From Candidatus Gottesmanbacteria bacterium (lineage in GTDB: Bacteria; Patescibacteriota; Microgenomatia; 2-02-FULL-39-11), in the NCBI GenBank assembly GCA_016186795.1, contig JACPKY010000002.1, positions 529,044 through 593,043 of the forward strand: a DNA stretch of 64,000 nt. The letters run 5' to 3'. The first letter of the stretch is position 1. Every line of letters starts with the position of its first letter. Below, piece after piece: positions 1-64,000 of the stretch. The position numbers and the translations under genes are program-made. The notes beneath the pieces are model-generated. The model worked only from the letters and a program-made list of their open reading frames with translations. It was not told where the DNA came from and ran no database searches.

Positions 1-1217
1 GATTGGAGTACATGTGCCAATTCACTCGCAAGTATGACTACCTCAATTGGAATCTTTTTCATTTCTTCACAAAAAGAAATATAGGAAATTCCTTTTGTTT
101 CACCCCCACAGATAAGATACATTTTCTTATATCGTGGCAGTAAATAGTGTAATCCGGCGAGGGTTGCCCAAGGAGTTGTACTTTTCAGATCATCAAAAAT
201 ATCGATTCCGGAAATAGTTCGTAAATACTCCATCCGGGCAGGAGGTTTAGGAATCGTTGGTAAAATTCCTTGCATCTGTTCGGAAGTTACACCAAATTGT
301 TCAACGACGGATCCAGCTGCTAGAATATTTTCCGGATAATGATCAAATTTATTACTCATTATAGTATCATAGATTTTTTGAACATTTTTTGTATTCTTAT
401 CTTGACTTTTAGAACTAAAATACAGCACTTTTGATTTTAATTCATTACCAAGTTCTCGAAGTTCTGGGAAATCGAAATTTAGAATGGCAATCCCTTCCGA
501 ACCCTGAAGTTTTGGAAGAGAAAACTTAAGATTTTTATATTCTTCCCACGATACCTCATCCAAGTGGTTTGGGTAAATGTTGGTAATGACAATAAATGGC
601 GGAGCCTTTGTAAATCCATCCAAGAGTTGTCGATGCGATATTTCAAGAACAAGAATATCTTCTTTCCCCAGGTGAAATAGCTTATCAACATTCTGCATCA
701 TCCAGGTATCATTTCCGGCAAGGTGCACTGGTTTTTGTGATTTTTTGAGAATTTGATAGATAAGATTTGCAACACTTCCTTTACCAACAGTCCCCGTTAC
801 TGCAATCATCTTTGCTGGAGCAAAATCAAGATACATGCGTGTTAATGAATAAAACGGTACCCCGCCTTTTTTTACCTCCCACAAGGGTGTATTTTGCCGA
901 TAGAGCCTCCATGACTGGGGAACGAAAATCGCATCTGCACTTCTAACATCACAAAGGTAATCAGTATCTAAGCGCAGTTTGACACGCGAAACGTCTTCAA
1001 GAAATTGTTTGAAGTGTCGGTCTCTCTCTCTTGATTCAACTCCCTTATGATACAATTTGTAGCTTTTCTCAAGAGAGTTTCCAGCTAAAAAATCGTGAGC
1101 AACAATTGTATCAATACCGTTTGAAAGTAAAAATCGAAGTAAGGCACTTCCTTCTGCCCCAGTTATACCAATGAGATGAATATTTTTTCCTCTGAGAGTT
1201 TGGAGTACATTATTCAT
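1..1217 (-). CDS. Mur ligase family protein (MurC/MurD-like), N-terminal part; C-terminus lies beyond the window start
   Basis: Own translation of the minus strand from ATG at 1217-1215 reads MNNVLQTLRGKNIHLIGITGAEGSALLRFLLSNG..., with a Mur-ligase P-loop (AVTGTVGKGS) further in. The frame stays open to position 1, which explains why it is absent from the ORF track. Frame checked at two places. Confidence 0.6.
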   Translation of the reverse strand, partial: MNNVLQTLRGKNIHLIGITGAEGSALLRFLLSNGIDTIVAHDFLAGNSLEKSYKLYHKGVESRERDRHFKQFLEDVSRVKLRLDTDYLCDVRSADAIFVPQSWRLYRQNTPLWEVKKGGVPFYSLTRMYLDFAPAKMIAVTGTVGKGSVANLIYQILKKSQKPVHLAGNDTWMMQNVDKLFHLGKEDILVLEISHRQLLDGFTKAPPFIVITNIYPNHLDEVSWEEYKNLKFSLPKLQGSEGIAILNFDFPELRELGNELKSKVLYFSSKSQDKNTKNVQKIYDTIMSNKFDHYPENILAAGSVVEQFGVTSEQMQGILPTIPKPPARMEYLRTISGIDIFDDLKSTTPWATLAGLHYLLPRYKKMYLICGGETKGISYISFCEEMKKIPIEVVILASELAHVLQ

Positions 1218-1905
1218 ACTTTTTGATCAATTTAAGACGAAAGACTCCATCGCCTTCAGACTCACGGAAATAATCCTGTCTGTAGTTAGTGTTTTTCGCT
1301 GTTTTTTCAAGCCATTTTTGATCCGCAATAGGTTTACTTCCATCGAGAATTTGGATTGTTCCCGCGTGGACTCCAAAAACTTTTGTAAGAAGCGAAGAAT
1401 GTGCATAGGTAATCTTTGAAGCACTCACCCTCGTTACAATTGCAACATGCTTACCTCCTATAAGTCGAATCATATCTCCAATCCGTATTTCGTCTGTCTT
1501 CGTAATTGGGAATGTAAAAGCGGCACTTGTGAGAGTTCGAGCATTCGTTCTATTCACCCCTCCCTCATACACTCTGGAAAGATCAAATAAAGCAGGTCCC
1601 AACTGGTCACGAATGTATTGTTCAAGCATCCTGTAGACAAAACCCGAGCAGTCGATACCAATCCGATATCGCCTTGCTAACGTCACAATATACTTCTCTG
1701 TCGGACTATTTTGGCTTTGAGAGGAATCTTCCTGAAGTTTTTTCTCAAGTTCCGCTTGTATATCAGAAGCTGTTCCCTTTCCATTTTCAAAACCGCGAAT
1801 AACAACAAACCCTCCCTTCAGTTTATTGGAAAAATACGGACAGGGAATAGTAATCCCACCCACCTTCATACGGGTATAAGAAGCAATTAAGGCATGAAAA
1901 TTCAT
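1210..1905 (-). CDS. NlpC/P60-family cysteine peptidase-like protein (cell-wall hydrolase)
   Basis: The ORF-track 252-aa protein contains IGIDCSGFV, the NlpC/P60 catalytic Cys motif. The likely start is the internal Met (MNFHAL) at 1905, 1 nt after the PAP2 stop. The first 21 aa of the track ORF overlap the upstream gene. Confidence 0.55.
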   Translation of the reverse strand: MNFHALIASYTRMKVGGITIPCPYFSNKLKGGFVVIRGFENGKGTASDIQAELEKKLQEDSSQSQNSPTEKYIVTLARRYRIGIDCSGFVYRMLEQYIRDQLGPALFDLSRVYEGGVNRTNARTLTSAAFTFPITKTDEIRIGDMIRLIGGKHVAIVTRVSASKITYAHSSLLTKVFGVHAGTIQILDGSKPIADQKWLEKTAKNTNYRQDYFRESEGDGVFRLKLIKKYE

Positions 1906-1906
1906 A

Positions 1907-2572
1907 TTACCAAAAAACAACTGAAATACTTGCAAGCATCCCACCCAGGAGTGCTCCTCCCAAAACATCAGAGAGCCAATGTTCGCCTAAATAGATCCGA
2001 CTTATAAAGACAAGAGTGGCAAAAGAAAAAATAATAATATTTATTGTCAGTCTGTGCTTTTTCGATCGTATAAACTTTCGAGTAAGGACAAATGCGATAA
2101 CAGAAAGAAATGCTACTCGTGCCATATGTCCGGACGGGTAAGAAAAATTTGTTTGAACAATAAAACTACTGGGAAGATGAAAGCCTAATGCATACCGATT
2201 AAATAGAGTTGGAGGTGGTGGGTGAAAAATAAAAAGTTTCCCAAAAAGTTCAATCACAACAATAAGAACATAAAGGAAAATGCCAGAAAAAAATTGTCGT
2301 TTCCAAAGAAGAATTCCAATAAAAATAATTCCCACAAGAATCGTCATTACTTCTGCAGATCCAAAAAGGCTAAGATAGGAAAATGGTACATCGACAACTC
2401 TTGGGAAAATGACCTGCAAATACTGCATGCTCGATAAGTCAATTGACCGAAAAGCATCGGTTGCGACAATAAAACTTATAAGAGTATACAATCCGCCAAG
2501 AAGAAGACTTATTCCCAAAAAAACTTTTTTCTCTGATTTTTCCATACATTTACTAGGATCTACATTGACCAC
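1907..2572 (-). CDS. PAP2-superfamily phosphatase (undecaprenyl-diphosphatase-like membrane protein)
   Basis: PAP2 motifs are present (SYPSGH and SRIYLGEHWLSDVLGG) together with several TM segments. The real start may be the internal Met at 2545 (MEKSEKK). Confidence 0.7.
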   Translation of the reverse strand: MVNVDPSKCMEKSEKKVFLGISLLLGGLYTLISFIVATDAFRSIDLSSMQYLQVIFPRVVDVPFSYLSLFGSAEVMTILVGIIFIGILLWKRQFFSGIFLYVLIVVIELFGKLFIFHPPPPTLFNRYALGFHLPSSFIVQTNFSYPSGHMARVAFLSVIAFVLTRKFIRSKKHRLTINIIIFSFATLVFISRIYLGEHWLSDVLGGALLGGMLASISVVFW

Positions 2573-3135
2573 CGATACTTATCACCTATAACATCAACCT
2601 TGATAAATTTTCCAGGCTGAAGATAGTGAGACCTCTTATACTCCCACGTAAATGGTATGCCCTTCGTTTTGGCAGCAAGAATTAGTATTGGATCACCGTG
2701 AGAAATAGCAAGAATGCTCTCCTTGGAGTGTCTTTGTATCATCGTATGAAGAAATTTCATCATTCGAGAAGCTATTTCGTCAATGGATTCCTGTCCCTTT
2801 GCTACTAATTGTTGATTATACAATTTTGGCTGAATTTCAAGTCGATATTTGGAAAGTGGCATTCCCTGAAAAATTATCCTCACCTCGTTAAGGAGTCGAC
2901 TTGTTGAAGCTTCAATACCTAATTTACTCCCTATAATTTTTGCCGTCTGTTTTGCTCGAAGCATTGGACTACTATATATGTGGGTTATACCAAAGTTTTT
3001 GAGTTTTGTAGCTGCATTTTCAACATCTTTTATCCCTTTTTCCGAAAGGCCGAAATTCGGTAACCGGCCATAAAGGATATCTTGCGGATTGTAGACTTGC
3101 CCATGCCGCATAAAATAAAGTGTTGTTTGATTCAT
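2560..3135 (-). CDS. Histidine phosphatase family protein (phosphoglycerate mutase-like)
   Basis: N-terminal LYFMRHGQ (RHG catalytic motif) and a later conserved His (ISHGD). Confidence 0.65.
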   Translation of the reverse strand: MNQTTLYFMRHGQVYNPQDILYGRLPNFGLSEKGIKDVENAATKLKNFGITHIYSSPMLRAKQTAKIIGSKLGIEASTSRLLNEVRIIFQGMPLSKYRLEIQPKLYNQQLVAKGQESIDEIASRMMKFLHTMIQRHSKESILAISHGDPILILAAKTKGIPFTWEYKRSHYLQPGKFIKVDVIGDKYRWSM

Positions 3136-4337
3136 AGAAGAGTCTTATAGATTGACTGAATTTTTGCAGCCTGTTTATCCCAACAAAATGCTTGGCTTGA
3201 TTTTAATGCATTTTCTCCAAACTGAGTTCGCTTCTTACTATCCTGAAGAAGCTCCCACAATTTTTGGGCAAGATCAAGACTATCTCCGTTTTCAAAAAGT
3301 CTTCCATTGACTCCATCTTTTACAAGATATCGTAACCCTCCAACGCGGGAAGCAAGAACACATGCACCCGAGGCCATTGCTTCTAGTGCTACCAACCCGA
3401 ACGATTCATACACAGATGGCATGACCGTCACATCGGAAGCTGAGTAATAGAAAGGAAGGAGCGAATGAGGACGGCTCCCTAAAAATTTTACACAGCACTC
3501 AATTTCTTTTTTGACGATGAGCTGTTTTATTTTTTTCACTTCTGGATGTTGCCAGAAAACCTGACTTGCAATGTCACCCCCAATAAGAAGGACGCGAAAA
3601 TTCTTCTGAAAATGAGGATATTTGCCCGAAAGAATAGATACCGCTTCGATAAGAAGTTGTAAACCTTTTATTGGATCGATCCTTCCCACAAATAGAATAG
3701 TTTTCTTCGCCTTTGGAAGACCAAGTTTTGTACGTGAAAAAGACTTGTTATGAGGATGAAATACATTGTGGTTGACTCCGGGACTGACAATATGAAGTTT
3801 GCCAGGATCAGCATGATAAAATGTTTGCAAGTCATTTTTTTCAAATGGGGTAGAGGTAATGATTCCATTTGCATCTGCCGTGATTAATTTCTCATCGTGC
3901 TTTCTTCCTACCGATGAAATACCACCGTATCGTTCCTTCATAATTCCCAATGTATGAAACGTTTGAACAAATGGTATATCGAGCTTGCGAGATACTTCTA
4001 TGCCAATAAGTCCTGAATAAAAGTAGTGAGCATGAAAAATATCGTAATCAAGTTTCTTCTCGGAAATAAACTGCAACATTCGTTTGGAAAATGTCCATAC
4101 ACCTCTTCTGTGATCATTGGCCGACTCGGAGAGTAAATGAATCACACGGACATTTTTATGAATTGTGAGAATCCGTTCATCTTTCTCCCGATGAGCGCGA
4201 GTGAAAATATCAACTGGGGATCCAAGTTGTGCTAAGTTGTTTGAAAGATTGTATAGGTATACGCTCATGCCTCCTGATGAAAGCACTCCAAACCTGGTCA
4301 AAGGACAGGCCCAATACGAAATCATACCAATTTTCAT
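3132..4337 (-). CDS. Glycosyltransferase family 4 (GT-B fold, retaining)
   Basis: C-terminal ESFGLVALEAMASGACVLASRVGG is the GT4 signature. The start was chosen at MKIGMISY (ATG 4337-4335), which has GGAGAG about 10 nt upstream. The ORF-track version extends to 4382. Confidence 0.75.
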   Translation of the reverse strand: MKIGMISYWACPLTRFGVLSSGGMSVYLYNLSNNLAQLGSPVDIFTRAHREKDERILTIHKNVRVIHLLSESANDHRRGVWTFSKRMLQFISEKKLDYDIFHAHYFYSGLIGIEVSRKLDIPFVQTFHTLGIMKERYGGISSVGRKHDEKLITADANGIITSTPFEKNDLQTFYHADPGKLHIVSPGVNHNVFHPHNKSFSRTKLGLPKAKKTILFVGRIDPIKGLQLLIEAVSILSGKYPHFQKNFRVLLIGGDIASQVFWQHPEVKKIKQLIVKKEIECCVKFLGSRPHSLLPFYYSASDVTVMPSVYESFGLVALEAMASGACVLASRVGGLRYLVKDGVNGRLFENGDSLDLAQKLWELLQDSKKRTQFGENALKSSQAFCWDKQAAKIQSIYKTLL

Positions 4338-4420
4338 ATATGTGGAATTCTCTCCGCTTATTGCAAGGGAGAGATAAACCATATATTATCAAAAACCAGC
4401 AAGAATAGACAATTTACCCT

Positions 4421-5116
4421 ATGTTTCTTAGCATTATCCTCCCTGCTTACAATGAAGCCGAAACCATTCCTACGCTTCTTTCGGCAATTGGGAAAATTCT
4501 CAAAAAAAGAGACTTCGAAATTGTCGTTGTTGACGACCACAGTCCTGATGGAACGTCTGAAGTATTACAACTCCATTCCCCAAATATTCCTCGAGTGCGA
4601 CTTGTCACAAATATACAAAGAATTGGACTGGCAAAATCGATTCTCAAAGGAATCAAATCGTCTAGAGGAGACTATATCCTTGTTATGGATTCCGACTTTA
4701 ACCATCATCCTCGATACATTCCAAAATTTATCTCTCTGGCAAAATCGTATGACCTCATTGTGGGATCGCGCTACATCAAAGGAGGAGGTATGTATGACCG
4801 CCCACGATTTTTTCTAAGTATGCTTTATAATCTTTTCGTTCGCCTCTTTTTAAATCTCCAAACGCATGATAATCTCAGCGGATTTTTCCTCATGGAGAAA
4901 AAAAGTATCATGGATCTCACCCCACAAGAAGTATTCCAAGGATATGGAGATTACTTCATCCGACTCTTAACGTATGCTCATCAGAAACCCCTGCGAATTT
5001 TTGAAATTCCGGTGTACTATGAAAAACGCTTCGCGGGTGAAAGTAAATCTCGCTTTTTACGAATGTTTCTTGATTATTCAAAAACTGTCCTTCAGCTTAA
5101 AAAGTCTCATTCATGA
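4421..5116 (+). CDS. GT2 glycosyltransferase, DPM1/GtrB-like polyprenol-phosphate sugar synthase
   Basis: ILPAYNEAETI ... VVVDDHSPDGT ... VMDSDFNHHPRYIP ... GSRYIKGGG are the typical DPM1/GtrB motifs (DXD, GSRY). No C-terminal TM segment is present. Confidence 0.75.
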   Translation: MFLSIILPAYNEAETIPTLLSAIGKILKKRDFEIVVVDDHSPDGTSEVLQLHSPNIPRVRLVTNIQRIGLAKSILKGIKSSRGDYILVMDSDFNHHPRYIPKFISLAKSYDLIVGSRYIKGGGMYDRPRFFLSMLYNLFVRLFLNLQTHDNLSGFFLMEKKSIMDLTPQEVFQGYGDYFIRLLTYAHQKPLRIFEIPVYYEKRFAGESKSRFLRMFLDYSKTVLQLKKSHS

Positions 5117-5823
5117 AAATCTTCTGTGTAATTCCAGCACTAAATGAAGAAGGAAATCTTTCAGTCTTAACAACTCAACTTGTTTACGCTTTGGAAAAGG
5201 AGGATGTATCCTACACCATTTTTTTTGTCCTTCAAGGGCATGACGGAAGTAAAACAATCTTAAATAAGCTTAGAAAAAAGAACTCTCATATCGAGTATGT
5301 CTACTACCCAAAAGCGTTAGGAATTGGACGATCCTATAGAACTGGTTTCCAAAATGTCAACAAATCTGCAACTCATATCCTAACCCTCGATGCTGATTTA
5401 AACCACAACCCCGCAGATCTGCACCGTTTCCTGACAAACATGGCAAAAACTCGATCAGATATCGTCATAGGATCACGATTCATAGAAGGGGGTCGCTTTG
5501 ATGATAAACGAGCATGGAAACGCATTATAAGTAAAGGAGTCAATTCACTCATACGAACTCTCATGGGTCTTTCTGTCCACGATGCTACATCAGGATATAG
5601 ACTGATAACGAAAAAAGTGATAGTCGATATTACAGCCAAACTTTGTGAATCTGGGTATCCATTTTATCCGGAATTTATTCTTCGTGCCCAGAAAGCCGGA
5701 TTTACCATTTCGGAAATTCCGATCACATACGCTCCGCGAATGTGGGGGAAAAGTAAAATGGGTAAAGTAAAAACGCTCTACGACTATATCAAATTCTTTC
5801 CCAAAATATTTCTCAATTTTTAA
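5113..5823 (+). CDS. GT2 glycosyltransferase, DPM1/GtrB-like (second tandem copy)
   Basis: VIPALNEEGN ... LDADLNHNP ... IGSRFIEGG. The start overlaps the upstream stop as ATGA (5113-5116), consistent with translational coupling. Confidence 0.75.
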   Translation: MKIFCVIPALNEEGNLSVLTTQLVYALEKEDVSYTIFFVLQGHDGSKTILNKLRKKNSHIEYVYYPKALGIGRSYRTGFQNVNKSATHILTLDADLNHNPADLHRFLTNMAKTRSDIVIGSRFIEGGRFDDKRAWKRIISKGVNSLIRTLMGLSVHDATSGYRLITKKVIVDITAKLCESGYPFYPEFILRAQKAGFTISEIPITYAPRMWGKSKMGKVKTLYDYIKFFPKIFLNF

Positions 5824-7354
5824 TAACCCATACCAGTGGAACATTCTCTCTTGCTACTTCATACACAATAGTGCCCTTTCGCGTTTTCTCCCCGAGATAT
5901 GCAGAAAGACCATACATTGCGAAAAACGATTCTTTATTTAATATAACAGTGTAATCACTCTCCTTGTAATTTTTGCTATTCACATATCTTTGTAAATCAG
6001 GACGAAGATACATTGACGCTGAACTCTGGGCCATAACAATGTGGACTACACTATCAATCGGCGCATGAGTATTGAGCCAAGATACCGCATCTTTTTGAGG
6101 AGTACCCCAGAAATCCACATCAAACTTCCCCCATGCACCATATGTACCACCGATTATCCAATTGTAAAAACTTGTCTCATAGGGATGAAAGCGAAATACA
6201 TTGGTACCAAGTATCACAAAAACCAAAAGCCATACACATATCAAGACACGACGATTCAATCGAAGATACTTCAAAACTTCGGAAATTCCGATTCCGGAAA
6301 GGGCACTTAATGGGTAGATAACTTCCATGAAGTGCCGCACTCCGTCAATTGCACTGGTTTTTGGGAGAAAATACCTGACAAGAGGAATGAAAAACCACAT
6401 AAGTATGAGGCTATAGATGTGATTTTTGCCAAAAAAACGCTTCAAGCTGACTACGAGGCCTACAAAAAATGCTGCAAGAATAGGTATAGGGGTCGTGATT
6501 ACTAAATACACAAATGGGTAATACCAAGGGATATTAACACCAGAGTAGATGATTTCCCTATTAAAAAGAACCGGCATATTCAAAGTATTTCGCGAATAAA
6601 AGGTAGGAAGCTCAAGGAGTTTACCCAAAGGGTCCCGCCAGAATGGCCACCAGAGGATAAGAGCAAAGACCGGTGCAAGGATAAAATAAAGAAGAATACG
6701 CTTGTTTCTAAAGGATAACACCTCATTTTTTTTGGAAATGATAAGCCAAAAGAAGCATACAACTGGAATAAATATGGAATTTATTTTCGTGTTAAATGCA
6801 ACAGCAAACGAAATTGAGGCAATGAAAAGATTTCTAAGCGTATTGATATGTACCAGTTTCCAAAAAAGAAATACTCCCAGAGTAAAAAAGAATGCATTGG
6901 GTACATCCTTCATGTTTGTATGCAGGTAGCCAAAATGCATAGGAAGAAGGGCCAAAAAAAGTGAGCCGAAAAACGCTGCCACAACTCCAATCCATTCATA
7001 AAGCATGAGATATAGGAGACCGACCCCCAAAGATCCAATCAAAATCATCGGGAGGTTATAGGCGATATCAAATGGAAGAATATGTAATTTTTCATAGAAA
7101 AGTACTTGAGAAAGGGAAGGGATAATTTGAGTAAATGGCCCAAATGGATCTTCTACGGTTAATCGTGGATCTGGTGGAGAAAAAGGAACAGGTGCTGGAC
7201 TTCCAATCGATGGAACTGATATCCCAAGATGATACAAACCCGCATAGTGATGATAGTGATAGTCCCAGGATATCCCGTAGTGAGATGAGACAATGAGATG
7301 GAGGAAAAAATACACTACCGTCAAACCTATAGCATATCGCCATTTAGTAGACAT
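5813..7354 (-). CDS. Polytopic membrane protein, putative GT-C fold glycosyltransferase (PMT/ArnT-like)
   Basis: 513 aa with more than 10 predicted TM helices and an N-terminal acidic periplasmic loop (TVEDPFGP). It sits next to GtrB-like GT2 genes, and its 3' end overlaps the convergent GT2 gene by 11 nt. Confidence 0.45.
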   Translation of the reverse strand: MSTKWRYAIGLTVVYFFLHLIVSSHYGISWDYHYHHYAGLYHLGISVPSIGSPAPVPFSPPDPRLTVEDPFGPFTQIIPSLSQVLFYEKLHILPFDIAYNLPMILIGSLGVGLLYLMLYEWIGVVAAFFGSLFLALLPMHFGYLHTNMKDVPNAFFFTLGVFLFWKLVHINTLRNLFIASISFAVAFNTKINSIFIPVVCFFWLIISKKNEVLSFRNKRILLYFILAPVFALILWWPFWRDPLGKLLELPTFYSRNTLNMPVLFNREIIYSGVNIPWYYPFVYLVITTPIPILAAFFVGLVVSLKRFFGKNHIYSLILMWFFIPLVRYFLPKTSAIDGVRHFMEVIYPLSALSGIGISEVLKYLRLNRRVLICVWLLVFVILGTNVFRFHPYETSFYNWIIGGTYGAWGKFDVDFWGTPQKDAVSWLNTHAPIDSVVHIVMAQSSASMYLRPDLQRYVNSKNYKESDYTVILNKESFFAMYGLSAYLGEKTRKGTIVYEVARENVPLVWVIKN

Positions 7355-9485
7355 ACCGTTTATACCTCCGATAAAAAATATATGTTATTCCAATCGACAC
7401 AACGCTTATGACCCCCCCAACATAATAAATAGTTGGCTCATAGTATATCTCAACCGTATGTTTTCCTTTCTCAACAAAAAATGATCGAAATGCGACATTC
7501 CCCTGATAAAGTTTTCCTTTTTTTCCATCAATTTGCACATTCCATCCGGGATAGAAAGGCTCACTTGATGAAACAAAACTGTCACAAATTGCATCAACTG
7601 CTAAATAAATCCTATTTATTCCATACGATTTGATTTCTAGTGAGTTTTTTTGAGAAGCATTGCAGTTTGGAAGACTTTCATATGCTGATGTATTATCCGT
7701 TCGTAAAAGCAATACTTCTTTTTCCAGATCCACAATTCCGAGACGAAGTGCCGTTTTGAGAGGTTCAGAATTCCCAAAAAATTGGATTTTATCTACAAAA
7801 AAATACCGGGGGAGAAATTTTTTAGCTTCGTACAATCTGAATCGATCTCCTTCTAAACGCTTTATAAAATTTTCAGAGGATTTAATCTGATCATTCATTT
7901 TATCCGCAAGAATATAACGGATATTTAGAAACGGAATATAGGCAGAGTAAGGGTTCATTGGGGGAATTTCAACGTTAAAATTTGGAAGTGACGACGAGGG
8001 AGATTTATTGACAAGATCAATAAATTGATAGTATGAATCTAATAGAATTGGATTATATCCACTTGTTGAATGAATTTTCAAAAATTGCGCCGCTTCAAAA
8101 TCCCAATCTTGCCGAACATGTGAAGTAACAGGATAATCCGGAAGAACACGATAGAGACTTCTATCATCTCGTATCGCTTGTAGGAGATGTTGGTCAAAAC
8201 GCGTATCTGGAACTTCTTCTAACCGAAGAAACTGATTTCCGTAGTGAAAAAGTTCAACTGTCGCAACGAAAATAATAATAATCTTGAGAATTTTCTTCTT
8301 GATCGCAAAAAGACTGATACCAGAAAGAAGAGAAAGAAGCAAAACAACAGGAATAAGATATTGAGAAGGAAAACGGAAAAGGCGAAACGGCGGGAATGTA
8401 GAAAAGAAAAAGGGATGGAGAAAAAAATTTTTCCCGAGCGAAAGTAAGAGAAAAAGAATAATTGCGCCGAGAATGAAAAAAAACCATTCATCAACTCTCT
8501 TTCTCCGAAATACATCTTGTAGAGTCTTTAGAATAAGAGTTAAAAAAAGAATTATAGGGACAATTCCTACATAAAAAGAAAGCTCAAAAAAATTTGGACC
8601 AGGACCGACATAGGAGTATTGTTCCGGAAATGGGTTTCCGTACCAAAACGGCTCGAGAAATAGCCGAAGCATGGGAAGAGTATATGAACCCCAGGTTGCC
8701 AACTCATAGGCAAGTCCCTCTGCGCGAATAGAACTGCCTATAAACTCCAGTGTCGGTACATATTGGATTGCAGAAATTCCAAATGAAAATAGAATAAGTG
8801 TTGCCAGTATGAGTAATTCAGAGTGGAATAATTGGAGCTTCTTCTTTTGAATCGAATAAGAAAGAATCCTAACAAAAAAATAGAAAAGAAGAAGGCAAAC
8901 TGTTGTCAGTACGACGAACTGATACCCGGCAAGTATCTGAAATGTCAGGGCAAATACTGCCAGAACCCAATACTTACTCTGTTTGGTACGAATCGCTTCT
9001 ACTGCCGCTCCGAAGACTAATGGCATCCAAATAACGGTTGAGATAATATCGATATGTCCCGCATATATACGAGCTGCCATAAATCCCGAAAAAGCAAATA
9101 TGATGCCGGAAAGATACGCTGAATAGATATCAGTAAACTTCCGCATGGACCAAAAGGCAAAAAATCCTGCAAGAACAATATGAATGTATAGATACATGGA
9201 AAATGCCAAGGGTAGAGGAAAAAGCAGAAAAATAACTGTGAAGGGGTAAAAAGGAGCGGTAGACGGATGTGCGAGAAAGGGCGTCCCAGAAAATGAATAT
9301 GGATTCCAGAATGGAATTATTCCCTGCTTTACGTTTTCTACAAAATATGATTTCCAGAAGTAAAACTGGTCCTGAATATCTCCTCCGAAGATTAAGTAGT
9401 TGGAAGGAGGAAAGAGTGTTTTGCCAAAAAAAATGACCCCCAGAAGAATAAATATAAAAAGTGGAAGAAACTTTTTCAGGATCAT
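7344..9485 (-). CDS. YfhO-like polytopic membrane protein (GT-C superfamily)
   Basis: 713 aa. The N-terminal FWKSYFVENVKQGIIPFWNPYSFSGTPFLA resembles the YfhO-family N-terminus. Many TM helices and a large C-terminal extracytoplasmic domain. Confidence 0.5.
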   Translation of the reverse strand: MILKKFLPLFIFILLGVIFFGKTLFPPSNYLIFGGDIQDQFYFWKSYFVENVKQGIIPFWNPYSFSGTPFLAHPSTAPFYPFTVIFLLFPLPLAFSMYLYIHIVLAGFFAFWSMRKFTDIYSAYLSGIIFAFSGFMAARIYAGHIDIISTVIWMPLVFGAAVEAIRTKQSKYWVLAVFALTFQILAGYQFVVLTTVCLLLFYFFVRILSYSIQKKKLQLFHSELLILATLILFSFGISAIQYVPTLEFIGSSIRAEGLAYELATWGSYTLPMLRLFLEPFWYGNPFPEQYSYVGPGPNFFELSFYVGIVPIILFLTLILKTLQDVFRRKRVDEWFFFILGAIILFLLLSLGKNFFLHPFFFSTFPPFRLFRFPSQYLIPVVLLLSLLSGISLFAIKKKILKIIIIFVATVELFHYGNQFLRLEEVPDTRFDQHLLQAIRDDRSLYRVLPDYPVTSHVRQDWDFEAAQFLKIHSTSGYNPILLDSYYQFIDLVNKSPSSSLPNFNVEIPPMNPYSAYIPFLNIRYILADKMNDQIKSSENFIKRLEGDRFRLYEAKKFLPRYFFVDKIQFFGNSEPLKTALRLGIVDLEKEVLLLRTDNTSAYESLPNCNASQKNSLEIKSYGINRIYLAVDAICDSFVSSSEPFYPGWNVQIDGKKGKLYQGNVAFRSFFVEKGKHTVEIYYEPTIYYVGGVISVVSIGITYIFYRRYKRYVY

Positions 9486-10852
9486 CTTTTCGTCAGCTCA
9501 TTGTATAATTTCTCAATTTCCTGCCCCAACGACTTATCTTCTTCAACCATTTTTTGCTCTTCATCTGACAACCACTGGTTTGCTTTCATTGTTGAAACTA
9601 TTTTTTCTGCATTATTTTTCCGCTTTGTTAAAATTTGGAAAAGTTTCTCAACCTTCTCTTTATCAATATTCTCAGCAGTCCGAACCTGTTCCAGCGAAGG
9701 TATTATCGTATTGAGACTATCAATGAGACTTTGCCAGCTGTCGATTTGTTCTTTTGAGTAATTTGGCGGCACATACCCTCCTAAATGGACAACAATCACT
9801 TGTGGGGTACAAGCATCTCGTCCTACGGAAACTTCAGAAATACCAATATCTTGATATTCTTTTGACAAGAGTAAATTTTTTGTCTCGGGAAAAGCCATAA
9901 AATTTTCAACAAGCTCTTCGGCATCATAATGCCCTTGAGTAAAAACCTCTGCGTAAAGGATATTCCTATACCCAGCTTCTTTCACTGCCTGAGACATTTT
10001 TACACCGCTTCTTGTTGCCTCAAAGGAATAGTCATTTGTTGTTATCATGATATTCCCTCGTCTTTTTGCAGAGAGAGAAAGGAGAGGATTAAAAGCTAAA
10101 TTTGGGATATTTTTTTCTTTTCGTTTGCTATTGAGAAGTCTTACAAATTCTTGGCTGTCAAGCGTTTCTGTTTGAGCAAGGAGATAATCGTTTTCGGTAT
10201 TTCGCCAATTCCCTCGATATTCTCCTTGATTTTCCCACGGCAGAACATAGTGAATATCTTCCTCATCAACAAGTCCAATATCAAACCGTGAATCTAGACT
10301 TGCCTTCCGATTATCTCCAAGAATAAAAAACTTTCCAGTTGGAATTGTCAGTTTGATACACGACTGCAAAAACTCCCCGCCATAGGTAGACCTTGGCTTT
10401 GCAGTAAAAGGCTCATCAAGCGTCTTTCCATTTACATACACAAATCCATCACGCAGTTCAATCGTATCACCAGGTAGGGCAACAATACGCTTTACGAATC
10501 CTGTTCTTTCACCGTATTTTTTTTCTGTCAATTCTTCCGTTTTGGCATTTTCAAACTCAACAATATCACCTACTTTCAACGAATAGGCAAAGAGTCTTTT
10601 CCCAAAAAAGGGAATACCTCCAGGGTATCGGCGCATCTTTGGCCATGCAACAATTTCTTTGGCGGCAACGACATCATCTATATTTTCACTTTTGGGAAAC
10701 GTCGGGTACATTGATCCAGTACCTGCAATCTGTATTTCTTCAGATACTAAACCCATGGAGAGAAACAACTGTTGGATATATGGACGGGAGAAATACCAGT
10801 ACCCGGCAAGGAGAACAATGAGGATGACGAGTGAGACCGCCTTCCGTATCAT
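9482..10852 (-). CDS. lepB: Signal peptidase I (S26) fused to a C-terminal CAP/SCP-like domain and coiled-coil tail
   Basis: GTGSMYPTF (catalytic Ser box), RIVALPGDTIE and GDNRKASLDSR are S26 boxes. The downstream ~150 aa (YRNILYAEVFTQGHYDAEELVENFMAF...) look CAP/YkwD-like, followed by a Lys/Glu-rich tail. The start was chosen at MIRKAVSLVILIV (TM anchor) at 10852. The ORF-track version (to 10987) would overlap the upstream gene by 115 nt. Confidence 0.7.
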   Translation of the reverse strand: MIRKAVSLVILIVLLAGYWYFSRPYIQQLFLSMGLVSEEIQIAGTGSMYPTFPKSENIDDVVAAKEIVAWPKMRRYPGGIPFFGKRLFAYSLKVGDIVEFENAKTEELTEKKYGERTGFVKRIVALPGDTIELRDGFVYVNGKTLDEPFTAKPRSTYGGEFLQSCIKLTIPTGKFFILGDNRKASLDSRFDIGLVDEEDIHYVLPWENQGEYRGNWRNTENDYLLAQTETLDSQEFVRLLNSKRKEKNIPNLAFNPLLSLSAKRRGNIMITTNDYSFEATRSGVKMSQAVKEAGYRNILYAEVFTQGHYDAEELVENFMAFPETKNLLLSKEYQDIGISEVSVGRDACTPQVIVVHLGGYVPPNYSKEQIDSWQSLIDSLNTIIPSLEQVRTAENIDKEKVEKLFQILTKRKNNAEKIVSTMKANQWLSDEEQKMVEEDKSLGQEIEKLYNELTKR

Positions 10853-10871
10853 GGAACTAGTATAGCGTATT

Positions 10872-12059
10872 TCACCAGGTAAGAATTGCGGGAGAAAATG
10901 TGGTGGTGAGTCGAGAGAGTTCTTTCTTGTACTCAACGACGATTTTTTTCCAATCAAATTCCCGAATGGTTTTTTCCCGAAGTGCAAGGCTAATTTTTTG
11001 CTGCTTCTTTGGGTTCTTCAAAAGCGAGACAAGAGCTCGGTGGATACTTGCAACTTTTGGCTTTACAATAATCCCAGTTTCCCCATCAATAATTAATTCT
11101 TTTGTACCCCCGACATCTGTTGCAATCACCGAACACCCTGATGCTCCGGCTTCTAAAAGTACATTCGGGAACCCTTCAAAATGGTATGAAGGATTTACCA
11201 GTATATCTGTATTTGCCAAAAGTGTAGATATTTCCTCCATATTCAACTCGTGAGTAAAGTAGATACGCTCTTTGGGAAATTGGTGGAGTTTATCATACAC
11301 ATGCCCACCACCTGCAAAGACGAAGTGGAGATGGGGATTTTCCGCAACCATTCCTTTTGCGACATCGTATAGAAGTTGAGGCCCTTTTGTGGGTATCATC
11401 CGTCCCACAAAGGTAATAAGGATATCCTGACTTGTAAGCTTTCCCTTGCCTACTTTTGGAATAGTTCGTCCTTTTTGTCGTTTTGCCGGATTAAAAAAGT
11501 CTGTATCAACTCCCCCATATACCAATACGGGCTCATTAATACCGTAATTTTTGATAAGTTTAAGCGTTGCCTTATTGGTAACAGTAACTGAATCGTATAG
11601 CCTAAGTATAAGAATAGACATAATCCGTTCGATGATTTTGGAGACAACAGTGATTGTTTTTAAGGCATGGATTGGACTGCTACTCGCATGATCGGTAAGA
11701 ATTGTTTTAGCACCAAGCAGTTTTCCAACAAGTGGTGCCCACCATGAATTATCAAAAAACCTGGTATGGGAATTTACAACTTTGTAGTGATTTTTATTGG
11801 CCAACTTCCAAAGTAGACGTATGAGAGAGAAATAGTTCGGAATGGCAAACTGTCCACCGAGAATATCCAAACAGGGAACTCTATAAATCATAAATCCTTT
11901 ATATTCCTCAATACTCGGTGATTTTGTCGTGTTATAACAGATTACATCTACTTGTATCGAAGGATCGCTTTGCATGAGGTGCCTGTGAAGTTCCAGTGCA
12001 TACTGCTGACTTCCACCAACGTGCGGGTAAAAATATGGAGTGATAAGAAGTATCCGCAT
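10872..12059 (-). CDS. Glycosyltransferase family 4
   Basis: EGFPNVLLEAGASGCSVIATDVGGTKELI is the GT4 (E-x7-E) signature. N-terminal MRILLITPYFYPHVGGS. Confidence 0.75.
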   Translation of the reverse strand: MRILLITPYFYPHVGGSQQYALELHRHLMQSDPSIQVDVICYNTTKSPSIEEYKGFMIYRVPCLDILGGQFAIPNYFSLIRLLWKLANKNHYKVVNSHTRFFDNSWWAPLVGKLLGAKTILTDHASSSPIHALKTITVVSKIIERIMSILILRLYDSVTVTNKATLKLIKNYGINEPVLVYGGVDTDFFNPAKRQKGRTIPKVGKGKLTSQDILITFVGRMIPTKGPQLLYDVAKGMVAENPHLHFVFAGGGHVYDKLHQFPKERIYFTHELNMEEISTLLANTDILVNPSYHFEGFPNVLLEAGASGCSVIATDVGGTKELIIDGETGIIVKPKVASIHRALVSLLKNPKKQQKISLALREKTIREFDWKKIVVEYKKELSRLTTTFSPAILTW

Positions 12060-12063
12060 ATCA

Positions 12064-12849
12064 TCAGTTTCCTTTCACAAGGAAAAGCGCAATAAATCCT
12101 TTCATCGTTCCCAAAGCCTCATACGCATACGACTTGAGAGGAAACTTGGGAAGCATATTATCAACTTTAAGCCTTCTTTCAAGAATAAAGAAAAAATGGG
12201 AAAGTCCCGTTTTTATAACATTTAACTTGCTTATGCCATTGATTCGGACATAGTAGGGAATGTGGTATTCAGAAAACCTGATATCTTTATGATACAACGC
12301 CGCAAGCTTGACTTCCGGAGAGAAGTTCCAATCTCCGCTTTTCAACTTGAGTTTTCCAGCAATATTTTTTCTCATCACCCACATGCCGGTTAAAATATCA
12401 ATGAAATAGTAGCCATACAAAAGTCCAATCCATAAATTCAATATACCAATTCCGAGCCTTCGAAAGAGGGTGATTGACGATTTATTAGTAAGAGGCAACC
12501 TATTACACGATACAAAGTCGATGTTACTTTTCTCCATATATGTCACAATTTCCTCAATTGCTTCAACCGGATAGGTATTATCGCCATCCATAGTCACAAT
12601 ATAGTCGCCTGTTGCGTTCTTTAAACCGGTTTGATGGGCAAACCCATACCCGATACCATTAACGCTCCGCTTTTCTTTGAACACTTTGGCACCACCGTTT
12701 CTCGCAACTTGGGCGGTATTATCAGAAGAGTTATTATCAACCACAAGAACCTCATCAACAAATGATGGAACTTTTGCAAGAAGATGGTAGAGTGCCGCTT
12801 CTTCATTCTTGCATGGAATCACAAGTGTTATGCGTTTCTTAAATAACAT
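12064..12849 (-). CDS. GT2 glycosyltransferase (DPM1/GtrB-like)
   Basis: VIPCKNEEAAL ... VVDNNSSDNT ... VTMDGDNTYP are the GT2-A DXD region motifs. Confidence 0.7.
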   Translation of the reverse strand: MLFKKRITLVIPCKNEEAALYHLLAKVPSFVDEVLVVDNNSSDNTAQVARNGGAKVFKEKRSVNGIGYGFAHQTGLKNATGDYIVTMDGDNTYPVEAIEEIVTYMEKSNIDFVSCNRLPLTNKSSITLFRRLGIGILNLWIGLLYGYYFIDILTGMWVMRKNIAGKLKLKSGDWNFSPEVKLAALYHKDIRFSEYHIPYYVRINGISKLNVIKTGLSHFFFILERRLKVDNMLPKFPLKSYAYEALGTMKGFIALFLVKGN

Positions 12850-12878
12850 AGGCGGGTATTATAGCACTAACTATAGGA

Positions 12879-14750
12879 CTAATCAACCTCTGTGCTCTTG
12901 TTTTTTACCTCAAATATGGAAAGCCCTGGATTTTCATAGACGAAGGTAAAATCACTCGGTGTTTGTTTCAATTTCTCTATGCGGCGGTAATCGGCAAGGG
13001 ATAGATCAACCGGTGCCCAGACATTGAAAAAGTAGGCTTGTTTATCCGCAACTGTTGCATTTTGCCAAGCAAAATATCGTCCTCCTACGACAAACAGCCG
13101 CCTATCAGAAGAGTCCAGACGATCGGAAATCTTGGTAAGCCCATCTCGCATTTCGCTTGAATCAGTCGCAATCGTAAGGTCGATTAGAAGTCCTCGTATT
13201 TCTGCATCGGCATATGCCCCTCCTGCACTGTTGATAGTAGAAAGCGCCTCCAAAACATTTTGCGTTGCGGGATCTGAGATAAGAAGAGCAGTACTTCCTC
13301 CATACGTCTTCTTAAGATACTCAGCTGCTTTTACCTCAGAAGGAGAAACCTGCACATACGTGTCTTCATACAAGTTAATGCTTTTGAAATAAGCACTATT
13401 GGTGATAAATATCCCGAGGATGGTAACAAGAAACACCATGTACGCAAGAGAACGAAATAAAGGATTTAGAATTCGGCTAACTATTACGAATAGGCCAAAC
13501 GCAACAATAACATGAACAAAGTATCTTCCTAAAACATAAAACTTCAATACATAGGGAAACTGCGAGATGGTTAAACCAAAAAGGATTAGCGTTACAATTA
13601 TTCCTATACGAGCAAAAACACTTTTTATTTTATAAAGTGCATAAAGGCCAATGGGGAAAAATAAGAGCAAATACCCGTAGGAATTTTGCATAAATTTGAA
13701 TTTATCCGCTAAAGAGAAGGCGTAAAATTGCGCCTCCCCCTTATTAATAAAACCTAAAGGAATGAAATAAGAGGCGATGAGGAAGATAAAAAGAAGGTCA
13801 AAAAGAAACTCAACGATTAAAACGATTCTCATCTTTTCCTCAATTCTTGAGCGGTGATACAGGAAAAGGTATACACCAAGAAGGATTACCACAGCAACGA
13901 AACCTATGATGTAATGCATAAGTAAAAGAAATCCACATGTAAGAATGAGTGCAACCGGAAAATATCTCTCTCTCCTTTTCCAAACTTCAAGAAGGTGACT
14001 TATTAGAAACACAAAAACCAAAGATGTCAACGTTTGTGGAATAAAAAAGAGTGTTGTGTAGACGACATTTGATTCAAAGATAAATGCGCCTATTACTGCC
14101 GATACCGTTGCTACGGTCTCGTTGTCTGTCAGTATCTTTGCCAGAGTAAATGAGGCAAGAATAGTTAAAAATAGATGGAAAAAAGTAATCGATTGCCAGA
14201 AAGAAAGGATGTCGGATGGTACAAGAATCTGGGCGGTTGCGACAAGAGTGTGGAATAGTGAAGAGTATCCGTTAAACGTAAACGCATCAGACATGCGTGA
14301 GGTGAAAAAACTTAAGTGTCCGCGTACAATCTCGTTTGCAAGGATTTGATGCTCGTAAAGATCCCAATTGAGTGGATATGGCGTATGAATCGCCCACACT
14401 CGGGTAATAATAAGTGCCAAAAGAAGAGAGAGGAAGACCGGATAGAAATACTTTGTCGCGTCTTTCATATTTGTTTTCACAAGGTTAAACGCATTAATGG
14501 GAAGAGAAAGGGCCAGAAGTATATACAACGAGTATCGATATACGATGGAAAAAGCGACACTTGGGAAAAATCTCAATACAAAGCTTTCTACAAGGGCAAC
14601 CGCAAAAAGAAAGAGGCTCCCAGTTATAAAATAGAGTACAAATGGAAATGAAATACGTTTTCCCTTCCCCAAAACTGCCCATAACGCTCCCCCAATAAGA
14701 ATCGGGGTAGCATAGAAAAGAACCGCAGAGATAAATGTATTTTCAATCAT
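12879..14750 (-). CDS. Large polytopic membrane protein with a C-terminal extracytoplasmic domain (possible GT-C-like glycosyltransferase)
   Basis: 623 aa with about 12 TM helices followed by a roughly 180-aa soluble C-terminal domain. Located immediately downstream of a GtrB-like GT2. No motif recognised with certainty. Confidence 0.4.
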   Translation of the reverse strand: MIENTFISAVLFYATPILIGGALWAVLGKGKRISFPFVLYFITGSLFLFAVALVESFVLRFFPSVAFSIVYRYSLYILLALSLPINAFNLVKTNMKDATKYFYPVFLSLLLALIITRVWAIHTPYPLNWDLYEHQILANEIVRGHLSFFTSRMSDAFTFNGYSSLFHTLVATAQILVPSDILSFWQSITFFHLFLTILASFTLAKILTDNETVATVSAVIGAFIFESNVVYTTLFFIPQTLTSLVFVFLISHLLEVWKRRERYFPVALILTCGFLLLMHYIIGFVAVVILLGVYLFLYHRSRIEEKMRIVLIVEFLFDLLFIFLIASYFIPLGFINKGEAQFYAFSLADKFKFMQNSYGYLLLFFPIGLYALYKIKSVFARIGIIVTLILFGLTISQFPYVLKFYVLGRYFVHVIVAFGLFVIVSRILNPLFRSLAYMVFLVTILGIFITNSAYFKSINLYEDTYVQVSPSEVKAAEYLKKTYGGSTALLISDPATQNVLEALSTINSAGGAYADAEIRGLLIDLTIATDSSEMRDGLTKISDRLDSSDRRLFVVGGRYFAWQNATVADKQAYFFNVWAPVDLSLADYRRIEKLKQTPSDFTFVYENPGLSIFEVKNKSTEVD

Positions 14751-15556
14751 AGAGATTCAACAGATTTTTCCATTCCTTCAAGAACAGTTATATCAAGATG
14801 GGAAACATAATCTTTTGATCCCAACACTGCGTTTTCTTCCACCTCCAATAGGTTTGCATCCCGATTGATCCAAATTTTTTGGTTGGCGGTTGCCGCGATT
14901 TTGATGAATGCGGAAGTTTCGGGGTTCACAATATACACAATAGAGTCATCAATAGGACGGCGCAGTTCATTAATCGTAGGTTGTAACCGTACTTGGTATA
15001 TTTTTGAAAAAAGTTCTAAATCCTCTGGAGTCTGGTATGTATAGAGATTTCCATAGGAGTCGAAAATATAATCACCGCTAAAATACGCGACAGTCATCGC
15101 AGAAGAGGATGCGTTCAACGGTAATGGATCGATAATTGTCCGAGTGATACGAACAGAATTTCCTGATATTGTTGATTGGTAGCCTACAGTTACTTTCCCG
15201 GAAAATGCTATCGATGGATACTGCAAACCGAAGTATTGGAAAATGATACCAAGAATATTCTCCCAATGGGATTTTTGCAGATTCGTTTTTATGGATTTCT
15301 CTTTTAGTTCCTCCTGTGTATAGATACTGGAGCGGACTGCCTGATGGTTAATGATGTAATCATTGTATGGAGAAATCGTATAGAAGTATCGGTCGTTTAT
15401 ACGGAAAAGCGAAAGTCCATTCTCAAATGCTCCGAGGCGAAGACTTCCAACAGGATAGGATTTTTCAATCGGTGCAACAATCACTCCGTAGAGAGAAATT
15501 GCACAAAGAAGGGTAAAAAGAGAAAAGAAAAGAATGCTGACGAAAAAGTTCCTCAT
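14747..15556 (-). CDS. Hypothetical N-terminally anchored/secreted protein
   Basis: The ORF-track start is TTG. The first ATG (MRNFFVSILFFSLFTLL, signal/anchor) is at 15556. No recognised domain. Confidence 0.35.
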   Translation of the reverse strand: MRNFFVSILFFSLFTLLCAISLYGVIVAPIEKSYPVGSLRLGAFENGLSLFRINDRYFYTISPYNDYIINHQAVRSSIYTQEELKEKSIKTNLQKSHWENILGIIFQYFGLQYPSIAFSGKVTVGYQSTISGNSVRITRTIIDPLPLNASSSAMTVAYFSGDYIFDSYGNLYTYQTPEDLELFSKIYQVRLQPTINELRRPIDDSIVYIVNPETSAFIKIAATANQKIWINRDANLLEVEENAVLGSKDYVSHLDITVLEGMEKSVESL

Positions 15557-15755
15557 ACATAATTCCAAGACTTAAGAAATCAATGTCATCTATCAATAAA
15601 GTTCCTCTGCCCACAAATTACTTTGTGATCAGGGGAACAACGAGAACGCACAAATGGCAAAAAGAGTTGGCAAAAGCCAAATAAAAGTCGCAAGCGACTC
15701 TCTTTTTCCAAATCTTTCTTGTTGTTCCATTTTTTTTATTTTCTCCTTGCCTATC

Positions 15756-15837
15756 GGGCGGGATCTTTTCTGACTCAGTTCAGACTTGTTGGCGGTTGCC
15801 GCTAAGTCTTCACCTCATCAGGTGGATCCCGCCCGAA
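15756..15837. repeat. Compound inverted repeat: 12-bp perfect arms tcgggcgggatc / gatcccgcccga with nested shorter hairpins
   Basis: Read directly from the sequence. Arms lie at 15756-15767 and 15826-15837, with nested cacct-catc-aggtg and gactt...aagtc stems between them. It sits at the AT-rich to GC-rich transition, 40 nt past the stop of the island lipoprotein gene. Confidence 0.6.
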
Positions 15838-15876
15838 TCGGCGGCCGTTCATGATGGATGCCTCATGAAACGGCTT

Positions 15877-17253
15877 TTAGTACTTGGGACGAATGACCTT
15901 GCTGGTCACCTTGTCCTTGGTGATGTCGCCGTAAGGCAGTTCAAGATATCCATCCTTGAGCTCGCACGTCAGCGTGCGGGGACCACCGGCAAGCGGTACA
16001 TCAATACCTTCACTTCCCGTGCCGAATTTGACGCCCTTTGCGATGGTACCATCCTTTTTGGTGACGTCGCACGAAAATCCGCGACCAGTGGGCCAGAACG
16101 CCATCCCGAGTCCGCTTTGATTCGCGGTCCTATAGCCCCCTTCTTCATCCCAGGGCCAGACCGTGATTTTGTATTTACCGGTCCCGGTAATGACAGGCTT
16201 GAGACAAACCGGAACATCGAGGGTGGCATCACCGGAAAGCGGCTCGAAGAGCCAGAGCGCGCTCCAGGCACACGGCTGCGCTTCCTGGGAGCTATGGGTA
16301 ATGAGCCATTTCCCATCGCGATCGTCTTTTTGGAATGTCCCGCCCGCAATGAGCTGGTTGGGGACGCGTTCAAGCGATACATACCCGCCCGTGACATCCA
16401 AGGTAATGAACAGAATCTTTGTCTCGCCGGGTTTGATGTCAACTGGGATGCTTTCGGTGACTTCTTCAGTTCCGAGCATCGCGCCGACACCCGTCAATCC
16501 AAAGTGTACGTCACCACTGCTCACGTTTTTTACCGTGATCACAATGGCCTCCATGCCTGACACGTTCAATCTCGTGCATTCAGCCCATTGAGGGAACGTA
16601 CCTTGTTCGACAATCTTCCCGCTCTCAATCCGCGTCACGAGTGGCTTGTATTTGAGAATCCAGGTGAAGACCGTCGGGTCGTTGCACCGGTCATTATTTG
16701 TCGCATAGACCAGCTCAAAGAACCCGTCGGATAGCTTCTTGAACTCTGTCGCGAAAAACTCTTTGCCCGCCGTGACGTAGCCGTCGCTGTCCGTCTCGCC
16801 CTGTTGTTCGACCCACGGCGCATTGCCACCAGATGCCGGAGCCGGCGTTTCGGTCGGTTTCGGCGGCGCCGTGGTTTCGGTCGGCGGTGGTTCATTGCTG
16901 GGCGTTCCCGTCGGCACGGTCGTTGAAGTCATCGCGATGACCGTGGACGTCACCGCTGGCGGCTCTTTAGTCGCTGTCGCCGCGGGTGGCGGATTCGTTG
17001 CCGTAGCCGCGGGCGGGACCGCTGTTGCCGCTGCAGGCAAGGTTTCCGTCGCCACAACCGCTGGCGGGGTTTCCGTGGCTGCGGGCGGCGGATTCGTTGC
17101 CGTAGCCGCGGGCGCGCTGGTTGCCGCTGCAACGGTTGTCGGAGTCGCGCGGCGAGACGTTGCTGGCGCAAGCGCACATCCAACTGCCACTGACGCAAGC
17201 AAGAAAAGGAGCAATCCTGCGATCGCCCCTGGCAAATTGATTCGAATTTTCAC
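15877..17253 (-). CDS. GC-rich island: putative lipoprotein with a Thr/Pro/Ala-rich repeat linker and a C-terminal domain of unknown function
   Basis: GTG start (VKIRINLPGAIAGLLLFLLASVAVGC) is preceded by AGGAGGAGA. A lipobox-like VAVGC is present, then a duplicated ATATNPPPAAT linker, then a roughly 300-aa domain with no recognised motif. Local GC in sampled windows is about 60%, far above the window average. Confidence 0.45.
   Translation of the reverse strand: MKIRINLPGAIAGLLLFLLASVAVGCALAPATSRRATPTTVAAATSAPAATATNPPPAATETPPAVVATETLPAAATAVPPAATATNPPPAATATKEPPAVTSTVIAMTSTTVPTGTPSNEPPPTETTAPPKPTETPAPASGGNAPWVEQQGETDSDGYVTAGKEFFATEFKKLSDGFFELVYATNNDRCNDPTVFTWILKYKPLVTRIESGKIVEQGTFPQWAECTRLNVSGMEAIVITVKNVSSGDVHFGLTGVGAMLGTEEVTESIPVDIKPGETKILFITLDVTGGYVSLERVPNQLIAGGTFQKDDRDGKWLITHSSQEAQPCAWSALWLFEPLSGDATLDVPVCLKPVITGTGKYKITVWPWDEEGGYRTANQSGLGMAFWPTGRGFSCDVTKKDGTIAKGVKFGTGSEGIDVPLAGGPRTLTCELKDGYLELPYGDITKDKVTSKVIRPKY
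16930..17165. repeat. Imperfect DNA tandem repeat encoding the (PPAATATNPPPAAT)-type linker
   Basis: ggcggattcgttgccgtagccgcgggcg occurs twice within about 100 bp, embedded in GC-rich low-complexity coding sequence. Confidence 0.5.
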
Positions 17254-17267
17254 TTGTTTATCTCCTC

Positions 17268-17870
17268 CTACTTCAAGCCGCTCAACCAAGTATTTAGCTT
17301 GGCATCATCGGCTTCCATCAAACCGCGTACAATCTTTTCCGCTTTCACGCGGTCGCCGCGGAAAATTGTCAGAAGGCTGATATCCGGTTGTGCAAGCTCT
17401 CTGACGAGACCCCACTGATGTGGATCCATTGCCGCGATGACCTTCGCCTTGGCGATTTCCATCCCGGCGAGCGCGAACAATGTCGCGTTCTTTGTCGCAT
17501 CAATCTCCTTGGCAAGTCCAGCGAGGAACGTCAATTTCGCCGGCCCGACTCCTTTGAACGCTTTGGGTAATTCGATGAGTTCATCAAGGGAAACGCCTTG
17601 TTTCTTGATTTTTTCGATAAACTCAACGACCTCCGCCACCAACTGCGGATCAAGACCCGTCGCCGCGCTGGCGCGAATTGCCATTTCCGTTGCAATCAGG
17701 GCAAGGACGAACCCAGCCACTCCCACCAACGCGGTGTAAAAGTAGCCGGTGCCCACGAGGTCATTTTCGACCTCATACGCCGAGATTTGGGTGGCAAAAA
17801 GCCATGACGCGAGTAGCCCAACCACCGCGGACAGCCCAACAGGAAGAACTAAACTTCGTAACACTTTCAT
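17268..17870 (-). CDS. GC-rich island: two-TM membrane-anchored protein of unknown function
   Basis: ATG start is preceded by GGGAGGAAAAATC. Two N-terminal TM helices are followed by a roughly 130-aa Ala/Leu/Lys-rich domain. No recognised motif. Confidence 0.45.
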   Translation of the reverse strand: MKVLRSLVLPVGLSAVVGLLASWLFATQISAYEVENDLVGTGYFYTALVGVAGFVLALIATEMAIRASAATGLDPQLVAEVVEFIEKIKKQGVSLDELIELPKAFKGVGPAKLTFLAGLAKEIDATKNATLFALAGMEIAKAKVIAAMDPHQWGLVRELAQPDISLLTIFRGDRVKAEKIVRGLMEADDAKLNTWLSGLK

Positions 17871-17892
17871 GATTTTTCCTCCCTGAATCTAG

Positions 17893-17920
17893 CCAACGAT
17901 CTGTTGGCTCTTTTTTGACG
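17893..17920 (+). terminator. Rho-independent terminator-like hairpin (agccaac-gatct-gttggct followed by cttttttg) in plus-strand orientation
   Basis: Seen in the sequence at the right edge of the GC-rich island. No plus-strand gene lies upstream, so what it terminates is unclear. Confidence 0.35.
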
Positions 17921-18164
17921 AAAAGATTTCACCCCTTTGGTGAATTCGTTCACGTCATAGTTGCTCCTTTCTTTTTCCTCTGAGATTTTTTTGTTTTCCG
18001 ATTTGAAGATGCCGGGAGTTCTGCGGATAACTTTTGTTGTCAGCAAAAATCCCGACACCTTCTTGGGAAAAGGAAGAAGCTGTTTCAAGGAATGTTCTCG
18101 ACTACGCTCGAACAATAAAAAAGCACGTATTGTGTAAATTCAGTTATGGAGAAAATAATATGCC

Positions 18165-18504
18165 CACCTCCGCGACGAATTTCGCTTCGGCGGACAATGC
18201 GTTCTCGTTTGTTAATGTGCATATCTTGCAACAAAATAGTTTCCTCACATGTGAGGAACATTCAGTTGCAAAAAGTCCTAAGCCTTATGGGTTTGTACGG
18301 AAATACCTAAGCTCAGGGAAAAAATCTCGAAAAAAGACTTTTTCTCTGGGCTTATTCCATCAAATGGATTCGTCGCTTCGCTCCTCACCATATGTGGCAG
18401 TAAAACTCACTGCGTTCGTTAACTGCCACATAAAATCCTCTCCCCATTCCTTTATCACAGTACCCTATTTATTATGTACCGGCAGAAGAATGAAAAGAGG
18501 ATAA
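18165..18504 (+). CDS. Possible small ORF (113 aa from the ATG) of unknown function
   Basis: The ATG at 18165 is preceded by GGAGAAAATAAT, a good SD with 8-nt spacing. The product is Cys/His-containing with no recognisable family. It lies in an otherwise noncoding 660-nt gap and contains the 18-bp palindrome. Confidence 0.2.
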
Positions 18505-18533
18505 CGACTCTGGCGTCTTCTGCCAGAACTGCA

Positions 18534-19253
18534 TTAACCAATATTAATTCGTTTTCTCAAATATGTTCCGACTCCGAAAAGGGCCGAAAGCCCACCAAGA
18601 GATAGAATCCATTCTCCCGGTCCTGCCTGGGGAACAGTTGGCACAACAAACTCTTTTTCTATACAGAATTGGCTCTCATCGTGATCTTTTTCTCTATCAG
18701 ATGTCGCATCAACGACATTTACAGGACACGCAACTGATTTATCTCCCGGAAGCTGGTCAACTGGTACTACTTTTGTCTTAATTTCGAATGTTTGAGAAGC
18801 ACCTCCAGCTAGATTTTCGAGGGTCAATGTTATCATTCGTGTTTTACTATCATAGGTTCCCGGACCGGAGACAAACTCCACAAATTGAGGCAAGCGGTCC
18901 GAAACTGTCACATTGGAAAGCGCCTGATCCCCTGAATTTTTGACGATTATCCTAAAAAGAACTTCCCAATCCGGACGGTATTTGGGGTCATTGGGACCAA
19001 GATTATCAACATACTCACCGGTTGAGGGGTTACGCACAAGTTTATTAAGGAATACTTCGGGAGGTTTGGGGCATTGTACTCCGCCGCCATAGACCGGGAA
19101 ACACGTTGGAGTTGGGCAAATCACTCCTCCTCCGTAGATAGGAGTACACTTGTCACCTTCTATGCCATCAGCATAGACCAAAGATGTATTTGAAACGGTA
19201 CTTCCCAAAAAGACAGTCAAAAAAAAGACTGCCCCTATCATGATTTTATTCAT
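18534..19253 (-). CDS. Secreted cell-surface protein: signal peptide, duplicated YGGGV-C-P motif, DUF11-like beta domain and a C-terminal sorting-signal-like tail
   Basis: MNKIMIGAVFFLTVFLGS signal peptide. PIYGGGVICPTP and PVYGGGVQCPKP. SNVTVSDRLPQFVEFVSG is DUF11-like. The C-terminal PQAGPGEW + hydrophobic helix + LRKRINIG follows the tripartite architecture of sortase/exosortase-type signals. Confidence 0.5.
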   Translation of the reverse strand: MNKIMIGAVFFLTVFLGSTVSNTSLVYADGIEGDKCTPIYGGGVICPTPTCFPVYGGGVQCPKPPEVFLNKLVRNPSTGEYVDNLGPNDPKYRPDWEVLFRIIVKNSGDQALSNVTVSDRLPQFVEFVSGPGTYDSKTRMITLTLENLAGGASQTFEIKTKVVPVDQLPGDKSVACPVNVVDATSDREKDHDESQFCIEKEFVVPTVPQAGPGEWILSLGGLSALFGVGTYLRKRINIG

Positions 19254-19429
19254 AAAATATGGTTTGGCAGTAAACTACGGGGAATACTAGCATGGGGAAC
19301 TACTTTTGTCAAGTACTATAAGATCTATTTATTTCTTTCATTATTGATTACTCAATTCTATAACTCTAGCGGTATAAGCTTAAAAGGAAACGATTCCATA
19401 TCATCGTTTCAATTACTATAGGGAGATTA

Positions 19430-19903
19430 TTACCTCAAAAACTTTGTGCGGTAGATCACAAGTGCTCGCTTTGCAAGGATTTGAACTTCTTTGGGAAGAG
19501 GCAGTTTCCCAAGGTCAGACATTTCCGCCCAGAGGAAATCTTCTTTCATACGAAGCCTTCCAATATTTGAGGCTGTAGCAAAATAGATGCAATCAAGATG
19601 AATATGTGCTGGAGTTTTACCAAATCGAGGTATATTTTCCTCAAGAATTGCCTCTGGAAGACGCAACTCATTTACCACAGGAGTTTGGATGGGGTTTCTC
19701 CTTGGAGCTATCATAATTTCTATTGACAATCCTGTTTCTTCTTTTACTTCACGAAAAAGTGCTTCCTTTGGATTTTCTCCTTTTTCTACATGCCCGCCAA
19801 TACCAATCCATAACCCAAGCTTTTTATGGTGATGCAGAAGTACTTTTGGCTTTCCGGATATCTCCGCAATAATATAGGCTGTCGCGGTAAGATGTTTTAT
19901 CAT
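19430..19903 (-). CDS. NUDIX hydrolase
   Basis: Nudix box GGHVEKGENPKEALFREVKEETGL. Confidence 0.7.
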   Translation of the reverse strand: MIKHLTATAYIIAEISGKPKVLLHHHKKLGLWIGIGGHVEKGENPKEALFREVKEETGLSIEIMIAPRRNPIQTPVVNELRLPEAILEENIPRFGKTPAHIHLDCIYFATASNIGRLRMKEDFLWAEMSDLGKLPLPKEVQILAKRALVIYRTKFLR

Positions 19904-20826
19904 ATCTCAGCAAGTTCTGACCCATACGAGAGAAATTCTTCTCCTTTTCGACAATACGTTTTCTCAAGCCCCCAAAGAAATTGGCCATCCCGCTTTGCAA
20001 TGTACCGATGAACACAGTCTCCGGTAAGTGATCGGATCTCTCCAAGAATAGTATTTTTTTTAAATTTCCCTCTCCCCTCAATTGTTGGATACCACAGCCC
20101 ATTTTGTGAGGCAAACTCCTCATGAATCTCTCGATAGACGTTTTTTTTCGAATTATTGATTCTTCCTTTTTTCATTCCTAACGACTTCATAACAGATTCT
20201 ACCCAACGAAGATGCAGATTTACCCACTTATTATCCCTTGCCCCTAAATCTCCTGATTCGGCCATTATGTAGGAAATACCTAGACTTCCAACCTTTACCG
20301 GCTTCCCTCCCCATACACCTGGCCGCTCGTAGGTAATTATCCCCTTGGGAAGAGCATGAAGAATTTTTATATTTCTTTCATTAACCTCTCTATTCTCTGT
20401 TTCGTACATCAAAAGTACGGGAGATAATCGTTCATACACAGATGCTCCATGAAGATCGAGCCAAACAGAGACTCCTGACAATATTTTTTGGTACAACCAG
20501 TAAATAAGACGTTCGCTTGGTGAACCAGTTGGCTTTCCTGGAAAAATATGTTTGGGAAATTTTCCGTCAAGAGGATTATAAGATGTTCCAGTTTCAAACC
20601 CAGGGATATTTACAATGGGGACGACAAGAAGCGTCCCAGAAAAGTTTCCGCCTTTATATTTCTCCCAAACTTTATATGCCGCATCAACGGCCGCATACTC
20701 ATCTCCATCCATTCCTGCTGTTACTAAAAGAGTATGTCCTGATAATTTTCCTCTAATCCTAGCAATAGGAATGGAGATTGTTTTTTCTCCTAAATTTACC
20801 TTCTCCAACTCTAAGGATGCGTTCAT
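19900..20826 (-). CDS. Succinylglutamate desuccinylase/aspartoacylase (AstE/AspA, M14-like) family protein
   Basis: LLVTAGMDGDEYAAVDA and WLDLHGAS resemble the Zn-binding motifs of this family. The start was chosen at MNASLE. The ORF-track version extends to 20883. Confidence 0.45.
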   Translation of the reverse strand: MNASLELEKVNLGEKTISIPIARIRGKLSGHTLLVTAGMDGDEYAAVDAAYKVWEKYKGGNFSGTLLVVPIVNIPGFETGTSYNPLDGKFPKHIFPGKPTGSPSERLIYWLYQKILSGVSVWLDLHGASVYERLSPVLLMYETENREVNERNIKILHALPKGIITYERPGVWGGKPVKVGSLGISYIMAESGDLGARDNKWVNLHLRWVESVMKSLGMKKGRINNSKKNVYREIHEEFASQNGLWYPTIEGRGKFKKNTILGEIRSLTGDCVHRYIAKRDGQFLWGLEKTYCRKGEEFLSYGSELAEI

Positions 20827-20866
20827 AGTTCTTATTCTACCCAGCTGTATTATACGGCATACCCAC

Positions 20867-20893
20867 GTAACTTGAGTTTGCAACTCAAGTTAC
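20867..20893. promoter_or_regulatory. Perfect 12-bp inverted repeat with a 3-nt loop (gtaacttgagtt tgc aactcaagttac) in a divergent intergenic region
   Basis: Seen in the sequence. It lies between the divergently transcribed 19900-20826 (-) and 20986-22551 (+) genes, so it is a candidate operator or 5' UTR hairpin. Confidence 0.35.
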
Positions 20894-20985
20894 TCAGTAT
20901 AGACCCATCTAATCCGCTTTTTCACCCGTTCCGGGTTGCAAACCGGAGTAAGATGGGTATATCTATGGTACAATTGGCCTGATTT

Positions 20986-22551
20986 ATGGCCAATATCTCG
21001 CTTTCTCAGTCTTTTCAGGATCTTTTTGCCGACTTTCAGGAGCTCGAATATCTTGCAGTAAGTTATAGGCAAAAATTGCAGCAGTTCGTAAAAGATGTTG
21101 AGAAGACAAAAAAGTATATTTTACCTTCAACACTTCTGTTTGTAACTTCTGAAGCTGAAAAATATCTCTCGCGCCTTGAAAAAATACTTACGCAACTTTC
21201 ACTTCTAAAAACTCAATGCAGAGAGAAATACTCGGAAAGTCACTTGCAGCGTCTTATTGGTGGAAAGCGGAAAATGAAAGATTTGTTGCGATCAATTAGT
21301 GGACTTCTCTCAACCCTTATTACTTCAACCGACTGGCAGTCCCCTTCCATTGACTATTCCGTATTCCCAACATCCGGAAAACAAGCGGGAAAAACTATCG
21401 GTGGAATAAACGATTACAAGCGTGATACACATATCGATGCCCAGGTTTTCGAAAAGCTATACCTTAAGGAATACGTTGATGCTCCCTTCAAATTCCTCGT
21501 TCATGCCTACGCGGTAAATTCCGGTATGGCAGCCTTTTCAACAATTCTTAATTTTCTCCTTATGGAGGGAAAACTAAATAGTGGCGTCCTTATCGGAAAA
21601 AATGTCTATTTCCAAAATAAGGAACTTCTGACCTCCGTTATTAAAAAAAGATTAATCGAGATCGAAGAGTGGAATACGGAGAAAATTATAAAAGTAATAA
21701 GAAAAAAGAAACCTGGTGTTGTTTATTTCGATGCGTTGTCAACTTCAGTGAATACTGCCATGCCAAACATTCCTGCAATAATTCAGGAGATCCTTCGATC
21801 CGCCAGTAGGCGGACTCAAGATGATATTTATTTCCTTATCGATATAAGCTGTTTATCAGCTTCTTTCCAAATTTGGAAAGAGGTTATCGGCAAATCCAGA
21901 AAGTTTCACTGTATCGTCTTTGAAAGCCTCAATAAATTCAGCCAATTTGGGCTAGATCGAGAAATGGGAGGTATAATTTTAGCCTATGGAAAGGACACTG
22001 GAAACCTATTTGAGTACAGAAAGAACTCGGGTACAATAATTACTCATAACTCAGTGTATGCAATACCGACTCCAAACAAGAAAAAGCTTCTGAAACGGAT
22101 TGAAAGACATGAAAGGAATACAAAAATACTCGCCGAAAAATTGCAGATGTACATTGACGAGCATCCGTATTCGGCAATTGAAAAAATTTGGTATCCAGGC
22201 CTTCCCTCCCATCCATCATTTCCTTATACAAAAAACTTGAGATTTAAAGGTACCTTTTTTAGCCTTCAATTCAAGCGGATTCTGCAATCGAAGCGGAAAT
22301 ATCAGCAATTTATCAACCTGGTCCTGACGGAGGCAAAAAATCAAAATGTACCAATTATTGAGGGAACGAGTTTTGGACTCGATACAACGAGAATCTATCT
22401 TGCGGCTGCATATACAATCCATGCTCTTCCCTTTATACGCATTGCAGTGGGTACGGAAACAATAATTGAGATAGAAAAAATCGCAGGCGTCCTCATCGGC
22501 TCAATGAACACATTTACTCATAGACTTCGAACAAAAATACCTTTCCTATAA
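20986..22551 (+). CDS. Cys/Met-metabolism PLP-dependent enzyme family homolog (CGS/CBL/CGL-like fold) with a ~130-aa N-terminal coiled-coil extension
   Basis: NSGMAAFSTILNFLL matches the NTGMSAI segment. FESLNKFSQFGLDREMGGII aligns to SCTKYLNGHSDVVAGVV with the Lys retained. IWYPGLPSHPSF matches the family YPGLxSHP motif, and EGTSFGLDTTRI matches the AESLGGVESLI region. The N-terminal 130 aa is heptad-like. Confidence 0.5.
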   Translation: MANISLSQSFQDLFADFQELEYLAVSYRQKLQQFVKDVEKTKKYILPSTLLFVTSEAEKYLSRLEKILTQLSLLKTQCREKYSESHLQRLIGGKRKMKDLLRSISGLLSTLITSTDWQSPSIDYSVFPTSGKQAGKTIGGINDYKRDTHIDAQVFEKLYLKEYVDAPFKFLVHAYAVNSGMAAFSTILNFLLMEGKLNSGVLIGKNVYFQNKELLTSVIKKRLIEIEEWNTEKIIKVIRKKKPGVVYFDALSTSVNTAMPNIPAIIQEILRSASRRTQDDIYFLIDISCLSASFQIWKEVIGKSRKFHCIVFESLNKFSQFGLDREMGGIILAYGKDTGNLFEYRKNSGTIITHNSVYAIPTPNKKKLLKRIERHERNTKILAEKLQMYIDEHPYSAIEKIWYPGLPSHPSFPYTKNLRFKGTFFSLQFKRILQSKRKYQQFINLVLTEAKNQNVPIIEGTSFGLDTTRIYLAAAYTIHALPFIRIAVGTETIIEIEKIAGVLIGSMNTFTHRLRTKIPFL

Positions 22552-22670
22552 AGACCTGAGAGATACAGGTCATCCTGAGGTGCTGACCGAAGGATCTAGC
22601 AAATAACGGGATTCTTCTCCGCCAGCCGGCGGATCAGAATGACAAGGGGTGATTTTGATATACTGGAAAG

Positions 22671-23855
22671 ATGCAAAAATTCAAATCTTCCTCATTTATT
22701 ATTTTTCTCATTGTATTTATTAATTTTTTAGGATACGGCATTGTATTTCCTACTCTTCCCCTTCTTACAGAATCTTACGGTGGTACTCCCTTTTTGTCCG
22801 GAATATTTATTGCTGCATTTTCCTTCATGCAAGTTTTGGCAATGCCAATACTTGGAAGGCTATCTGATAAGTACGGAAGAAGGCCTCTTCTTTTATTTTC
22901 ACTTTGGGGGACCTTTTTTTCTTTTTTTCTCATGGGTATTACCCATAGTCTTTTGTGGCTTCTTATTGCAAGAATCATTGATGGGGCATCGGGAGGAAAC
23001 CTTTCCATCGCCCAAGCTTATATTGCCGATATTACAGACAGAAAAAATAGATCTTCTGGAATGGGAATTATTGGTGCAGGTATTACGCTTGGATTTATCA
23101 TTGGACCTGTATGGGGAGGAATATTTTCTAAAATCAGCCCGACTGCCCCATATTTTTCGGCAGCGGTAATCACACTTATCAGTATACTTTTGACTCAGTT
23201 TTTGCTGCCGGAGTCAGTTTCAAAAAAAGAAAAAGTATATGAAAAATCTCACTTCAATTTTGCCACCTTGTTTAAACATTTTAGAAATGCTCCTCTTTTT
23301 ATCCTTTTTATTGTTACTCTTCTTCTTTTTTGGGGACAATCTGGAGTCTATACAACACTTAGTCTTTTGGGCAATGATGTTTTCCACTTGACGCTATTAA
23401 AAACTAGCCTCCTTTTTGCTTTCGGAGGAATCCTTTCAGCATTTATCCAAGCATTTCTTATTGGGAAAGTTACCAAATTCATTTCAGAGGAAAAACTCCT
23501 TATTATTAGTGCTATTTCCGGTACAGTTGGTTTTTTCTTTATGGCAATTTCAGAAAATATTGCAATCTTTGTTGTTGGCATGACCATTTTTTCTATTGGG
23601 AATGGATTCCTTGCCCCTATTTCACAAGGATTAGTTTCAGAACTCGCTTCTGAACATGAACAGGGCGGTATTATGGGTATTTTGCAAAGTTTTGGATCTA
23701 TAGGAAGAATTATTGGACCACTTCTTGCTGGTTTTATTTACCAAACGTTAAATCCCTTTGCGCCAAGTGCTATGGGAGCAGTCGTTTTTGCCGGCATTGC
23801 CATCCTGGGAACTCAATTTATGAGGAAAAATACTTCACCGCATTTTGAAAAATGA
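22671..23855 (+). CDS. MFS transporter (DHA1-like)
   Basis: 12-TM architecture with motif A GRLSDKYGRRP. Confidence 0.75.
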   Translation: MQKFKSSSFIIFLIVFINFLGYGIVFPTLPLLTESYGGTPFLSGIFIAAFSFMQVLAMPILGRLSDKYGRRPLLLFSLWGTFFSFFLMGITHSLLWLLIARIIDGASGGNLSIAQAYIADITDRKNRSSGMGIIGAGITLGFIIGPVWGGIFSKISPTAPYFSAAVITLISILLTQFLLPESVSKKEKVYEKSHFNFATLFKHFRNAPLFILFIVTLLLFWGQSGVYTTLSLLGNDVFHLTLLKTSLLFAFGGILSAFIQAFLIGKVTKFISEEKLLIISAISGTVGFFFMAISENIAIFVVGMTIFSIGNGFLAPISQGLVSELASEHEQGGIMGILQSFGSIGRIIGPLLAGFIYQTLNPFAPSAMGAVVFAGIAILGTQFMRKNTSPHFEK

Positions 23856-24627
23856 AATAGCCATCCCCAAACTTCGGAAGTTTTACCTTCCTTCGCAGTA
23901 ACTCCTCTTTTTGCCGATGCCATAAAGGGTGCTGAAAAGAATATAGTGCCCGATCAGGATGTGGCATAAGTCCGAATATTTTGCCTGTAGGATCTGTTAC
24001 AGCTGCAATATTTTCAACTGATCCATTCGGATTATCCGAAAGATCAATTGCGGTACAGATCGTCCCACGAAAATACCGAAGGGCAATCCTTTTCTTTTTC
24101 TCTAACTTTTTCAAAACTTCCCTCGATGCGAAGAACTTTCCCTCTCCATGAGCGATAGGAAGAGAAAGTGTTGTAATTCCTCGTAACCAAAGCGAATCAT
24201 TTGTAACTTTGAGGTCTACCCACCGTACTGTATAGCGCGCGTTCTTATTGAGAAGAAGGGCAATTTCTCTTTTGCCAAAACGCCCATCAAGCGCGGGAAG
24301 AAGTCCGAGGTTTGCCAAAATCTGAAATCCGTTGCAGATTCCAAGCACAAGTTTATCCCGACGAACAAATGATAAAATCTCTTCCCAAAGATGATTTCTC
24401 ATCCGACTTGCAAATGCCAGTCCAGATCCCAAATCATCTCCAAAAGAAAATCCCCCTGGAACAACGAGTATTTGATAGGATGATAGTTTCTTTTGCTTTG
24501 AGATAATGTCATTAATATGGACAATTTCTGACACTGCTCCGGCAAGTTCAAATCCGAAGCGCGCTTCTTCTTCGCAATTAAGACCATATCCCGAAAGAAC
24601 AATTACTCGCGGTTTATTCATAGTCAA
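23818..24627 (-). CDS. purQ: Phosphoribosylformylglycinamidine synthase, glutamine amidotransferase subunit PurQ
   Basis: Class I GATase with GICNGFQ (catalytic Cys) and HPD/HGE residues. Immediately downstream of purL, with a 4-nt overlap. Confidence 0.75.
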   Translation of the reverse strand: MTMNKPRVIVLSGYGLNCEEEARFGFELAGAVSEIVHINDIISKQKKLSSYQILVVPGGFSFGDDLGSGLAFASRMRNHLWEEILSFVRRDKLVLGICNGFQILANLGLLPALDGRFGKREIALLLNKNARYTVRWVDLKVTNDSLWLRGITTLSLPIAHGEGKFFASREVLKKLEKKKRIALRYFRGTICTAIDLSDNPNGSVENIAAVTDPTGKIFGLMPHPDRALYSFQHPLWHRQKEELLRRKVKLPKFGDGYFIFQNAVKYFSS

Positions 24628-27623
24628 TAGTTTGCAAATTTTTTCCTGTAAGAGTTTAGAAGCTGAGATAAAGAAGTAACTACTAAATCTTTTCCCTGAC
24701 GATTTCTTATTCTGACAATATCATCTGAGGTAACTTTTCCAAGAAAACCTATCTCAAATCCTTTAAATTGTTTCTCAAACTGTTTTCTTTTATTTGGATC
24801 AATTGCAACAAGAATTCTTCCTTGGGACTCGGAAAATAACCCAAAATCATCTCGACTCCACTTCCCTGGTAATTTTTCCAGAGAAATATCAGCCCCGTGC
24901 TTCCCAGCCATGGATAGTTTTGATAAAGAAACACCTAATCCTCCACGGGTAACACTTACAGCTGAGGCAATAAGATTATTCTCTATTGCGTGGAAGTACG
25001 CTTTATACAGTCTCCGAAATTCTTTGGCCCGAACCTGTGGTACAGACGAATGAAAGATTGCATTATGATGGTTCTCTTTTAAATAGGTAAAATACTCCGA
25101 TCCTCCCAACTCATCATTTGTGCTACCAAGGATATAGATAAGATCGCCAGGAAATTTTGCATCAAGGGAAACAGTTTTTGAGATATCGGAAACAATTCCC
25201 ACTGATGAGATAAGAAGTGTCGGAGGGATAGAAATCTTGATCTTATTTCCATTGGTATCAAAACCAACAAAATCGTTAAACATACTATCTTTCCCTGAAA
25301 TAAAAGGAGTTTGGAAAGAAACCGCGTAGTCAAAACATGCTCTGGCAGCTTCTTTTAGTTGGTACAGTCGCTCCCTCTCGTTTGACGAACACCAACAGAA
25401 ATTATCTAAAAGAGCAATTGTTTCGGGATCTGCTCCAACGGCAATAACATTTCGTATTGCACTATCAAGACAGCACGCCGCCATCCGGTAACTATCAAGC
25501 TCACTGTATGATGGATAAAGACCATACGAAAGGGTAACTCCCCGGAAAGATGTCAAATCCGGACGGAACACCGTTGCCTCACTATTGACTCTACCAACTC
25601 CCTGGAGAGGCTTGAGAACAGATGTACTTTGCACTTCATGGTCAAATTGGGAAGAGATAAATTCAAAACTTGATGTATTCCACCTCCCAACCATATCGAC
25701 AAATGCTGATGTGTAATCGGTAATTTTTGGTACTGAGCTTTGCAAAGATACACGATTGAATTTCTTTGTTACCAAGTGCTTTCTGGGAAATCCGTCATGC
25801 AGAAATTGTAAATCTATATCCATAACTGTTTTTCCTTTGTACGAAACGTGGCATTTGCGGAAACGAGTAAATTTCCCTATGATTGTTGCCTCCACTCCTC
25901 TACTTTTGCAAAGTTGAGAAAATTTTCTCCATTTGCCTGGAGGGACTGCCAGAGTCATTCTTTCTTGGGATTCAGATATCCAAATTTGCCATGGAGAAAG
26001 ATTTGGATATTTTAAAGGAACTTTCTCAAGCTCAACCAAACATCCGCCTGATTCCTTTGCCATCTCGGCGACAGAACAGGAAAGTCCTCCTGCTCCGTTA
26101 TCGGTAATACTGTTATAGAGATTCAAATCGCGAGCCTCTTTGACAATTGCATCAGAGAACTTTTTTTGGGTAATCGGATCTCCGATTTGAACTGCTGAAA
26201 CCGGACTATTGCTATCAATAGGAACTGATGAAAATGTAGCTCCATGAATCCCATCTATCCCAACTCTTCCTCCAATCATGACAATATAGTCTCCAGATCG
26301 GGCCCTTTTTTCATAAAGCTTTTTCTTTCCAGATTTAAATGGCAGAAACCCGACAGTCCCCACAAACACCAACGGTTTTCCCTGAAAATCCTCATCAAAA
26401 TAGAGAAATCCGGAAGGAGTAGGAATCCCTGAGGTATTTCCTCCTCCATTTACTCCAGATACCACCCCTTCAAGAATTCTTTGCGGAGGAAGCATGGGGT
26501 GTTTCTTTCCCTTATCCCTATAAATTTGCCGTTTCACGGTTGGGGGTGCAAAACAAAACCCGTACGTATTGGCAACTGGTTTTGCACCAAGTCCAAAACC
26601 GATCGCGTCTCGGTTCACACCAACAATTCCAGTGATAGCACCTCCGAATGGATCAAGAGCCGAAGGGCTATTGTGTGTTTCTACCTTATGGGTAAGAAGG
26701 TGGTTCTTATCAAACCGAATTGCTCCCGAGTTATCAGAAAAAACACTCACGCAAAAATCTTTCTTTCCCTTTTTCTTTCGGACAAGTTCGGTCGCATGCT
26801 TTATGTATGTTTTATACAAACCCTCCTTCACCTCATCAATCTCACTTGAAAAAATTATATGCTTACAATGTTCGGACCACGTTTGCGCAAGTGACTCTAT
26901 CTCTATATCTGTCGGATTTCTCCCAAGCTTTTTAAAGTACTTTTTAATTTTTCTCATTGAGGAAAGATCAAGTGCCAGAGGTCCACGCCTTACTTCATCT
27001 TTCTCGGCAATACCGAGTGACCCAATGTTAGTTAGCTCCCCATCTGAAACGTCAAGATTCACAACCGACACAGATGGGACTGTCCTTATTAAGACTTTCG
27101 GTATGCGAAGGAAGAAACTGGATTTATTTAGGATGTCTGTATACGGATAGACATGCAAGCTTTGAATAAGTGGATTACCAAGACTATAGGCAATACTTTC
27201 ACAATCGTTTCTTTTTAAATCTCCTTTGAGGTAGGTTCTTTGGGATGAATAAGTACCTTCTCCATCTTTAAATCGTATTTTTAATTGGTCTTCAATCGTT
27301 TCTTTCAGCGTATGGGCAACGTTATCAGTAACTCCGGCAAGAAAACCTATCTCAATGATCCAGTCAAACTGTGGAAGAGTCGCTTTCCCCGTTGCTTTTT
27401 GAGTGATCGGATTTACCAGAAGCGATACAATCTGGTCGATCGCTTTTCGATCCAAAGACTTCTCTATTGTGTAAATGTCGGATATGGCAAGGGAAGAAAT
27501 TTTTTGGGCAAGACCGAGATTTTCTATGTGTCTTTTTCGTATCTCGGCTCGTGGATCGGCAATATTTGGGACAACTTCAATACTTGTAATCAACACGTTC
27601 CCCCTTTTTGGCGCTTTTATCAT
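24624..27623 (-). CDS. purL: Phosphoribosylformylglycinamidine synthase PurL, with an N-terminal PurS-like region
   Basis: AIR-synthase-related domains and typical PurL segments (VFSDNSGAIRFD and GIDGIHGATFSS). The start was chosen at MIKAPKRGNVLITSIEV (27623). The ORF-track version (to 27875) adds 84 low-quality residues. Confidence 0.8.
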   Translation of the reverse strand: MIKAPKRGNVLITSIEVVPNIADPRAEIRKRHIENLGLAQKISSLAISDIYTIEKSLDRKAIDQIVSLLVNPITQKATGKATLPQFDWIIEIGFLAGVTDNVAHTLKETIEDQLKIRFKDGEGTYSSQRTYLKGDLKRNDCESIAYSLGNPLIQSLHVYPYTDILNKSSFFLRIPKVLIRTVPSVSVVNLDVSDGELTNIGSLGIAEKDEVRRGPLALDLSSMRKIKKYFKKLGRNPTDIEIESLAQTWSEHCKHIIFSSEIDEVKEGLYKTYIKHATELVRKKKGKKDFCVSVFSDNSGAIRFDKNHLLTHKVETHNSPSALDPFGGAITGIVGVNRDAIGFGLGAKPVANTYGFCFAPPTVKRQIYRDKGKKHPMLPPQRILEGVVSGVNGGGNTSGIPTPSGFLYFDEDFQGKPLVFVGTVGFLPFKSGKKKLYEKRARSGDYIVMIGGRVGIDGIHGATFSSVPIDSNSPVSAVQIGDPITQKKFSDAIVKEARDLNLYNSITDNGAGGLSCSVAEMAKESGGCLVELEKVPLKYPNLSPWQIWISESQERMTLAVPPGKWRKFSQLCKSRGVEATIIGKFTRFRKCHVSYKGKTVMDIDLQFLHDGFPRKHLVTKKFNRVSLQSSVPKITDYTSAFVDMVGRWNTSSFEFISSQFDHEVQSTSVLKPLQGVGRVNSEATVFRPDLTSFRGVTLSYGLYPSYSELDSYRMAACCLDSAIRNVIAVGADPETIALLDNFCWCSSNERERLYQLKEAARACFDYAVSFQTPFISGKDSMFNDFVGFDTNGNKIKISIPPTLLISSVGIVSDISKTVSLDAKFPGDLIYILGSTNDELGGSEYFTYLKENHHNAIFHSSVPQVRAKEFRRLYKAYFHAIENNLIASAVSVTRGGLGVSLSKLSMAGKHGADISLEKLPGKWSRDDFGLFSESQGRILVAIDPNKRKQFEKQFKGFEIGFLGKVTSDDIVRIRNRQGKDLVVTSLSQLLNSYRKKFANY

Positions 27624-27702
27624 GAAGGAAAAGACGAAAAAAATCAAGAGAAAGTTTTTGTTCTGTATCAAATGCTTGACAAAGAGTGATAAATCCTTTC
27701 TA

Positions 27703-28329
27703 ATGAAAGTAGTGAAAAAATCTAAGTCACAACAGGGTATTGCCCTTCTTCCAATTCTTATCGTCGCTGGCATTATTCTGGTAGGAATCCTCACCATCCC
27801 TAAGGTACTCCAAAAAACATCAAATACTGCAGAACCTGCCTCTGAACAAGTATCTGTCCCACCAGAAAGTGACACATGGGAAACATATCAAAGTAGCCAG
27901 TACGGGTATTCGGTAAAACATCCAAAAGGATGGATCGTGGATGACAGTCAATTTGCTACTAAACAAGAGATATCAATCTATGAGCCGAGCAAAAATGCAG
28001 GCGTCCAGATCAATGCATACCAGGATAATAGCGTCAATTCCGCTGCCTCAATGAAAGATTCTATGCAGGCTTTCAAAGAGAAAATGAGCTCTGAACCAAA
28101 TTTGAAAGTTGCAAAATTTACCGATAACGTTGAGGGAAACATCGGAGGATTTATCGCAACAGGTGAGCAAATAATCAATGGCGAAACCTATATATTTGAA
28201 AATCGAGGACTGCTTGCAACCAATGGTCGAATTCTTATCTTCCATGGCAACATCAAGGTTGATAAGAAACAAGAGTATACAGATACTATCTCAAAGATTA
28301 TGGAAAGCTTTTCCCTGGACAAAAACTAA
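27703..28329 (+). CDS. Hypothetical membrane-anchored extracytoplasmic protein
   Basis: MKVVKKSKSQQGIALLPILIVAGIILVGIL forms an N-terminal anchor. The soluble domain has no recognised motif. Start is uncertain; alternative ATGs are at 27622 and 27475. Confidence 0.35.
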   Translation: MKVVKKSKSQQGIALLPILIVAGIILVGILTIPKVLQKTSNTAEPASEQVSVPPESDTWETYQSSQYGYSVKHPKGWIVDDSQFATKQEISIYEPSKNAGVQINAYQDNSVNSAASMKDSMQAFKEKMSSEPNLKVAKFTDNVEGNIGGFIATGEQIINGETYIFENRGLLATNGRILIFHGNIKVDKKQEYTDTISKIMESFSLDKN

Positions 28330-28332
28330 CCA

Positions 28333-28914
28333 TTAATCTACCACTTCCTCCCAGGTATCGTTGACGATATCATTTCGATAGATTTTCTGTTCGTCAGGAT
28401 TATATCGATACCATCCAAATGTAGTCCTATGGTCTGGAAAGAGTTCAAACACTTGGATAAGATAAAAGCGTTCATCTGCTGTTGGATCCTTGGCAATATC
28501 GACATGGAATGTCGAACGCCCACCTTCTTCTACAGCTTGTTGAAACTCTACAACCTCGGGAAGTTTTGAAACTCTCTCGATACCATTTTCGCTTTGATTT
28601 ATTCCAGAAGTCCCCGCAGTAAAGAGTGTAAAAATGGCAAATGTGGCAAAGAGGGAAACAGCAATACTGAATGCGTTAAGAAGAATTGCAAGATACGAAA
28701 GATACTTGTTTGTTATAAAAGGCTGTGCTGATAGCTTTTTCTTCCCAAGTTTTCCTTGATATCCAATAGGGATAATAACCTTTTTTTCGCGATCTTTTAA
28801 AGTTACAATAGCCAAGATAAGCCCGGGAATCGATAAAAATAAACTCAAAAACCCAGTTATAGCCATTAAAAAAGAAAGTATTCCAAGAATATACGCCCCA
28901 ATCAATTTCTTCAT
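28333..28914 (-). CDS. Hypothetical membrane protein
   Basis: Three TM segments and a C-terminal soluble domain. Start chosen at MKKLIGAY. Confidence 0.35.
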   Translation of the reverse strand: MKKLIGAYILGILSFLMAITGFLSLFLSIPGLILAIVTLKDREKKVIIPIGYQGKLGKKKLSAQPFITNKYLSYLAILLNAFSIAVSLFATFAIFTLFTAGTSGINQSENGIERVSKLPEVVEFQQAVEEGGRSTFHVDIAKDPTADERFYLIQVFELFPDHRTTFGWYRYNPDEQKIYRNDIVNDTWEEVVD

Positions 28915-29366
28915 TTTTTCCTCCTTTTCCTTTCCTTCAGTTGCAATTGCTGCCACAAAAGCAATACTACTACATCTCCCATCAGGAGAAGCATTACTGC
29001 AATAATTGGCCCAATGTCAAAACGAGTAAGGATAAATGTCCCAGGACGAAGTTTCGTCATGAGGAGAAAAAGAATAAAGGTATTTGCAATCATTGCACTT
29101 GCTCCAAGCTTGAGACTCTGCGGTGTATTTATGGCAAATAAGATTATCGAAATAATAAGAAGTAGAAAAAATAGTAAAGCAATAAAATTTCCTTCTCTAA
29201 TCAATACAAAAATCTGAATAAATGTCAAAACGAATACAGAGAGATCTATCCCGAATGCAGCAATTCGTAGTTTTTCTAAGTTTCTTTTGGAGAAAGAATA
29301 ATAGAAGGTCTTAAGAGCCCAAAAAGAAATAAGTCCCCAGAGGATCCAAAAAAGGGCAGTTTCCAT
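28911..29366 (-). CDS. Hypothetical 4-TM membrane protein (possibly GtrA-like)
   Basis: 151 aa with four hydrophobic helices and a basic C-terminus. It lies adjacent to a GT-C-like gene. The GtrA assignment is speculative. Confidence 0.3.
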   Translation of the reverse strand: METALFWILWGLISFWALKTFYYSFSKRNLEKLRIAAFGIDLSVFVLTFIQIFVLIREGNFIALLFFLLLIISIILFAINTPQSLKLGASAMIANTFILFLLMTKLRPGTFILTRFDIGPIIAVMLLLMGDVVVLLLWQQLQLKERKRRKK

Positions 29367-29582
29367 TTAGGGGAAGAATTTTTTCCAAAGAAGAAAGATA
29401 AGTATTGCGATGATAATAATTCCTAACCAAAAGGGAAGAAAGGTTAGAATAAGGAGAAAAATCCCGAATACTATAACTGCCAGTACAATTTTCGAAAAAT
29501 CTATCGGCATATAATTCCATCTTAGAACAATTGCCAGATAAATATCAAGTATCAGGAAATCTCTTAGGTAAATGCCCCCCAA
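29367..29582 (-). CDS. Possible small 2-TM membrane protein
   Basis: 71-aa ORF that is hydrophobic throughout. It could equally be noncoding. Confidence 0.2.
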   Translation of the reverse strand: MGGIYLRDFLILDIYLAIVLRWNYMPIDFSKIVLAVIVFGIFLLILTFLPFWLGIIIIAILIFLLWKKFFP

Positions 29583-30739
29583 GCATTAACGATTACAGAC
29601 CAAAAGATAAGGAAGATGCTTATTTTGGATAATTTTTTCATTCCGAAAGAGGTAAGGATCATAAGAAGCGGGATAAAATCAAGCAGGTATCGATACCCAA
29701 ACTGAATCCAACCTTGATGAAACCATAAAAAATCTCCCATAGCAATGGAAAGGACCGCCAGCCAAGAAACTTTCATCAAGAAATCTCTTTTGGCCAAAAG
29801 GGCATAAAAAAATAAAGGACTGGTTATAATGACGCTTAAACCATACGGGGAGCGGGCAACATAGGGAAAATGAGAAGAAAAATCAGGCAGCATGAACAAT
29901 AGAGTGTAAAGATGAAGTGGGATATTGCGGATATCAACAATACCTGAAATAAAACCTGGATTACCAAGTCTGGCAAAAGTGTAGGGAACCGTGGAATTGA
30001 TGTAGCTTAGATAAACAGAATATCGACCGTCATCAAAAAAGTTGCCAAATCTGGAAAAATTGTAGTAGGCATTGAAAAGGAAAAAAGGAAAGGCACCCAA
30101 AACTAAAAGCAGAACTTTTTGAAAAAAATCGTGATAAGAAACACCTCTTTTGAGAAAAAGAAGAAAAAAGGGGAGAGATAAAAAGGTGGTTTGACGGCTA
30201 AATACGGCTAGACTAAAAAATAGTCCTATCAAAAATGGCCTTTTTTTGCCGAAGTTCTCCACCAAAGCAAGAAGAAGGAAAAAGACGGCAACAACATGAG
30301 AAAAAAACCACGTCGTACCAGTAACCGCGGCAGAAAAATGGACTGTCCCAAAGGCAAAAAAAAGTGTCAGGAGAAGTTTTTTTACAAGTGAGCTGACATT
30401 TAGCCGTCCCAGGAGGATAAAAATAAGAACTGCATTGAAAGCACCCAAAATCATGGATACAAATGTTTGGCTGAAATTTGTTTTCCAAAAATAAACAAAC
30501 GGAAGAAGAATAAGTGCGGGAGTTGGTCCAAACTGGAAGTAAACCTTGTTATTAATAAATACGGAATCACCATATTGCCAAGGAAGATCGACGATGTCAA
30601 AGCGACCACGCAGGAAAGAATCTGCCATGAAAACAAAGTGTTGGAATAAATTTGAGGGATGGGGATTTGCCAAAAAGTATACTGCAAGAACAAATAAAAA
30701 AATAATCACTGGCAAAAGTGAGACAAATTTCTTTAACAT
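29564..30739 (-). CDS. Polytopic membrane protein, putative GT-C-like glycosyltransferase (DUF2029/PMT-like)
   Basis: 391 aa with about 11 TM helices and an N-terminal loop containing DSFLRGRFDIVDLPWQYGD. Confidence 0.4.
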   Translation of the reverse strand: MLKKFVSLLPVIIFLFVLAVYFLANPHPSNLFQHFVFMADSFLRGRFDIVDLPWQYGDSVFINNKVYFQFGPTPALILLPFVYFWKTNFSQTFVSMILGAFNAVLIFILLGRLNVSSLVKKLLLTLFFAFGTVHFSAAVTGTTWFFSHVVAVFFLLLALVENFGKKRPFLIGLFFSLAVFSRQTTFLSLPFFLLFLKRGVSYHDFFQKVLLLVLGAFPFFLFNAYYNFSRFGNFFDDGRYSVYLSYINSTVPYTFARLGNPGFISGIVDIRNIPLHLYTLLFMLPDFSSHFPYVARSPYGLSVIITSPLFFYALLAKRDFLMKVSWLAVLSIAMGDFLWFHQGWIQFGYRYLLDFIPLLMILTSFGMKKLSKISIFLIFWSVIVNAWGAFT

Positions 30740-30799
30740 ATACTGTCTTAATTAGATTAACATGTTGTGGGAGAATTTAGGAGGATTTATCTTAGTATT

Positions 30800-33490
30800 T
30801 TAACTTGGCAGTTCCGGATAATGACAACGTTTCCACTTAACCGGCTTTCCATTTGCATCCGTTTTTCCACACCAGCATGGATCGTTTCGGCCAAGCTTTT
30901 TTGAGGAGCCTAACGGTTTTTCTTCTTTTTGCCGTTGTTCTTTTACAGATTCTGACATAGCTGTTTGTTCCTTCTGGAGCGCTGCAAGTTGGTCTGGTGC
31001 AAGTTGCACCTGTACTTTAAAGATCCTATGGACGATTTCGTAATCAATTCCCGAAATCAATCGTTCAAACATTGAAAATGCCTCGTTTTTATACTCAACA
31101 AGAGGATTAAGATGTCCATATCCTCGAAGGCCGATTCCCTCCCGAAGATCATCGATGCTATCTAAATGATCCATCCAGAAGTTATCAACAACCGAGAGGG
31201 CCACCCATTTCTCAACCTGTCTCATAACTTCTGTACCTAGCTGTTTTTCACGCTGTGCATACATATCTTGGGTTAGTTTTGTAAAAAAGTCAGATATCTC
31301 AGAAGATGACTTCAGCTGCTGAAGTTGAACAATTAACTGTTTTTGAGAATTTTGATCAAATGGAATTATGGAAACAAACTCTGTAACAAGTTTTTCTCTT
31401 TCTTCATCAGAAGGTGCATCTGCTGCTACTATTCCGGTTATCATCTGTATTTGTTTTTCCAGTTTTTCCAAAAATATCCCTTTTAAATCTTCGCCCAAAA
31501 CTATCTTTTTCCTTAGACCATAGATAATTTCTCGCTGCTTATTTAAAACATCATCATATTCAACCAAATGCTTTCGAGTATCAAAGTGGAATCCTTCTAC
31601 TTTCACCTGTGCTTGTTCAATCGATCTTGTAACCATCGCATGTTCCAACGGTACATCTTCTGGAAGTTTAAAAAATGTCATAAGCTTTGCAACCTGCTCA
31701 CCACCAAAAAGTCTCATAATATCATCATTGAGTGCCACGTAAAATCGTGCTGCTCCAGGATCACCTTGCCTTCCGCTTCTTCCTCGAAGTTGGTTATCAA
31801 TTCGACGGGACTCATGCCTCTCTGTACCAATAACATAAAGGCCACCCAAGGAAACAACTTCGTCGTGATTTTTCTTCCATATCTCATAGGCTTTTTTATA
31901 CTCGGATGCATCCTTAGCCTTTTCCTTCACCGGTGGTGCTCCACCAAGGATGATATCAACACCGCGACCAGCCATATTGGTGGCAACCGTCACCGCTCCT
32001 TTCCCTCCTGCATTTGCTATAATTTGTGCTTCCTTTTCGTGATTTTTTGCGTTTAATAGTTCATGCCGTACGCCCTTCTTGGTTAATAGGTCGGAAAGGA
32101 ATTCATTTTTCTCAATAGAGGTTGTACCTACCAAAATCGGTTGTCCCTTTTCATGTGCCAATGCTATGTCTTCAGTAACTGCGTTAAATTTTGCTTGGAA
32201 CGTCTTATAGACCATATCAGGATAATCCTTCCTGATCATAGGCTTATTGGTAGGAATCACAATAACGTCAAGCTTGTATATCTTATGGAATTCCTCAGCT
32301 TCTGTTGCTGCTGTTCCTGTCATTCCTGCTAACTTCTCATACATGCGGAAGTAGTTTTGCAGTGACACTGTGGCAAGTGTCCTTGATTCTTGCTGAATAG
32401 GTACCCCTTCTTTTGCTTCGATAGCTTGATGCAAACCCTCAGAAAATCTTCTCCCTGTTAGCATGCGACCAGTAAACTCATCAACAATGACAACCTGTCC
32501 ATCTCGTACCACATATTCTTTGTCTTTTCTAAAAAGTGTCATAGCTTTCAACGCTGCTTCGATATGATGAACAGTTGAAAAGTCTTTCTCATAGAGATTC
32601 TCAACATTGAGCGATTTCTCTACTTTCATAATACCGTCTTCCGTCAGATGAGCGGTATGAAGCTTCTCATCGACAACAAATTCTTTCTCCGAAGTCAAAG
32701 TCGATACAATTTTTGCATAATCGTAATATTTATCTGTAGGGGAAGTATCGGGAGCAGAAATGATATGTGGAGTTCTCGCCTCGTCAATAAGAACCGAGTC
32801 TACTTCATCGACAATTGCGTAGTGAAATCCTCTCTGGACCAGCTGGGAAACATCAGATACCATGTTATCTCGAAGGTAGTCGAAACCAAATTCACTATTG
32901 ATACCATAGGTAATATCTGCTTTATAAGCTTCTTTTCGGGAAACTTGACGAAGATGAACTAACCGCCAATCCGAGGTATTCTCATCAGTATGTTCTGCAT
33001 CAAAGAGAAATGATTGATCGTGAATAATAGCAGATGTAGTAAGTCCCAAAAGATGAAAAATAGGCCCCATCCATCCAGCATCACGTCTTGCTAGATAATC
33101 ATTTACTGTTACCAAATGAACACCTTTTCCGGTCAAAGCATTTAAGTACAATGCAGGTATAGCTGAAAGAGTTTTCCCCTCACCTGTTTTTTGCTCTGCA
33201 ACCGCGCCCCGATGAAGAGCGATTGCAGCAACAAGCTGTACGTCGTAATGTCTTTCGCCAATTGTCCGTTTTGCTGCCTCTCGCACCAGTGCATACGCTT
33301 CTGGCAAAATATCATTAAGGGTTTCTCCCTGTTGGAGACGCTCCTTAAATTGAAGAGTTTTCTTTGGGAAATCATTTATGGGAATCTTGGAAACGTCACC
33401 CTCGAGTGAGTTAATTTTCGAAACAACAGGCGCAATTTGGGAAAGTTCCCGCTTATTTACGTCAAATAGCTTTCCGAATATGTTTAGCAT
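30800..33490 (-). CDS. secA: Preprotein translocase ATPase SecA
   Basis: Walker A AEQKTGEGKT, DEAD-like motor domains and a C-terminal Zn finger CWCGK...C-H-Y. 896 aa. Confidence 0.9.
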   Translation of the reverse strand: MLNIFGKLFDVNKRELSQIAPVVSKINSLEGDVSKIPINDFPKKTLQFKERLQQGETLNDILPEAYALVREAAKRTIGERHYDVQLVAAIALHRGAVAEQKTGEGKTLSAIPALYLNALTGKGVHLVTVNDYLARRDAGWMGPIFHLLGLTTSAIIHDQSFLFDAEHTDENTSDWRLVHLRQVSRKEAYKADITYGINSEFGFDYLRDNMVSDVSQLVQRGFHYAIVDEVDSVLIDEARTPHIISAPDTSPTDKYYDYAKIVSTLTSEKEFVVDEKLHTAHLTEDGIMKVEKSLNVENLYEKDFSTVHHIEAALKAMTLFRKDKEYVVRDGQVVIVDEFTGRMLTGRRFSEGLHQAIEAKEGVPIQQESRTLATVSLQNYFRMYEKLAGMTGTAATEAEEFHKIYKLDVIVIPTNKPMIRKDYPDMVYKTFQAKFNAVTEDIALAHEKGQPILVGTTSIEKNEFLSDLLTKKGVRHELLNAKNHEKEAQIIANAGGKGAVTVATNMAGRGVDIILGGAPPVKEKAKDASEYKKAYEIWKKNHDEVVSLGGLYVIGTERHESRRIDNQLRGRSGRQGDPGAARFYVALNDDIMRLFGGEQVAKLMTFFKLPEDVPLEHAMVTRSIEQAQVKVEGFHFDTRKHLVEYDDVLNKQREIIYGLRKKIVLGEDLKGIFLEKLEKQIQMITGIVAADAPSDEEREKLVTEFVSIIPFDQNSQKQLIVQLQQLKSSSEISDFFTKLTQDMYAQREKQLGTEVMRQVEKWVALSVVDNFWMDHLDSIDDLREGIGLRGYGHLNPLVEYKNEAFSMFERLISGIDYEIVHRIFKVQVQLAPDQLAALQKEQTAMSESVKEQRQKEEKPLGSSKKLGRNDPCWCGKTDANGKPVKWKRCHYPELPS

Positions 33491-33524
33491 GAACCTCTCA
33501 TTTTACCACGATTTAGGAGATGAT

Positions 33525-34151
33525 TCACCCTGACAGGAGGATAAGTCGACTCATAGGGAATTCTTGAAGTATATGGATGGTTCCGAAGATCTCCTTACAC
33601 CTCGATAGAAACGCTTCAAACTCCTTGGGATCTTCAGAAAAGAATTGACTATTATAGAGAACTTTCCCTCTCGATTTCAAACGTTTTTTTATGTGTCGCA
33701 AAAATGTCAATGTTCTGGCTTTTTGAGGATTCCGGCGTCCGATATAAAGATCGACAATAACAAGATTAAATTTCTGTCTTTGTTTTTTTATCCACTCAAT
33801 TGCGTCCGCACAGATAAGATTTCCCTGAATATTAAATTCCGTTCGGGCAATTTCAATCATTTTCGGATCGATATCAACCGCGATGATTTCAATATTTGGA
33901 AACGCCCTCTCCAGAAAATAAACAACAGTCCCTCCTCCAATACCAAGGATCAAACATTTTTGAATTTTGAATTTTGAATTTTGAATTATTGTAATTGCCT
34001 TCTTCCACATATCGTAGGTAAACCCACCGCTATGCGTTACACCACCTGCGCGTAACGTATTTTTTCCTGCAAATTGGAATAAATCAATTGGCCCATGGAC
34101 AAAGGAGTGAAACGTCGATTTTTTGGGTAGAAGACCACCCCGGAGTTTCAT
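33525..34151 (-). CDS. Class I SAM-dependent methyltransferase, spermidine-synthase-like fold
   Basis: LILGIGGGTVVYFL (motif I) and IIAVDIDPKMIEIAR. Confidence 0.5.
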   Translation of the reverse strand: MKLRGGLLPKKSTFHSFVHGPIDLFQFAGKNTLRAGGVTHSGGFTYDMWKKAITIIQNSKFKIQKCLILGIGGGTVVYFLERAFPNIEIIAVDIDPKMIEIARTEFNIQGNLICADAIEWIKKQRQKFNLVIVDLYIGRRNPQKARTLTFLRHIKKRLKSRGKVLYNSQFFSEDPKEFEAFLSRCKEIFGTIHILQEFPMSRLILLSG

Positions 34152-34157
34152 AGAAGA

Positions 34158-36278
34158 TTATAATCCCAATTCACCTGATATACCTTGCATTGATGCAAGG
34201 CAGATTTCGATAAATTTATCTAGGGGTATCCCCAACGTATCTTGGCATTTTTCTATCCTTTTCCTATCAACTCCGGAAGCAAATGAGGTATTTCCCCATT
34301 TTTTCTTAACCGATTCCAAAGTTACCTGTGCCAATTTTTTATCCGGACGAACAAGAGCTGTTGCCGTTATAAGACCTGATAATTCATCGCATGTAAAGAT
34401 TGCCCAGTCGGCCCGTGTTTGTGGTTCTCTCCCTTTTCCAGTCATTTCAAAATTATGAGAAAGAATGATGGTAATGAGCTCTTTACTCACATGGCGTTTT
34501 TCCAATTCCTTGGAAAGAACAATGGTATGCGTTTTCGGATCGTTTTGCGTTTTTTCCCAGTCAGCATCATGCAGAAGTCCAACAAGTCCCCACAACTCCT
34601 CATCTTCGCCAAAGTGTTTTGCTAAAGCTCTCATTTCCGCTTCCACTGCTAACATATGTTTGACAAGATTTGGATTTTTGATCCAGTCTTTGACAAGAGT
34701 GAGAGCTTCTTCTCTTGTTATATTTAAATTTTCCGATTTGGAGGTTTTGGAAGAAAGAGTAGATTTCAGAGATTTTTTTTCTGTGCGAGGCAGGTCTTCC
34801 TTTTCTTTTTTCGAAATATGAAGTGGCCGAAGTGTAGGGAACGCAATAACGTCTTTAATGTTTTTCGCATCGGTTAGTAGCATAACAAGTCTATCAACCC
34901 CAATCCCCAATCCGCATGTTGGTGGAAACCCATGCTCAATTGCCTCAAGATAATCAGAATCAGTCTGGTGTGCTTCCTCAAAACCTGATGCTTCTCGTTT
35001 TTTTTCTTCAATAAAACGCTGTCTCAAATCAACAGGATCATTGAGTTCCGTATAATTATTGCCTAGTTCCGAACCAAAAGCGAAGAATTCAAAACGCTGT
35101 GTAAACCGTGGATCAGGACATTTTTTCGCAAGAGGCGAAACTTCAATCGGAAAATCATAAATAATAGTAGGCTGCACTAACTTTTTTTCAATCGTCTGTT
35201 CAAAAGCAAACGCCATGACCTCACCTATTGTGTGACTCTTGTCTAAGTCTTTCAGTTTCTCGGAAGGAATTTCCATCGAGTGAACCGCTTTTTTTGCTTC
35301 TTCAAGTGTATTCCATTCCAAGGGATTTACGGACGTATATTTTTGAATAGACTCAACAAGTGTATGACGCTGCCAAGGACGTTTGACATCCATCTCTATT
35401 CCTTGATAGGTAAATTTTGTCGTTTGTAAGACTTTTTGGGCAACATATTCGATGAGCTCTTCAGTAATATCCATCCCGTAAAAATAGTCCTCATATGCAA
35501 TCTGAGCTTCAAACATCGTAAACTCAGGATTATGCTCGTGGTCAACGCCTTCGTTTCTGAATACTTTGGTTATCTCGAATACTTTCTCAAATCCGCCCAC
35601 AATGAGGCGTTTGAGATACATCTCATCTGAGATTCGCAAATAAAAATCTGTATCAAGCGCATTGTGATGGGTGACAAAAGGGTGGGCAAATCCTCCGCCG
35701 TAAACAGCTTGAAGAGTGGGAGTCTCAACTTCGATAAACCCTTTTTTTGTCAGAAATTCTCGCATTGATTCAACAACTGCTCCACGTACTTTCAATGTTT
35801 CTCGTACAACAGGATTTAGGAGCATATCCAAATACCTCTTCCTGTATCGCTCCTCAATATCTTTCAGCCCATGCCATTTATCAGGAAGAGGTCTGGTGGT
35901 CTTCGTCAGAGGAGAAAATTCGTTAACCGTAATAGTAATCTCTCCGGCCTGCGTTTTCCCAACGATTCCACTTGCAGAAAGGAAATCACCAATATCAAGA
36001 AGCTCTACAATAGTAAATTTATCCTGAGGAATGATATCGGATTTAAAAAGAAGTTGGATTTTTCCGCTTTCATCAACGAGATCTCCAAAAAGTATTTTCC
36101 CGTGCCCCCGAAGTGCTATGAGTCGTCCGGCAACGGAAACACTCTCCCCATCCATTTCTCTAGCATCGGAAATTGACTGGACTCTCTGCACTTTTGAGGG
36201 ATATGGATTTACACCAAGTTTTTTTAGTCGTTCTAATTTTTTCAGCCGTTCTGCTTTTAGGTCATCAATTGTTGCCAT
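34158..36278 (-). CDS. lysS: Lysine--tRNA ligase (class II) fused to a C-terminal HD-domain phosphohydrolase
   Basis: N-terminal OB fold, then a class II core with motif 3 GLGIGVDRLVMLL. The C-terminal ~200 aa carry HD-domain residues (HMLAVEAEMRALAKH...LLHDADW). Confidence 0.85.
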   Translation of the reverse strand: MATIDDLKAERLKKLERLKKLGVNPYPSKVQRVQSISDAREMDGESVSVAGRLIALRGHGKILFGDLVDESGKIQLLFKSDIIPQDKFTIVELLDIGDFLSASGIVGKTQAGEITITVNEFSPLTKTTRPLPDKWHGLKDIEERYRKRYLDMLLNPVVRETLKVRGAVVESMREFLTKKGFIEVETPTLQAVYGGGFAHPFVTHHNALDTDFYLRISDEMYLKRLIVGGFEKVFEITKVFRNEGVDHEHNPEFTMFEAQIAYEDYFYGMDITEELIEYVAQKVLQTTKFTYQGIEMDVKRPWQRHTLVESIQKYTSVNPLEWNTLEEAKKAVHSMEIPSEKLKDLDKSHTIGEVMAFAFEQTIEKKLVQPTIIYDFPIEVSPLAKKCPDPRFTQRFEFFAFGSELGNNYTELNDPVDLRQRFIEEKKREASGFEEAHQTDSDYLEAIEHGFPPTCGLGIGVDRLVMLLTDAKNIKDVIAFPTLRPLHISKKEKEDLPRTEKKSLKSTLSSKTSKSENLNITREEALTLVKDWIKNPNLVKHMLAVEAEMRALAKHFGEDEELWGLVGLLHDADWEKTQNDPKTHTIVLSKELEKRHVSKELITIILSHNFEMTGKGREPQTRADWAIFTCDELSGLITATALVRPDKKLAQVTLESVKKKWGNTSFASGVDRKRIEKCQDTLGIPLDKFIEICLASMQGISGELGL

Positions 36279-36326
36279 AAATTATTTGCTAATTATCATA
36301 TATTAATTAACTTTATTCAATAATCT

Positions 36327-36989
36327 TCAGTTCAAATCTAGTTTATTGAATACAAGGTAATCTACTACTCCTTCCAGATCAGGTATGGGATTATCAAGCC
36401 ATGTATGAGGTGCTCCTATAATCTCCTGTGCGAAACGCCTCACAACATCCGGATGCTCTATCCCCATTCTAGCAAATGCTATTGCCCACCTGTGTTCAAG
36501 ATTCCCATGCTGTAGTGCGTATTCACGGCCAAGCCGTGCTAAGTCTTTCACCAGTTCTGGATACGCATAGTGATCTTTGGTAAATCCCCAAAGATTATCT
36601 AAAAGGGAAGTAAAATGTCCTTTCCCCATTATTCCTGTAAGTCCCCCGGTAGGTAAACGATTATTTCCATTTCCATAACTTCCGTTATCCGTTGAATGGA
36701 CCCCAGATGCATCTTGTCTCATTGCTAATTGAATACGTTGCGGAAGCGATTCAGGGTCCCCATAACGAAATGAACTTCCACTTAAAAGTAGGTATGCCCT
36801 GTCAGGGACATTGATGCCAAACCGACGTGCTTCATCTAATTTCGGTCGAGTTCCGTTCCTTTCACCTGTATATCTGGGATGAACAAGTTCTGTATTTATT
36901 GCAAAACCATATGTATCAGAAAGTTCATGGATTTGCTCAACAATTGGTATCGCTAAATGATTATCATCATGCACATGAAGAAAGCACAT
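36327..36989 (-). CDS. Hypothetical protein (His/Asp/Gly/Arg-rich; possible metal-dependent hydrolase)
   Basis: N-terminal FLHVHDDNH resembles HxH-type metal-binding starts. Composition and GC (about 43-45%) differ from neighbouring genes. Confidence 0.35.
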   Translation of the reverse strand: MCFLHVHDDNHLAIPIVEQIHELSDTYGFAINTELVHPRYTGERNGTRPKLDEARRFGINVPDRAYLLLSGSSFRYGDPESLPQRIQLAMRQDASGVHSTDNGSYGNGNNRLPTGGLTGIMGKGHFTSLLDNLWGFTKDHYAYPELVKDLARLGREYALQHGNLEHRWAIAFARMGIEHPDVVRRFAQEIIGAPHTWLDNPIPDLEGVVDYLVFNKLDLN

Positions 36990-37000
36990 AACTTGAGCTC

Positions 37001-37666
37001 TTAAAATTTCATCAAGAACATAGTAAATATTGACTCATATTGTTCTGGAGTTCCACCATTTGTTGCAGGCAGTCCTAACCCTGTAATTATGGGGCGGTCA
37101 AAACGGCTATTAATATCTGCGATTCGGCCAATAAAGCGACGTATTTCTTTGGGATCTGTTTCCGTTGCTTGTTCTAGACTTGCTCGTATATCAACTTCCT
37201 GATCGTGCGGGGCTATTGCAACTATTTGTTCTAAAATATCCCCCAATTCATCAGCAGATCGTCGACGACGACCACCGTTTTCTGATGCATTTCCATACAA
37301 ATGAAGTCTTGGCCCAATTCGAAATCCTAACGCTGCATCATCAACCGTCATCATCGTATGCTGAGCAATTTGATGGTCCACATGATTTTCTCTGCCGATT
37401 TCTAATAAACCATGGTTTAAATGCGCAGCAGTTGGTCCTGACCTGGAGTTTTGCAGTTCCATAAGCATCGTTGGGTCTTGTGGAAGATCATACTTGATGA
37501 AAGGAACTGCCCAATCAACTACCATATGACACGTTGGAGGTAAATCAAAATCACGAATGGTATACCCCTCAGGATAATACTGAGGCGTTTGCAGCCCCTC
37601 TCGAATTCCTATTGTTGATCCATTTTCTGATGCATTCATATTATTTCCACAATCCCAGTAGTACAC
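37001..37666 (-). CDS. Hypothetical protein, partner of 36327-36989
   Basis: Its stop lies 11 nt before the next gene's ATG, and it shares the same atypical composition. No recognised motif. Confidence 0.35.
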   Translation of the reverse strand: MYYWDCGNNMNASENGSTIGIREGLQTPQYYPEGYTIRDFDLPPTCHMVVDWAVPFIKYDLPQDPTMLMELQNSRSGPTAAHLNHGLLEIGRENHVDHQIAQHTMMTVDDAALGFRIGPRLHLYGNASENGGRRRRSADELGDILEQIVAIAPHDQEVDIRASLEQATETDPKEIRRFIGRIADINSRFDRPIITGLGLPATNGGTPEQYESIFTMFLMKF

Positions 37667-37772
37667 TTACTTACTCGCAAGGTCTACGTCCTTGCCTCGC
37701 AAGAGCGTGACTACGGGATTGATCGGCTCGTAAACTCATCAAAACTTCGTTTTTCTTCGTTAACGAACCATC

Positions 37773-37799
37773 AAAAAAACCCCTCGTATGGAGGGGTTT
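37773..37799 (-). terminator. Rho-independent terminator downstream of greA
   Basis: aaacccctc-gtatg-gaggggttt hairpin whose minus-strand reading is followed by a T-run. Confidence 0.55.
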
Positions 37800-37925
37800 G
37801 TGTTCTATATTTTTATAAATTATCTACGACAAACACCTCCACCAAAGGAGTTCTTCTTGCTTTCCTTTTCTATAAAAGGTGTGGTGCTATGCATATTTTT
37901 TATTTATCAGATCTACAAGCTAGAG

Positions 37926-38390
37926 TCAAGTGATTCTTAGAATTTTATAGATTATTTTACCAGCTGGAGCCTCCACTTCTACTTTTTCACCAACTTTTTT
38001 TCCGAGAAGCGCTTTCCCAAGTGGAGATGAGTGAGAGATTTTTTTCTCAGAAGGATTTGCTTCCCATTCACCAACAATCGTAAATTCTTCCTTCTTCCCG
38101 TCAATATGAAGCGTCACTTTGCATCCGACATCGACTTTTGATCTCGAATGTCCTGAGATTACTTGTGCATCATTGATAACTTTCTCAAGCTCGGCAATCC
38201 GGCCATCAATGAATGCCAAATCTTGTTTGGCTGCAGCATATTCGCTATTTTCTGATAAATCTCCCTGTCCACGAGCATATGCAAGCCTCGAGACAACATC
38301 AGGACGCTTCTTATTCAGAAGCTCGTCGTATTCGGTTTTCAGCTCTGCCAACCCTTCGGGGGTAAGCACCACTTTTTGTGTTTGATCCAT
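37926..38390 (-). CDS. greA: Transcription elongation factor GreA
   Basis: N-terminal coiled coil (LTPEGLAELKTEYDELL) and C-terminal FKBP-like domain. 154 aa. Confidence 0.85.
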   Translation of the reverse strand: MDQTQKVVLTPEGLAELKTEYDELLNKKRPDVVSRLAYARGQGDLSENSEYAAAKQDLAFIDGRIAELEKVINDAQVISGHSRSKVDVGCKVTLHIDGKKEEFTIVGEWEANPSEKKISHSSPLGKALLGKKVGEKVEVEAPAGKIIYKILRIT

Positions 38391-38480
38391 ATTCTATCAA
38401 TAAATCCCCCTCAAACTGAATATTAAAGGAAAATTGAAGTAGGGGGAAGGTACGAGTAAATATAGCGGTTTTCACGGCTG

Positions 38481-38510
38481 TTGTCAATAACCTATAGAGG
38501 GAGGTATAAT
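38481..38510 (+). promoter_or_regulatory. Near-consensus sigma70-type promoter for tRNA-Glu
   Basis: TTGTCA at 38481-38486, an 18-nt spacer, then TATAAT at 38505-38510, ending 8 nt before the mature tRNA 5' end. Confidence 0.5.
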
Positions 38511-38518
38511 CTCACTAC

Positions 38519-38592
38519 GCCCCCATCGTCTAGCGGCCTAGGACGGCAGGTTCTCAACTTGCAGATCAGGGGTTCGAATCCCCTTGGGGGTA
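38519..38592 (+). tRNA. tRNA-Glu (anticodon CUC)
   Basis: Manual cloverleaf: acceptor GCCCCCA/TGGGGGT with G1-U72, D-arm TCTAGCGGCCTAGGA, anticodon stem GCAGG/CTTGC, loop TTCTCAA, T-arm AGGGG-TTCGAAT-CCCCT. Overall it is very similar to E. coli tRNA-Glu. CCA is not encoded. Confidence 0.85.
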
Positions 38593-38595
38593 CTT

Positions 38596-39315
38596 CTATT
38601 TATTTTTAATAATTTGGAGAAAATTCTCGAAGAATTTGCGAGCCTGACTCTTCATTTTCGAAGCGTATTCTCTCGCTTGATTTTTCAATAGTGTTTCATC
38701 GATATCAAAATCTTTATGGATCCACTTTCGATCCACTTCTATCTGTGTTTCAACCATCTCGGGGGTAAATTCCATATGGAAAAGACACCCGTATGCACTT
38801 CTATAAGAAAATGCCTGATTTTGACAAAGCGGAGACGTAGCAAGATGTGTTGCATCTTTTGGTAGATCAAATGTATCGCCATGCCATTGCAGCACATCAA
38901 TAATATCTGAAAATCCCCTAAAGAGTGGACTTTTCTGCCCCGCAGAAGTTAGATGTACCCGATAATACCCGATCTCTTTGACATGTTTCCCCTTTTGAAT
39001 ATTGGGATGGACTTTTGCACCCAATGCGTGTGCAAGTAGCTGGCTCCCTAAACAAAGACCAAGAATAGGAATCTTTTGTTTTACCGCCTCTTTGACTGCT
39101 GCAATTTCATCATCACGAGAGGGAAAAATATCAGCAGGCTCATAGACTCCCATCGGTCCCCCCATCACAAGAAGTCCATCGAAGAGTGAAATTTTCGGTA
39201 TCGAGTATTTCTCCCAAAAAGATATCGTCGGGAGTTGTACCCCAAATTCTTTTGCAAACTCTGATAGACTTCCAGGGTGTTCGTGAGATACATGTTGGAA
39301 GACAAGAACTTTCAT
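38596..39315 (-). CDS. Class I glutamine amidotransferase-like protein
   Basis: GLCLGSQLL (nucleophile Cys) and a later His (WHGDTF). Confidence 0.6.
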   Translation of the reverse strand: MKVLVFQHVSHEHPGSLSEFAKEFGVQLPTISFWEKYSIPKISLFDGLLVMGGPMGVYEPADIFPSRDDEIAAVKEAVKQKIPILGLCLGSQLLAHALGAKVHPNIQKGKHVKEIGYYRVHLTSAGQKSPLFRGFSDIIDVLQWHGDTFDLPKDATHLATSPLCQNQAFSYRSAYGCLFHMEFTPEMVETQIEVDRKWIHKDFDIDETLLKNQAREYASKMKSQARKFFENFLQIIKNK

Positions 39316-39380
39316 TTTTTGATATTCTGAAAGATTTTTCTTTTAGTCTACTACTTTTATAAATCTGCTAAAATAGGAAG

Positions 39381-40286
39381 ATGAGAGACTATTCATTTCG
39401 GTACCACCAAGGTCAACCTCCTCCCAGAAAAAAATCCCGTTTCTTAATCATTGTTTTTATCGTTGCAACAATCATTTTTGGTTCCTTTATGCTGCGAAAA
39501 CCATCGGTTTCAAACGATATTCCGAATTTCGGGAAAAAATCAGTTGCAGACCTGGTAAATACTGAAATACCCAATCTTCTTTCTCAAGAACCAGGGGTAT
39601 ATACGATATATATTTATGATATACAAAATAACATTGGCTACGGCATCGGTGAGAAAACAACAATGACTGCAGCGTCAGTTAATAAAGTTCCCATCTTAGC
39701 TACCCTCTATCACCTTGCAGGAATTGGGGAAATTGATCTTGAAAGAACCGTTGTGACTCAAAAAGAAGATATTCAAGACTATGGGACGGGCTCAATCCGA
39801 TACGAAGAGCCGGGAAAGACGTATTCAGTTAAAACTCTTGCTCGACTTATGATGCAAAAATCAGATAATACTGCAGCATATATTCTTTCTACCCATATTC
39901 TTGGAGTAAAAAAAATTCAGGAACTAACAAACAGTTGGGGACTTATACAAACAAATATTGAAAAAAATTCCTCATCGCCTTCCGACATGGGACTGTTGCT
40001 TCTCAAAATGTATAAAGGAGAGATTACAAATCAAGCCTTAACACTTGAAATGTTGGAGTTTATGACAAATAGTGATTTTGAGGACAGAATTCCTACAGGT
40101 GTACCACATGAAGTTGAAGTCTATCACAAAACGGGTGATGAAGTTGCAAAAATTCATGACGTGGGAATTATTGATAAAAAGGGGCATCCCTACATTCTGG
40201 CAATTTTCACAAGTGAGATGTCAGATAATGAGCGAACAAAAAGAATCATGGCAGAAATCTCACGGAAAGTCTACACGGCGTTTTAG
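39381..40286 (+). CDS. Class A beta-lactamase-like serine hydrolase, N-terminally membrane-anchored
   Basis: SVNK (SxxK), SDN and KTG occur in the canonical order and spacing, with an N-terminal TM anchor. Confidence 0.6.
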   Translation: MRDYSFRYHQGQPPPRKKSRFLIIVFIVATIIFGSFMLRKPSVSNDIPNFGKKSVADLVNTEIPNLLSQEPGVYTIYIYDIQNNIGYGIGEKTTMTAASVNKVPILATLYHLAGIGEIDLERTVVTQKEDIQDYGTGSIRYEEPGKTYSVKTLARLMMQKSDNTAAYILSTHILGVKKIQELTNSWGLIQTNIEKNSSSPSDMGLLLLKMYKGEITNQALTLEMLEFMTNSDFEDRIPTGVPHEVEVYHKTGDEVAKIHDVGIIDKKGHPYILAIFTSEMSDNERTKRIMAEISRKVYTAF

Positions 40287-42742
40287 GAATGAAGTCGTGC
40301 AGTAAGGGTTTGTGGTACAACTTGAGGTACTTCAATATCTTCTCTGACTGATTTGACCAGTGCTACATGTAATACCTGATCCATGTGTTCAACAAACACG
40401 AACCTCAGATCGTCCAATACGTATGTCGGTATATCCTCCAGATCTTTCTTATTATTTTTCGGTAAGATGATTGTTTTTATTCCTGCTCGATGAGCGGCAA
40501 TGACTTTTTCTTTCACTCCGCCAATTTCAAGTACTCTTCCCCGAAGTGTCACTTCGCCTGTCATGGCAACGTCTTTTTTCACTGCGACTTTCGTAAGAGC
40601 CGAAACGAGAGCTGTCGTTATGGCAATTCCTGCTGATGGACCGTCTTTTGGTACTGCTCCTTCGGGCACGTGAACATGGACATCAAGGGTTTGGTAAAAT
40701 TTGTCTGGAAGCCCAAGGTCGTGGGATTTGGCACGAATATAGGATAGGGCTGCTTTGCAGGATTCTTTCATAACATCTCCGAGCTGACCTGTAAGAGTAA
40801 GATTTCCCTTCCCCTTCATGAGTGCTACTTCGATAAATAGTATATCTCCCCCTGCCTCAGTCCAGGCAAGTCCGGTTGACATACCCACTTCATCTTTTTT
40901 CTCTGCAAGGTATGATGTGTATTTATACGGGCCCAAATATTTATGAAGTTTGGAAACTATGAGCGTTACTTTTCCTTTTTTGCCTTCAACAACTTCCCGA
41001 GCCACCTTTCTACATACGGTTGCAATTTCTCTTTCAAGACTTCGTACACCTGCTTCTCTTGTATATCTTGTAATAATTTCATGAAGCGCTTTATCGCCAA
41101 ACGTTATATTCTCTTTCGAAAGTCCATGCGCAGTGAGCTGTTTTGCTACTAAATGGTCTTTTGCAATATGAAATTTTTCATCCTGCGTATATCCGGCAAA
41201 ATGAATAATTTCCAGTCTGTCTCGAAGAGCAGGTGGAATCGTATCCAAAATATTGCATGTGGTAATGAACATGACATCAGACAGATCAAATGGGACCTCC
41301 AGATAATGATCAGAGAATGCATGATTCTGTTCAGGATCAAGTGCTTCCAAAAGTGCAGCTGAAGGATCCCCACGGAAGTCCGAGCCGACTTTGTCGATCT
41401 CATCAAGCATAAAGACTGGATTTTTCGTTCCCGCCTGTTTTACTCCCTGAATTATTCTTCCTGGCATAGAACCGACATATGTTCTTCTGTGCCCACGAAT
41501 CTCTGCTTCATCCCGAATCCCTCCCAAGGAAACTTTTACAAACTTTCTGCCAAGAGCCTTGGCAATAGATCGGCCAATTGAGGTTTTGCCGACTCCAGGG
41601 GGTCCGACAAAACAGAGAATTGTCGGTGTTGAAACTCTTTTTGCCGGTTCTTTTGCTTTCGTTTCAGCTTTTGCACCTTTATCAGAGAGGATATTCCCAG
41701 TCTCCATTGAATGTCGAAGTTTCATAACAGCCAAGTATTCCATAATCCGCTCCTTGATTTTCTTAAGGGCGTAATGATCTTGATCGAGAACTTTAAGGGC
41801 CTCAGCCAAATCAACATTATTGGCTGAAGATGCACTCCAAGGCAGATCAATCAACCAATCGAGGTAGGTTCGGATATATGATGCCTCCGGATTATATGAA
41901 GACATTTGGGCAAGACGTTTGAGCTCTTTTTTTGCTTTATCTTCAACATCGACCGGCATGCCAACTTTTTTGATTTTCTCTGCCAATTCTTTTATTTCTT
42001 TTGATTCACCCTCTTCCCCTAGTTCTTTCTCAATTGTTTTCAACCGTTCCCTCAAAACTGCTTCTTTGACTGATTTGTCAAATTTCTCCTGGGTTTTACT
42101 GGCAATTTTTCGCTCAATCTCAAGGATTTTGACTTCATGCGTCAAATATTCTGCAATTTTGGTAAGTTTTTGATCAACATTTCGCATTTCCAAAAGTTGT
42201 TGCTTCTCTACTGGTTTAATATCCAAAACTGCAGAGACATGGTTGGCAAACTCCGATGGTGAAAGTCCTGACATGATGTTCATAAATGAAAGAAAATCAA
42301 CTGATTTCCCAAGGTTGACAGCCTTTTTCAGCTCGGTACTGATATGATTTACCAACGCTACAATTTCGTCTGATTGGATAACCTCATCTGGTACTTCGAC
42401 GACATTGGCAAGGAAATACGGGTCAGTCGACTGATAGTGAGTAATTTGAACACGAGAAATTCCTTTTACCAGTGCGTTTATCTCTCCATCGGTTTTGAGA
42501 ATTCTTTCAATTCGGGCAATCGTTCCAATTGCATGTAAATCTGTCGGTTGTGGATCGTGGATATGTGGAGTTTTTTGCATCGCAAGGACAACCATTCTAT
42601 CTGTTGAATTGGATGTCTCAATTGCAGCGAGCGATTTTGGCCTACCAAACGTTAAGACAATTTCTGTATTTGGGAAAACAACACCATCTCTTATGGGAAT
42701 AACGGGAAGAACTTTAGTTTGTGTTAGATTCGCATCAGGCAT
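40283..42742 (-). CDS. lon: ATP-dependent protease Lon
   Basis: LON N-domain, AAA+ Walker [10 protein letters not shown] and protease-domain [17 protein letters not shown] (catalytic Ser). Confidence 0.9.
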
Positions 42743-42801
42743 AGTTTTAGCAGTGTAACAAACAGAGTGCTAATTGTCAAGCGTGAATTCCCCTCCTTTG
42801 A

Positions 42802-43659
42802 TTATACGAACTCTTCAAACAGTTTTTCAATCGTCTCTTTTGGTGCATTTGGAAGTGAAATGAGAGGACTCTTTGATAGTTGAGGCGTCTGATCAACGTA
42901 GGTTGGTTTATCTTCCCGAAAGAATATACCAACCGGTATTTTATCTGTCCATTCCAGGGATTTTTGAAACGCGTACCCACGATCATTCGGAACATAGGAA
43001 TCCGGAAGTTGATAAATATGATCTCGATACCACTGATAGGTGTTCACGTGGTTGAACGTTACACACGGTTGGAAAACGTCAATGAAGGCAAACCCGCGAT
43101 GCCTCAATCCTTCGGCAAAAATTTTTGTAAGATTTGGTATGTCCCCTGCAAACCCCCTGGCAACAAATGTAGCACCAGAAGCAATTGCGATTGCCAGTGG
43201 ATTTACCGGATCTTCAATCACCCCAAAGGGGGTTGATTTTGTTTTAAATCCTTTCTGAGCCGTTGGGGCAGTCTGTCCTGTTGTCAATCCATACACCTGA
43301 TTGTCATGGAGAATCATCTTTATGTCGATATTTCTTCTTGCTGCATGAACCAGATGGTTTGTTCCCTCCCCAAACGTATCCCCGTCTCCTGCAACGACAA
43401 TCGTAGGAAGTGTATGATTTGCCAAATGAAACCCTTCAGCAACAGGAATTGGTCTCCCGTGAAGTGTTTCAATGGCATACGACTGAAGAAAATTCACCAT
43501 ATGTCCGTGGCATCCTATCCCATAGACAAGTACAAAATCTGTAGGATTCCACCCTAATAGAACGAGCGTCTGTTTGAGGGAAGCCCATATGCCAAAGTCC
43601 CCACACCCTGGACACCAGTTTGGTTGGCATGGCGTTTTGAAATCGGCAAAATCAGACAT
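42802..43659 (-). CDS. 2-oxoacid:ferredoxin oxidoreductase, beta (TPP-binding) subunit
   Basis: CPGCGD motif and TPP-binding GDGD region. Confidence 0.8.
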   Translation of the reverse strand: MSDFADFKTPCQPNWCPGCGDFGIWASLKQTLVLLGWNPTDFVLVYGIGCHGHMVNFLQSYAIETLHGRPIPVAEGFHLANHTLPTIVVAGDGDTFGEGTNHLVHAARRNIDIKMILHDNQVYGLTTGQTAPTAQKGFKTKSTPFGVIEDPVNPLAIAIASGATFVARGFAGDIPNLTKIFAEGLRHRGFAFIDVFQPCVTFNHVNTYQWYRDHIYQLPDSYVPNDRGYAFQKSLEWTDKIPVGIFFREDKPTYVDQTPQLSKSPLISLPNAPKETIEKLFEEFV

Positions 43660-45424
43660 ACTTTTTCAATCCCTCGATAATATCTTCTGGGTAAAACGGT
43701 CTTCCATCATATTTTAATATCTTATTTTTTATTTCATATCCAGTCTTCATCCGGATAAGATCGGCCATTTGTCCATTATGATTCCCTTCTACATCAATAA
43801 CTCTCTTACAATTTCCCAAAATACGAGAAACTGCAACTGTTGGGAAAGGATTCACGTAGTTTAACTGGACATAATTTACCGATATTTTCCCTTCTTCCTT
43901 GAAATTTTTTATTGCTTCTAGAGCTGCTCCTTTTGTTGACCCCCAGCCGATAACCGTCACATCGGCATCTTTTTCTCCATAGATCACAGGGTCAGGAGCT
44001 ATTTTATCTGCAGCCATCTGTTTCTTCATTCGCTTCTCGATCATCTTTCTCGTATTTTCTGCACTCTCTTCTGAATAACCATATTCATTATGTTCATCGG
44101 AATTTGCTCGGAATACGCCTTTTTTTCTCCCTGGGATTCCACGCGGAGAAATACCATCTTCGGTGAATGTATATCGGGGAAATTCGATTTCTTTTCCTTG
44201 CTCCCTCTCAGTTGCAATTTTCCCCCGATCGATACTCACCTTACTCGCCTCGAAGATTGGAGTCGAATATCTCGTCTCGCAAAGATATTTATCCACAAGA
44301 ACAAATGTCGGTGTCTGGTATGTATCTGCTAGATTAAATGCAACAGATGTCAGATAAAATGCTTCCTGGGCATCCCCTGGGGCAACTACAAGTCGTGGAA
44401 ATTCTCCCTGTGAGGCATTGAGGACAAAGTGAAGATCGGCTTGCCCAGTCCAGGTAGGAAGCCCGGTTGCAGGACCTGGACGCATCCCCATCACAATAAC
44501 AATCGGTTGCTCTATCATCCCTGCTAGTGATGTTCCTTCGACCATTAAGGAAAACCCGCCTCCGGATGTCGCAACCATTGATCTTACTCCTGCAAACGAT
44601 GCACCAATAGCCATATTGATCCCTGCTATTTCGTCTTCCGGCTGTTTATAGACAATCCCCATTTTTTCCTGAATGCTTGCCATAAGATTTAAAATCGCAT
44701 TAATCGGTGTCATGGGGTATGCGGCAAAAAACTTCATACCTGCGGAAATTGCACCAAGTCCTACAGCTTCTGCTCCAGTCACAACCATTTGTTTTTGTGT
44801 TTGTTTCGGAGCTTCTTTCTTACTTGCAAATTCTTTAAAATTAGAAAAAATATAGTCATATCCCTTCCGTGCCGCAGAAACATTAAGTGTAGTGACTTTC
44901 TCGCCCTTTTTAGCAAATTGAGACGTTAAGATATTTGAAAGAATTTCAAAATCGATACCCAAAATTGCCATACTCACACCAAGCGCTACGGTATTTCGCA
45001 TAATCAGATCTCCGCCGACACTTTTAGCAAGGGTAAGAAGAGGAACTGAGAGAAAATTTGCACTTTCTGGAGTTTTCTCAATTTCGTATTGACTCCCATC
45101 GTAGATAACAATCGCGCCACCGCCGAGTTCTTCTCTATGATACTCAATTGTTTGCTTATTGAGAGCAACGAGCACATCAACAGGTTTATATTGTGCAGAA
45201 AGTTCATCGGGAGAAAAGGTAATCGAAACGGTATTGTGACCTCCCCGGATAAGGGATGGATACTCGTTTATTTCAATAATATGAAAGCCGGACCTAGCAA
45301 GAGCTTTGGAAAGGGTCAATCCCGAAACCATGATACCAAAACCAGCCTCGCCTCCGATTTTCCACGTTTTGTAATTCATAGGTAAGACGAATATTTTGTC
45401 GGTCCAGGAAATAAATTCCTTCAA
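43652..45424 (-). CDS. 2-oxoacid:ferredoxin oxidoreductase, fused gamma-alpha subunit
   Basis: N-terminal gamma-like domain (GGEAGFGIMVSG) followed by an alpha-subunit core (TGAEAVGLGAISAGMKFFAAYPMTP). Confidence 0.8.
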   Translation of the reverse strand: MKEFISWTDKIFVLPMNYKTWKIGGEAGFGIMVSGLTLSKALARSGFHIIEINEYPSLIRGGHNTVSITFSPDELSAQYKPVDVLVALNKQTIEYHREELGGGAIVIYDGSQYEIEKTPESANFLSVPLLTLAKSVGGDLIMRNTVALGVSMAILGIDFEILSNILTSQFAKKGEKVTTLNVSAARKGYDYIFSNFKEFASKKEAPKQTQKQMVVTGAEAVGLGAISAGMKFFAAYPMTPINAILNLMASIQEKMGIVYKQPEDEIAGINMAIGASFAGVRSMVATSGGGFSLMVEGTSLAGMIEQPIVIVMGMRPGPATGLPTWTGQADLHFVLNASQGEFPRLVVAPGDAQEAFYLTSVAFNLADTYQTPTFVLVDKYLCETRYSTPIFEASKVSIDRGKIATEREQGKEIEFPRYTFTEDGISPRGIPGRKKGVFRANSDEHNEYGYSEESAENTRKMIEKRMKKQMAADKIAPDPVIYGEKDADVTVIGWGSTKGAALEAIKNFKEEGKISVNYVQLNYVNPFPTVAVSRILGNCKRVIDVEGNHNGQMADLIRMKTGYEIKNKILKYDGRPFYPEDIIEGLKKYV

Positions 45425-45475
45425 ACATTTTTTCCTGCAGGAATTTTCATAGGGTAAAACGAATAATAAAGAGGA

Positions 45476-45739
45476 TTACGGGTATACCTGCTTACCCGTT
45501 TCATCGGTTATGATGATTGCTGCAACCGGACACGATTTCGCCGAATCCATCAAAACGTCAGGATTTTCTTCATCGCAAGTATCAAGAAAAATTGCTTTGG
45601 CTTCGTTATCCAATGCAAATGTCTTTGGCGCAACGGCAACGCACGATGCAGCCCCGATGCACAAATCACGATCGACAACGACTGTCCAGTTCCCAATCTT
45701 TCGTGGCCCAGACGGTGGAGCTGACTTATTTTGATCCAT
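45476..45739 (-). CDS. Single-cluster [4Fe-4S] ferredoxin
   Basis: Cys spacing DLCIGAASC ... C ... SCP resembles Thermotoga/Pyrococcus-type ferredoxins. Confidence 0.65.
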   Translation of the reverse strand: MDQNKSAPPSGPRKIGNWTVVVDRDLCIGAASCVAVAPKTFALDNEAKAIFLDTCDEENPDVLMDSAKSCPVAAIIITDETGKQVYP

Positions 45740-45768
45740 ATCCCCTTTTTCTTTTTATAATCTACTTT

Positions 45769-46152
45769 TTAGACCTTGGCAAGTAGCAATGTTTTGTGGA
45801 CGACCTCAAGTGGAAGAGTGGCACATTTAATTCTGGCTGGAGTAAGAACGGTGCCAAGGAGCTTTAAAATATCTTCCGTTTTTAGCGTCAAAACTTCCTC
45901 CTTCGTTTTCCCTTTCACAAAATCTGTCAAAAGAGAAGCAGATGCAATGGATATTGCGCACCCTTCCCCTGAAAAACGGATATCTTCGATCATCTTTTTA
46001 CCCGGCAATTCCTTTATTCTGATTTGAATTTTGATTCTATCGCCGCAACTAGGATTTTCTTCTTCAGAAATTACAGATGGATCAGAAAGGATTCCAAAAT
46101 TTCTGGGATTTTTATAATGGTCCAAAATATTGTCGCGGTAGAGATTATCCAT
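45769..46152 (-). CDS. sufU: SUF Fe-S cluster assembly scaffold SufU (NifU/IscU-like)
   Basis: YKNPRNFG, CGDRIKI, GEGCAISIASAS and IKCATLP are the SufU signatures. Start chosen at MDNLYRD. The ORF-track version extends to 46182. Confidence 0.75.
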   Translation of the reverse strand: MDNLYRDNILDHYKNPRNFGILSDPSVISEEENPSCGDRIKIQIRIKELPGKKMIEDIRFSGEGCAISIASASLLTDFVKGKTKEEVLTLKTEDILKLLGTVLTPARIKCATLPLEVVHKTLLLAKV

Positions 46153-47377
46153 TGAAAAGACGAGTGGCTTTCTCAATGCCACCTGCTAGTAAATCTACCT
46201 CCTCTTTCGTATTGTAGATGTAGAAACTAGACCTTGCTGTTGCAGAAAGCTTTAAATATGTATGAAGCGGCATTGCACAGTGGTTGCCGGAACGAATACA
46301 GATATTATCACTATCCAATACTTGTGCGAGATCATGCGGATGTACACCCAAAACGGTAAATGCGACAACACCACCTTTTCTTTCTGCCCTTTCTGGCCCG
46401 AAGATTTTTACTCCTTTCAGCTGCCCAAGAACTTTTAATGCGTAACGAGTAACTTCTTCCTCGTGCTTCCGCACCGCATCCATCCCAAGCGTTGAGAGGT
46501 AATCAATGGCTGCACCAAGTCCGATAGTCCCGGCAATGTGAGGAGTTCCTGCTTCAAATTTATGAGGCGCATCTTTGAAAATTGTCTTCTCTAAGTAAAC
46601 CTCTTTGATCATCTCTCCCCCTGTCTGGTATGGTGGCATTTCTTGTAACAAGTCATACTTTCCCCAGAGAACGCCAACACCAGTCGGAGCAAGCATTTTA
46701 TGGCCAGAAAAAACAAAGAAATCGCACCCGAATGTTGAAACGTCAACAGACATATGGGGAACTGCTTGTGCTCCGTCAATTAAAATAATCGTTTTGGGAT
46801 TTTTGGACTTGATGCGACGGATTACTTCCTTCATAGGGTTGATTGTTCCCAATACGTTTGATACGTATGTCAAGACAACCAATTTGGTACGGGAAGTAAT
46901 GAGTTTCTCCAGATGATCTATATCTAGTTCATAGTCTGGTGTTATTCCTGCGTATGAAAGCTTTGCACCAGATTTTTGGGATATTTCCTGCCACGGAACA
47001 ATATTTGCATGATGTTCCATCACTGTTGAAACAATCTCGCTCTCGCGATCTAGATGTGCTCTCCCCCATGTTGCTGCGACGAGATTAATTGCCTCGGTAG
47101 CATTTCGCACAAATACTATTTCATTTTCGGACTTCGCACCGATAAACTTCGCAACCTTCACTCGTGCATCTTCGTATTTTTGTGTCGCTTCCTCAGAAAG
47201 TGTATAGATTCCCCGGAAAATGTTGACGCTGAATTTCGTGTAGTACTCCATTATTGCATCGAGAACGAGCTTCGGTTTGAGAGAAGAGGCAGTAGAGTCA
47301 AGATAGACAATCGGTTTGCCATGTATCGTACGAGTAAGTATAGGAAAATCCTTGCGGATGAGATGTGTATCAAACAT
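46145..47377 (-). CDS. sufS: Cysteine desulfurase SufS
   Basis: Class V aminotransferase. FSGHKMLAPTGVGVLWG carries the PLP Lys, and RSGNHCAMPL carries the catalytic Cys. Confidence 0.85.
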   Translation of the reverse strand: MFDTHLIRKDFPILTRTIHGKPIVYLDSTASSLKPKLVLDAIMEYYTKFSVNIFRGIYTLSEEATQKYEDARVKVAKFIGAKSENEIVFVRNATEAINLVAATWGRAHLDRESEIVSTVMEHHANIVPWQEISQKSGAKLSYAGITPDYELDIDHLEKLITSRTKLVVLTYVSNVLGTINPMKEVIRRIKSKNPKTIILIDGAQAVPHMSVDVSTFGCDFFVFSGHKMLAPTGVGVLWGKYDLLQEMPPYQTGGEMIKEVYLEKTIFKDAPHKFEAGTPHIAGTIGLGAAIDYLSTLGMDAVRKHEEEVTRYALKVLGQLKGVKIFGPERAERKGGVVAFTVLGVHPHDLAQVLDSDNICIRSGNHCAMPLHTYLKLSATARSSFYIYNTKEEVDLLAGGIEKATRLFNG

Positions 47378-47403
47378 AGAGTAGAAAGTTATTAAACTAC
47401 CGA

Positions 47404-47715
47404 TTAATCTACTGCCACGAGGATATTTTCTCCATCAACTTTGGTCTTATATACTGTAATTGGTGATGTTGCGGGTGGAGCGAGAACGCCCCCGGTTGAA
47501 ACATCAAACTGTGCACCATGGCAATAACACGTGAGTGTATATCCATCTAAGAATCCTCCTGCAAGGGCACAATGCTCATGGGTACATTCTGCCTGGAAAG
47601 CAAAGTATTCCCCATCGGTATTTGCTACGGTAATTTTTTTCCCACCAAGGGTAAATTCCTTCATTTTCCCGGGTGGAAGATCCTCTGTTGTCGTTACTTT
47701 TTGGAAATCAGCCAT
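47404..47715 (-). CDS. Rieske [2Fe-2S] domain protein embedded in the SUF cluster
   Basis: CTHEHC ... CYCHGAQF, i.e. the CxH...CxxH Rieske ligand pattern. Confidence 0.7.
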   Translation of the reverse strand: MADFQKVTTTEDLPPGKMKEFTLGGKKITVANTDGEYFAFQAECTHEHCALAGGFLDGYTLTCYCHGAQFDVSTGGVLAPPATSPITVYKTKVDGENILVAVD

Positions 47716-47726
47716 AATGCCCTCTA

Positions 47727-48356
47727 TTATACTAATGCATGCAACTGGGAATAAAGCTTGCTCTCGATATCTTTCCTAATATTGTCATTCGGAATTCTGC
47801 GAAGCACGTCCTGATAAAACCCTTTAATTAAGACTCTTGAAGCATCTTTTTGTGTAAGTCCCCGTGTCTCCAAATAATACATCTCATCCTCACGAAGTTT
47901 CCCAATAGTTGCCCCGTGGGTACACCGTACATCATTTGCTTCTATTTCAAGAGTAGGTCTTGTGTCTGCCCAAGAATTCGGAGACATGAGAAGTGTTTGA
48001 TTCTTCTGGTATGCGTTGGATTTTTGAGCATCTTTCTCAATCCGTATAAGGCCTGAATAGTAAACTTTCGCCTCATCGAAAAGAACTGATTTAATAAGAA
48101 GATCACTTACACTCTCGGGTTCAACGTGATCTTGAAACGTGTAGAGCCGTACATGTTGCTTTCCGTACCCCACTATCAATCCTAAAATTTGAACATCTGC
48201 GTTTCTTCCTGATATGAAAATTTTTACATCGCCCTCGGAATTTTTTCCATCGGTCAGCACAATAACAAATGTCTTTTTCTCTCCTTCGTTTACGGAAAAC
48301 TTTTGATCTTTTTCTAAGGAGTTAATTACAATAGTATCGCTATCTCTCTTTTCCAT
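47727..48356 (-). CDS. sufD: SufD-like Fe-S assembly protein, short form
   Basis: C-terminal beta-helix region conserved with SufB/SufD. Only 209 aa. Confidence 0.6.
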   Translation of the reverse strand: MEKRDSDTIVINSLEKDQKFSVNEGEKKTFVIVLTDGKNSEGDVKIFISGRNADVQILGLIVGYGKQHVRLYTFQDHVEPESVSDLLIKSVLFDEAKVYYSGLIRIEKDAQKSNAYQKNQTLLMSPNSWADTRPTLEIEANDVRCTHGATIGKLREDEMYYLETRGLTQKDASRVLIKGFYQDVLRRIPNDNIRKDIESKLYSQLHALV

Positions 48357-48359
48357 TTT

Positions 48360-49760
48360 TCATCCCACACTTCCCTCCATCTCTAGTTGTATAAGTCTAT
48401 TTAATTCCACAGCGTACTCAAGCGGCAACTCTTTCACAATAGGTTCAATAAAACCATTCACAATCATTGCCTCTGCATCTGCTTTCGATAATCCCCGACT
48501 CATGAGATAAAAGAGTTGTTCATCTCCGATTTTCGATACAGTTGCTTCATGTTCGATCTGAGTATCATTGGTCCGTATATCCATTGTAGGATACGTGTCT
48601 GATCGGGAAGCGTCATCGATGAGAAGCGCGTCGCACACTACTTTTGTTTTGGCTCCTCTTGCTGACTGCATAACCTGAATAAGTCCCCTGTAAGACGTCC
48701 TTCCTCCGCCACAACTTACCGATTTGGAAGTAATTTTGGATGTCGTGTTTGGGGCGAAATGCACTGCTTTCCCACCTGCATCTTGATGCTGTCCCGGTCC
48801 TGCATAGGCAATGGATAACACCTCTCCTCGAGCACCTTTTCCCATAAGATACACACTGGGATACTTCATCGTCAGCTTGGAGCCAATATTGCCATCAATC
48901 CACTCTCCGACTCCATCTTCTTCTACTCTCATCCTCTTAGTTACCAAATTATAGACATTGGTACTCCAGTTTTGAATCGTCGTATACCGAACACGTGCGT
49001 TTTTTTTGACAAAAATTTCAACAACTGCTGCGTGGAGAGAGTCTGTCGTGTAAATGGGAGCGGTGCATCCTTCGACGTAATGCACAAAAGATCCTTCGTC
49101 AGCAATAATAAGCGTCCGCTCAAACTGTCCCATGTTGGCAGCATTGATACGGAAATATGCTTGAAGTGGAAGCTCTACGTGTACGCCTTTGGGAACGTAG
49201 ATAAATGACCCACCAGACCATGTCGCACTATTAAGCGCTGCAAACTTATTATCATGAGGGGGAATAATTGTTCCGAAATACTCCTTGACCAGATCCGGAT
49301 ATTCGGCGAGTCCTGAATCCATATCAAGAAAAATGACGCCTTTCTTATCCAACGTTGTCTGGATGCTTTTATACACAACTTCACTTTCGTACTGTGCAGA
49401 CACTCCCCCTAAATATTTTTTCTCAGCCTCAGGGATTCCAATTCTGTCATACGTATCTTTGATTTCCTTCGGAAGATCTTCCCAACTCTTTGCTTTTTTC
49501 TGTGTCGGTTTAATATAGTAGTAAATATCGTCAAAATTAATTTTTGTCAGATCGCCTCCCCACATTGGGAGAGGTTTTTTATAGAATATCTCAAGCGCCT
49601 CAAGCCGAAATTTCCTCATCCAATCTGGTTCACCTTTATGGAAGGAGATTTCTTCAACAATTTCTGGTGAAAGTCCTTTTCGAGATTTAAAAACGTAATT
49701 TTCTGGTTTATGGAAACCAAATTTGTATCCCCCAACTGGATCAATGCTTGTTTGTGCCAT
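48360..49760 (-). CDS. sufB: Fe-S cluster assembly protein SufB
   Basis: 466 aa with typical SufB conservation including the C-terminal beta-helix. Confidence 0.85.
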
Positions 49761-49762
49761 AC

Positions 49763-50554
49763 TTAGTTTTTTGAATGATTTCCAATAAATTTTTTATACC
49801 CATTCTTCTCAATATCTTTCGCAAGTGTATACCCTCCTGATGCAACAATCGATCCGTTGACAAGAACATGAACAAAATCAGGTTTTACGTATTTCAGAAT
49901 TCTTTGGTAGTGGGTGATGATAAGAACTCCAGTGCCCTGCCTTTTTAGATCCATTATTGTGCGAGCAACAGTTTGTAATGCATCAACATCAAGACCTGTA
50001 TCGATTTCATCGAAGAGGGCAAACTTGGGTTTTAGGGTGAGCGCCTGAAGCATCTCTAGCTTTTTTTTCTCCCCACCTGAGAAATTATCATTCACTGCCC
50101 GGCCTAAAAATTCCTGAGGGATACCAAGATTTTTTGCTTTCTCAACAAGGAGCGTATTGAATTCCCACACAGAGAGAGCGGGATTTGCTACTACTCCATT
50201 TCCTTTGGGTTTCTTCCCGTGGATTGACTGATAGGCGGTCTTAAGAAGATTCCCAACGGAAACTCCAGGAACAGTTATTGGGTTTTGAAAAGCCAGAAAT
50301 ATTCCTTGCCTTGCACGTTCATCCGGCTTCATTGAAAGAATATTTTTCTTATTTATTTGAATTTGGGATTTGGGATTTGGGATTTCATAGGCCGGGTTAC
50401 CCATGATAATCTGGGCAAGCGTTGATTTTCCGCTCCCATTTGGCCCCATCAGTGCGTATACTTTGCCTGTTAAAAGAGAGAGCGAAACATCTTTCAGAAT
50501 CTGCCGGTCGGCTAAATGTGCACTGAGATTGGTTATTGTTAGTTTCATACTCAA
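49763..50554 (-). CDS. sufC: Fe-S cluster assembly ATPase SufC
   Basis: Walker [13 protein letters not shown] signature FSGGEKKK and Walker [12 protein letters not shown]. Confidence 0.85.
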
Positions 50555-50949
50555 TACTTGGAAAACTGTGCAAGTGTGATATCTCCTAAATAATCCAGAA
50601 ACTTACTGTTTACTTTGTTCCAGAAAGAAAAACACGTACAATTCTTTTTTTCCAATCTGCACGTGCCATGGACACATGAGGGATTAATAATCTTTTCTGA
50701 TGTAGCCTTCAAAATTTGTGCAACGGAAATTGCTTTCGGTTCTCTGGATAATCTATATCCTCCGGCAATTCCCTCCCGACTTTCAATGAGTCTATGATCA
50801 CGAAGGGAGGAGGCAATATGCTTTAAGAAAAGTGGCGAAAGCTTTGTTTTTTTGGCTATGAGAGACACGGAAATGAACTTCTCGCAGTACTGCTCAGCCA
50901 AAACTTTCATAAATACGAGTGCGAAATCGTCGCGACGTGAAATTTTCAT
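50551..50949 (-). CDS. Rrf2-family transcriptional regulator (IscR/SufR-like) with a Cys cluster
   Basis: N-terminal wHTH and C-terminal CVHGTCRLEKKNCTC. It is the first gene of the suf operon, with a 4-nt overlap into sufC. Confidence 0.75.
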   Translation of the reverse strand: MKISRRDDFALVFMKVLAEQYCEKFISVSLIAKKTKLSPLFLKHIASSLRDHRLIESREGIAGGYRLSREPKAISVAQILKATSEKIINPSCVHGTCRLEKKNCTCFSFWNKVNSKFLDYLGDITLAQFSKY

Positions 50950-50993
50950 AAACTATCAGTAAAAAAGTACTAGTTTAGTGTAGCAAAAAAATC

Positions 50994-51563
50994 TTAGAAG
51001 GGCAAGGAGAGTGAAACCGCCTGAGAGGTGTTCTCTACATCAAAGGTAACCGGAAATTCTGTAATTCCCTTGTGAGTATTATAAAGGAGTTTTTTCTCAC
51101 GTTTGCCAAATTCATAAAGTTTCCTTGTAATTCGTACGTCGTCAAGGCAATACTTTTCCAATTTTTCCCACTCTCCCTTTGCAAAATACTCAAGTGCAAG
51201 GAGCCCATGCCCGGATTTATGGAGGTTAAGGGTTGTTTTCACCAGATCATCAAGAGCAAGTCTATGCCCCAATGCTTTTTCTACCTCGACAAGAATATCT
51301 AACGTTTTAAACTGGGTAATACTTCCTACGTAGTACGGTTCAAGAACTAAGAGATCGAATTTATCAATATTAAATCCGATAATCAGAGATGCATTCTCAA
51401 GACGATGGAAAAGCTCTGAAAGCTTCTCTTCCCGGTAAATCCTGTACTCATCAGTTGCGTAGTCATAAATGCCGACAACAGACACCTTAAGTTTTTTTGG
51501 GTTATATCCAACTTCATAAAAACTTTTTTGCGTTTCAAGGTCAAGAACAATTGGGAAAGACAT
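50994..51563 (-). CDS. Putative RNase H-like/DEDD 3'-5' exonuclease (YprB-like)
   Basis: N-terminal IVLDLETQ (DxE) and later acidic residues. The assignment is tentative. Confidence 0.4.
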   Translation of the reverse strand: MSFPIVLDLETQKSFYEVGYNPKKLKVSVVGIYDYATDEYRIYREEKLSELFHRLENASLIIGFNIDKFDLLVLEPYYVGSITQFKTLDILVEVEKALGHRLALDDLVKTTLNLHKSGHGLLALEYFAKGEWEKLEKYCLDDVRITRKLYEFGKREKKLLYNTHKGITEFPVTFDVENTSQAVSLSLPF

Positions 51564-51577
51564 GGGTAAAATTAAGC

Positions 51578-52504
51578 TTACAGAGTTTTTGAAATATCCT
51601 CAAGATGTTTTCTCTTCCTATGGGTGTACGCATCGACAGTTGATGTAAGGAAAATTCCTGCAAAAACAAACATACTTCCGGCAAGAAAATTTGCCGTTAC
51701 CCTCTCTCCGATGAGAAGTGTTGCGAAAATTGCCGTCGCAATAGGCTGAATATAGGATGAGAGACTTGTTGTGAGAGGAGATAGGTGTTTCACAGCAAAC
51801 TGAGTACAGATATATGCGAGAAATGTCGCAAAAATTCCCATATAGAGACCAATGAGAACAATTGTCAGAGATATGGTGATTTTTGCATTTCCCGTAAATA
51901 GCTCAACCCCGACAAGGAATGTTGCGATAAAAAGCGTCACAAATATTGACGTGCTTCCGATCTCCATCGGCGTAAAGTGTTTGGAGATTTTTTTGGAAGT
52001 GAGAATGTATGTCAACCACCCTCCCATAGCACCAAGGATTGCAAGATTTCCGACAAGGTTTCCCGAGATAGTTGTCCCTTTCTCAATTGCCGAAAGGTAC
52101 ACAATGTAGGCAACTCCTGCGAATCCGATGGCAACGCCTAAAACTTTTACCAATGGATGCTTTTCCTTCAGTACAAAAAAATTAAACAGAAGTATAAGTA
52201 CAGGCTGCACCGCATAGATCACTTGACTTGCTGATGCACTCGTATACTGAATTCCCCAAATGAAAAGTGCAACGTTTATTGTTGAAAACGATGATACGAA
52301 AAGAAGCTCCCGGAAACGTTTATTTTTCCATGGTTTGTCTTTGAGAAAAAAGGGGAGAAAGCAAACTGCACCGATAAAAAAACGGATAAAAAGAAGTACC
52401 ATCGGAGACACACTAAAAACAGCAAAGCGGGCAATAACTGCAAAGAATCCCCAGAACAAAATTGTGGCAAAAAGGGCAGAGACTGCAAGGAGTTTAATTC
52501 TCAT
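51578..52504 (-). CDS. EamA/DMT-family transporter
   Basis: 10 TM helices arranged as two EamA repeats. Confidence 0.7.
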   Translation of the reverse strand: MRIKLLAVSALFATILFWGFFAVIARFAVFSVSPMVLLFIRFFIGAVCFLPFFLKDKPWKNKRFRELLFVSSFSTINVALFIWGIQYTSASASQVIYAVQPVLILLFNFFVLKEKHPLVKVLGVAIGFAGVAYIVYLSAIEKGTTISGNLVGNLAILGAMGGWLTYILTSKKISKHFTPMEIGSTSIFVTLFIATFLVGVELFTGNAKITISLTIVLIGLYMGIFATFLAYICTQFAVKHLSPLTTSLSSYIQPIATAIFATLLIGERVTANFLAGSMFVFAGIFLTSTVDAYTHRKRKHLEDISKTL

Positions 52505-53061
52505 ACCTTTTCGGGAAGGACCACTTTCCTAATGGCAAATCTGAGCCATGGAGTGTATATACTCGTTTGATTTATTACTTCACTCACAAGAGATCGAGCT
52601 GGAATTTTTTTGATGTCTTCAATTTCAACGGGATTCGGATGAGGAACATCCATAGTTTTCCCAACGAGGACGTAGCAAAATTCATTTTCGCAATCTCCAT
52701 TGAACTTCGCAAAGTAGTAAAACGAACCAACCTTACGAAAGTTTACCTCTATTCCCAACTCCTCTTTACCACGTCTTTCTGCGGCTCTTTCTGTAGATTC
52801 CCCAGGTAAAACATGACTAATTGTTGATGCATCCCAGAAACCTGCCCAAAGGGACTTCTGCTTCCCTCTTTTTGTCATCCACACGTTTCCTTTCTCGTCA
52901 TACACAAATGCCATAAATGCTAAATGCGTTTTTCCATCAGCCTGATGACACATTTTCCGAGTTGCAAAACCATTCGGTTTTCCATGCTGATCACAGGTTA
53001 TAAGAAGTTGGTCCCTTCGTTCACCTTTTAAATCGTGAAATGGATGAGTGTTTTTTTTCAT
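52501..53061 (-). CDS. idi: Isopentenyl-diphosphate delta-isomerase, type 1 (Nudix fold)
   Basis: HLAFMAFVYDEKGNVWMTKR, WAGFWDASTISHVLPGESTERAAERRGKEELGI, ENEFCYV and TPWL together align closely to E. coli Idi. Confidence 0.7.
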   Translation of the reverse strand: MKKNTHPFHDLKGERRDQLLITCDQHGKPNGFATRKMCHQADGKTHLAFMAFVYDEKGNVWMTKRGKQKSLWAGFWDASTISHVLPGESTERAAERRGKEELGIEVNFRKVGSFYYFAKFNGDCENEFCYVLVGKTMDVPHPNPVEIEDIKKIPARSLVSEVINQTSIYTPWLRFAIRKVVLPEKV

Positions 53062-53828
53062 AAATTTTGTGAAAGGATAAATTTCTCGAGGACATGGATT
53101 ATTCCACCCTGCTCATAAGGTGGCGCGATATAATCGGCAATTTCTTTTATTTCCGCAACAGCATTCCCCATCGCTATTTTCAATCCACATGCCATCAGAA
53201 GCTGATAGTCATTATAACTATCACCGATCCCTATAATCTCTTTTGTAGAAACTCCTAAGATTTTTGCCACCTCCATAACCCCATGCTGTTTGGTTGCTCG
53301 CCCACTCGTTACATGAATTGACTGGCTCTTCACTCCTATTCCTGAAACGCTTTTTGTCACCGATATTGTTGGAATTTGACTAAGCGACTGATAGAGATCA
53401 TTAGCCTTTGCTGGCGTTACTCCGAGAACCAATATTTTGGTAATCTTCCATGTTCTAATTTTATCGGGACTATCGAGTCGTCTTTCATCCTCTAGGATAA
53501 ATATTCGAAGAGTAGGATCTTTGATAATGATTGACAGTACCTTTTCAACCTCTTCCCGCGATAAGTAAATACTTGACAGATACAGCCTCTTCCCACAATC
53601 ATAGATCCGGGCACCATTATCAAGGATTATTGGCTCGGTAAGAGAAAGACTGTCAACCAAATCTTCCAACCAGTCAAGCGACCGCCCTGTTGCCAAAGAG
53701 AAATAAATACCTCTTTGCCGAACACGAATCACAACATCCACTATTTTGGGTGGAAGTTTTGGTGCGGGATACTCACTTGGTGGAATAAGTGTTCCATCAA
53801 CATCGGAAATAATTGCTTTGTATTTCAT
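53058..53828 (-). CDS. HAD-superfamily hydrolase, Cof-type (IIB)
   Basis: DVDGTL motif I and GDSYND motif IV. Confidence 0.7.
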   Translation of the reverse strand: MKYKAIISDVDGTLIPPSEYPAPKLPPKIVDVVIRVRQRGIYFSLATGRSLDWLEDLVDSLSLTEPIILDNGARIYDCGKRLYLSSIYLSREEVEKVLSIIIKDPTLRIFILEDERRLDSPDKIRTWKITKILVLGVTPAKANDLYQSLSQIPTISVTKSVSGIGVKSQSIHVTSGRATKQHGVMEVAKILGVSTKEIIGIGDSYNDYQLLMACGLKIAMGNAVAEIKEIADYIAPPYEQGGIIHVLEKFILSQNL

Positions 53829-54379
53829 GCCAACTTCTCAATAAGTTTTTCGACAGCTTCCTCAGGGGTTTGGACTCTTGTATACATCTTGTTTAGATAT
53901 AAAGGGGTAAATCCTTCTCTCTCCATCTTTTCCAAAAGATGATAAAATTCTTCATAGTACCCATCAAGGATAATGAGAGGTTTTGTCTCTTCAATCTCAT
54001 ATTTCCGTTTCAAAGCAAGAATCTCCGTTATTTCATACAAAGTCCCGATCCCTCCCGGAAGGGCCAGAAATCCATCTGCAAAACTAGTAAGTCGCAATTG
54101 CCGCTCACGCAACGAATGAAATAGTTCTTTCTCTTTGAGGAAATTAGAATTCACTCTTCCTGCAATTTCCAGGCAAATCCCGATTGTATGTCCTCCTGCC
54201 TCATACGCCCCTCGGCTCACTTCATTCATAAGCCCGGGACCTCCACCTGAGACAACAGTAAATCCATGTTCGGCGAGGAGTTTCCCTGTTCGATACGAAA
54301 GGGAAAAGTAATACTCTTCTCGTTCTTTAATACATTCGTTTCCTGCAAAAATTACGATTTTTTTACCCATACGAAACAA
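53825..54379 (-). CDS. LOG-family protein (cytokinin riboside 5'-monophosphate phosphoribohydrolase-like)
   Basis: GGGPGLM and PGGIGTLYE motifs. Confidence 0.7.
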   Translation of the reverse strand: MFRMGKKIVIFAGNECIKEREEYYFSLSYRTGKLLAEHGFTVVSGGGPGLMNEVSRGAYEAGGHTIGICLEIAGRVNSNFLKEKELFHSLRERQLRLTSFADGFLALPGGIGTLYEITEILALKRKYEIEETKPLIILDGYYEEFYHLLEKMEREGFTPLYLNKMYTRVQTPEEAVEKLIEKLA

Positions 54380-54432
54380 TCAATTATAGCAAAAGACAGG
54401 GAATAGTAGAAAAGATATAATGTCATCGGACT

Positions 54433-55731
54433 ATGAAACAAAAAAATGCTTTTGAAATTCTCAAACTTGGGTACAATGTTTATTTAACCGGCGAAGCTGG
54501 ATCAGGAAAAACTTACCTTTTGAATAAATATATCTCGTATCTTCGATCCAAACGAGCAGAAGTAGCAGTGACCGCTTCAACAGGAATTGCGGCAACACAT
54601 CTGGGAGGTATGACGATTGATTCTTGGTCTAGTATCAATCTTCCTCTTCAAATTGCTGAGAATAAACCTTATCTTCGGAGACGAATCCAAAAGACAAAAG
54701 TCCTTATTATCGATGAGATCTCTATGGTACATGGGGAACGTCTTGACCGGATTAATACTATCTGCAAAAAAATCCGAGGAAATACTTTACCATTTGGCGG
54801 AATACAAGTTGTCCTCTCAGGTGATTTTTTCCAGCTTCCTCCAGTTTCTGAGAAAAGAGAAAACTTTGACTTCGTCTATAAATCTCAATCATGGAGAGAG
54901 TTAACCCCGCATATTTTGTATCTTGAGAGCCAATACCGTCAGACAGATCCGGAATTTAACAAGGTTTTATCAGATATCCGGAATAACTCTGTTACGAGTG
55001 AGACAATCGAACTTTTACGAAAAACCGTCCATCAGCCAATCCAAGGACCAATTACCCCTGCCAAACTCTACACACATAACGTCGATGCCGATGCAATAAA
55101 CCAAGAAGAGCTGGATAAAATCTCCCAAGAATCTCATCAGTATGAAATGATTTCGTTGGGATCTGAGGGGTTGGTAGCGTCGATGAAACGAGGATGTCTA
55201 GCGCCAGTTCATCTTGTTTTAAAAAAGGAAGCACACGTCATGTTTGTCCGCAACAATAGTGAAGAAGGATATTCAAACGGTACCGTTGGAAAAGTTGTTG
55301 GATTTGATAGAGACGGAAATCCGATTGTTGAAACTTCTGATAAGAAAAAAATTCATGTCAAACCAGCACAATGGACGATTATTGAGGAAGGAAAAATACG
55401 GGCAGAACTTATTCAACTTCCACTTCGCCTTGCTTGGGCAATTACGGTCCATAAAAGCCAGGGAATGACCTTATCAGCTGCAGAAATTGATCTTTCCAAG
55501 TCGTTTGTGCATGGTATGGGATATGTCGCACTTTCCCGCGTCCGGTCACTTAGGGGCATCAAGCTTCTTGGAATTAATAATCTTGCACTGCAAGTTAACC
55601 CAGAAATAACTGAATTTGATAGATCCCTAAAAGAAGAATCAAGAAAAGAAGAAAATAATTTCAAGATGATGGGATTTTTCAAGAAGTTTTTTGCGCGACG
55701 AAAATTTGTGTACTTCCTTACTTCACGGTAA
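54433..55731 (+). CDS. Pif1/RecD2-family superfamily 1 DNA helicase
   Basis: Walker A GEAGSGKT, DEISM (Walker B) and C-terminal AITVHKSQGMTL (motif VI). Confidence 0.7.
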   Translation: MKQKNAFEILKLGYNVYLTGEAGSGKTYLLNKYISYLRSKRAEVAVTASTGIAATHLGGMTIDSWSSINLPLQIAENKPYLRRRIQKTKVLIIDEISMVHGERLDRINTICKKIRGNTLPFGGIQVVLSGDFFQLPPVSEKRENFDFVYKSQSWRELTPHILYLESQYRQTDPEFNKVLSDIRNNSVTSETIELLRKTVHQPIQGPITPAKLYTHNVDADAINQEELDKISQESHQYEMISLGSEGLVASMKRGCLAPVHLVLKKEAHVMFVRNNSEEGYSNGTVGKVVGFDRDGNPIVETSDKKKIHVKPAQWTIIEEGKIRAELIQLPLRLAWAITVHKSQGMTLSAAEIDLSKSFVHGMGYVALSRVRSLRGIKLLGINNLALQVNPEITEFDRSLKEESRKEENNFKMMGFFKKFFARRKFVYFLTSR

Positions 55732-55749
55732 AAATATCCATATCAATTG

Positions 55750-56010
55750 TTATCTACCCTTGAGTGGCATTGTCCCCGTGATTGGATGAGTACCCCAGCG
55801 AGTTCCACGACCATGCATCTCTACCTTTTCGCCTAATGGAACACTACTTGGACTTCCGATCCCTGGGGGACGATAAACTATAGGCATATCACCCTCCCAA
55901 ACAGTAGGTTGTGACTGTGGTTTTTTCATCTTTGCGCGAGATTTTTCTGCACGCTTTTTTTGTTCTTCTACAAGTTTTGCCGCCCAACCTTCTGACAAAC
56001 CTTCTGCCAT
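55750..56010 (-). CDS. Small hypothetical protein (86 aa)
   Basis: ORF only. Basic N-terminus and a Gly/Pro-rich C-terminus. No family recognised. Confidence 0.2.
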   Translation of the reverse strand: MAEGLSEGWAAKLVEEQKKRAEKSRAKMKKPQSQPTVWEGDMPIVYRPPGIGSPSSVPLGEKVEMHGRGTRWGTHPITGTMPLKGR

Positions 56011-56061
56011 AAGATAAATTCTAAACCTATTCTAGGTTATAAGCAATAGAAACCATTATTC

Positions 56062-56090
56062 TAGACTTCGAAAGTAAGCTGAAGTAAAAT
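56062..56090 (+). promoter_or_regulatory. Candidate promoter for tRNA-Gln
   Basis: TAGACT at 56062-56067, a 17-nt spacer, then TAAAAT at 56085-56090, ending 8 nt before the tRNA. Confidence 0.3.
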
Positions 56091-56098
56091 ACTTTCAC

Positions 56099-56169
56099 TG
56101 CGGGATCGTCTAATGGTAGGACACGTCCCTCTGGAGGATGGTATCTTGGTCCGAATCCAAGTCCCGCAG
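56099..56169 (+). tRNA. tRNA-Gln (anticodon CUG)
   Basis: Manual fold: acceptor TGCGGGA/TCCCGCA with U1-A72 and discriminator G73 (bacterial tRNA-Gln identity elements), D-stem GTCT/GGAC, anticodon stem CGTCC/GGATG, loop CTCTGGA, T-arm CTTGG-TCCGAAT-CCAAG. The T-loop has C in place of the usual U55. Confidence 0.7.
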
Positions 56170-56241
56170 CTCGCAGCCTTTCTATGAAAGGCTAAGATAC
56201 CAATTGTGTCATCGAGTCATCGAATCGAGAGAATAACCTTT

Positions 56242-56523
56242 ATGTCTTTTACAGTTTATATCCTCCGTACTTCAGCAAATACTCTTTATATTGGGCAAAC
56301 GAACAATCTTGAAAAACGATTGGCCCAGCACAAAAATAAAAATCCGAAGGCGGCAAAATATACTCGATATTTCAATTCCTTTACGCTTGTATATACTGAA
56401 ACCTACTCGACCCGAAGCTTAGCGATGCAACGAGAGTGGCAATTGAAACAATTATCCCGAGATAAAAAGGAGATATTGATTAGAGATAGTACCATCGCAG
56501 AAAAGAGTTCGAGCTTTTTCTGA
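56242..56523 (+). CDS. GIY-YIG nuclease-family small protein (YhbQ/UPF0213-like)
   Basis: FTVYILRTSANTLYIGQTNNLEKRLAQH is the GIY-YIG core. Start chosen at MSFTVY. The ORF-track version begins at 56206. Confidence 0.65.
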   Translation: MSFTVYILRTSANTLYIGQTNNLEKRLAQHKNKNPKAAKYTRYFNSFTLVYTETYSTRSLAMQREWQLKQLSRDKKEILIRDSTIAEKSSSFF

Positions 56524-56526
56524 AAT

Positions 56527-57339
56527 TTATACGATGCCATTAAGCTTTTGTTTAAAAATAGCCACGACACCAAACATAGAGAGTGCAAATAAGACAATTG
56601 TGCCACCCGCGGGTAAATTTAAGTAATACGCTGCAAATAACCCGATTATTGTTGACAGAAGTGCAAAACCTATGGAAAAGTAGATCGTTTGCAAAAAACT
56701 TTTGGCAAATTGCATAGATGTCGTTACAGGAATAACCATTAGGGCTCCAATTAAAAGAATGCCGACGACTCGCATAGAAAGAGAAACCGTAATGGCTGTA
56801 AGAATTAACAAAATTGTGTTGACAAAATCGACAGAAATTCCACTTACCCGTGCGCTTTCCTCATCAAATGATGAGTAGAGGAGTTTTTTATGAAAGATTG
56901 AAATGACTATCATTGCCGCTATTCCCAGGATCAATACCAACCATAACTCGCTTTCTCGAACTGTTGTGATACTGCCGAAAAGATAACCAAAAAGATTACT
57001 GTTTATTCCATTGGCAAGACTAATAAGCACAATCGAAAGCGCCAGTCCCCCTGGTAAAAACATTGCTAGTATTGCCTCGCTTGGGATATTTTTGAGTTTC
57101 CGTAAGTGTTCTATGAGAACTGAGGCAAAAACTGTGAGAATAACGGTGGTAACCAATGGCTGAGTTTTCGTAAGTAAACCTATTGCCACACCGGAAAGAG
57201 CGATATGAGAAAGCGTGTCGGCAATCAAAGAGAAGCGCCGAATCACAAGGAAGCTGCCGATAAGCGGTGCAATCACAGCAATCATACTACCTGCAATAAA
57301 TGCCCGAACCATGAAGCTATATTGAAAAATTTCAAGCAT
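56527..57339 (-). CDS. znuB: Metal ABC transporter permease (ZnuB/TroC family)
   Basis: ABC-3 family. 8 TM helices and a conserved DEESARVSGI-type loop. Confidence 0.75.
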   Translation of the reverse strand: MLEIFQYSFMVRAFIAGSMIAVIAPLIGSFLVIRRFSLIADTLSHIALSGVAIGLLTKTQPLVTTVILTVFASVLIEHLRKLKNIPSEAILAMFLPGGLALSIVLISLANGINSNLFGYLFGSITTVRESELWLVLILGIAAMIVISIFHKKLLYSSFDEESARVSGISVDFVNTILLILTAITVSLSMRVVGILLIGALMVIPVTTSMQFAKSFLQTIYFSIGFALLSTIIGLFAAYYLNLPAGGTIVLFALSMFGVVAIFKQKLNGIV

Positions 57340-57364
57340 TGTTTGGTAAGCTCATAAATAGTAA

Positions 57365-58117
57365 CTAGTGTCCATGGACGACAAATTTTAGGCCTTTTCC
57401 GTATAACGATTCGATAAAGTTACTCTTGAGAACTTCTTTTGGTGTTCCATGGCAAACCAGTTTGCAATTTAGGCAGGCGATTGTTTCTACTTCGTTTGCC
57501 ACCACATCAATATCGTGTGAGACTAAAATTAATGTTAATTTCATCTTTTTATTCAAATCACGGAGTAATTGGTAAAATTTCGCTTGTGAATCAACGTCGA
57601 CTCCCACTGTTGGTTCATCGAGTATCAAAAGTTCTGGATTTGATGCTAATGCTCGTGCGATAAAGACACGTTGCTGTTGTCCACCTGAAAGCTGGGTTAA
57701 GAGTTTTTTTTTAAATCTTCCCATGTTTACTGCTTTCAAAGACTCCTCAATTGCTTCTCTATCTTCTGATGACGTAAAATCAAATAGTCGACTCCCGTTG
57801 ATCCTCCCCATGCCGACTGCTTCTTCAACTGTTATTGGAAAACGCATAAATGACGTTATAACTCTTTGGGGAACGTACCCTATTTTTGACCACTGTTTGA
57901 AAGACTTGATATTTTCACCAAACAATGTAACTTTACCAGTTTGAGGCGTTAAAAGGCCGAGAATTATTTTTAGAAGTGTTGTCTTACCACTCCCATTGGG
58001 TCCAATTATTCCAAGAAATTCACCTTTTTTTACTTGGAAATTGATAGAATCTAACGCTAACTCACCATTGTAGCGAAACGAAACGTTATCAATACTGACA
58101 AGTACATCATTTGCCAT
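57365..58117 (-). CDS. znuC: Metal ABC transporter ATPase (ZnuC-like)
   Basis: GPNGSGKTT, LSGGQQQR and ILDEPT motifs. Confidence 0.8.
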   Translation of the reverse strand: MANDVLVSIDNVSFRYNGELALDSINFQVKKGEFLGIIGPNGSGKTTLLKIILGLLTPQTGKVTLFGENIKSFKQWSKIGYVPQRVITSFMRFPITVEEAVGMGRINGSRLFDFTSSEDREAIEESLKAVNMGRFKKKLLTQLSGGQQQRVFIARALASNPELLILDEPTVGVDVDSQAKFYQLLRDLNKKMKLTLILVSHDIDVVANEVETIACLNCKLVCHGTPKEVLKSNFIESLYGKGLKFVVHGH

Positions 58118-58132
58118 TTGCCTTTTGTTATT

Positions 58133-59029
58133 TTAGCACTGTAGCGCTGTTTTTAGATTTTCGAGATTTTCTCTCTGGGCAGAAAAGTAGTCTTTTCCGG
58201 CTTTTTGGTCTTCGTCAGATAATCCTTCGAGAGGATCAAATACCAGTGTCTCAGCCCCAATTTCGCTTGCTATAGTTTCGGCAAGTCTCGGACTTACCAA
58301 CGTCTCAAAGAAGATGTACTTGACGTTATTGTCCCGTGCAAATTTCGCGACTTCTCCCAGTTCTTGTGGAGAAGGCTCTTGTTCGGGTGAAAGACCGGAT
58401 ATTGCAATTTGTTCAAGTCCGTAGCGGGAGGAAACGTACCCAAAGGCGGCATGAGAAGTGACGATGTTTTTCTGTTTACAGTTAGTAAGTCCATTTCTAA
58501 ATTCCTGATCCAGACTTGCAAGCTTACCATCAAGGGTTTTTATATTTTCTTCATAGAAAGACTTATTTTGTGGATCAACCCTGATAAAGGCTTCACCAAT
58601 TTTTTTCACTTCTAGCTTGGCAAGTACAGGATCTAACCATACATGGGGGTCAGTAATTTTTCCACCATCTTCTCCTGCGGTCACGACTGTTATACCTTTC
58701 CTTTCCAGTTCACCAATAAGTTTTTCGGCCCATGGCTCAAGACCAGCACCATTTATGATCAACATTTTGCTTAATTCAATTTTCACTATATCACCAGTAC
58801 CGGGTTCAAATTCGTGAGGCTCTGCACCGGGAGGGGTAATGTTTGTAACATGTACTTTCTCTTTGCCTATTTCACTAGCAAAAAACCAGAGTGGGTAAAA
58901 TGAAGCGACGACTTGCATTTTTTCCTCTAGTGGTTTTCCTGATTCACCCTTTTTGAAAATCCCAGCACCAAACAGGTAACTTATTACAACTACTGTCAAA
59001 ATACCGAGAAGAAAAAGTTTGATTTTCAT
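58133..59029 (-). CDS. znuA: Metal (Zn/Mn) ABC substrate-binding protein, TroA/ZnuA family
   Basis: SFYPLWFFASEIGKEKVHV ... PHEFEP are the His/Glu metal-ligand regions of cluster A-I SBPs. Start chosen at MKIKLFLLG. Confidence 0.75.
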   Translation of the reverse strand: MKIKLFLLGILTVVVISYLFGAGIFKKGESGKPLEEKMQVVASFYPLWFFASEIGKEKVHVTNITPPGAEPHEFEPGTGDIVKIELSKMLIINGAGLEPWAEKLIGELERKGITVVTAGEDGGKITDPHVWLDPVLAKLEVKKIGEAFIRVDPQNKSFYEENIKTLDGKLASLDQEFRNGLTNCKQKNIVTSHAAFGYVSSRYGLEQIAISGLSPEQEPSPQELGEVAKFARDNNVKYIFFETLVSPRLAETIASEIGAETLVFDPLEGLSDEDQKAGKDYFSAQRENLENLKTALQC

Positions 59030-59442
59030 AGCCGTTGACAATTGCCACAAATACCAAAAAATTCAAGTGCATGCTTTTCAACTCGAAATCGGGATTGTTT
59101 CTTTATCTGATTTAAAAGCAATCCCTCCTCTACTTGTACGTCTTCGATATTTTTGCATTTCATACAAACAAGGTGGTGATGGTGACTAGCCCCAATAAGC
59201 TCGTATCTACTCGTTTTATCTTCAAGCTGGATTTTTCGTATGAAGCCTAGTTTTTCAAAAAGTTCCAACGTTCTATATGTGGTAACAATGTCTACTTGTG
59301 AACCATTCTTTTTCAAGAACGCAAACACTTCTTTGGTAGAGAGAGGCTTTGTTGTAGAAAGCACCTTAAGAATTTCGGTTCTCGGAGTCGTTAGCCTATA
59401 TCCAAAATTTTGTAATTGGTTCGTATATTCTTTTACATTCAT
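59026..59442 (-). CDS. zur: Fur-family metalloregulator (Zur-like)
   Basis: Fur fold with HHHH and CxxC...CxxC (CMKC, CGNC). It is the first gene of the znu operon. Confidence 0.75.
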   Translation of the reverse strand: MNVKEYTNQLQNFGYRLTTPRTEILKVLSTTKPLSTKEVFAFLKKNGSQVDIVTTYRTLELFEKLGFIRKIQLEDKTSRYELIGASHHHHLVCMKCKNIEDVQVEEGLLLNQIKKQSRFRVEKHALEFFGICGNCQRL

Positions 59443-59446
59443 AACT

Positions 59447-59481
59447 GCAAGTAAGTTGCGTTATTATTGCAATTAAGTTGC
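59447..59481. promoter_or_regulatory. Two copies of a 13-bp palindromic box GCAA-N5-TTGC (59447-59459 and 59469-59481), candidate Zur operators overlapping a TTGACA promoter
   Basis: Seen in the sequence as gcaagtaagttgc and gcaattaagttgc, with centres 22 bp apart. They lie immediately upstream of the zur ATG. The minus-strand reading gives TTGACA, 17 nt, then AATAAT. Confidence 0.4.
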
Positions 59482-59541
59482 AAATTGTCAAGCGTATGAG
59501 GATTGAACCAGTTTTTAGAAGAAGAAATTACTAAACACTAC

Positions 59542-61992
59542 TCAATACCAAACACTATAGTTCCCGCTAGAGGTCTCAAACATGGCGTAACTTACCCCTT
59601 TTATAGTTTCTATAGAGTAATTTACAGCTATTCCGTTTTTTTTGACGCTTGATATATTCTCTCCTCCGAATGTTGAAGGTACCATTGCCATGAGTCCTGT
59701 CGAACCATCTCCCACTACCACATCAAAGGAAAGTTCATTTCCGGTCCAACTTGATATCGTAAGTGATGAGGTATTTCTTCCATCAAGCCATTTTAGAACT
59801 TGTCTTGCCGAAACGACAGATACTCCTCTTGCTTTCGCAGACGCAATAATTGCATCTGATCCTACGGAAGTTACTTTATCTGTATGCATATTGGCTGTAA
59901 AGATTCCATAATACCCTGTTGCGCCTAACGCTCTATCAAGGAGTGTATCAATCGTATATGGATACGTCTGACCTGATTCATCCGTCATCTGTGTCACCGC
60001 TTGGTAGACATCGATAACCGTCCCATCTACATCTGCAAATCTTTGGGGAAAACCTGACCCCGTAAACATGCCAGGTCGATTCGCTATCCAGCTCCCTGGC
60101 CAATAATAATATGTCGTATCGAGACGAATTCCGTACTTTTGCTCGGTTTTTGGCTGCGTTGCCCAATCCGACCAGGTGACACAATGGTTCCGCTCTGAGT
60201 TTGGTAACAGTATACTGGGGAACTTTGATTTAAACTGATTTAATTGGGTATTAAATGTGCTATCTAAAAATGCCGGTGTCCAATTGGCACAATTAGTATC
60301 AACATGAAGACCTACCTCAAAGCCGTCGTTTGTATATGATGCTGCCTGACTATCAGTCATAACAGTTGTTCCCCAAGGATAGAGATATGAACTACTTCTT
60401 ATGCACTCCCAACGATCTACTAAACAGCCAACAGGGCTTACCGATTTATAATAGTCAAACCTTCCTGCTGTTCCACCTCTCCCATGGTCATCCCCTGTCA
60501 TAAGAACTGCGGCTTTTTTACCAAATGGTAAGTACCAAAATTTTGGCAGTGGTTTTCGGTCTTCCATCATTTTATAAATAAGATTTACCAAAAAACGCTG
60601 TTGTTCATCTGCTTGTGGAATGGCAACTTTATTTAGATTAACCCAATCGGGAGAAGGAGAAATTACTGCATTCCCATAGAACAGATCATCGGACCGAATA
60701 ATACCTAATGAATCGCCATCCCTTTCCTGCCCTGCCCAGGAAGGATTTCCTTGCCGCGTATACACCACAGATCGAGCAAGGTCATAGGAAAATGCAACTC
60801 CCTGACCACCACTCGTACCCACAGTTTTGAATGTAACCGCAGGGTTTGGAAGAGCTGACGTGTCCGAACTATAAAGTGTAGCGAACTTTGTTGTCCCAGC
60901 GTTTAACGTATACAAATCAGAACTACCGTGAAACTGAATTGTTTCACCAACAAGTCCTATGCCGGGCTTTTGAGATGTATCAAAAAGAAGATATCCGTCA
61001 GAGACTGTTGTTGGACCTTTGACAATTCCCAAAAGTGTGGAAAGTTGCCCATCGGGTTTCATGGCAATGAGCTTGCCGCCCTGTTGAACCCATGTGGTAA
61101 GAAGAGATACTTGACTGGCATTTAAACTCATTTCTCCTAAAATCGCTATATGATAGGTATTTAATAGTGTCGAATTGAGAGTTGTGATGTCACGACTTTC
61201 AAAGATATTCATTCCTTCAGCACGAAGAATTTCTTCATAATAGTTCGTGAAGCGATTAGTTGCGGATGTAATAATAAGGAGTGGTTTATTACTCATCTGT
61301 ACTGTTGGGGTGGGGGTAGAAATTCGGGTGGGTGTTGGGGTACGTGTGGGAGTGGACGTAGGTGGTTTCGGTGTGGGAGTTTTGGTAGGAGTAACTGTTG
61401 GTTTCTTGGTTGGCGTTGGTGTAGGTGAATTATCTTTAAAAATTATATCTACCCAGTAGTTTGCTGATCGATAAGAGTTCACAGGAAATTTCGGCGTTCC
61501 CGTGTACACATAAAGACCGTTCGGACCATCAACTCCGTTTTTGAGGGCATGGATTGGTCCGTTGTCGACCCCTTGATTTAGAAAGTAATCAAACGTGTAC
61601 GGATAATGACCTTGTATCGCATGATAGGAAACTATGTAGGTCGTATTGGCAGAAATGGTAATTGGAGTAGTAAAATTTGCTTTCTGCCATCCTGATGCTG
61701 TTTCATTCGTAAATGTCACTCTGCCTAACAGTATTCCTGTCTTTGTCCATAAACTCCCTACATGTGTCCCACCATTCCCAGCTCCTTTGTAGAATTTTAT
61801 CCCGGTTACTTTCCCCGAAGTATCCACTCTGAATTTAACTCCTAATTCCACTGCCCTAGTGTCATTGGAAGTTGTATTTGTTGGGAGGGTAGAATTAGTC
61901 CAGATAGAACAGGGACACGAATAGGCGAAAGCGGAAGTCGGTAAAATTGAAAAGAGAAAACCTGCTAATAGCAAAGAAAAAAACTTCTTCAC
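59542..61992 (-). CDS. Large secreted protein: signal peptide, DUF4082 domain, Thr/Pro linker and a C-terminal putative carbohydrate esterase/deacetylase-like domain
   Basis: MKKFFSLLLAGFLFSILPTSAFA signal peptide. VELGVKF...GSLW...SGWQ...YIVSYH...NYWVDIIF matches DUF4082. The linker is PTPTPTKKPTVTPTKTPTPKPPTSTPTRTPTPT. The C-terminal region includes LMTGDDHG (NodB motif-1-like); that assignment is tentative. Confidence 0.55.
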   Translation of the reverse strand: MKKFFSLLLAGFLFSILPTSAFAYSCPCSIWTNSTLPTNTTSNDTRAVELGVKFRVDTSGKVTGIKFYKGAGNGGTHVGSLWTKTGILLGRVTFTNETASGWQKANFTTPITISANTTYIVSYHAIQGHYPYTFDYFLNQGVDNGPIHALKNGVDGPNGLYVYTGTPKFPVNSYRSANYWVDIIFKDNSPTPTPTKKPTVTPTKTPTPKPPTSTPTRTPTPTRISTPTPTVQMSNKPLLIITSATNRFTNYYEEILRAEGMNIFESRDITTLNSTLLNTYHIAILGEMSLNASQVSLLTTWVQQGGKLIAMKPDGQLSTLLGIVKGPTTVSDGYLLFDTSQKPGIGLVGETIQFHGSSDLYTLNAGTTKFATLYSSDTSALPNPAVTFKTVGTSGGQGVAFSYDLARSVVYTRQGNPSWAGQERDGDSLGIIRSDDLFYGNAVISPSPDWVNLNKVAIPQADEQQRFLVNLIYKMMEDRKPLPKFWYLPFGKKAAVLMTGDDHGRGGTAGRFDYYKSVSPVGCLVDRWECIRSSSYLYPWGTTVMTDSQAASYTNDGFEVGLHVDTNCANWTPAFLDSTFNTQLNQFKSKFPSILLPNSERNHCVTWSDWATQPKTEQKYGIRLDTTYYYWPGSWIANRPGMFTGSGFPQRFADVDGTVIDVYQAVTQMTDESGQTYPYTIDTLLDRALGATGYYGIFTANMHTDKVTSVGSDAIIASAKARGVSVVSARQVLKWLDGRNTSSLTISSWTGNELSFDVVVGDGSTGLMAMVPSTFGGENISSVKKNGIAVNYSIETIKGVSYAMFETSSGNYSVWY

Positions 61993-62189
61993 GTTTGTTT
62001 CCGAGCAGGCAAGTCTACAATCCTAACCTTATAACCTTTCCAAGTACCTGTCAATAGATTCTTTTGGTAAAATAGTTTAGCTATTCATAAAATGCTATCA
62101 AAGAGGAGAAACTACGTCAGTCAACAACTGATCAACTAGAGCTTCTTGGGATTGCGATTTAGGAAATTTAGCTCTGCTTCGATAATCGA

Positions 62190-62966
62190 TTATTTCTCAT
62201 CCACCACTTTTTCTGCTAATTTATCATCTTCGATAATGATGCGTACATTTCCAACTGGCATTGCAACTTCTTTGCATGTTTGAGTATCTTCTTGCCATTT
62301 CATGATATTTGACAGCGTCCAATTGGCAATCCCCTTTTCGGTTAAACAGCCAGAAACCACAAACGGTGCTTTATGATTACATCCCTCGATAACACCTTTC
62401 TGTTCTGTAAATATCGTAAAACAATTCCCCTCCCCTGAAATAAATGAGCCAATACCCGATCCTGTCTCACCAGCATTCTCTGTATAGTACTCAACGTCCA
62501 CCTTTCCGTCTCTTTTTTGATTAAAGAATCGGTAGTAAGTTTTATCAATTTCCGTTCCAACTGGAAAAACATTGCCACTGTCGAAATGGACAGTCCAGGG
62601 CGCAATATAATACTTCCCAGTTATATCCGGTGGATTGGAACCTGTATAGATAGGAAAGCCTTTTTCTCCTAGAGTCGTGATATCCTTTTTGTCGAGAAAT
62701 TCATTCACTTGAGAGGGAACTCCCCAAATCTTTTGGGAATACCAGCTGTACCCTATATAGAACGTTGCTACTCCAAAGGCGAGTATTCCCATCATGAGCG
62801 CAAGCCTAAGTGGCGACAAGCGGAAAACACCCTGTTTAGCTCTAAAACTAGAAGGAATTCTCCCGCGTTTCTGGGCAGATGGCATAGACTTATCTTCACT
62901 ATACGCGCAAAATTCAACCGTTGTCAACAATTCAGTTAAAATAGCTCGTGTATGATTCCAGTTCAA
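62190..62966 (-). CDS. Hypothetical membrane-anchored protein
   Basis: The probable start is MPSAQKRG at 62885, followed by a TM anchor. The soluble domain carries several Cys residues. No family recognised. Confidence 0.3.
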   Translation of the reverse strand: MNWNHTRAILTELLTTVEFCAYSEDKSMPSAQKRGRIPSSFRAKQGVFRLSPLRLALMMGILAFGVATFYIGYSWYSQKIWGVPSQVNEFLDKKDITTLGEKGFPIYTGSNPPDITGKYYIAPWTVHFDSGNVFPVGTEIDKTYYRFFNQKRDGKVDVEYYTENAGETGSGIGSFISGEGNCFTIFTEQKGVIEGCNHKAPFVVSGCLTEKGIANWTLSNIMKWQEDTQTCKEVAMPVGNVRIIIEDDKLAEKVVDEK

Positions 62967-64000
62967 CCCACATGTTTATGGCGATACCTAAGCATTCAAA
63001 AGCGTGTCAACCGCAGAAAAATCGAAAGCCGCTTCTATCTTTCCTGGGAAGATGGGTTATGGGATATCGTCAGGTCATATCCCATCACAGATGGAAGTAC
63101 AATTCTTGTCCCCTCTTTTTTCTGTCTTGATGTCATCAAGAATATAAAATCCCATGGACTTGTACCAAAATATTATTCTCTTGATGATAATCTGCAACCA
63201 GATGTAAAGATGCTCCAGACCCAGATCAAAAAAGAGAACCCAAAAATTCTTGTCCTTTTCCATGCTGTGGGTATTCAAAACAGATGCGTTACAAAAGCGT
63301 TTATTCGCAGATTACCAGGGAATCTTATCATCGTCGAGGATGCGGCTCATAGAATGATTGATCCAAAAGATCTTAAACTGTATCGGGAAAATTATTTTTG
63401 CATAACAAGTCTTCGGAAAGTCGTTCCATTGCAAGGAAGTTTCGTTTACGCAAGAAAGCATACCCTAGGGAAACTTATTGGACCTGAAAAAACTTTCAGA
63501 TACTCATCCGGAGTACTTCTCCTGTGGCTTTTCATGCAGATTGCATTGATACTACAAAAATATATCCCTCTGAAAAGCATAAGCATTGCCTGTGGAAAAA
63601 TTGCTGAATACTTTATGCAGAAGAGTTACGATCTTATTGGGAATAATATTCTTCCCGGATATTGTCCTTCCATTTTTGCCCGTATATACGGAGCTTTTGA
63701 CTATATGCATATCAGAAATGTTAAAGAGAATCAGATCAGAATTTATAACAAGATGATTGCATCAGAAATGAAACAGGACCGCTCCCATTTCTCGATTCCA
63801 ACATTTTCTCTTCTTGACTTCGGAAATCTTCGGGGATATCCAATTGTGCTTCCTTCCTCAACTGCGTCAAAAATTATCGCCTTTCTCAGATCGAATGGAA
63901 TTCTTGTAAAAGTGGAACTTGAAGGAAGTCCCTGGACAAGGAGTAAAACGATTATTTATCTTTCTTTAGGACTCCATGTGGAAACGAGAGATATTACTAC
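62952..64000 (+). CDS. DegT/DnrJ/EryC1/StrS-like PLP-dependent aminotransferase, partial (continues past the window end)
   Basis: Own translation from ATG 62952 gives ...ILVPSFFCLDVIKNIKSHGLVPKYYSLDDNLQPDVKMLQTQIKKENPKILVLFHAVG...IIVEDAAH..., which aligns to the DegT VIVPSFTF...IIPVHLYG...VIEDAAQA region. The frame is open to 64000. It is not in the ORF track because there is no in-window stop. Confidence 0.45.
   Translation, partial: MIPVQPTCLWRYLSIQKRVNRRKIESRFYLSWEDGLWDIVRSYPITDGSTILVPSFFCLDVIKNIKSHGLVPKYYSLDDNLQPDVKMLQTQIKKENPKILVLFHAVGIQNRCVTKAFIRRLPGNLIIVEDAAHRMIDPKDLKLYRENYFCITSLRKVVPLQGSFVYARKHTLGKLIGPEKTFRYSSGVLLLWLFMQIALILQKYIPLKSISIACGKIAEYFMQKSYDLIGNNILPGYCPSIFARIYGAFDYMHIRNVKENQIRIYNKMIASEMKQDRSHFSIPTFSLLDFGNLRGYPIVLPSSTASKIIAFLRSNGILVKVELEGSPWTRSKTIIYLSLGLHVETRDIT

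What the first reader, a model, noticed from the sequence alone, without database searches (positions are those of the whole stretch)
34158..36278. LysRS fused to an HD-domain hydrolase: possible coupling of Ap4A synthesis and hydrolysis
A complete class II LysRS (through motif 3, GLGIGVDRLVMLL) continues in frame for another ~200 aa that carry an HD motif (H...H...HD...D). LysRS is the main cellular source of diadenosine tetraphosphate (Ap4A), and stand-alone HD proteins of the YqeK type hydrolyse Ap4A. A covalent fusion of the two activities would be a neat self-limiting alarmone module. Alternatively the HD domain could act on mischarged or adenylated intermediates.
Basis: partly seen in the sequence, partly recalled or inferred. 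Interest (0 to 1): 0.55.

Follow-up and report, generated by a model that had tools for sequence, protein, structure and literature searches.

The report
Lysyl-tRNA synthetase fused to HD hydrolase
A candidate-phyla bacterium makes its lysine-charging enzyme as one chain with an intact metal-dependent HD hydrolase of unknown substrate, and this pairing recurs with both unrelated classes of lysyl-tRNA synthetase, so the two activities are functionally tied even though Ap4A breakdown is still only the leading guess.

Summary
Window 34158-36278 (minus strand) is one 706-aa ORF: a complete class II LysRS, an unconserved disordered linker of about 35 residues, and a 187-aa HD domain with every metal ligand intact. 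It is not a read-through artefact. Separate sequencing runs give the identical junction, the former HD start codon is now ATA, and about 40 close plus at least 20 distant fused homologues exist.

The fusion derives from a lysS-HD gene pair with a 4-nt ATGA overlap that is typical of Patescibacteria. The same HD gene also sits directly behind class I LysRS, which is not homologous to class II (11 loci, some with the same ATGA overlap). It also occurs N-terminal to LysRS, and behind B3_4, DUF2000 or HAD modules in longer LysRS chains.

The HD family is widespread and uncharacterised. It is not YqeK: it fails the curated YqeK model, has different ligand spacing, lacks two YqeK phosphate clamps and matches YqeK structures only at TM about 0.5. 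It does have the same six-ligand two-metal site.

Ap4A/Ap4N hydrolysis remains the best single guess (about 0.4). A tRNA-directed role is the main rival. The searchable literature does not describe this architecture.

The parts
34158..36278 (-). Single 706-aa ORF encoding the LysRS-linker-HD fusion (stop codon at 34158-34160)
   Evidence: ORF. (domains). (identical sequence in independent assemblies).
35907..36140 (-). OB-fold anticodon-binding domain of class II LysRS (residues 47-124)
   Evidence: PF01336, E 4.9e-14.
34830..35858 (-). Class II catalytic core (residues 141-483), including motif 3 GLGIGVDRLVMLL (residues 456-468, 34875-34913)
   Evidence: PF00152, E 2.6e-85; lysS models above their curated cut-offs; sequence read directly.
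34722..34823 (-). Inter-domain linker (residues 486-519, LHISKKEKEDLPRTEKKSLKSTLSSKTSKSENLN). It is hydrophilic, unconserved and predicted disordered.
   Evidence: linkers of 9-40 aa with no conservation across 38 fused homologues; pLDDT below 50 for residues 481-514; no canonical in-frame start codon in this stretch.
34719..34721 (-). Codon ATA (Ile520) at the position of the ancestral ATG start of the stand-alone HD gene
   Evidence: relatives L003, L005 and L024 have ATG here, overlapping the lysS TGA stop as ATGA; a few fused homologues still have Met here, and most have Ile, Phe or Leu.
34161..34721 (-). HD-domain phosphohydrolase (residues 520-706), a member of a widespread uncharacterised family of about 185 aa
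   Evidence: 2409 homologues, the best 120 all stand-alone at 184-192 aa and 51-61% identity. AlphaFold2 pLDDT 95.8, all-helical. HD-fold neighbours.
34386..34658 (-). Span holding the two-metal ligand set: H541 (34656-34658), H570-D571-A572-D573 (34560-34571), H584 (34527-34529), H608 (34455-34457), D631 (34386-34388)
   Evidence: invariant in 53 family members; invariant in 38 fused proteins, with position 631 as Asp or Glu; same ligand pattern as YqeK H21/H50/D51/H83/H109/D127.
33525..34151 (-). Downstream same-strand gene, 6 nt after the fusion's stop: a class I SAM methyltransferase resembling spermidine synthase. It is probably in the same operon, and it lies in the same downstream order (ahead of SecA) in relatives L003 and L004.
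30800..33490 (-). secA, which together with greA (37926-38390) brackets the conserved greA...lysS-HD...methyltransferase-secA neighbourhood

Best explanation
This is a real, conserved bifunctional gene in a Gottesmanbacteria-like member of the Patescibacteria (CPR). A fully competent class II lysyl-tRNA synthetase is joined by a flexible, disordered tether of about 35 residues to a catalytically intact two-metal HD phosphohydrolase. The fusion arose from the lysS-HD operon pair typical of this lineage, where the two genes overlap as ATGA. The lysS stop was lost, the frames were merged, and the HD start codon decayed to ATA. These steps are shown. Recurrent fusion in both orders, and translational coupling to both non-homologous LysRS classes, show that selection keeps the HD enzyme co-produced with LysRS at about 1:1. 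This is shown by comparative genomics. The inferred part is the substrate. I think the HD most likely hydrolyses a nucleotide by-product of the LysRS active site, namely the dinucleoside polyphosphates Ap4A/Ap4N (perhaps Ap3A) formed when Lys-AMP reacts with ATP/NTP. That would be the job YqeK does in Firmicutes, done here by a different HD family. No fixed inter-domain interface is predicted, so the tether would give co-expression, stoichiometry and proximity, not substrate channelling.
For: Real and conserved. Origin from adjacent genes: (ATGA overlaps in L003, L005 and L024; ATA at the homologous codon in the window). Catalytic competence: all ligands invariant; pLDDT 95.8. Selected coupling with LysRS: fused, adjacent and reversed-order forms; class I LysRS with the HD directly downstream in L007 and in 10 of 80 metagenome loci, four of them with an ATGA overlap and all with intact ligands; fused HDs in at least 5 separate branches of NJ trees. 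Ap4A specifically: LysRS is the archetypal Ap4A source (PMC7705103; PMC13627108). The only PDB sequences the family profile hits are YqeK-family structures (E 9e-4 to 0.1). It has the same six-ligand binuclear site, with identical spacing of 29 residues from the first His to HD. All the catalytically active enzymes among the top fold neighbours cleave dinucleotide-type substrates: PgpH on c-di-AMP, HD-GYP on c-di-GMP, YqeK on Ap4A. Outside the CPR the family's scattered neighbours lean towards nucleotide metabolism, such as IMPDH, Ham1, CYTH, HAD and DeoC. Flexible tether: (pTM 0.53, linker pLDDT below 50).
Against: No member reaches the YqeK model's cut-off (best E 6.5e-4, 24 of 53 members). 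Similarity to YqeK covers only the first 55-75 residues. Foldseek TM to YqeK is about 0.5, no better than to RNA- or tRNA-associated HD domains, and RNase Y and Trm56-fused HD models are hit more often than YqeK. At the positions aligned to YqeK phosphate clamps R18 and K54 the family has Leu20 and Tyr/Trp56. Coupling to class I LysRS is awkward for an Ap4A rationale, because to my knowledge that enzyme needs tRNA to form Lys-AMP. In multi-domain proteins the HD follows tRNA_bind, B3_4 or DUF2000 modules, which points to a tRNA-centred context. Most family members in other phyla have no LysRS link. There is no biochemical data for any member.
Confidence: 0.4

Rival explanations
1. The HD acts on tRNA-Lys or on its charged or damaged forms. 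It could be a phosphodiesterase or phosphatase that heals 2',3'-cyclic-phosphate or 3'-phosphate ends, as the HD domain of CCA-adding enzymes does, or another RNA-directed step. It would be part of a tRNA-Lys quality-control toolkit that CPR LysRSs carry alongside B3_4 and DUF2000 modules.
For: What the two non-homologous LysRS classes share is lysine, ATP and tRNA-Lys, and the HD is coupled to both. It occurs in series after tRNA_bind-B3_4 (P0132), B3_4 (P0168, P0427, L092) and DUF2000 (P0242, P0431). The HD domain of the GlyRS beta subunit, which approaches the tRNA acceptor arm (PMC8464048), is as good a fold match (TM 0.52-0.62) as any enzyme. RNase Y and Trm56-fused HD models are the most frequent specific NCBIfam hits. 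The C-terminal half has an unusually rich conserved basic cluster at K647, K648, K659, K660 and R672.
Against: There is no recognisable RNA-binding domain in the 185-aa stand-alone protein. The NCBIfam hits are weak and below cut-off. The GlyRS HD is catalytically dead, whereas this one is strictly conserved. There is no reason yet why end-healing should be specific to tRNA-Lys. Neighbours in other phyla are not tRNA genes.
Confidence: 0.25
2. The HD is a general nucleotide housekeeping or salvage phosphohydrolase, such as an NTP/dNTP pyrophosphohydrolase or a nucleotidase. It sits in the lysS operon only for expression reasons, and fusion is a by-product of overlapping genes in compact CPR genomes.
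For: The family is widespread (more than 600 matches among GTDB species representatives) and mostly unlinked to LysRS outside the CPR. A 4-nt overlap makes accidental fusion easy. Some neighbours are involved in nucleotide metabolism. There are HAD-HD combinations (P0148).
Against: Neutral drift does not explain renewed coupling to class I LysRS, the reversed HD-LysRS order (P0166), fused HDs on several separate tree branches, and HD retention at the end of long multi-module LysRS chains.
Confidence: 0.15
3. The HD hydrolyses aminoacyl-adenylates, either released non-cognate aa-AMP or Lys-AMP. That would be proofreading or clean-up of the mixed anhydride in trans, analogous to what HIT/Hint proteins do with LysRS-made Lys-AMP.
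For: Both LysRS classes make aminoacyl-adenylates, which fits the link to both classes. The HD co-occurs with putative post-transfer editing modules without replacing them, which suggests a complementary step.
Against: To my knowledge no HD enzyme is known to do this. There is no structural or sequence evidence specific to this substrate.
Confidence: 0.1
4. Artefact: a sequencing or assembly read-through of two separate genes, or a decaying pseudogene.
For: The linker DNA contains A-rich homopolymer runs. The HD's closest homologues, the stand-alone genes directly downstream of lysS in relatives, are separate from lysS.
Against: The junction is identical in assemblies from separate runs. An 81%-identical relative has the same 706-aa architecture, and there are dozens of other fusions. 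The start codon has decayed to ATA, and no alternative in-frame start precedes Met542, which lies after catalytic His541. All catalytic and LysRS motifs are intact.
Confidence: 0.02

Closest known systems
YqeK (COG1713/TIGR00488), the symmetrical Ap4A/Ap4N hydrolase of Firmicutes
   Same: A small, all-helical HD-domain protein of about 190 aa. It has the same six-ligand binuclear site (H, HD, H, H, D), with identical spacing of 29 residues from the first His to HD. These are the only PDB sequences the family profile detects. It is functionally tied to aminoacyl-tRNA synthetase chemistry, because LysRS makes Ap4A.
   Different: The family scores below the curated model cut-off. Sequence similarity is confined to the N-terminal third. 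The spacing from HD to the third His is 13 residues against 32. The positions aligned to clamps R18 and K54 are Leu and Tyr/Trp. There is an extra invariant Asp (HDxD). Foldseek TM is only about 0.5, whereas true YqeKs superpose at about 1 Å. The genomic context is lysS.
PgpH HD domain (c-di-AMP phosphodiesterase, PDB 4S1B/4S1C) and HD-GYP (Bd1817)
   Same: These are the best fold matches (TM 0.60, E about 1e-3). They are two-metal HD phosphodiesterases acting on dinucleotides.
   Different: Identity is 16-18%. PgpH is a membrane protein with a 7TM receptor module, and HD-GYP has its own GYP motif and usually a receiver domain. Neither feature is present here.
HD domain of the bacterial GlyRS beta subunit (PDB 7EIV, 7YSE)
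   Same: It is the only well-studied precedent for an HD-fold domain built into an aminoacyl-tRNA synthetase. It is a comparable fold match (TM 0.52-0.62), and it lies near the tRNA acceptor arm (PMC8464048).
   Different: In GlyRS the catalytic His-Asp is replaced by Ser-Lys and no hydrolase activity is known. Here every ligand is invariant. The GlyRS domain is an integral internal domain, whereas this one is a tethered, separable module that also exists as a free protein.
Other bifunctional LysRS proteins, for example LysX (LysRS-MprF, NF002821), and aaRSs with appended editing domains (AlaX/AlaRS/ThrRS, PheRS B3/4)
   Same: A LysRS body with an extra enzymatic module that uses or polices a product of the synthetase. 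The module also exists free-standing.
   Different: The appended module is an HD phosphohydrolase. It is neither a lipid-lysyl transferase nor a known aminoacyl-tRNA deacylase. I found no described LysRS-HD architecture in the searchable literature.

Membership tests
Class II lysyl-tRNA synthetase (lysS, TIGR00499 / NF001756) | Full-length match above the curated equivalog cut-off | tested here: met
   TIGR00499 scores 551.3 bits against a cut-off of 427.6, and NF001756 scores 590.9 against 468. Residues 7-485 cover model positions 3-487 of 488.
Class II lysyl-tRNA synthetase (lysS, TIGR00499 / NF001756) | N-terminal OB anticodon-binding domain plus a class II core with motif 3 | tested here: met
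   PF01336 at 47-124 and PF00152 at 141-483. Motif 3, GLGIGVDRLVMLL, is at 456-468, with G456, G460, D462 and R463 invariant in 38 homologues.
Class II lysyl-tRNA synthetase (lysS, TIGR00499 / NF001756) | Lysylation of tRNA-Lys | not testable with these tools
   Needs an aminoacylation assay.
HD superfamily (PF01966 / HDIG TIGR00277) | Domain model above the gathering score | tested here: met
   PF01966 scores 31.2-33.5 bits (cut-off 22), and HDIG scores 34.5-36.9 (cut-off 27.6).
HD superfamily (PF01966 / HDIG TIGR00277) | Conserved H...HD...D metal ligands on an all-helical fold | tested here: met
   (H541, H570, D571, H584, H608, D631). (helical model, pLDDT 95.8). (HD-fold neighbours).
YqeK Ap4A hydrolase (COG1713 / TIGR00488) | Match to the curated family model above its cut-off | tested here: not met
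   no hit for the window tail at E up to 1; only 24 of 53 family members hit, best E 6.5e-4, far below an equivalog-level score.
YqeK Ap4A hydrolase (COG1713 / TIGR00488) | Binuclear site with six ligands (H21, H50, D51, H83, H109, D127 in GtYqeK) | tested here: met
   the equivalents are H541, H570, D571, H584, H608 and D631. The spacing from HD to the third His differs (13 residues against 32).
YqeK Ap4A hydrolase (COG1713 / TIGR00488) | Tetraphosphate clamps R18, K54 and R133 | tested here: not met
   the position aligned to R18 (His minus 3) is an invariant Leu, and the position aligned to K54 (Asp plus 3) is Tyr or Trp. R133 could not be aligned. Other conserved basic residues exist (K540, K647, K648, K659, K660, R672), but their placement is unverified.
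YqeK Ap4A hydrolase (COG1713 / TIGR00488) | Family-level structural identity (YqeKs superpose at 0.7-1.0 Å) | tested here: not met
   TM 0.48-0.54 and rmsd 7-11 Å to 2OGI, 8JK9, 8WMY and 2O08.
YqeK Ap4A hydrolase (COG1713 / TIGR00488) | Symmetrical hydrolysis of Ap4A to 2 ADP | not testable with these tools
   Needs an enzyme assay. Failing family membership does not exclude the same activity.
PgpH-type c-di-AMP phosphodiesterase | HD domain attached to a 7TM receptor (7TMR-HDED) module | tested here: not met
   no such domains. The fold match is only TM 0.60 at 16-18% identity.
GlyRS-beta-type non-catalytic HD domain | Loss of the catalytic His-Asp doublet (Ser-Lys in E. coli) | tested here: not met
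   (PMC8464048), against where HD is invariant.

The most novel reading that the evidence does not exclude
Patescibacterial LysRSs of both unrelated classes carry a modular, exchangeable clean-up toolkit made of B3_4, DUF2000, HAD and this HD domain. If so, the HD family would be a previously unrecognised third bacterial family of dinucleoside-polyphosphate (Ap4A/Np4A) hydrolases, physically wired to the enzyme that makes the alarmone. The B3_4 and DUF2000 modules would be the first post-transfer editing domains found for LysRS, an enzyme considered to lack one.
Probability: 0.3. Interest if true: 0.8.

Novelty: new variant of a known kind. Interest (0 to 1): 0.6.

Why it matters
LysRS is the textbook source of Ap4A and the textbook synthetase without an appended editing or accessory hydrolase. 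Here a strictly conserved metal hydrolase is repeatedly welded or translationally coupled to it. This happens in both gene orders and with both evolutionarily unrelated LysRS classes, which is about as strong a comparative-genomic signal of functional coupling as one can get.

If the HD degrades Ap4A/Np4A, it would define a new Ap4A hydrolase family for the large part of the bacterial and archaeal tree where ApaH and YqeK are not the known Ap4A hydrolases. It would also be a natural case of an alarmone synthase tethered to its hydrolase. If instead it acts on tRNA-Lys or adenylates, it would reveal a new kind of synthetase-linked quality control.

Either way, it gives an uncharacterised family with thousands of members (2409 hits, more than 600 in GTDB representatives) a short, directly testable list of substrates. 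Databases currently label these proteins simply 'lysine--tRNA ligase'.

Tried and rejected
1. Read-through or assembly artefact. Rejected: identical junction in independent assemblies, the start codon decayed to ATA, no internal start before Met542, and dozens of fused homologues.

2. YqeK membership. Rejected on the model score, ligand spacing, clamp residues and fold distance.

3. A rigid inter-domain interface or substrate channel. Not supported: the full-length AlphaFold2 model has pTM 0.53 and a linker pLDDT below 50. This was a monomer prediction only, and I could not inspect coordinates.

4. A single ancient fusion. My first impression from the 50%-identity representatives was that the window's fusion was an isolated recent event. 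One search corrected this by revealing close fused relatives (81% and 55-63% identity). NJ trees still place the window+P0402 HD beside stand-alone HDs and put other fusions on other branches. These trees have no support values, so the number of independent fusions is only suggestive. The reversed-order protein P0166 proves at least two events.

5. A conserved partner for the HD family outside the CPR. None was found: neighbours are heterogeneous, and eIF-1A downstream in three archaeal loci was not pursued.

6. Literature. No paper on LysRS-HD, COG2316 or LysRS-B3/4 fusions turned up in the searchable library. The original YqeK paper (PMC7186459) is not held.

7. Errors. One Pfam call failed because of bad coordinates, and two searches failed on term syntax.

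I could not test whether genomes carrying this HD lack YqeK, ApaH or Nudix Ap4A hydrolases, because only 64 kb of this genome and short flanks of the others were available.
Full report
**Observation.** The window holds a single ATG-initiated ORF at exactly 34158..36278 on the minus strand, 706 aa long.
- Pfam finds the OB anticodon-binding domain (47-124), the class II core (141-483, E 2.6e-85) and an HD domain (540-634, above the gathering score).
- NCBIfam scores residues 7-485 well above the curated lysine--tRNA ligase cut-offs. It finds an HDIG domain at 536-609 and no YqeK hit.
- Motif 3 (GLGIGVDRLVMLL) is residues 456-468. The chain then continues in frame for 238 residues.
The matches are far beyond chance: E 1e-177 for LysRS, and E 1e-67 to the closest HD homologues.

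**Is the fusion real?**
- The exact 706-aa protein is encoded on Logan contigs assembled from different sequencing runs, one of them seen in four samples. These contigs are 100% identical to the window over 3.0-3.7 kb spanning the junction.
- A word-indexed search with the whole protein finds a 706-aa relative at 81% identity. It also finds about 35 further clusters at 55-63% identity with 100% coverage, including a Candidatus Gottesmanbacteria entry named only 'lysyl-tRNA synthetase, class II'. In total, 41 of the best 119 other hits carry the HD.
- An exhaustive phmmer search over 1.84 billion cluster representatives adds at least 20 more full-length fusions at 36-46% identity.
- Across 38 aligned fusions, H541, H570, D571, D573, H584 and H608 are invariant, position 631 is Asp or Glu, and the LysRS motifs are intact.
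- The artefact hypothesis is rejected.

**How the fusion arose.**
- The 120 closest homologues of the tail alone are all stand-alone proteins of 184-192 aa. In the three I looked up, the gene lies directly behind a separate lysS of 492-509 aa, in the same greA...lysS-HD...methyltransferase-secA neighbourhood as the window.
- At those junctions the HD ATG overlaps the lysS TGA as ATGA.
- In the window the homologous codon is ATA (Ile520, 34719-34721). It is preceded by a 34-codon linker rich in Lys, Ser and Glu, and there is no canonical in-frame start until Met542, which lies after the first catalytic His. A functional HD can therefore only be made as part of the fusion.
- Linkers in the fused clade are 9-40 residues long and unconserved. 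A few fusions still have Met at the old start position.
- A full-length AlphaFold2 model gives two confident domains, a linker with pLDDT below 50 and pTM 0.53. That means a flexible tether with no predicted fixed interface.

**What the HD domain is.**
- The family alignment (53 sequences) has invariant H23, H52, D53, D55, H66, H90 and D113 in tail numbering, plus a conserved basic cluster.
- The AlphaFold2 model is all-helical with pLDDT 95.8.
- Foldseek against the PDB gives only moderate matches: PgpH HD (TM 0.60, E 9e-4), GlyRS beta-subunit HD (0.52-0.62), YqeK structures (about 0.5) and HD-GYP Bd1817.
- The family profile hits only YqeK-family chains among PDB sequences. The E-values are 9e-4 to 0.1, and the matches cover only the first 55-75 residues.
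- Against NCBIfam no member reaches any specific cut-off. Weak hits go to RNase Y (40 of 53 members), the HD of Trm56 fusions (30 of 53), YqeK (24 of 53, best E 6.5e-4) and TIGR00295.
- YqeK's ligands are H21, H50, D51, H83, H109 and D127, and its tetraphosphate clamps are R18, K54 and R133 (PMC13627108). This family shares the six-ligand pattern and the spacing from the first His to HD. It has 13 residues instead of 32 between HD and the third His, and it has Leu and Tyr/Trp at the positions aligned to R18 and K54.
- It is therefore a distinct, uncharacterised binuclear HD family, and not YqeK.
- It is very widespread. More than 600 matches were found among GTDB species representatives, spanning Patescibacteria, Chloroflexota, Bathyarchaeia, Thermoplasmata, Aminicenantes, Thermotogae, Desulfobacterota and others.

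**The link to LysRS.**
- Among the 80 best GTDB loci, 11 have class II lysS directly upstream on the same strand: three fused, six adjacent or overlapping, and two with one small ORF in between. All 11 are CPR-type genomes. The other phyla show no lysS within 3.5 kb and have heterogeneous neighbours.
- In L007 the gene 5 nt upstream of the HD is a class I LysRS (PF01921), which is not homologous to the class II enzyme.
- I then fetched 80 CPR metagenome loci of class I LysRS. Ten have this HD immediately downstream, four with the same ATGA overlap and all with the ligand set HHDDHHD. Thirty carry a B3_4 module. L092 reads class I LysRS-B3_4 followed by HD.
- P0166 has the reverse order, HD-LysRS.
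- Longer class II chains read LysRS-tRNA_bind-B3_4-HD (P0132), LysRS-B3_4-HD (P0168, P0427), LysRS-DUF2000-HD (P0242, P0431) and LysRS-HAD-HD (P0148).
- In NJ trees of HD domains, fused forms fall on at least five branches interleaved with free forms. The window plus P0402 sits next to a large stand-alone Gottesmanbacteria clade, and the HDs linked to class I LysRS nest within the same CPR clade. These trees have no support values and are only suggestive.
- Together these results show that selection, not inherited gene order alone, keeps this HD co-produced with LysRS.

**Mechanism.**
- Shown: a competent LysRS, a catalytically intact two-metal HD hydrolase, a flexible covalent tether, and strong evolutionary coupling.
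- Inferred: the substrate.
- I rank Ap4A/Ap4N hydrolysis first, at about 0.4. LysRS is the classical Ap4A source (PMC7705103), the nearest sequence relatives with structures are Ap4A hydrolases, and every catalytically active enzyme among the top fold neighbours cleaves a dinucleotide-type substrate.
- Against this ranking, the family fails every YqeK-specific test except the metal site. The class I LysRS link is also awkward, because to my knowledge that enzyme needs tRNA to form Lys-AMP, and I found no report that it makes Ap4A. The HD also keeps company with tRNA-directed modules.
- The main rival, at about 0.25, is an activity on tRNA-Lys or its 3' end. The fold similarity to the GlyRS beta HD, which approaches the acceptor arm (PMC8464048), is relevant here, although that domain is catalytically dead.
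- Lesser rivals are a generic nucleotide housekeeping enzyme sharing the operon (0.15) and hydrolysis of aminoacyl-adenylates (0.1).

**Comparison and novelty.**
- The protein is a bona fide class II LysRS and a bona fide HD-superfamily member. It may work like YqeK, but it is not a member of that family.
- The only established HD-fold domain inside a synthetase, in GlyRS beta, is non-catalytic and integral. LysX is the known bifunctional LysRS, but it carries a lipid-lysyl transferase.
- I found no paper describing LysRS-HD, or the LysRS-B3_4 and LysRS-DUF2000 architectures, in the searchable library. Databases name these proteins plain 'lysine--tRNA ligase'.
- I classify it as a new variant of a known kind: a synthetase with an appended accessory hydrolase.

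**Verdict.** I score interest at 0.6. The fusion itself is solid and common in one lineage. The cross-class coupling and the modular LysRS toolkit are surprising. A large orphan HD family now has a short list of testable substrates, but its function remains unproven.

Noticed in passing
P0121, P0122, P0137, P0150, P0155, P0448, P0475 and others; class I loci L092-L148 and P0292-P0390: CPR LysRSs of both classes carry other C-terminal modules. Class II carries DUF2000, B3_4 (the PheRS-beta editing-domain family), B3_4+DUF2000, tRNA_bind or HAD. Class I is fused to B3_4 (about 777 aa, common in Roizmanbacteria and Microgenomates; 30 of 80 loci). LysRS is generally regarded as having no editing domain, so these may be undescribed post-transfer editing modules for tRNA-Lys.
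   Followed up: partly
P0166 and cluster members P0391, P0392, P0397: A reversed architecture, with the HD domain at the N-terminus (1-179) and class II LysRS at 219-713. It is present on several contigs of up to 85 kb, and is an independent fusion in the opposite order.
   Followed up: partly
P0168: A 973-aa LysRS-B3_4-HD protein is labelled Promethearchaeota (Asgard archaeon) in NCBI. Either the architecture extends beyond the CPR or the contig is mis-binned.
   Followed up: no
L009:2959-3501 and L014:2871-3479: In two CPR genomes a small ORF resembling the 23S rRNA intervening-sequence protein (PF05635, a four-helix-bundle family) is inserted between lysS and the HD gene. In L009 it overlaps the HD start by 4 nt.
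   Followed up: no
L058, L063, L068: In three archaeal loci (Methanobacteriota and Thermoplasmat(a/ota) labels) the stand-alone HD gene is followed 3 nt later by a 120-aa eIF-1A homologue. This is another hint of a link to translation outside the CPR.
   Followed up: no
window 15877-17289 (minus strand): A GC-rich block (55.7% against about 40% background) coincides with a 470-aa ORF. Its N-terminal third is a low-complexity Ala/Pro/Thr-rich region behind a hydrophobic segment, so it is probably a secreted or surface protein. There is no rRNA or Rfam hit there.
   Followed up: partly
window 36327-36989 and 37001-37666 (minus strand): Two ORFs of about 220 aa lie directly upstream of the fusion. 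They have no Pfam hit and no similarity to each other. They are also present on the Logan contig L001, where relatives have a peptidase M20 (L005) or a 126-aa ORF (L003).
   Followed up: partly
L006-L008, L012, L014, L016, L017, L022, L024, L034, L045, L065: Many 'binchicken' MAG records titled 'uncultured Gammaproteobacteria' have CPR-like gene content and contigs or chromosomes of about 0.7-0.9 Mb. One is L007, whose class I LysRS is closest to Roizmanbacteria. The taxon labels in the record titles look unreliable.
   Followed up: no
window 38519-38593 and 56099-56170 (plus strand): tRNA-Glu(CTC) and tRNA-Gln(CTG) are the only RNA genes detected in the window. There is no tRNA-Lys gene near the LysRS fusion.
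   Followed up: yes
(NCBIfam hits of HD family members): Several family members give weak hits to phosphopentomutase models (deoB; 7 and 6 members) and to a DVU_1551-family NTP transferase model (8 members, best E 9e-7). This suggests related HD domains are fused to nucleotide-metabolism enzymes elsewhere.
   Followed up: no
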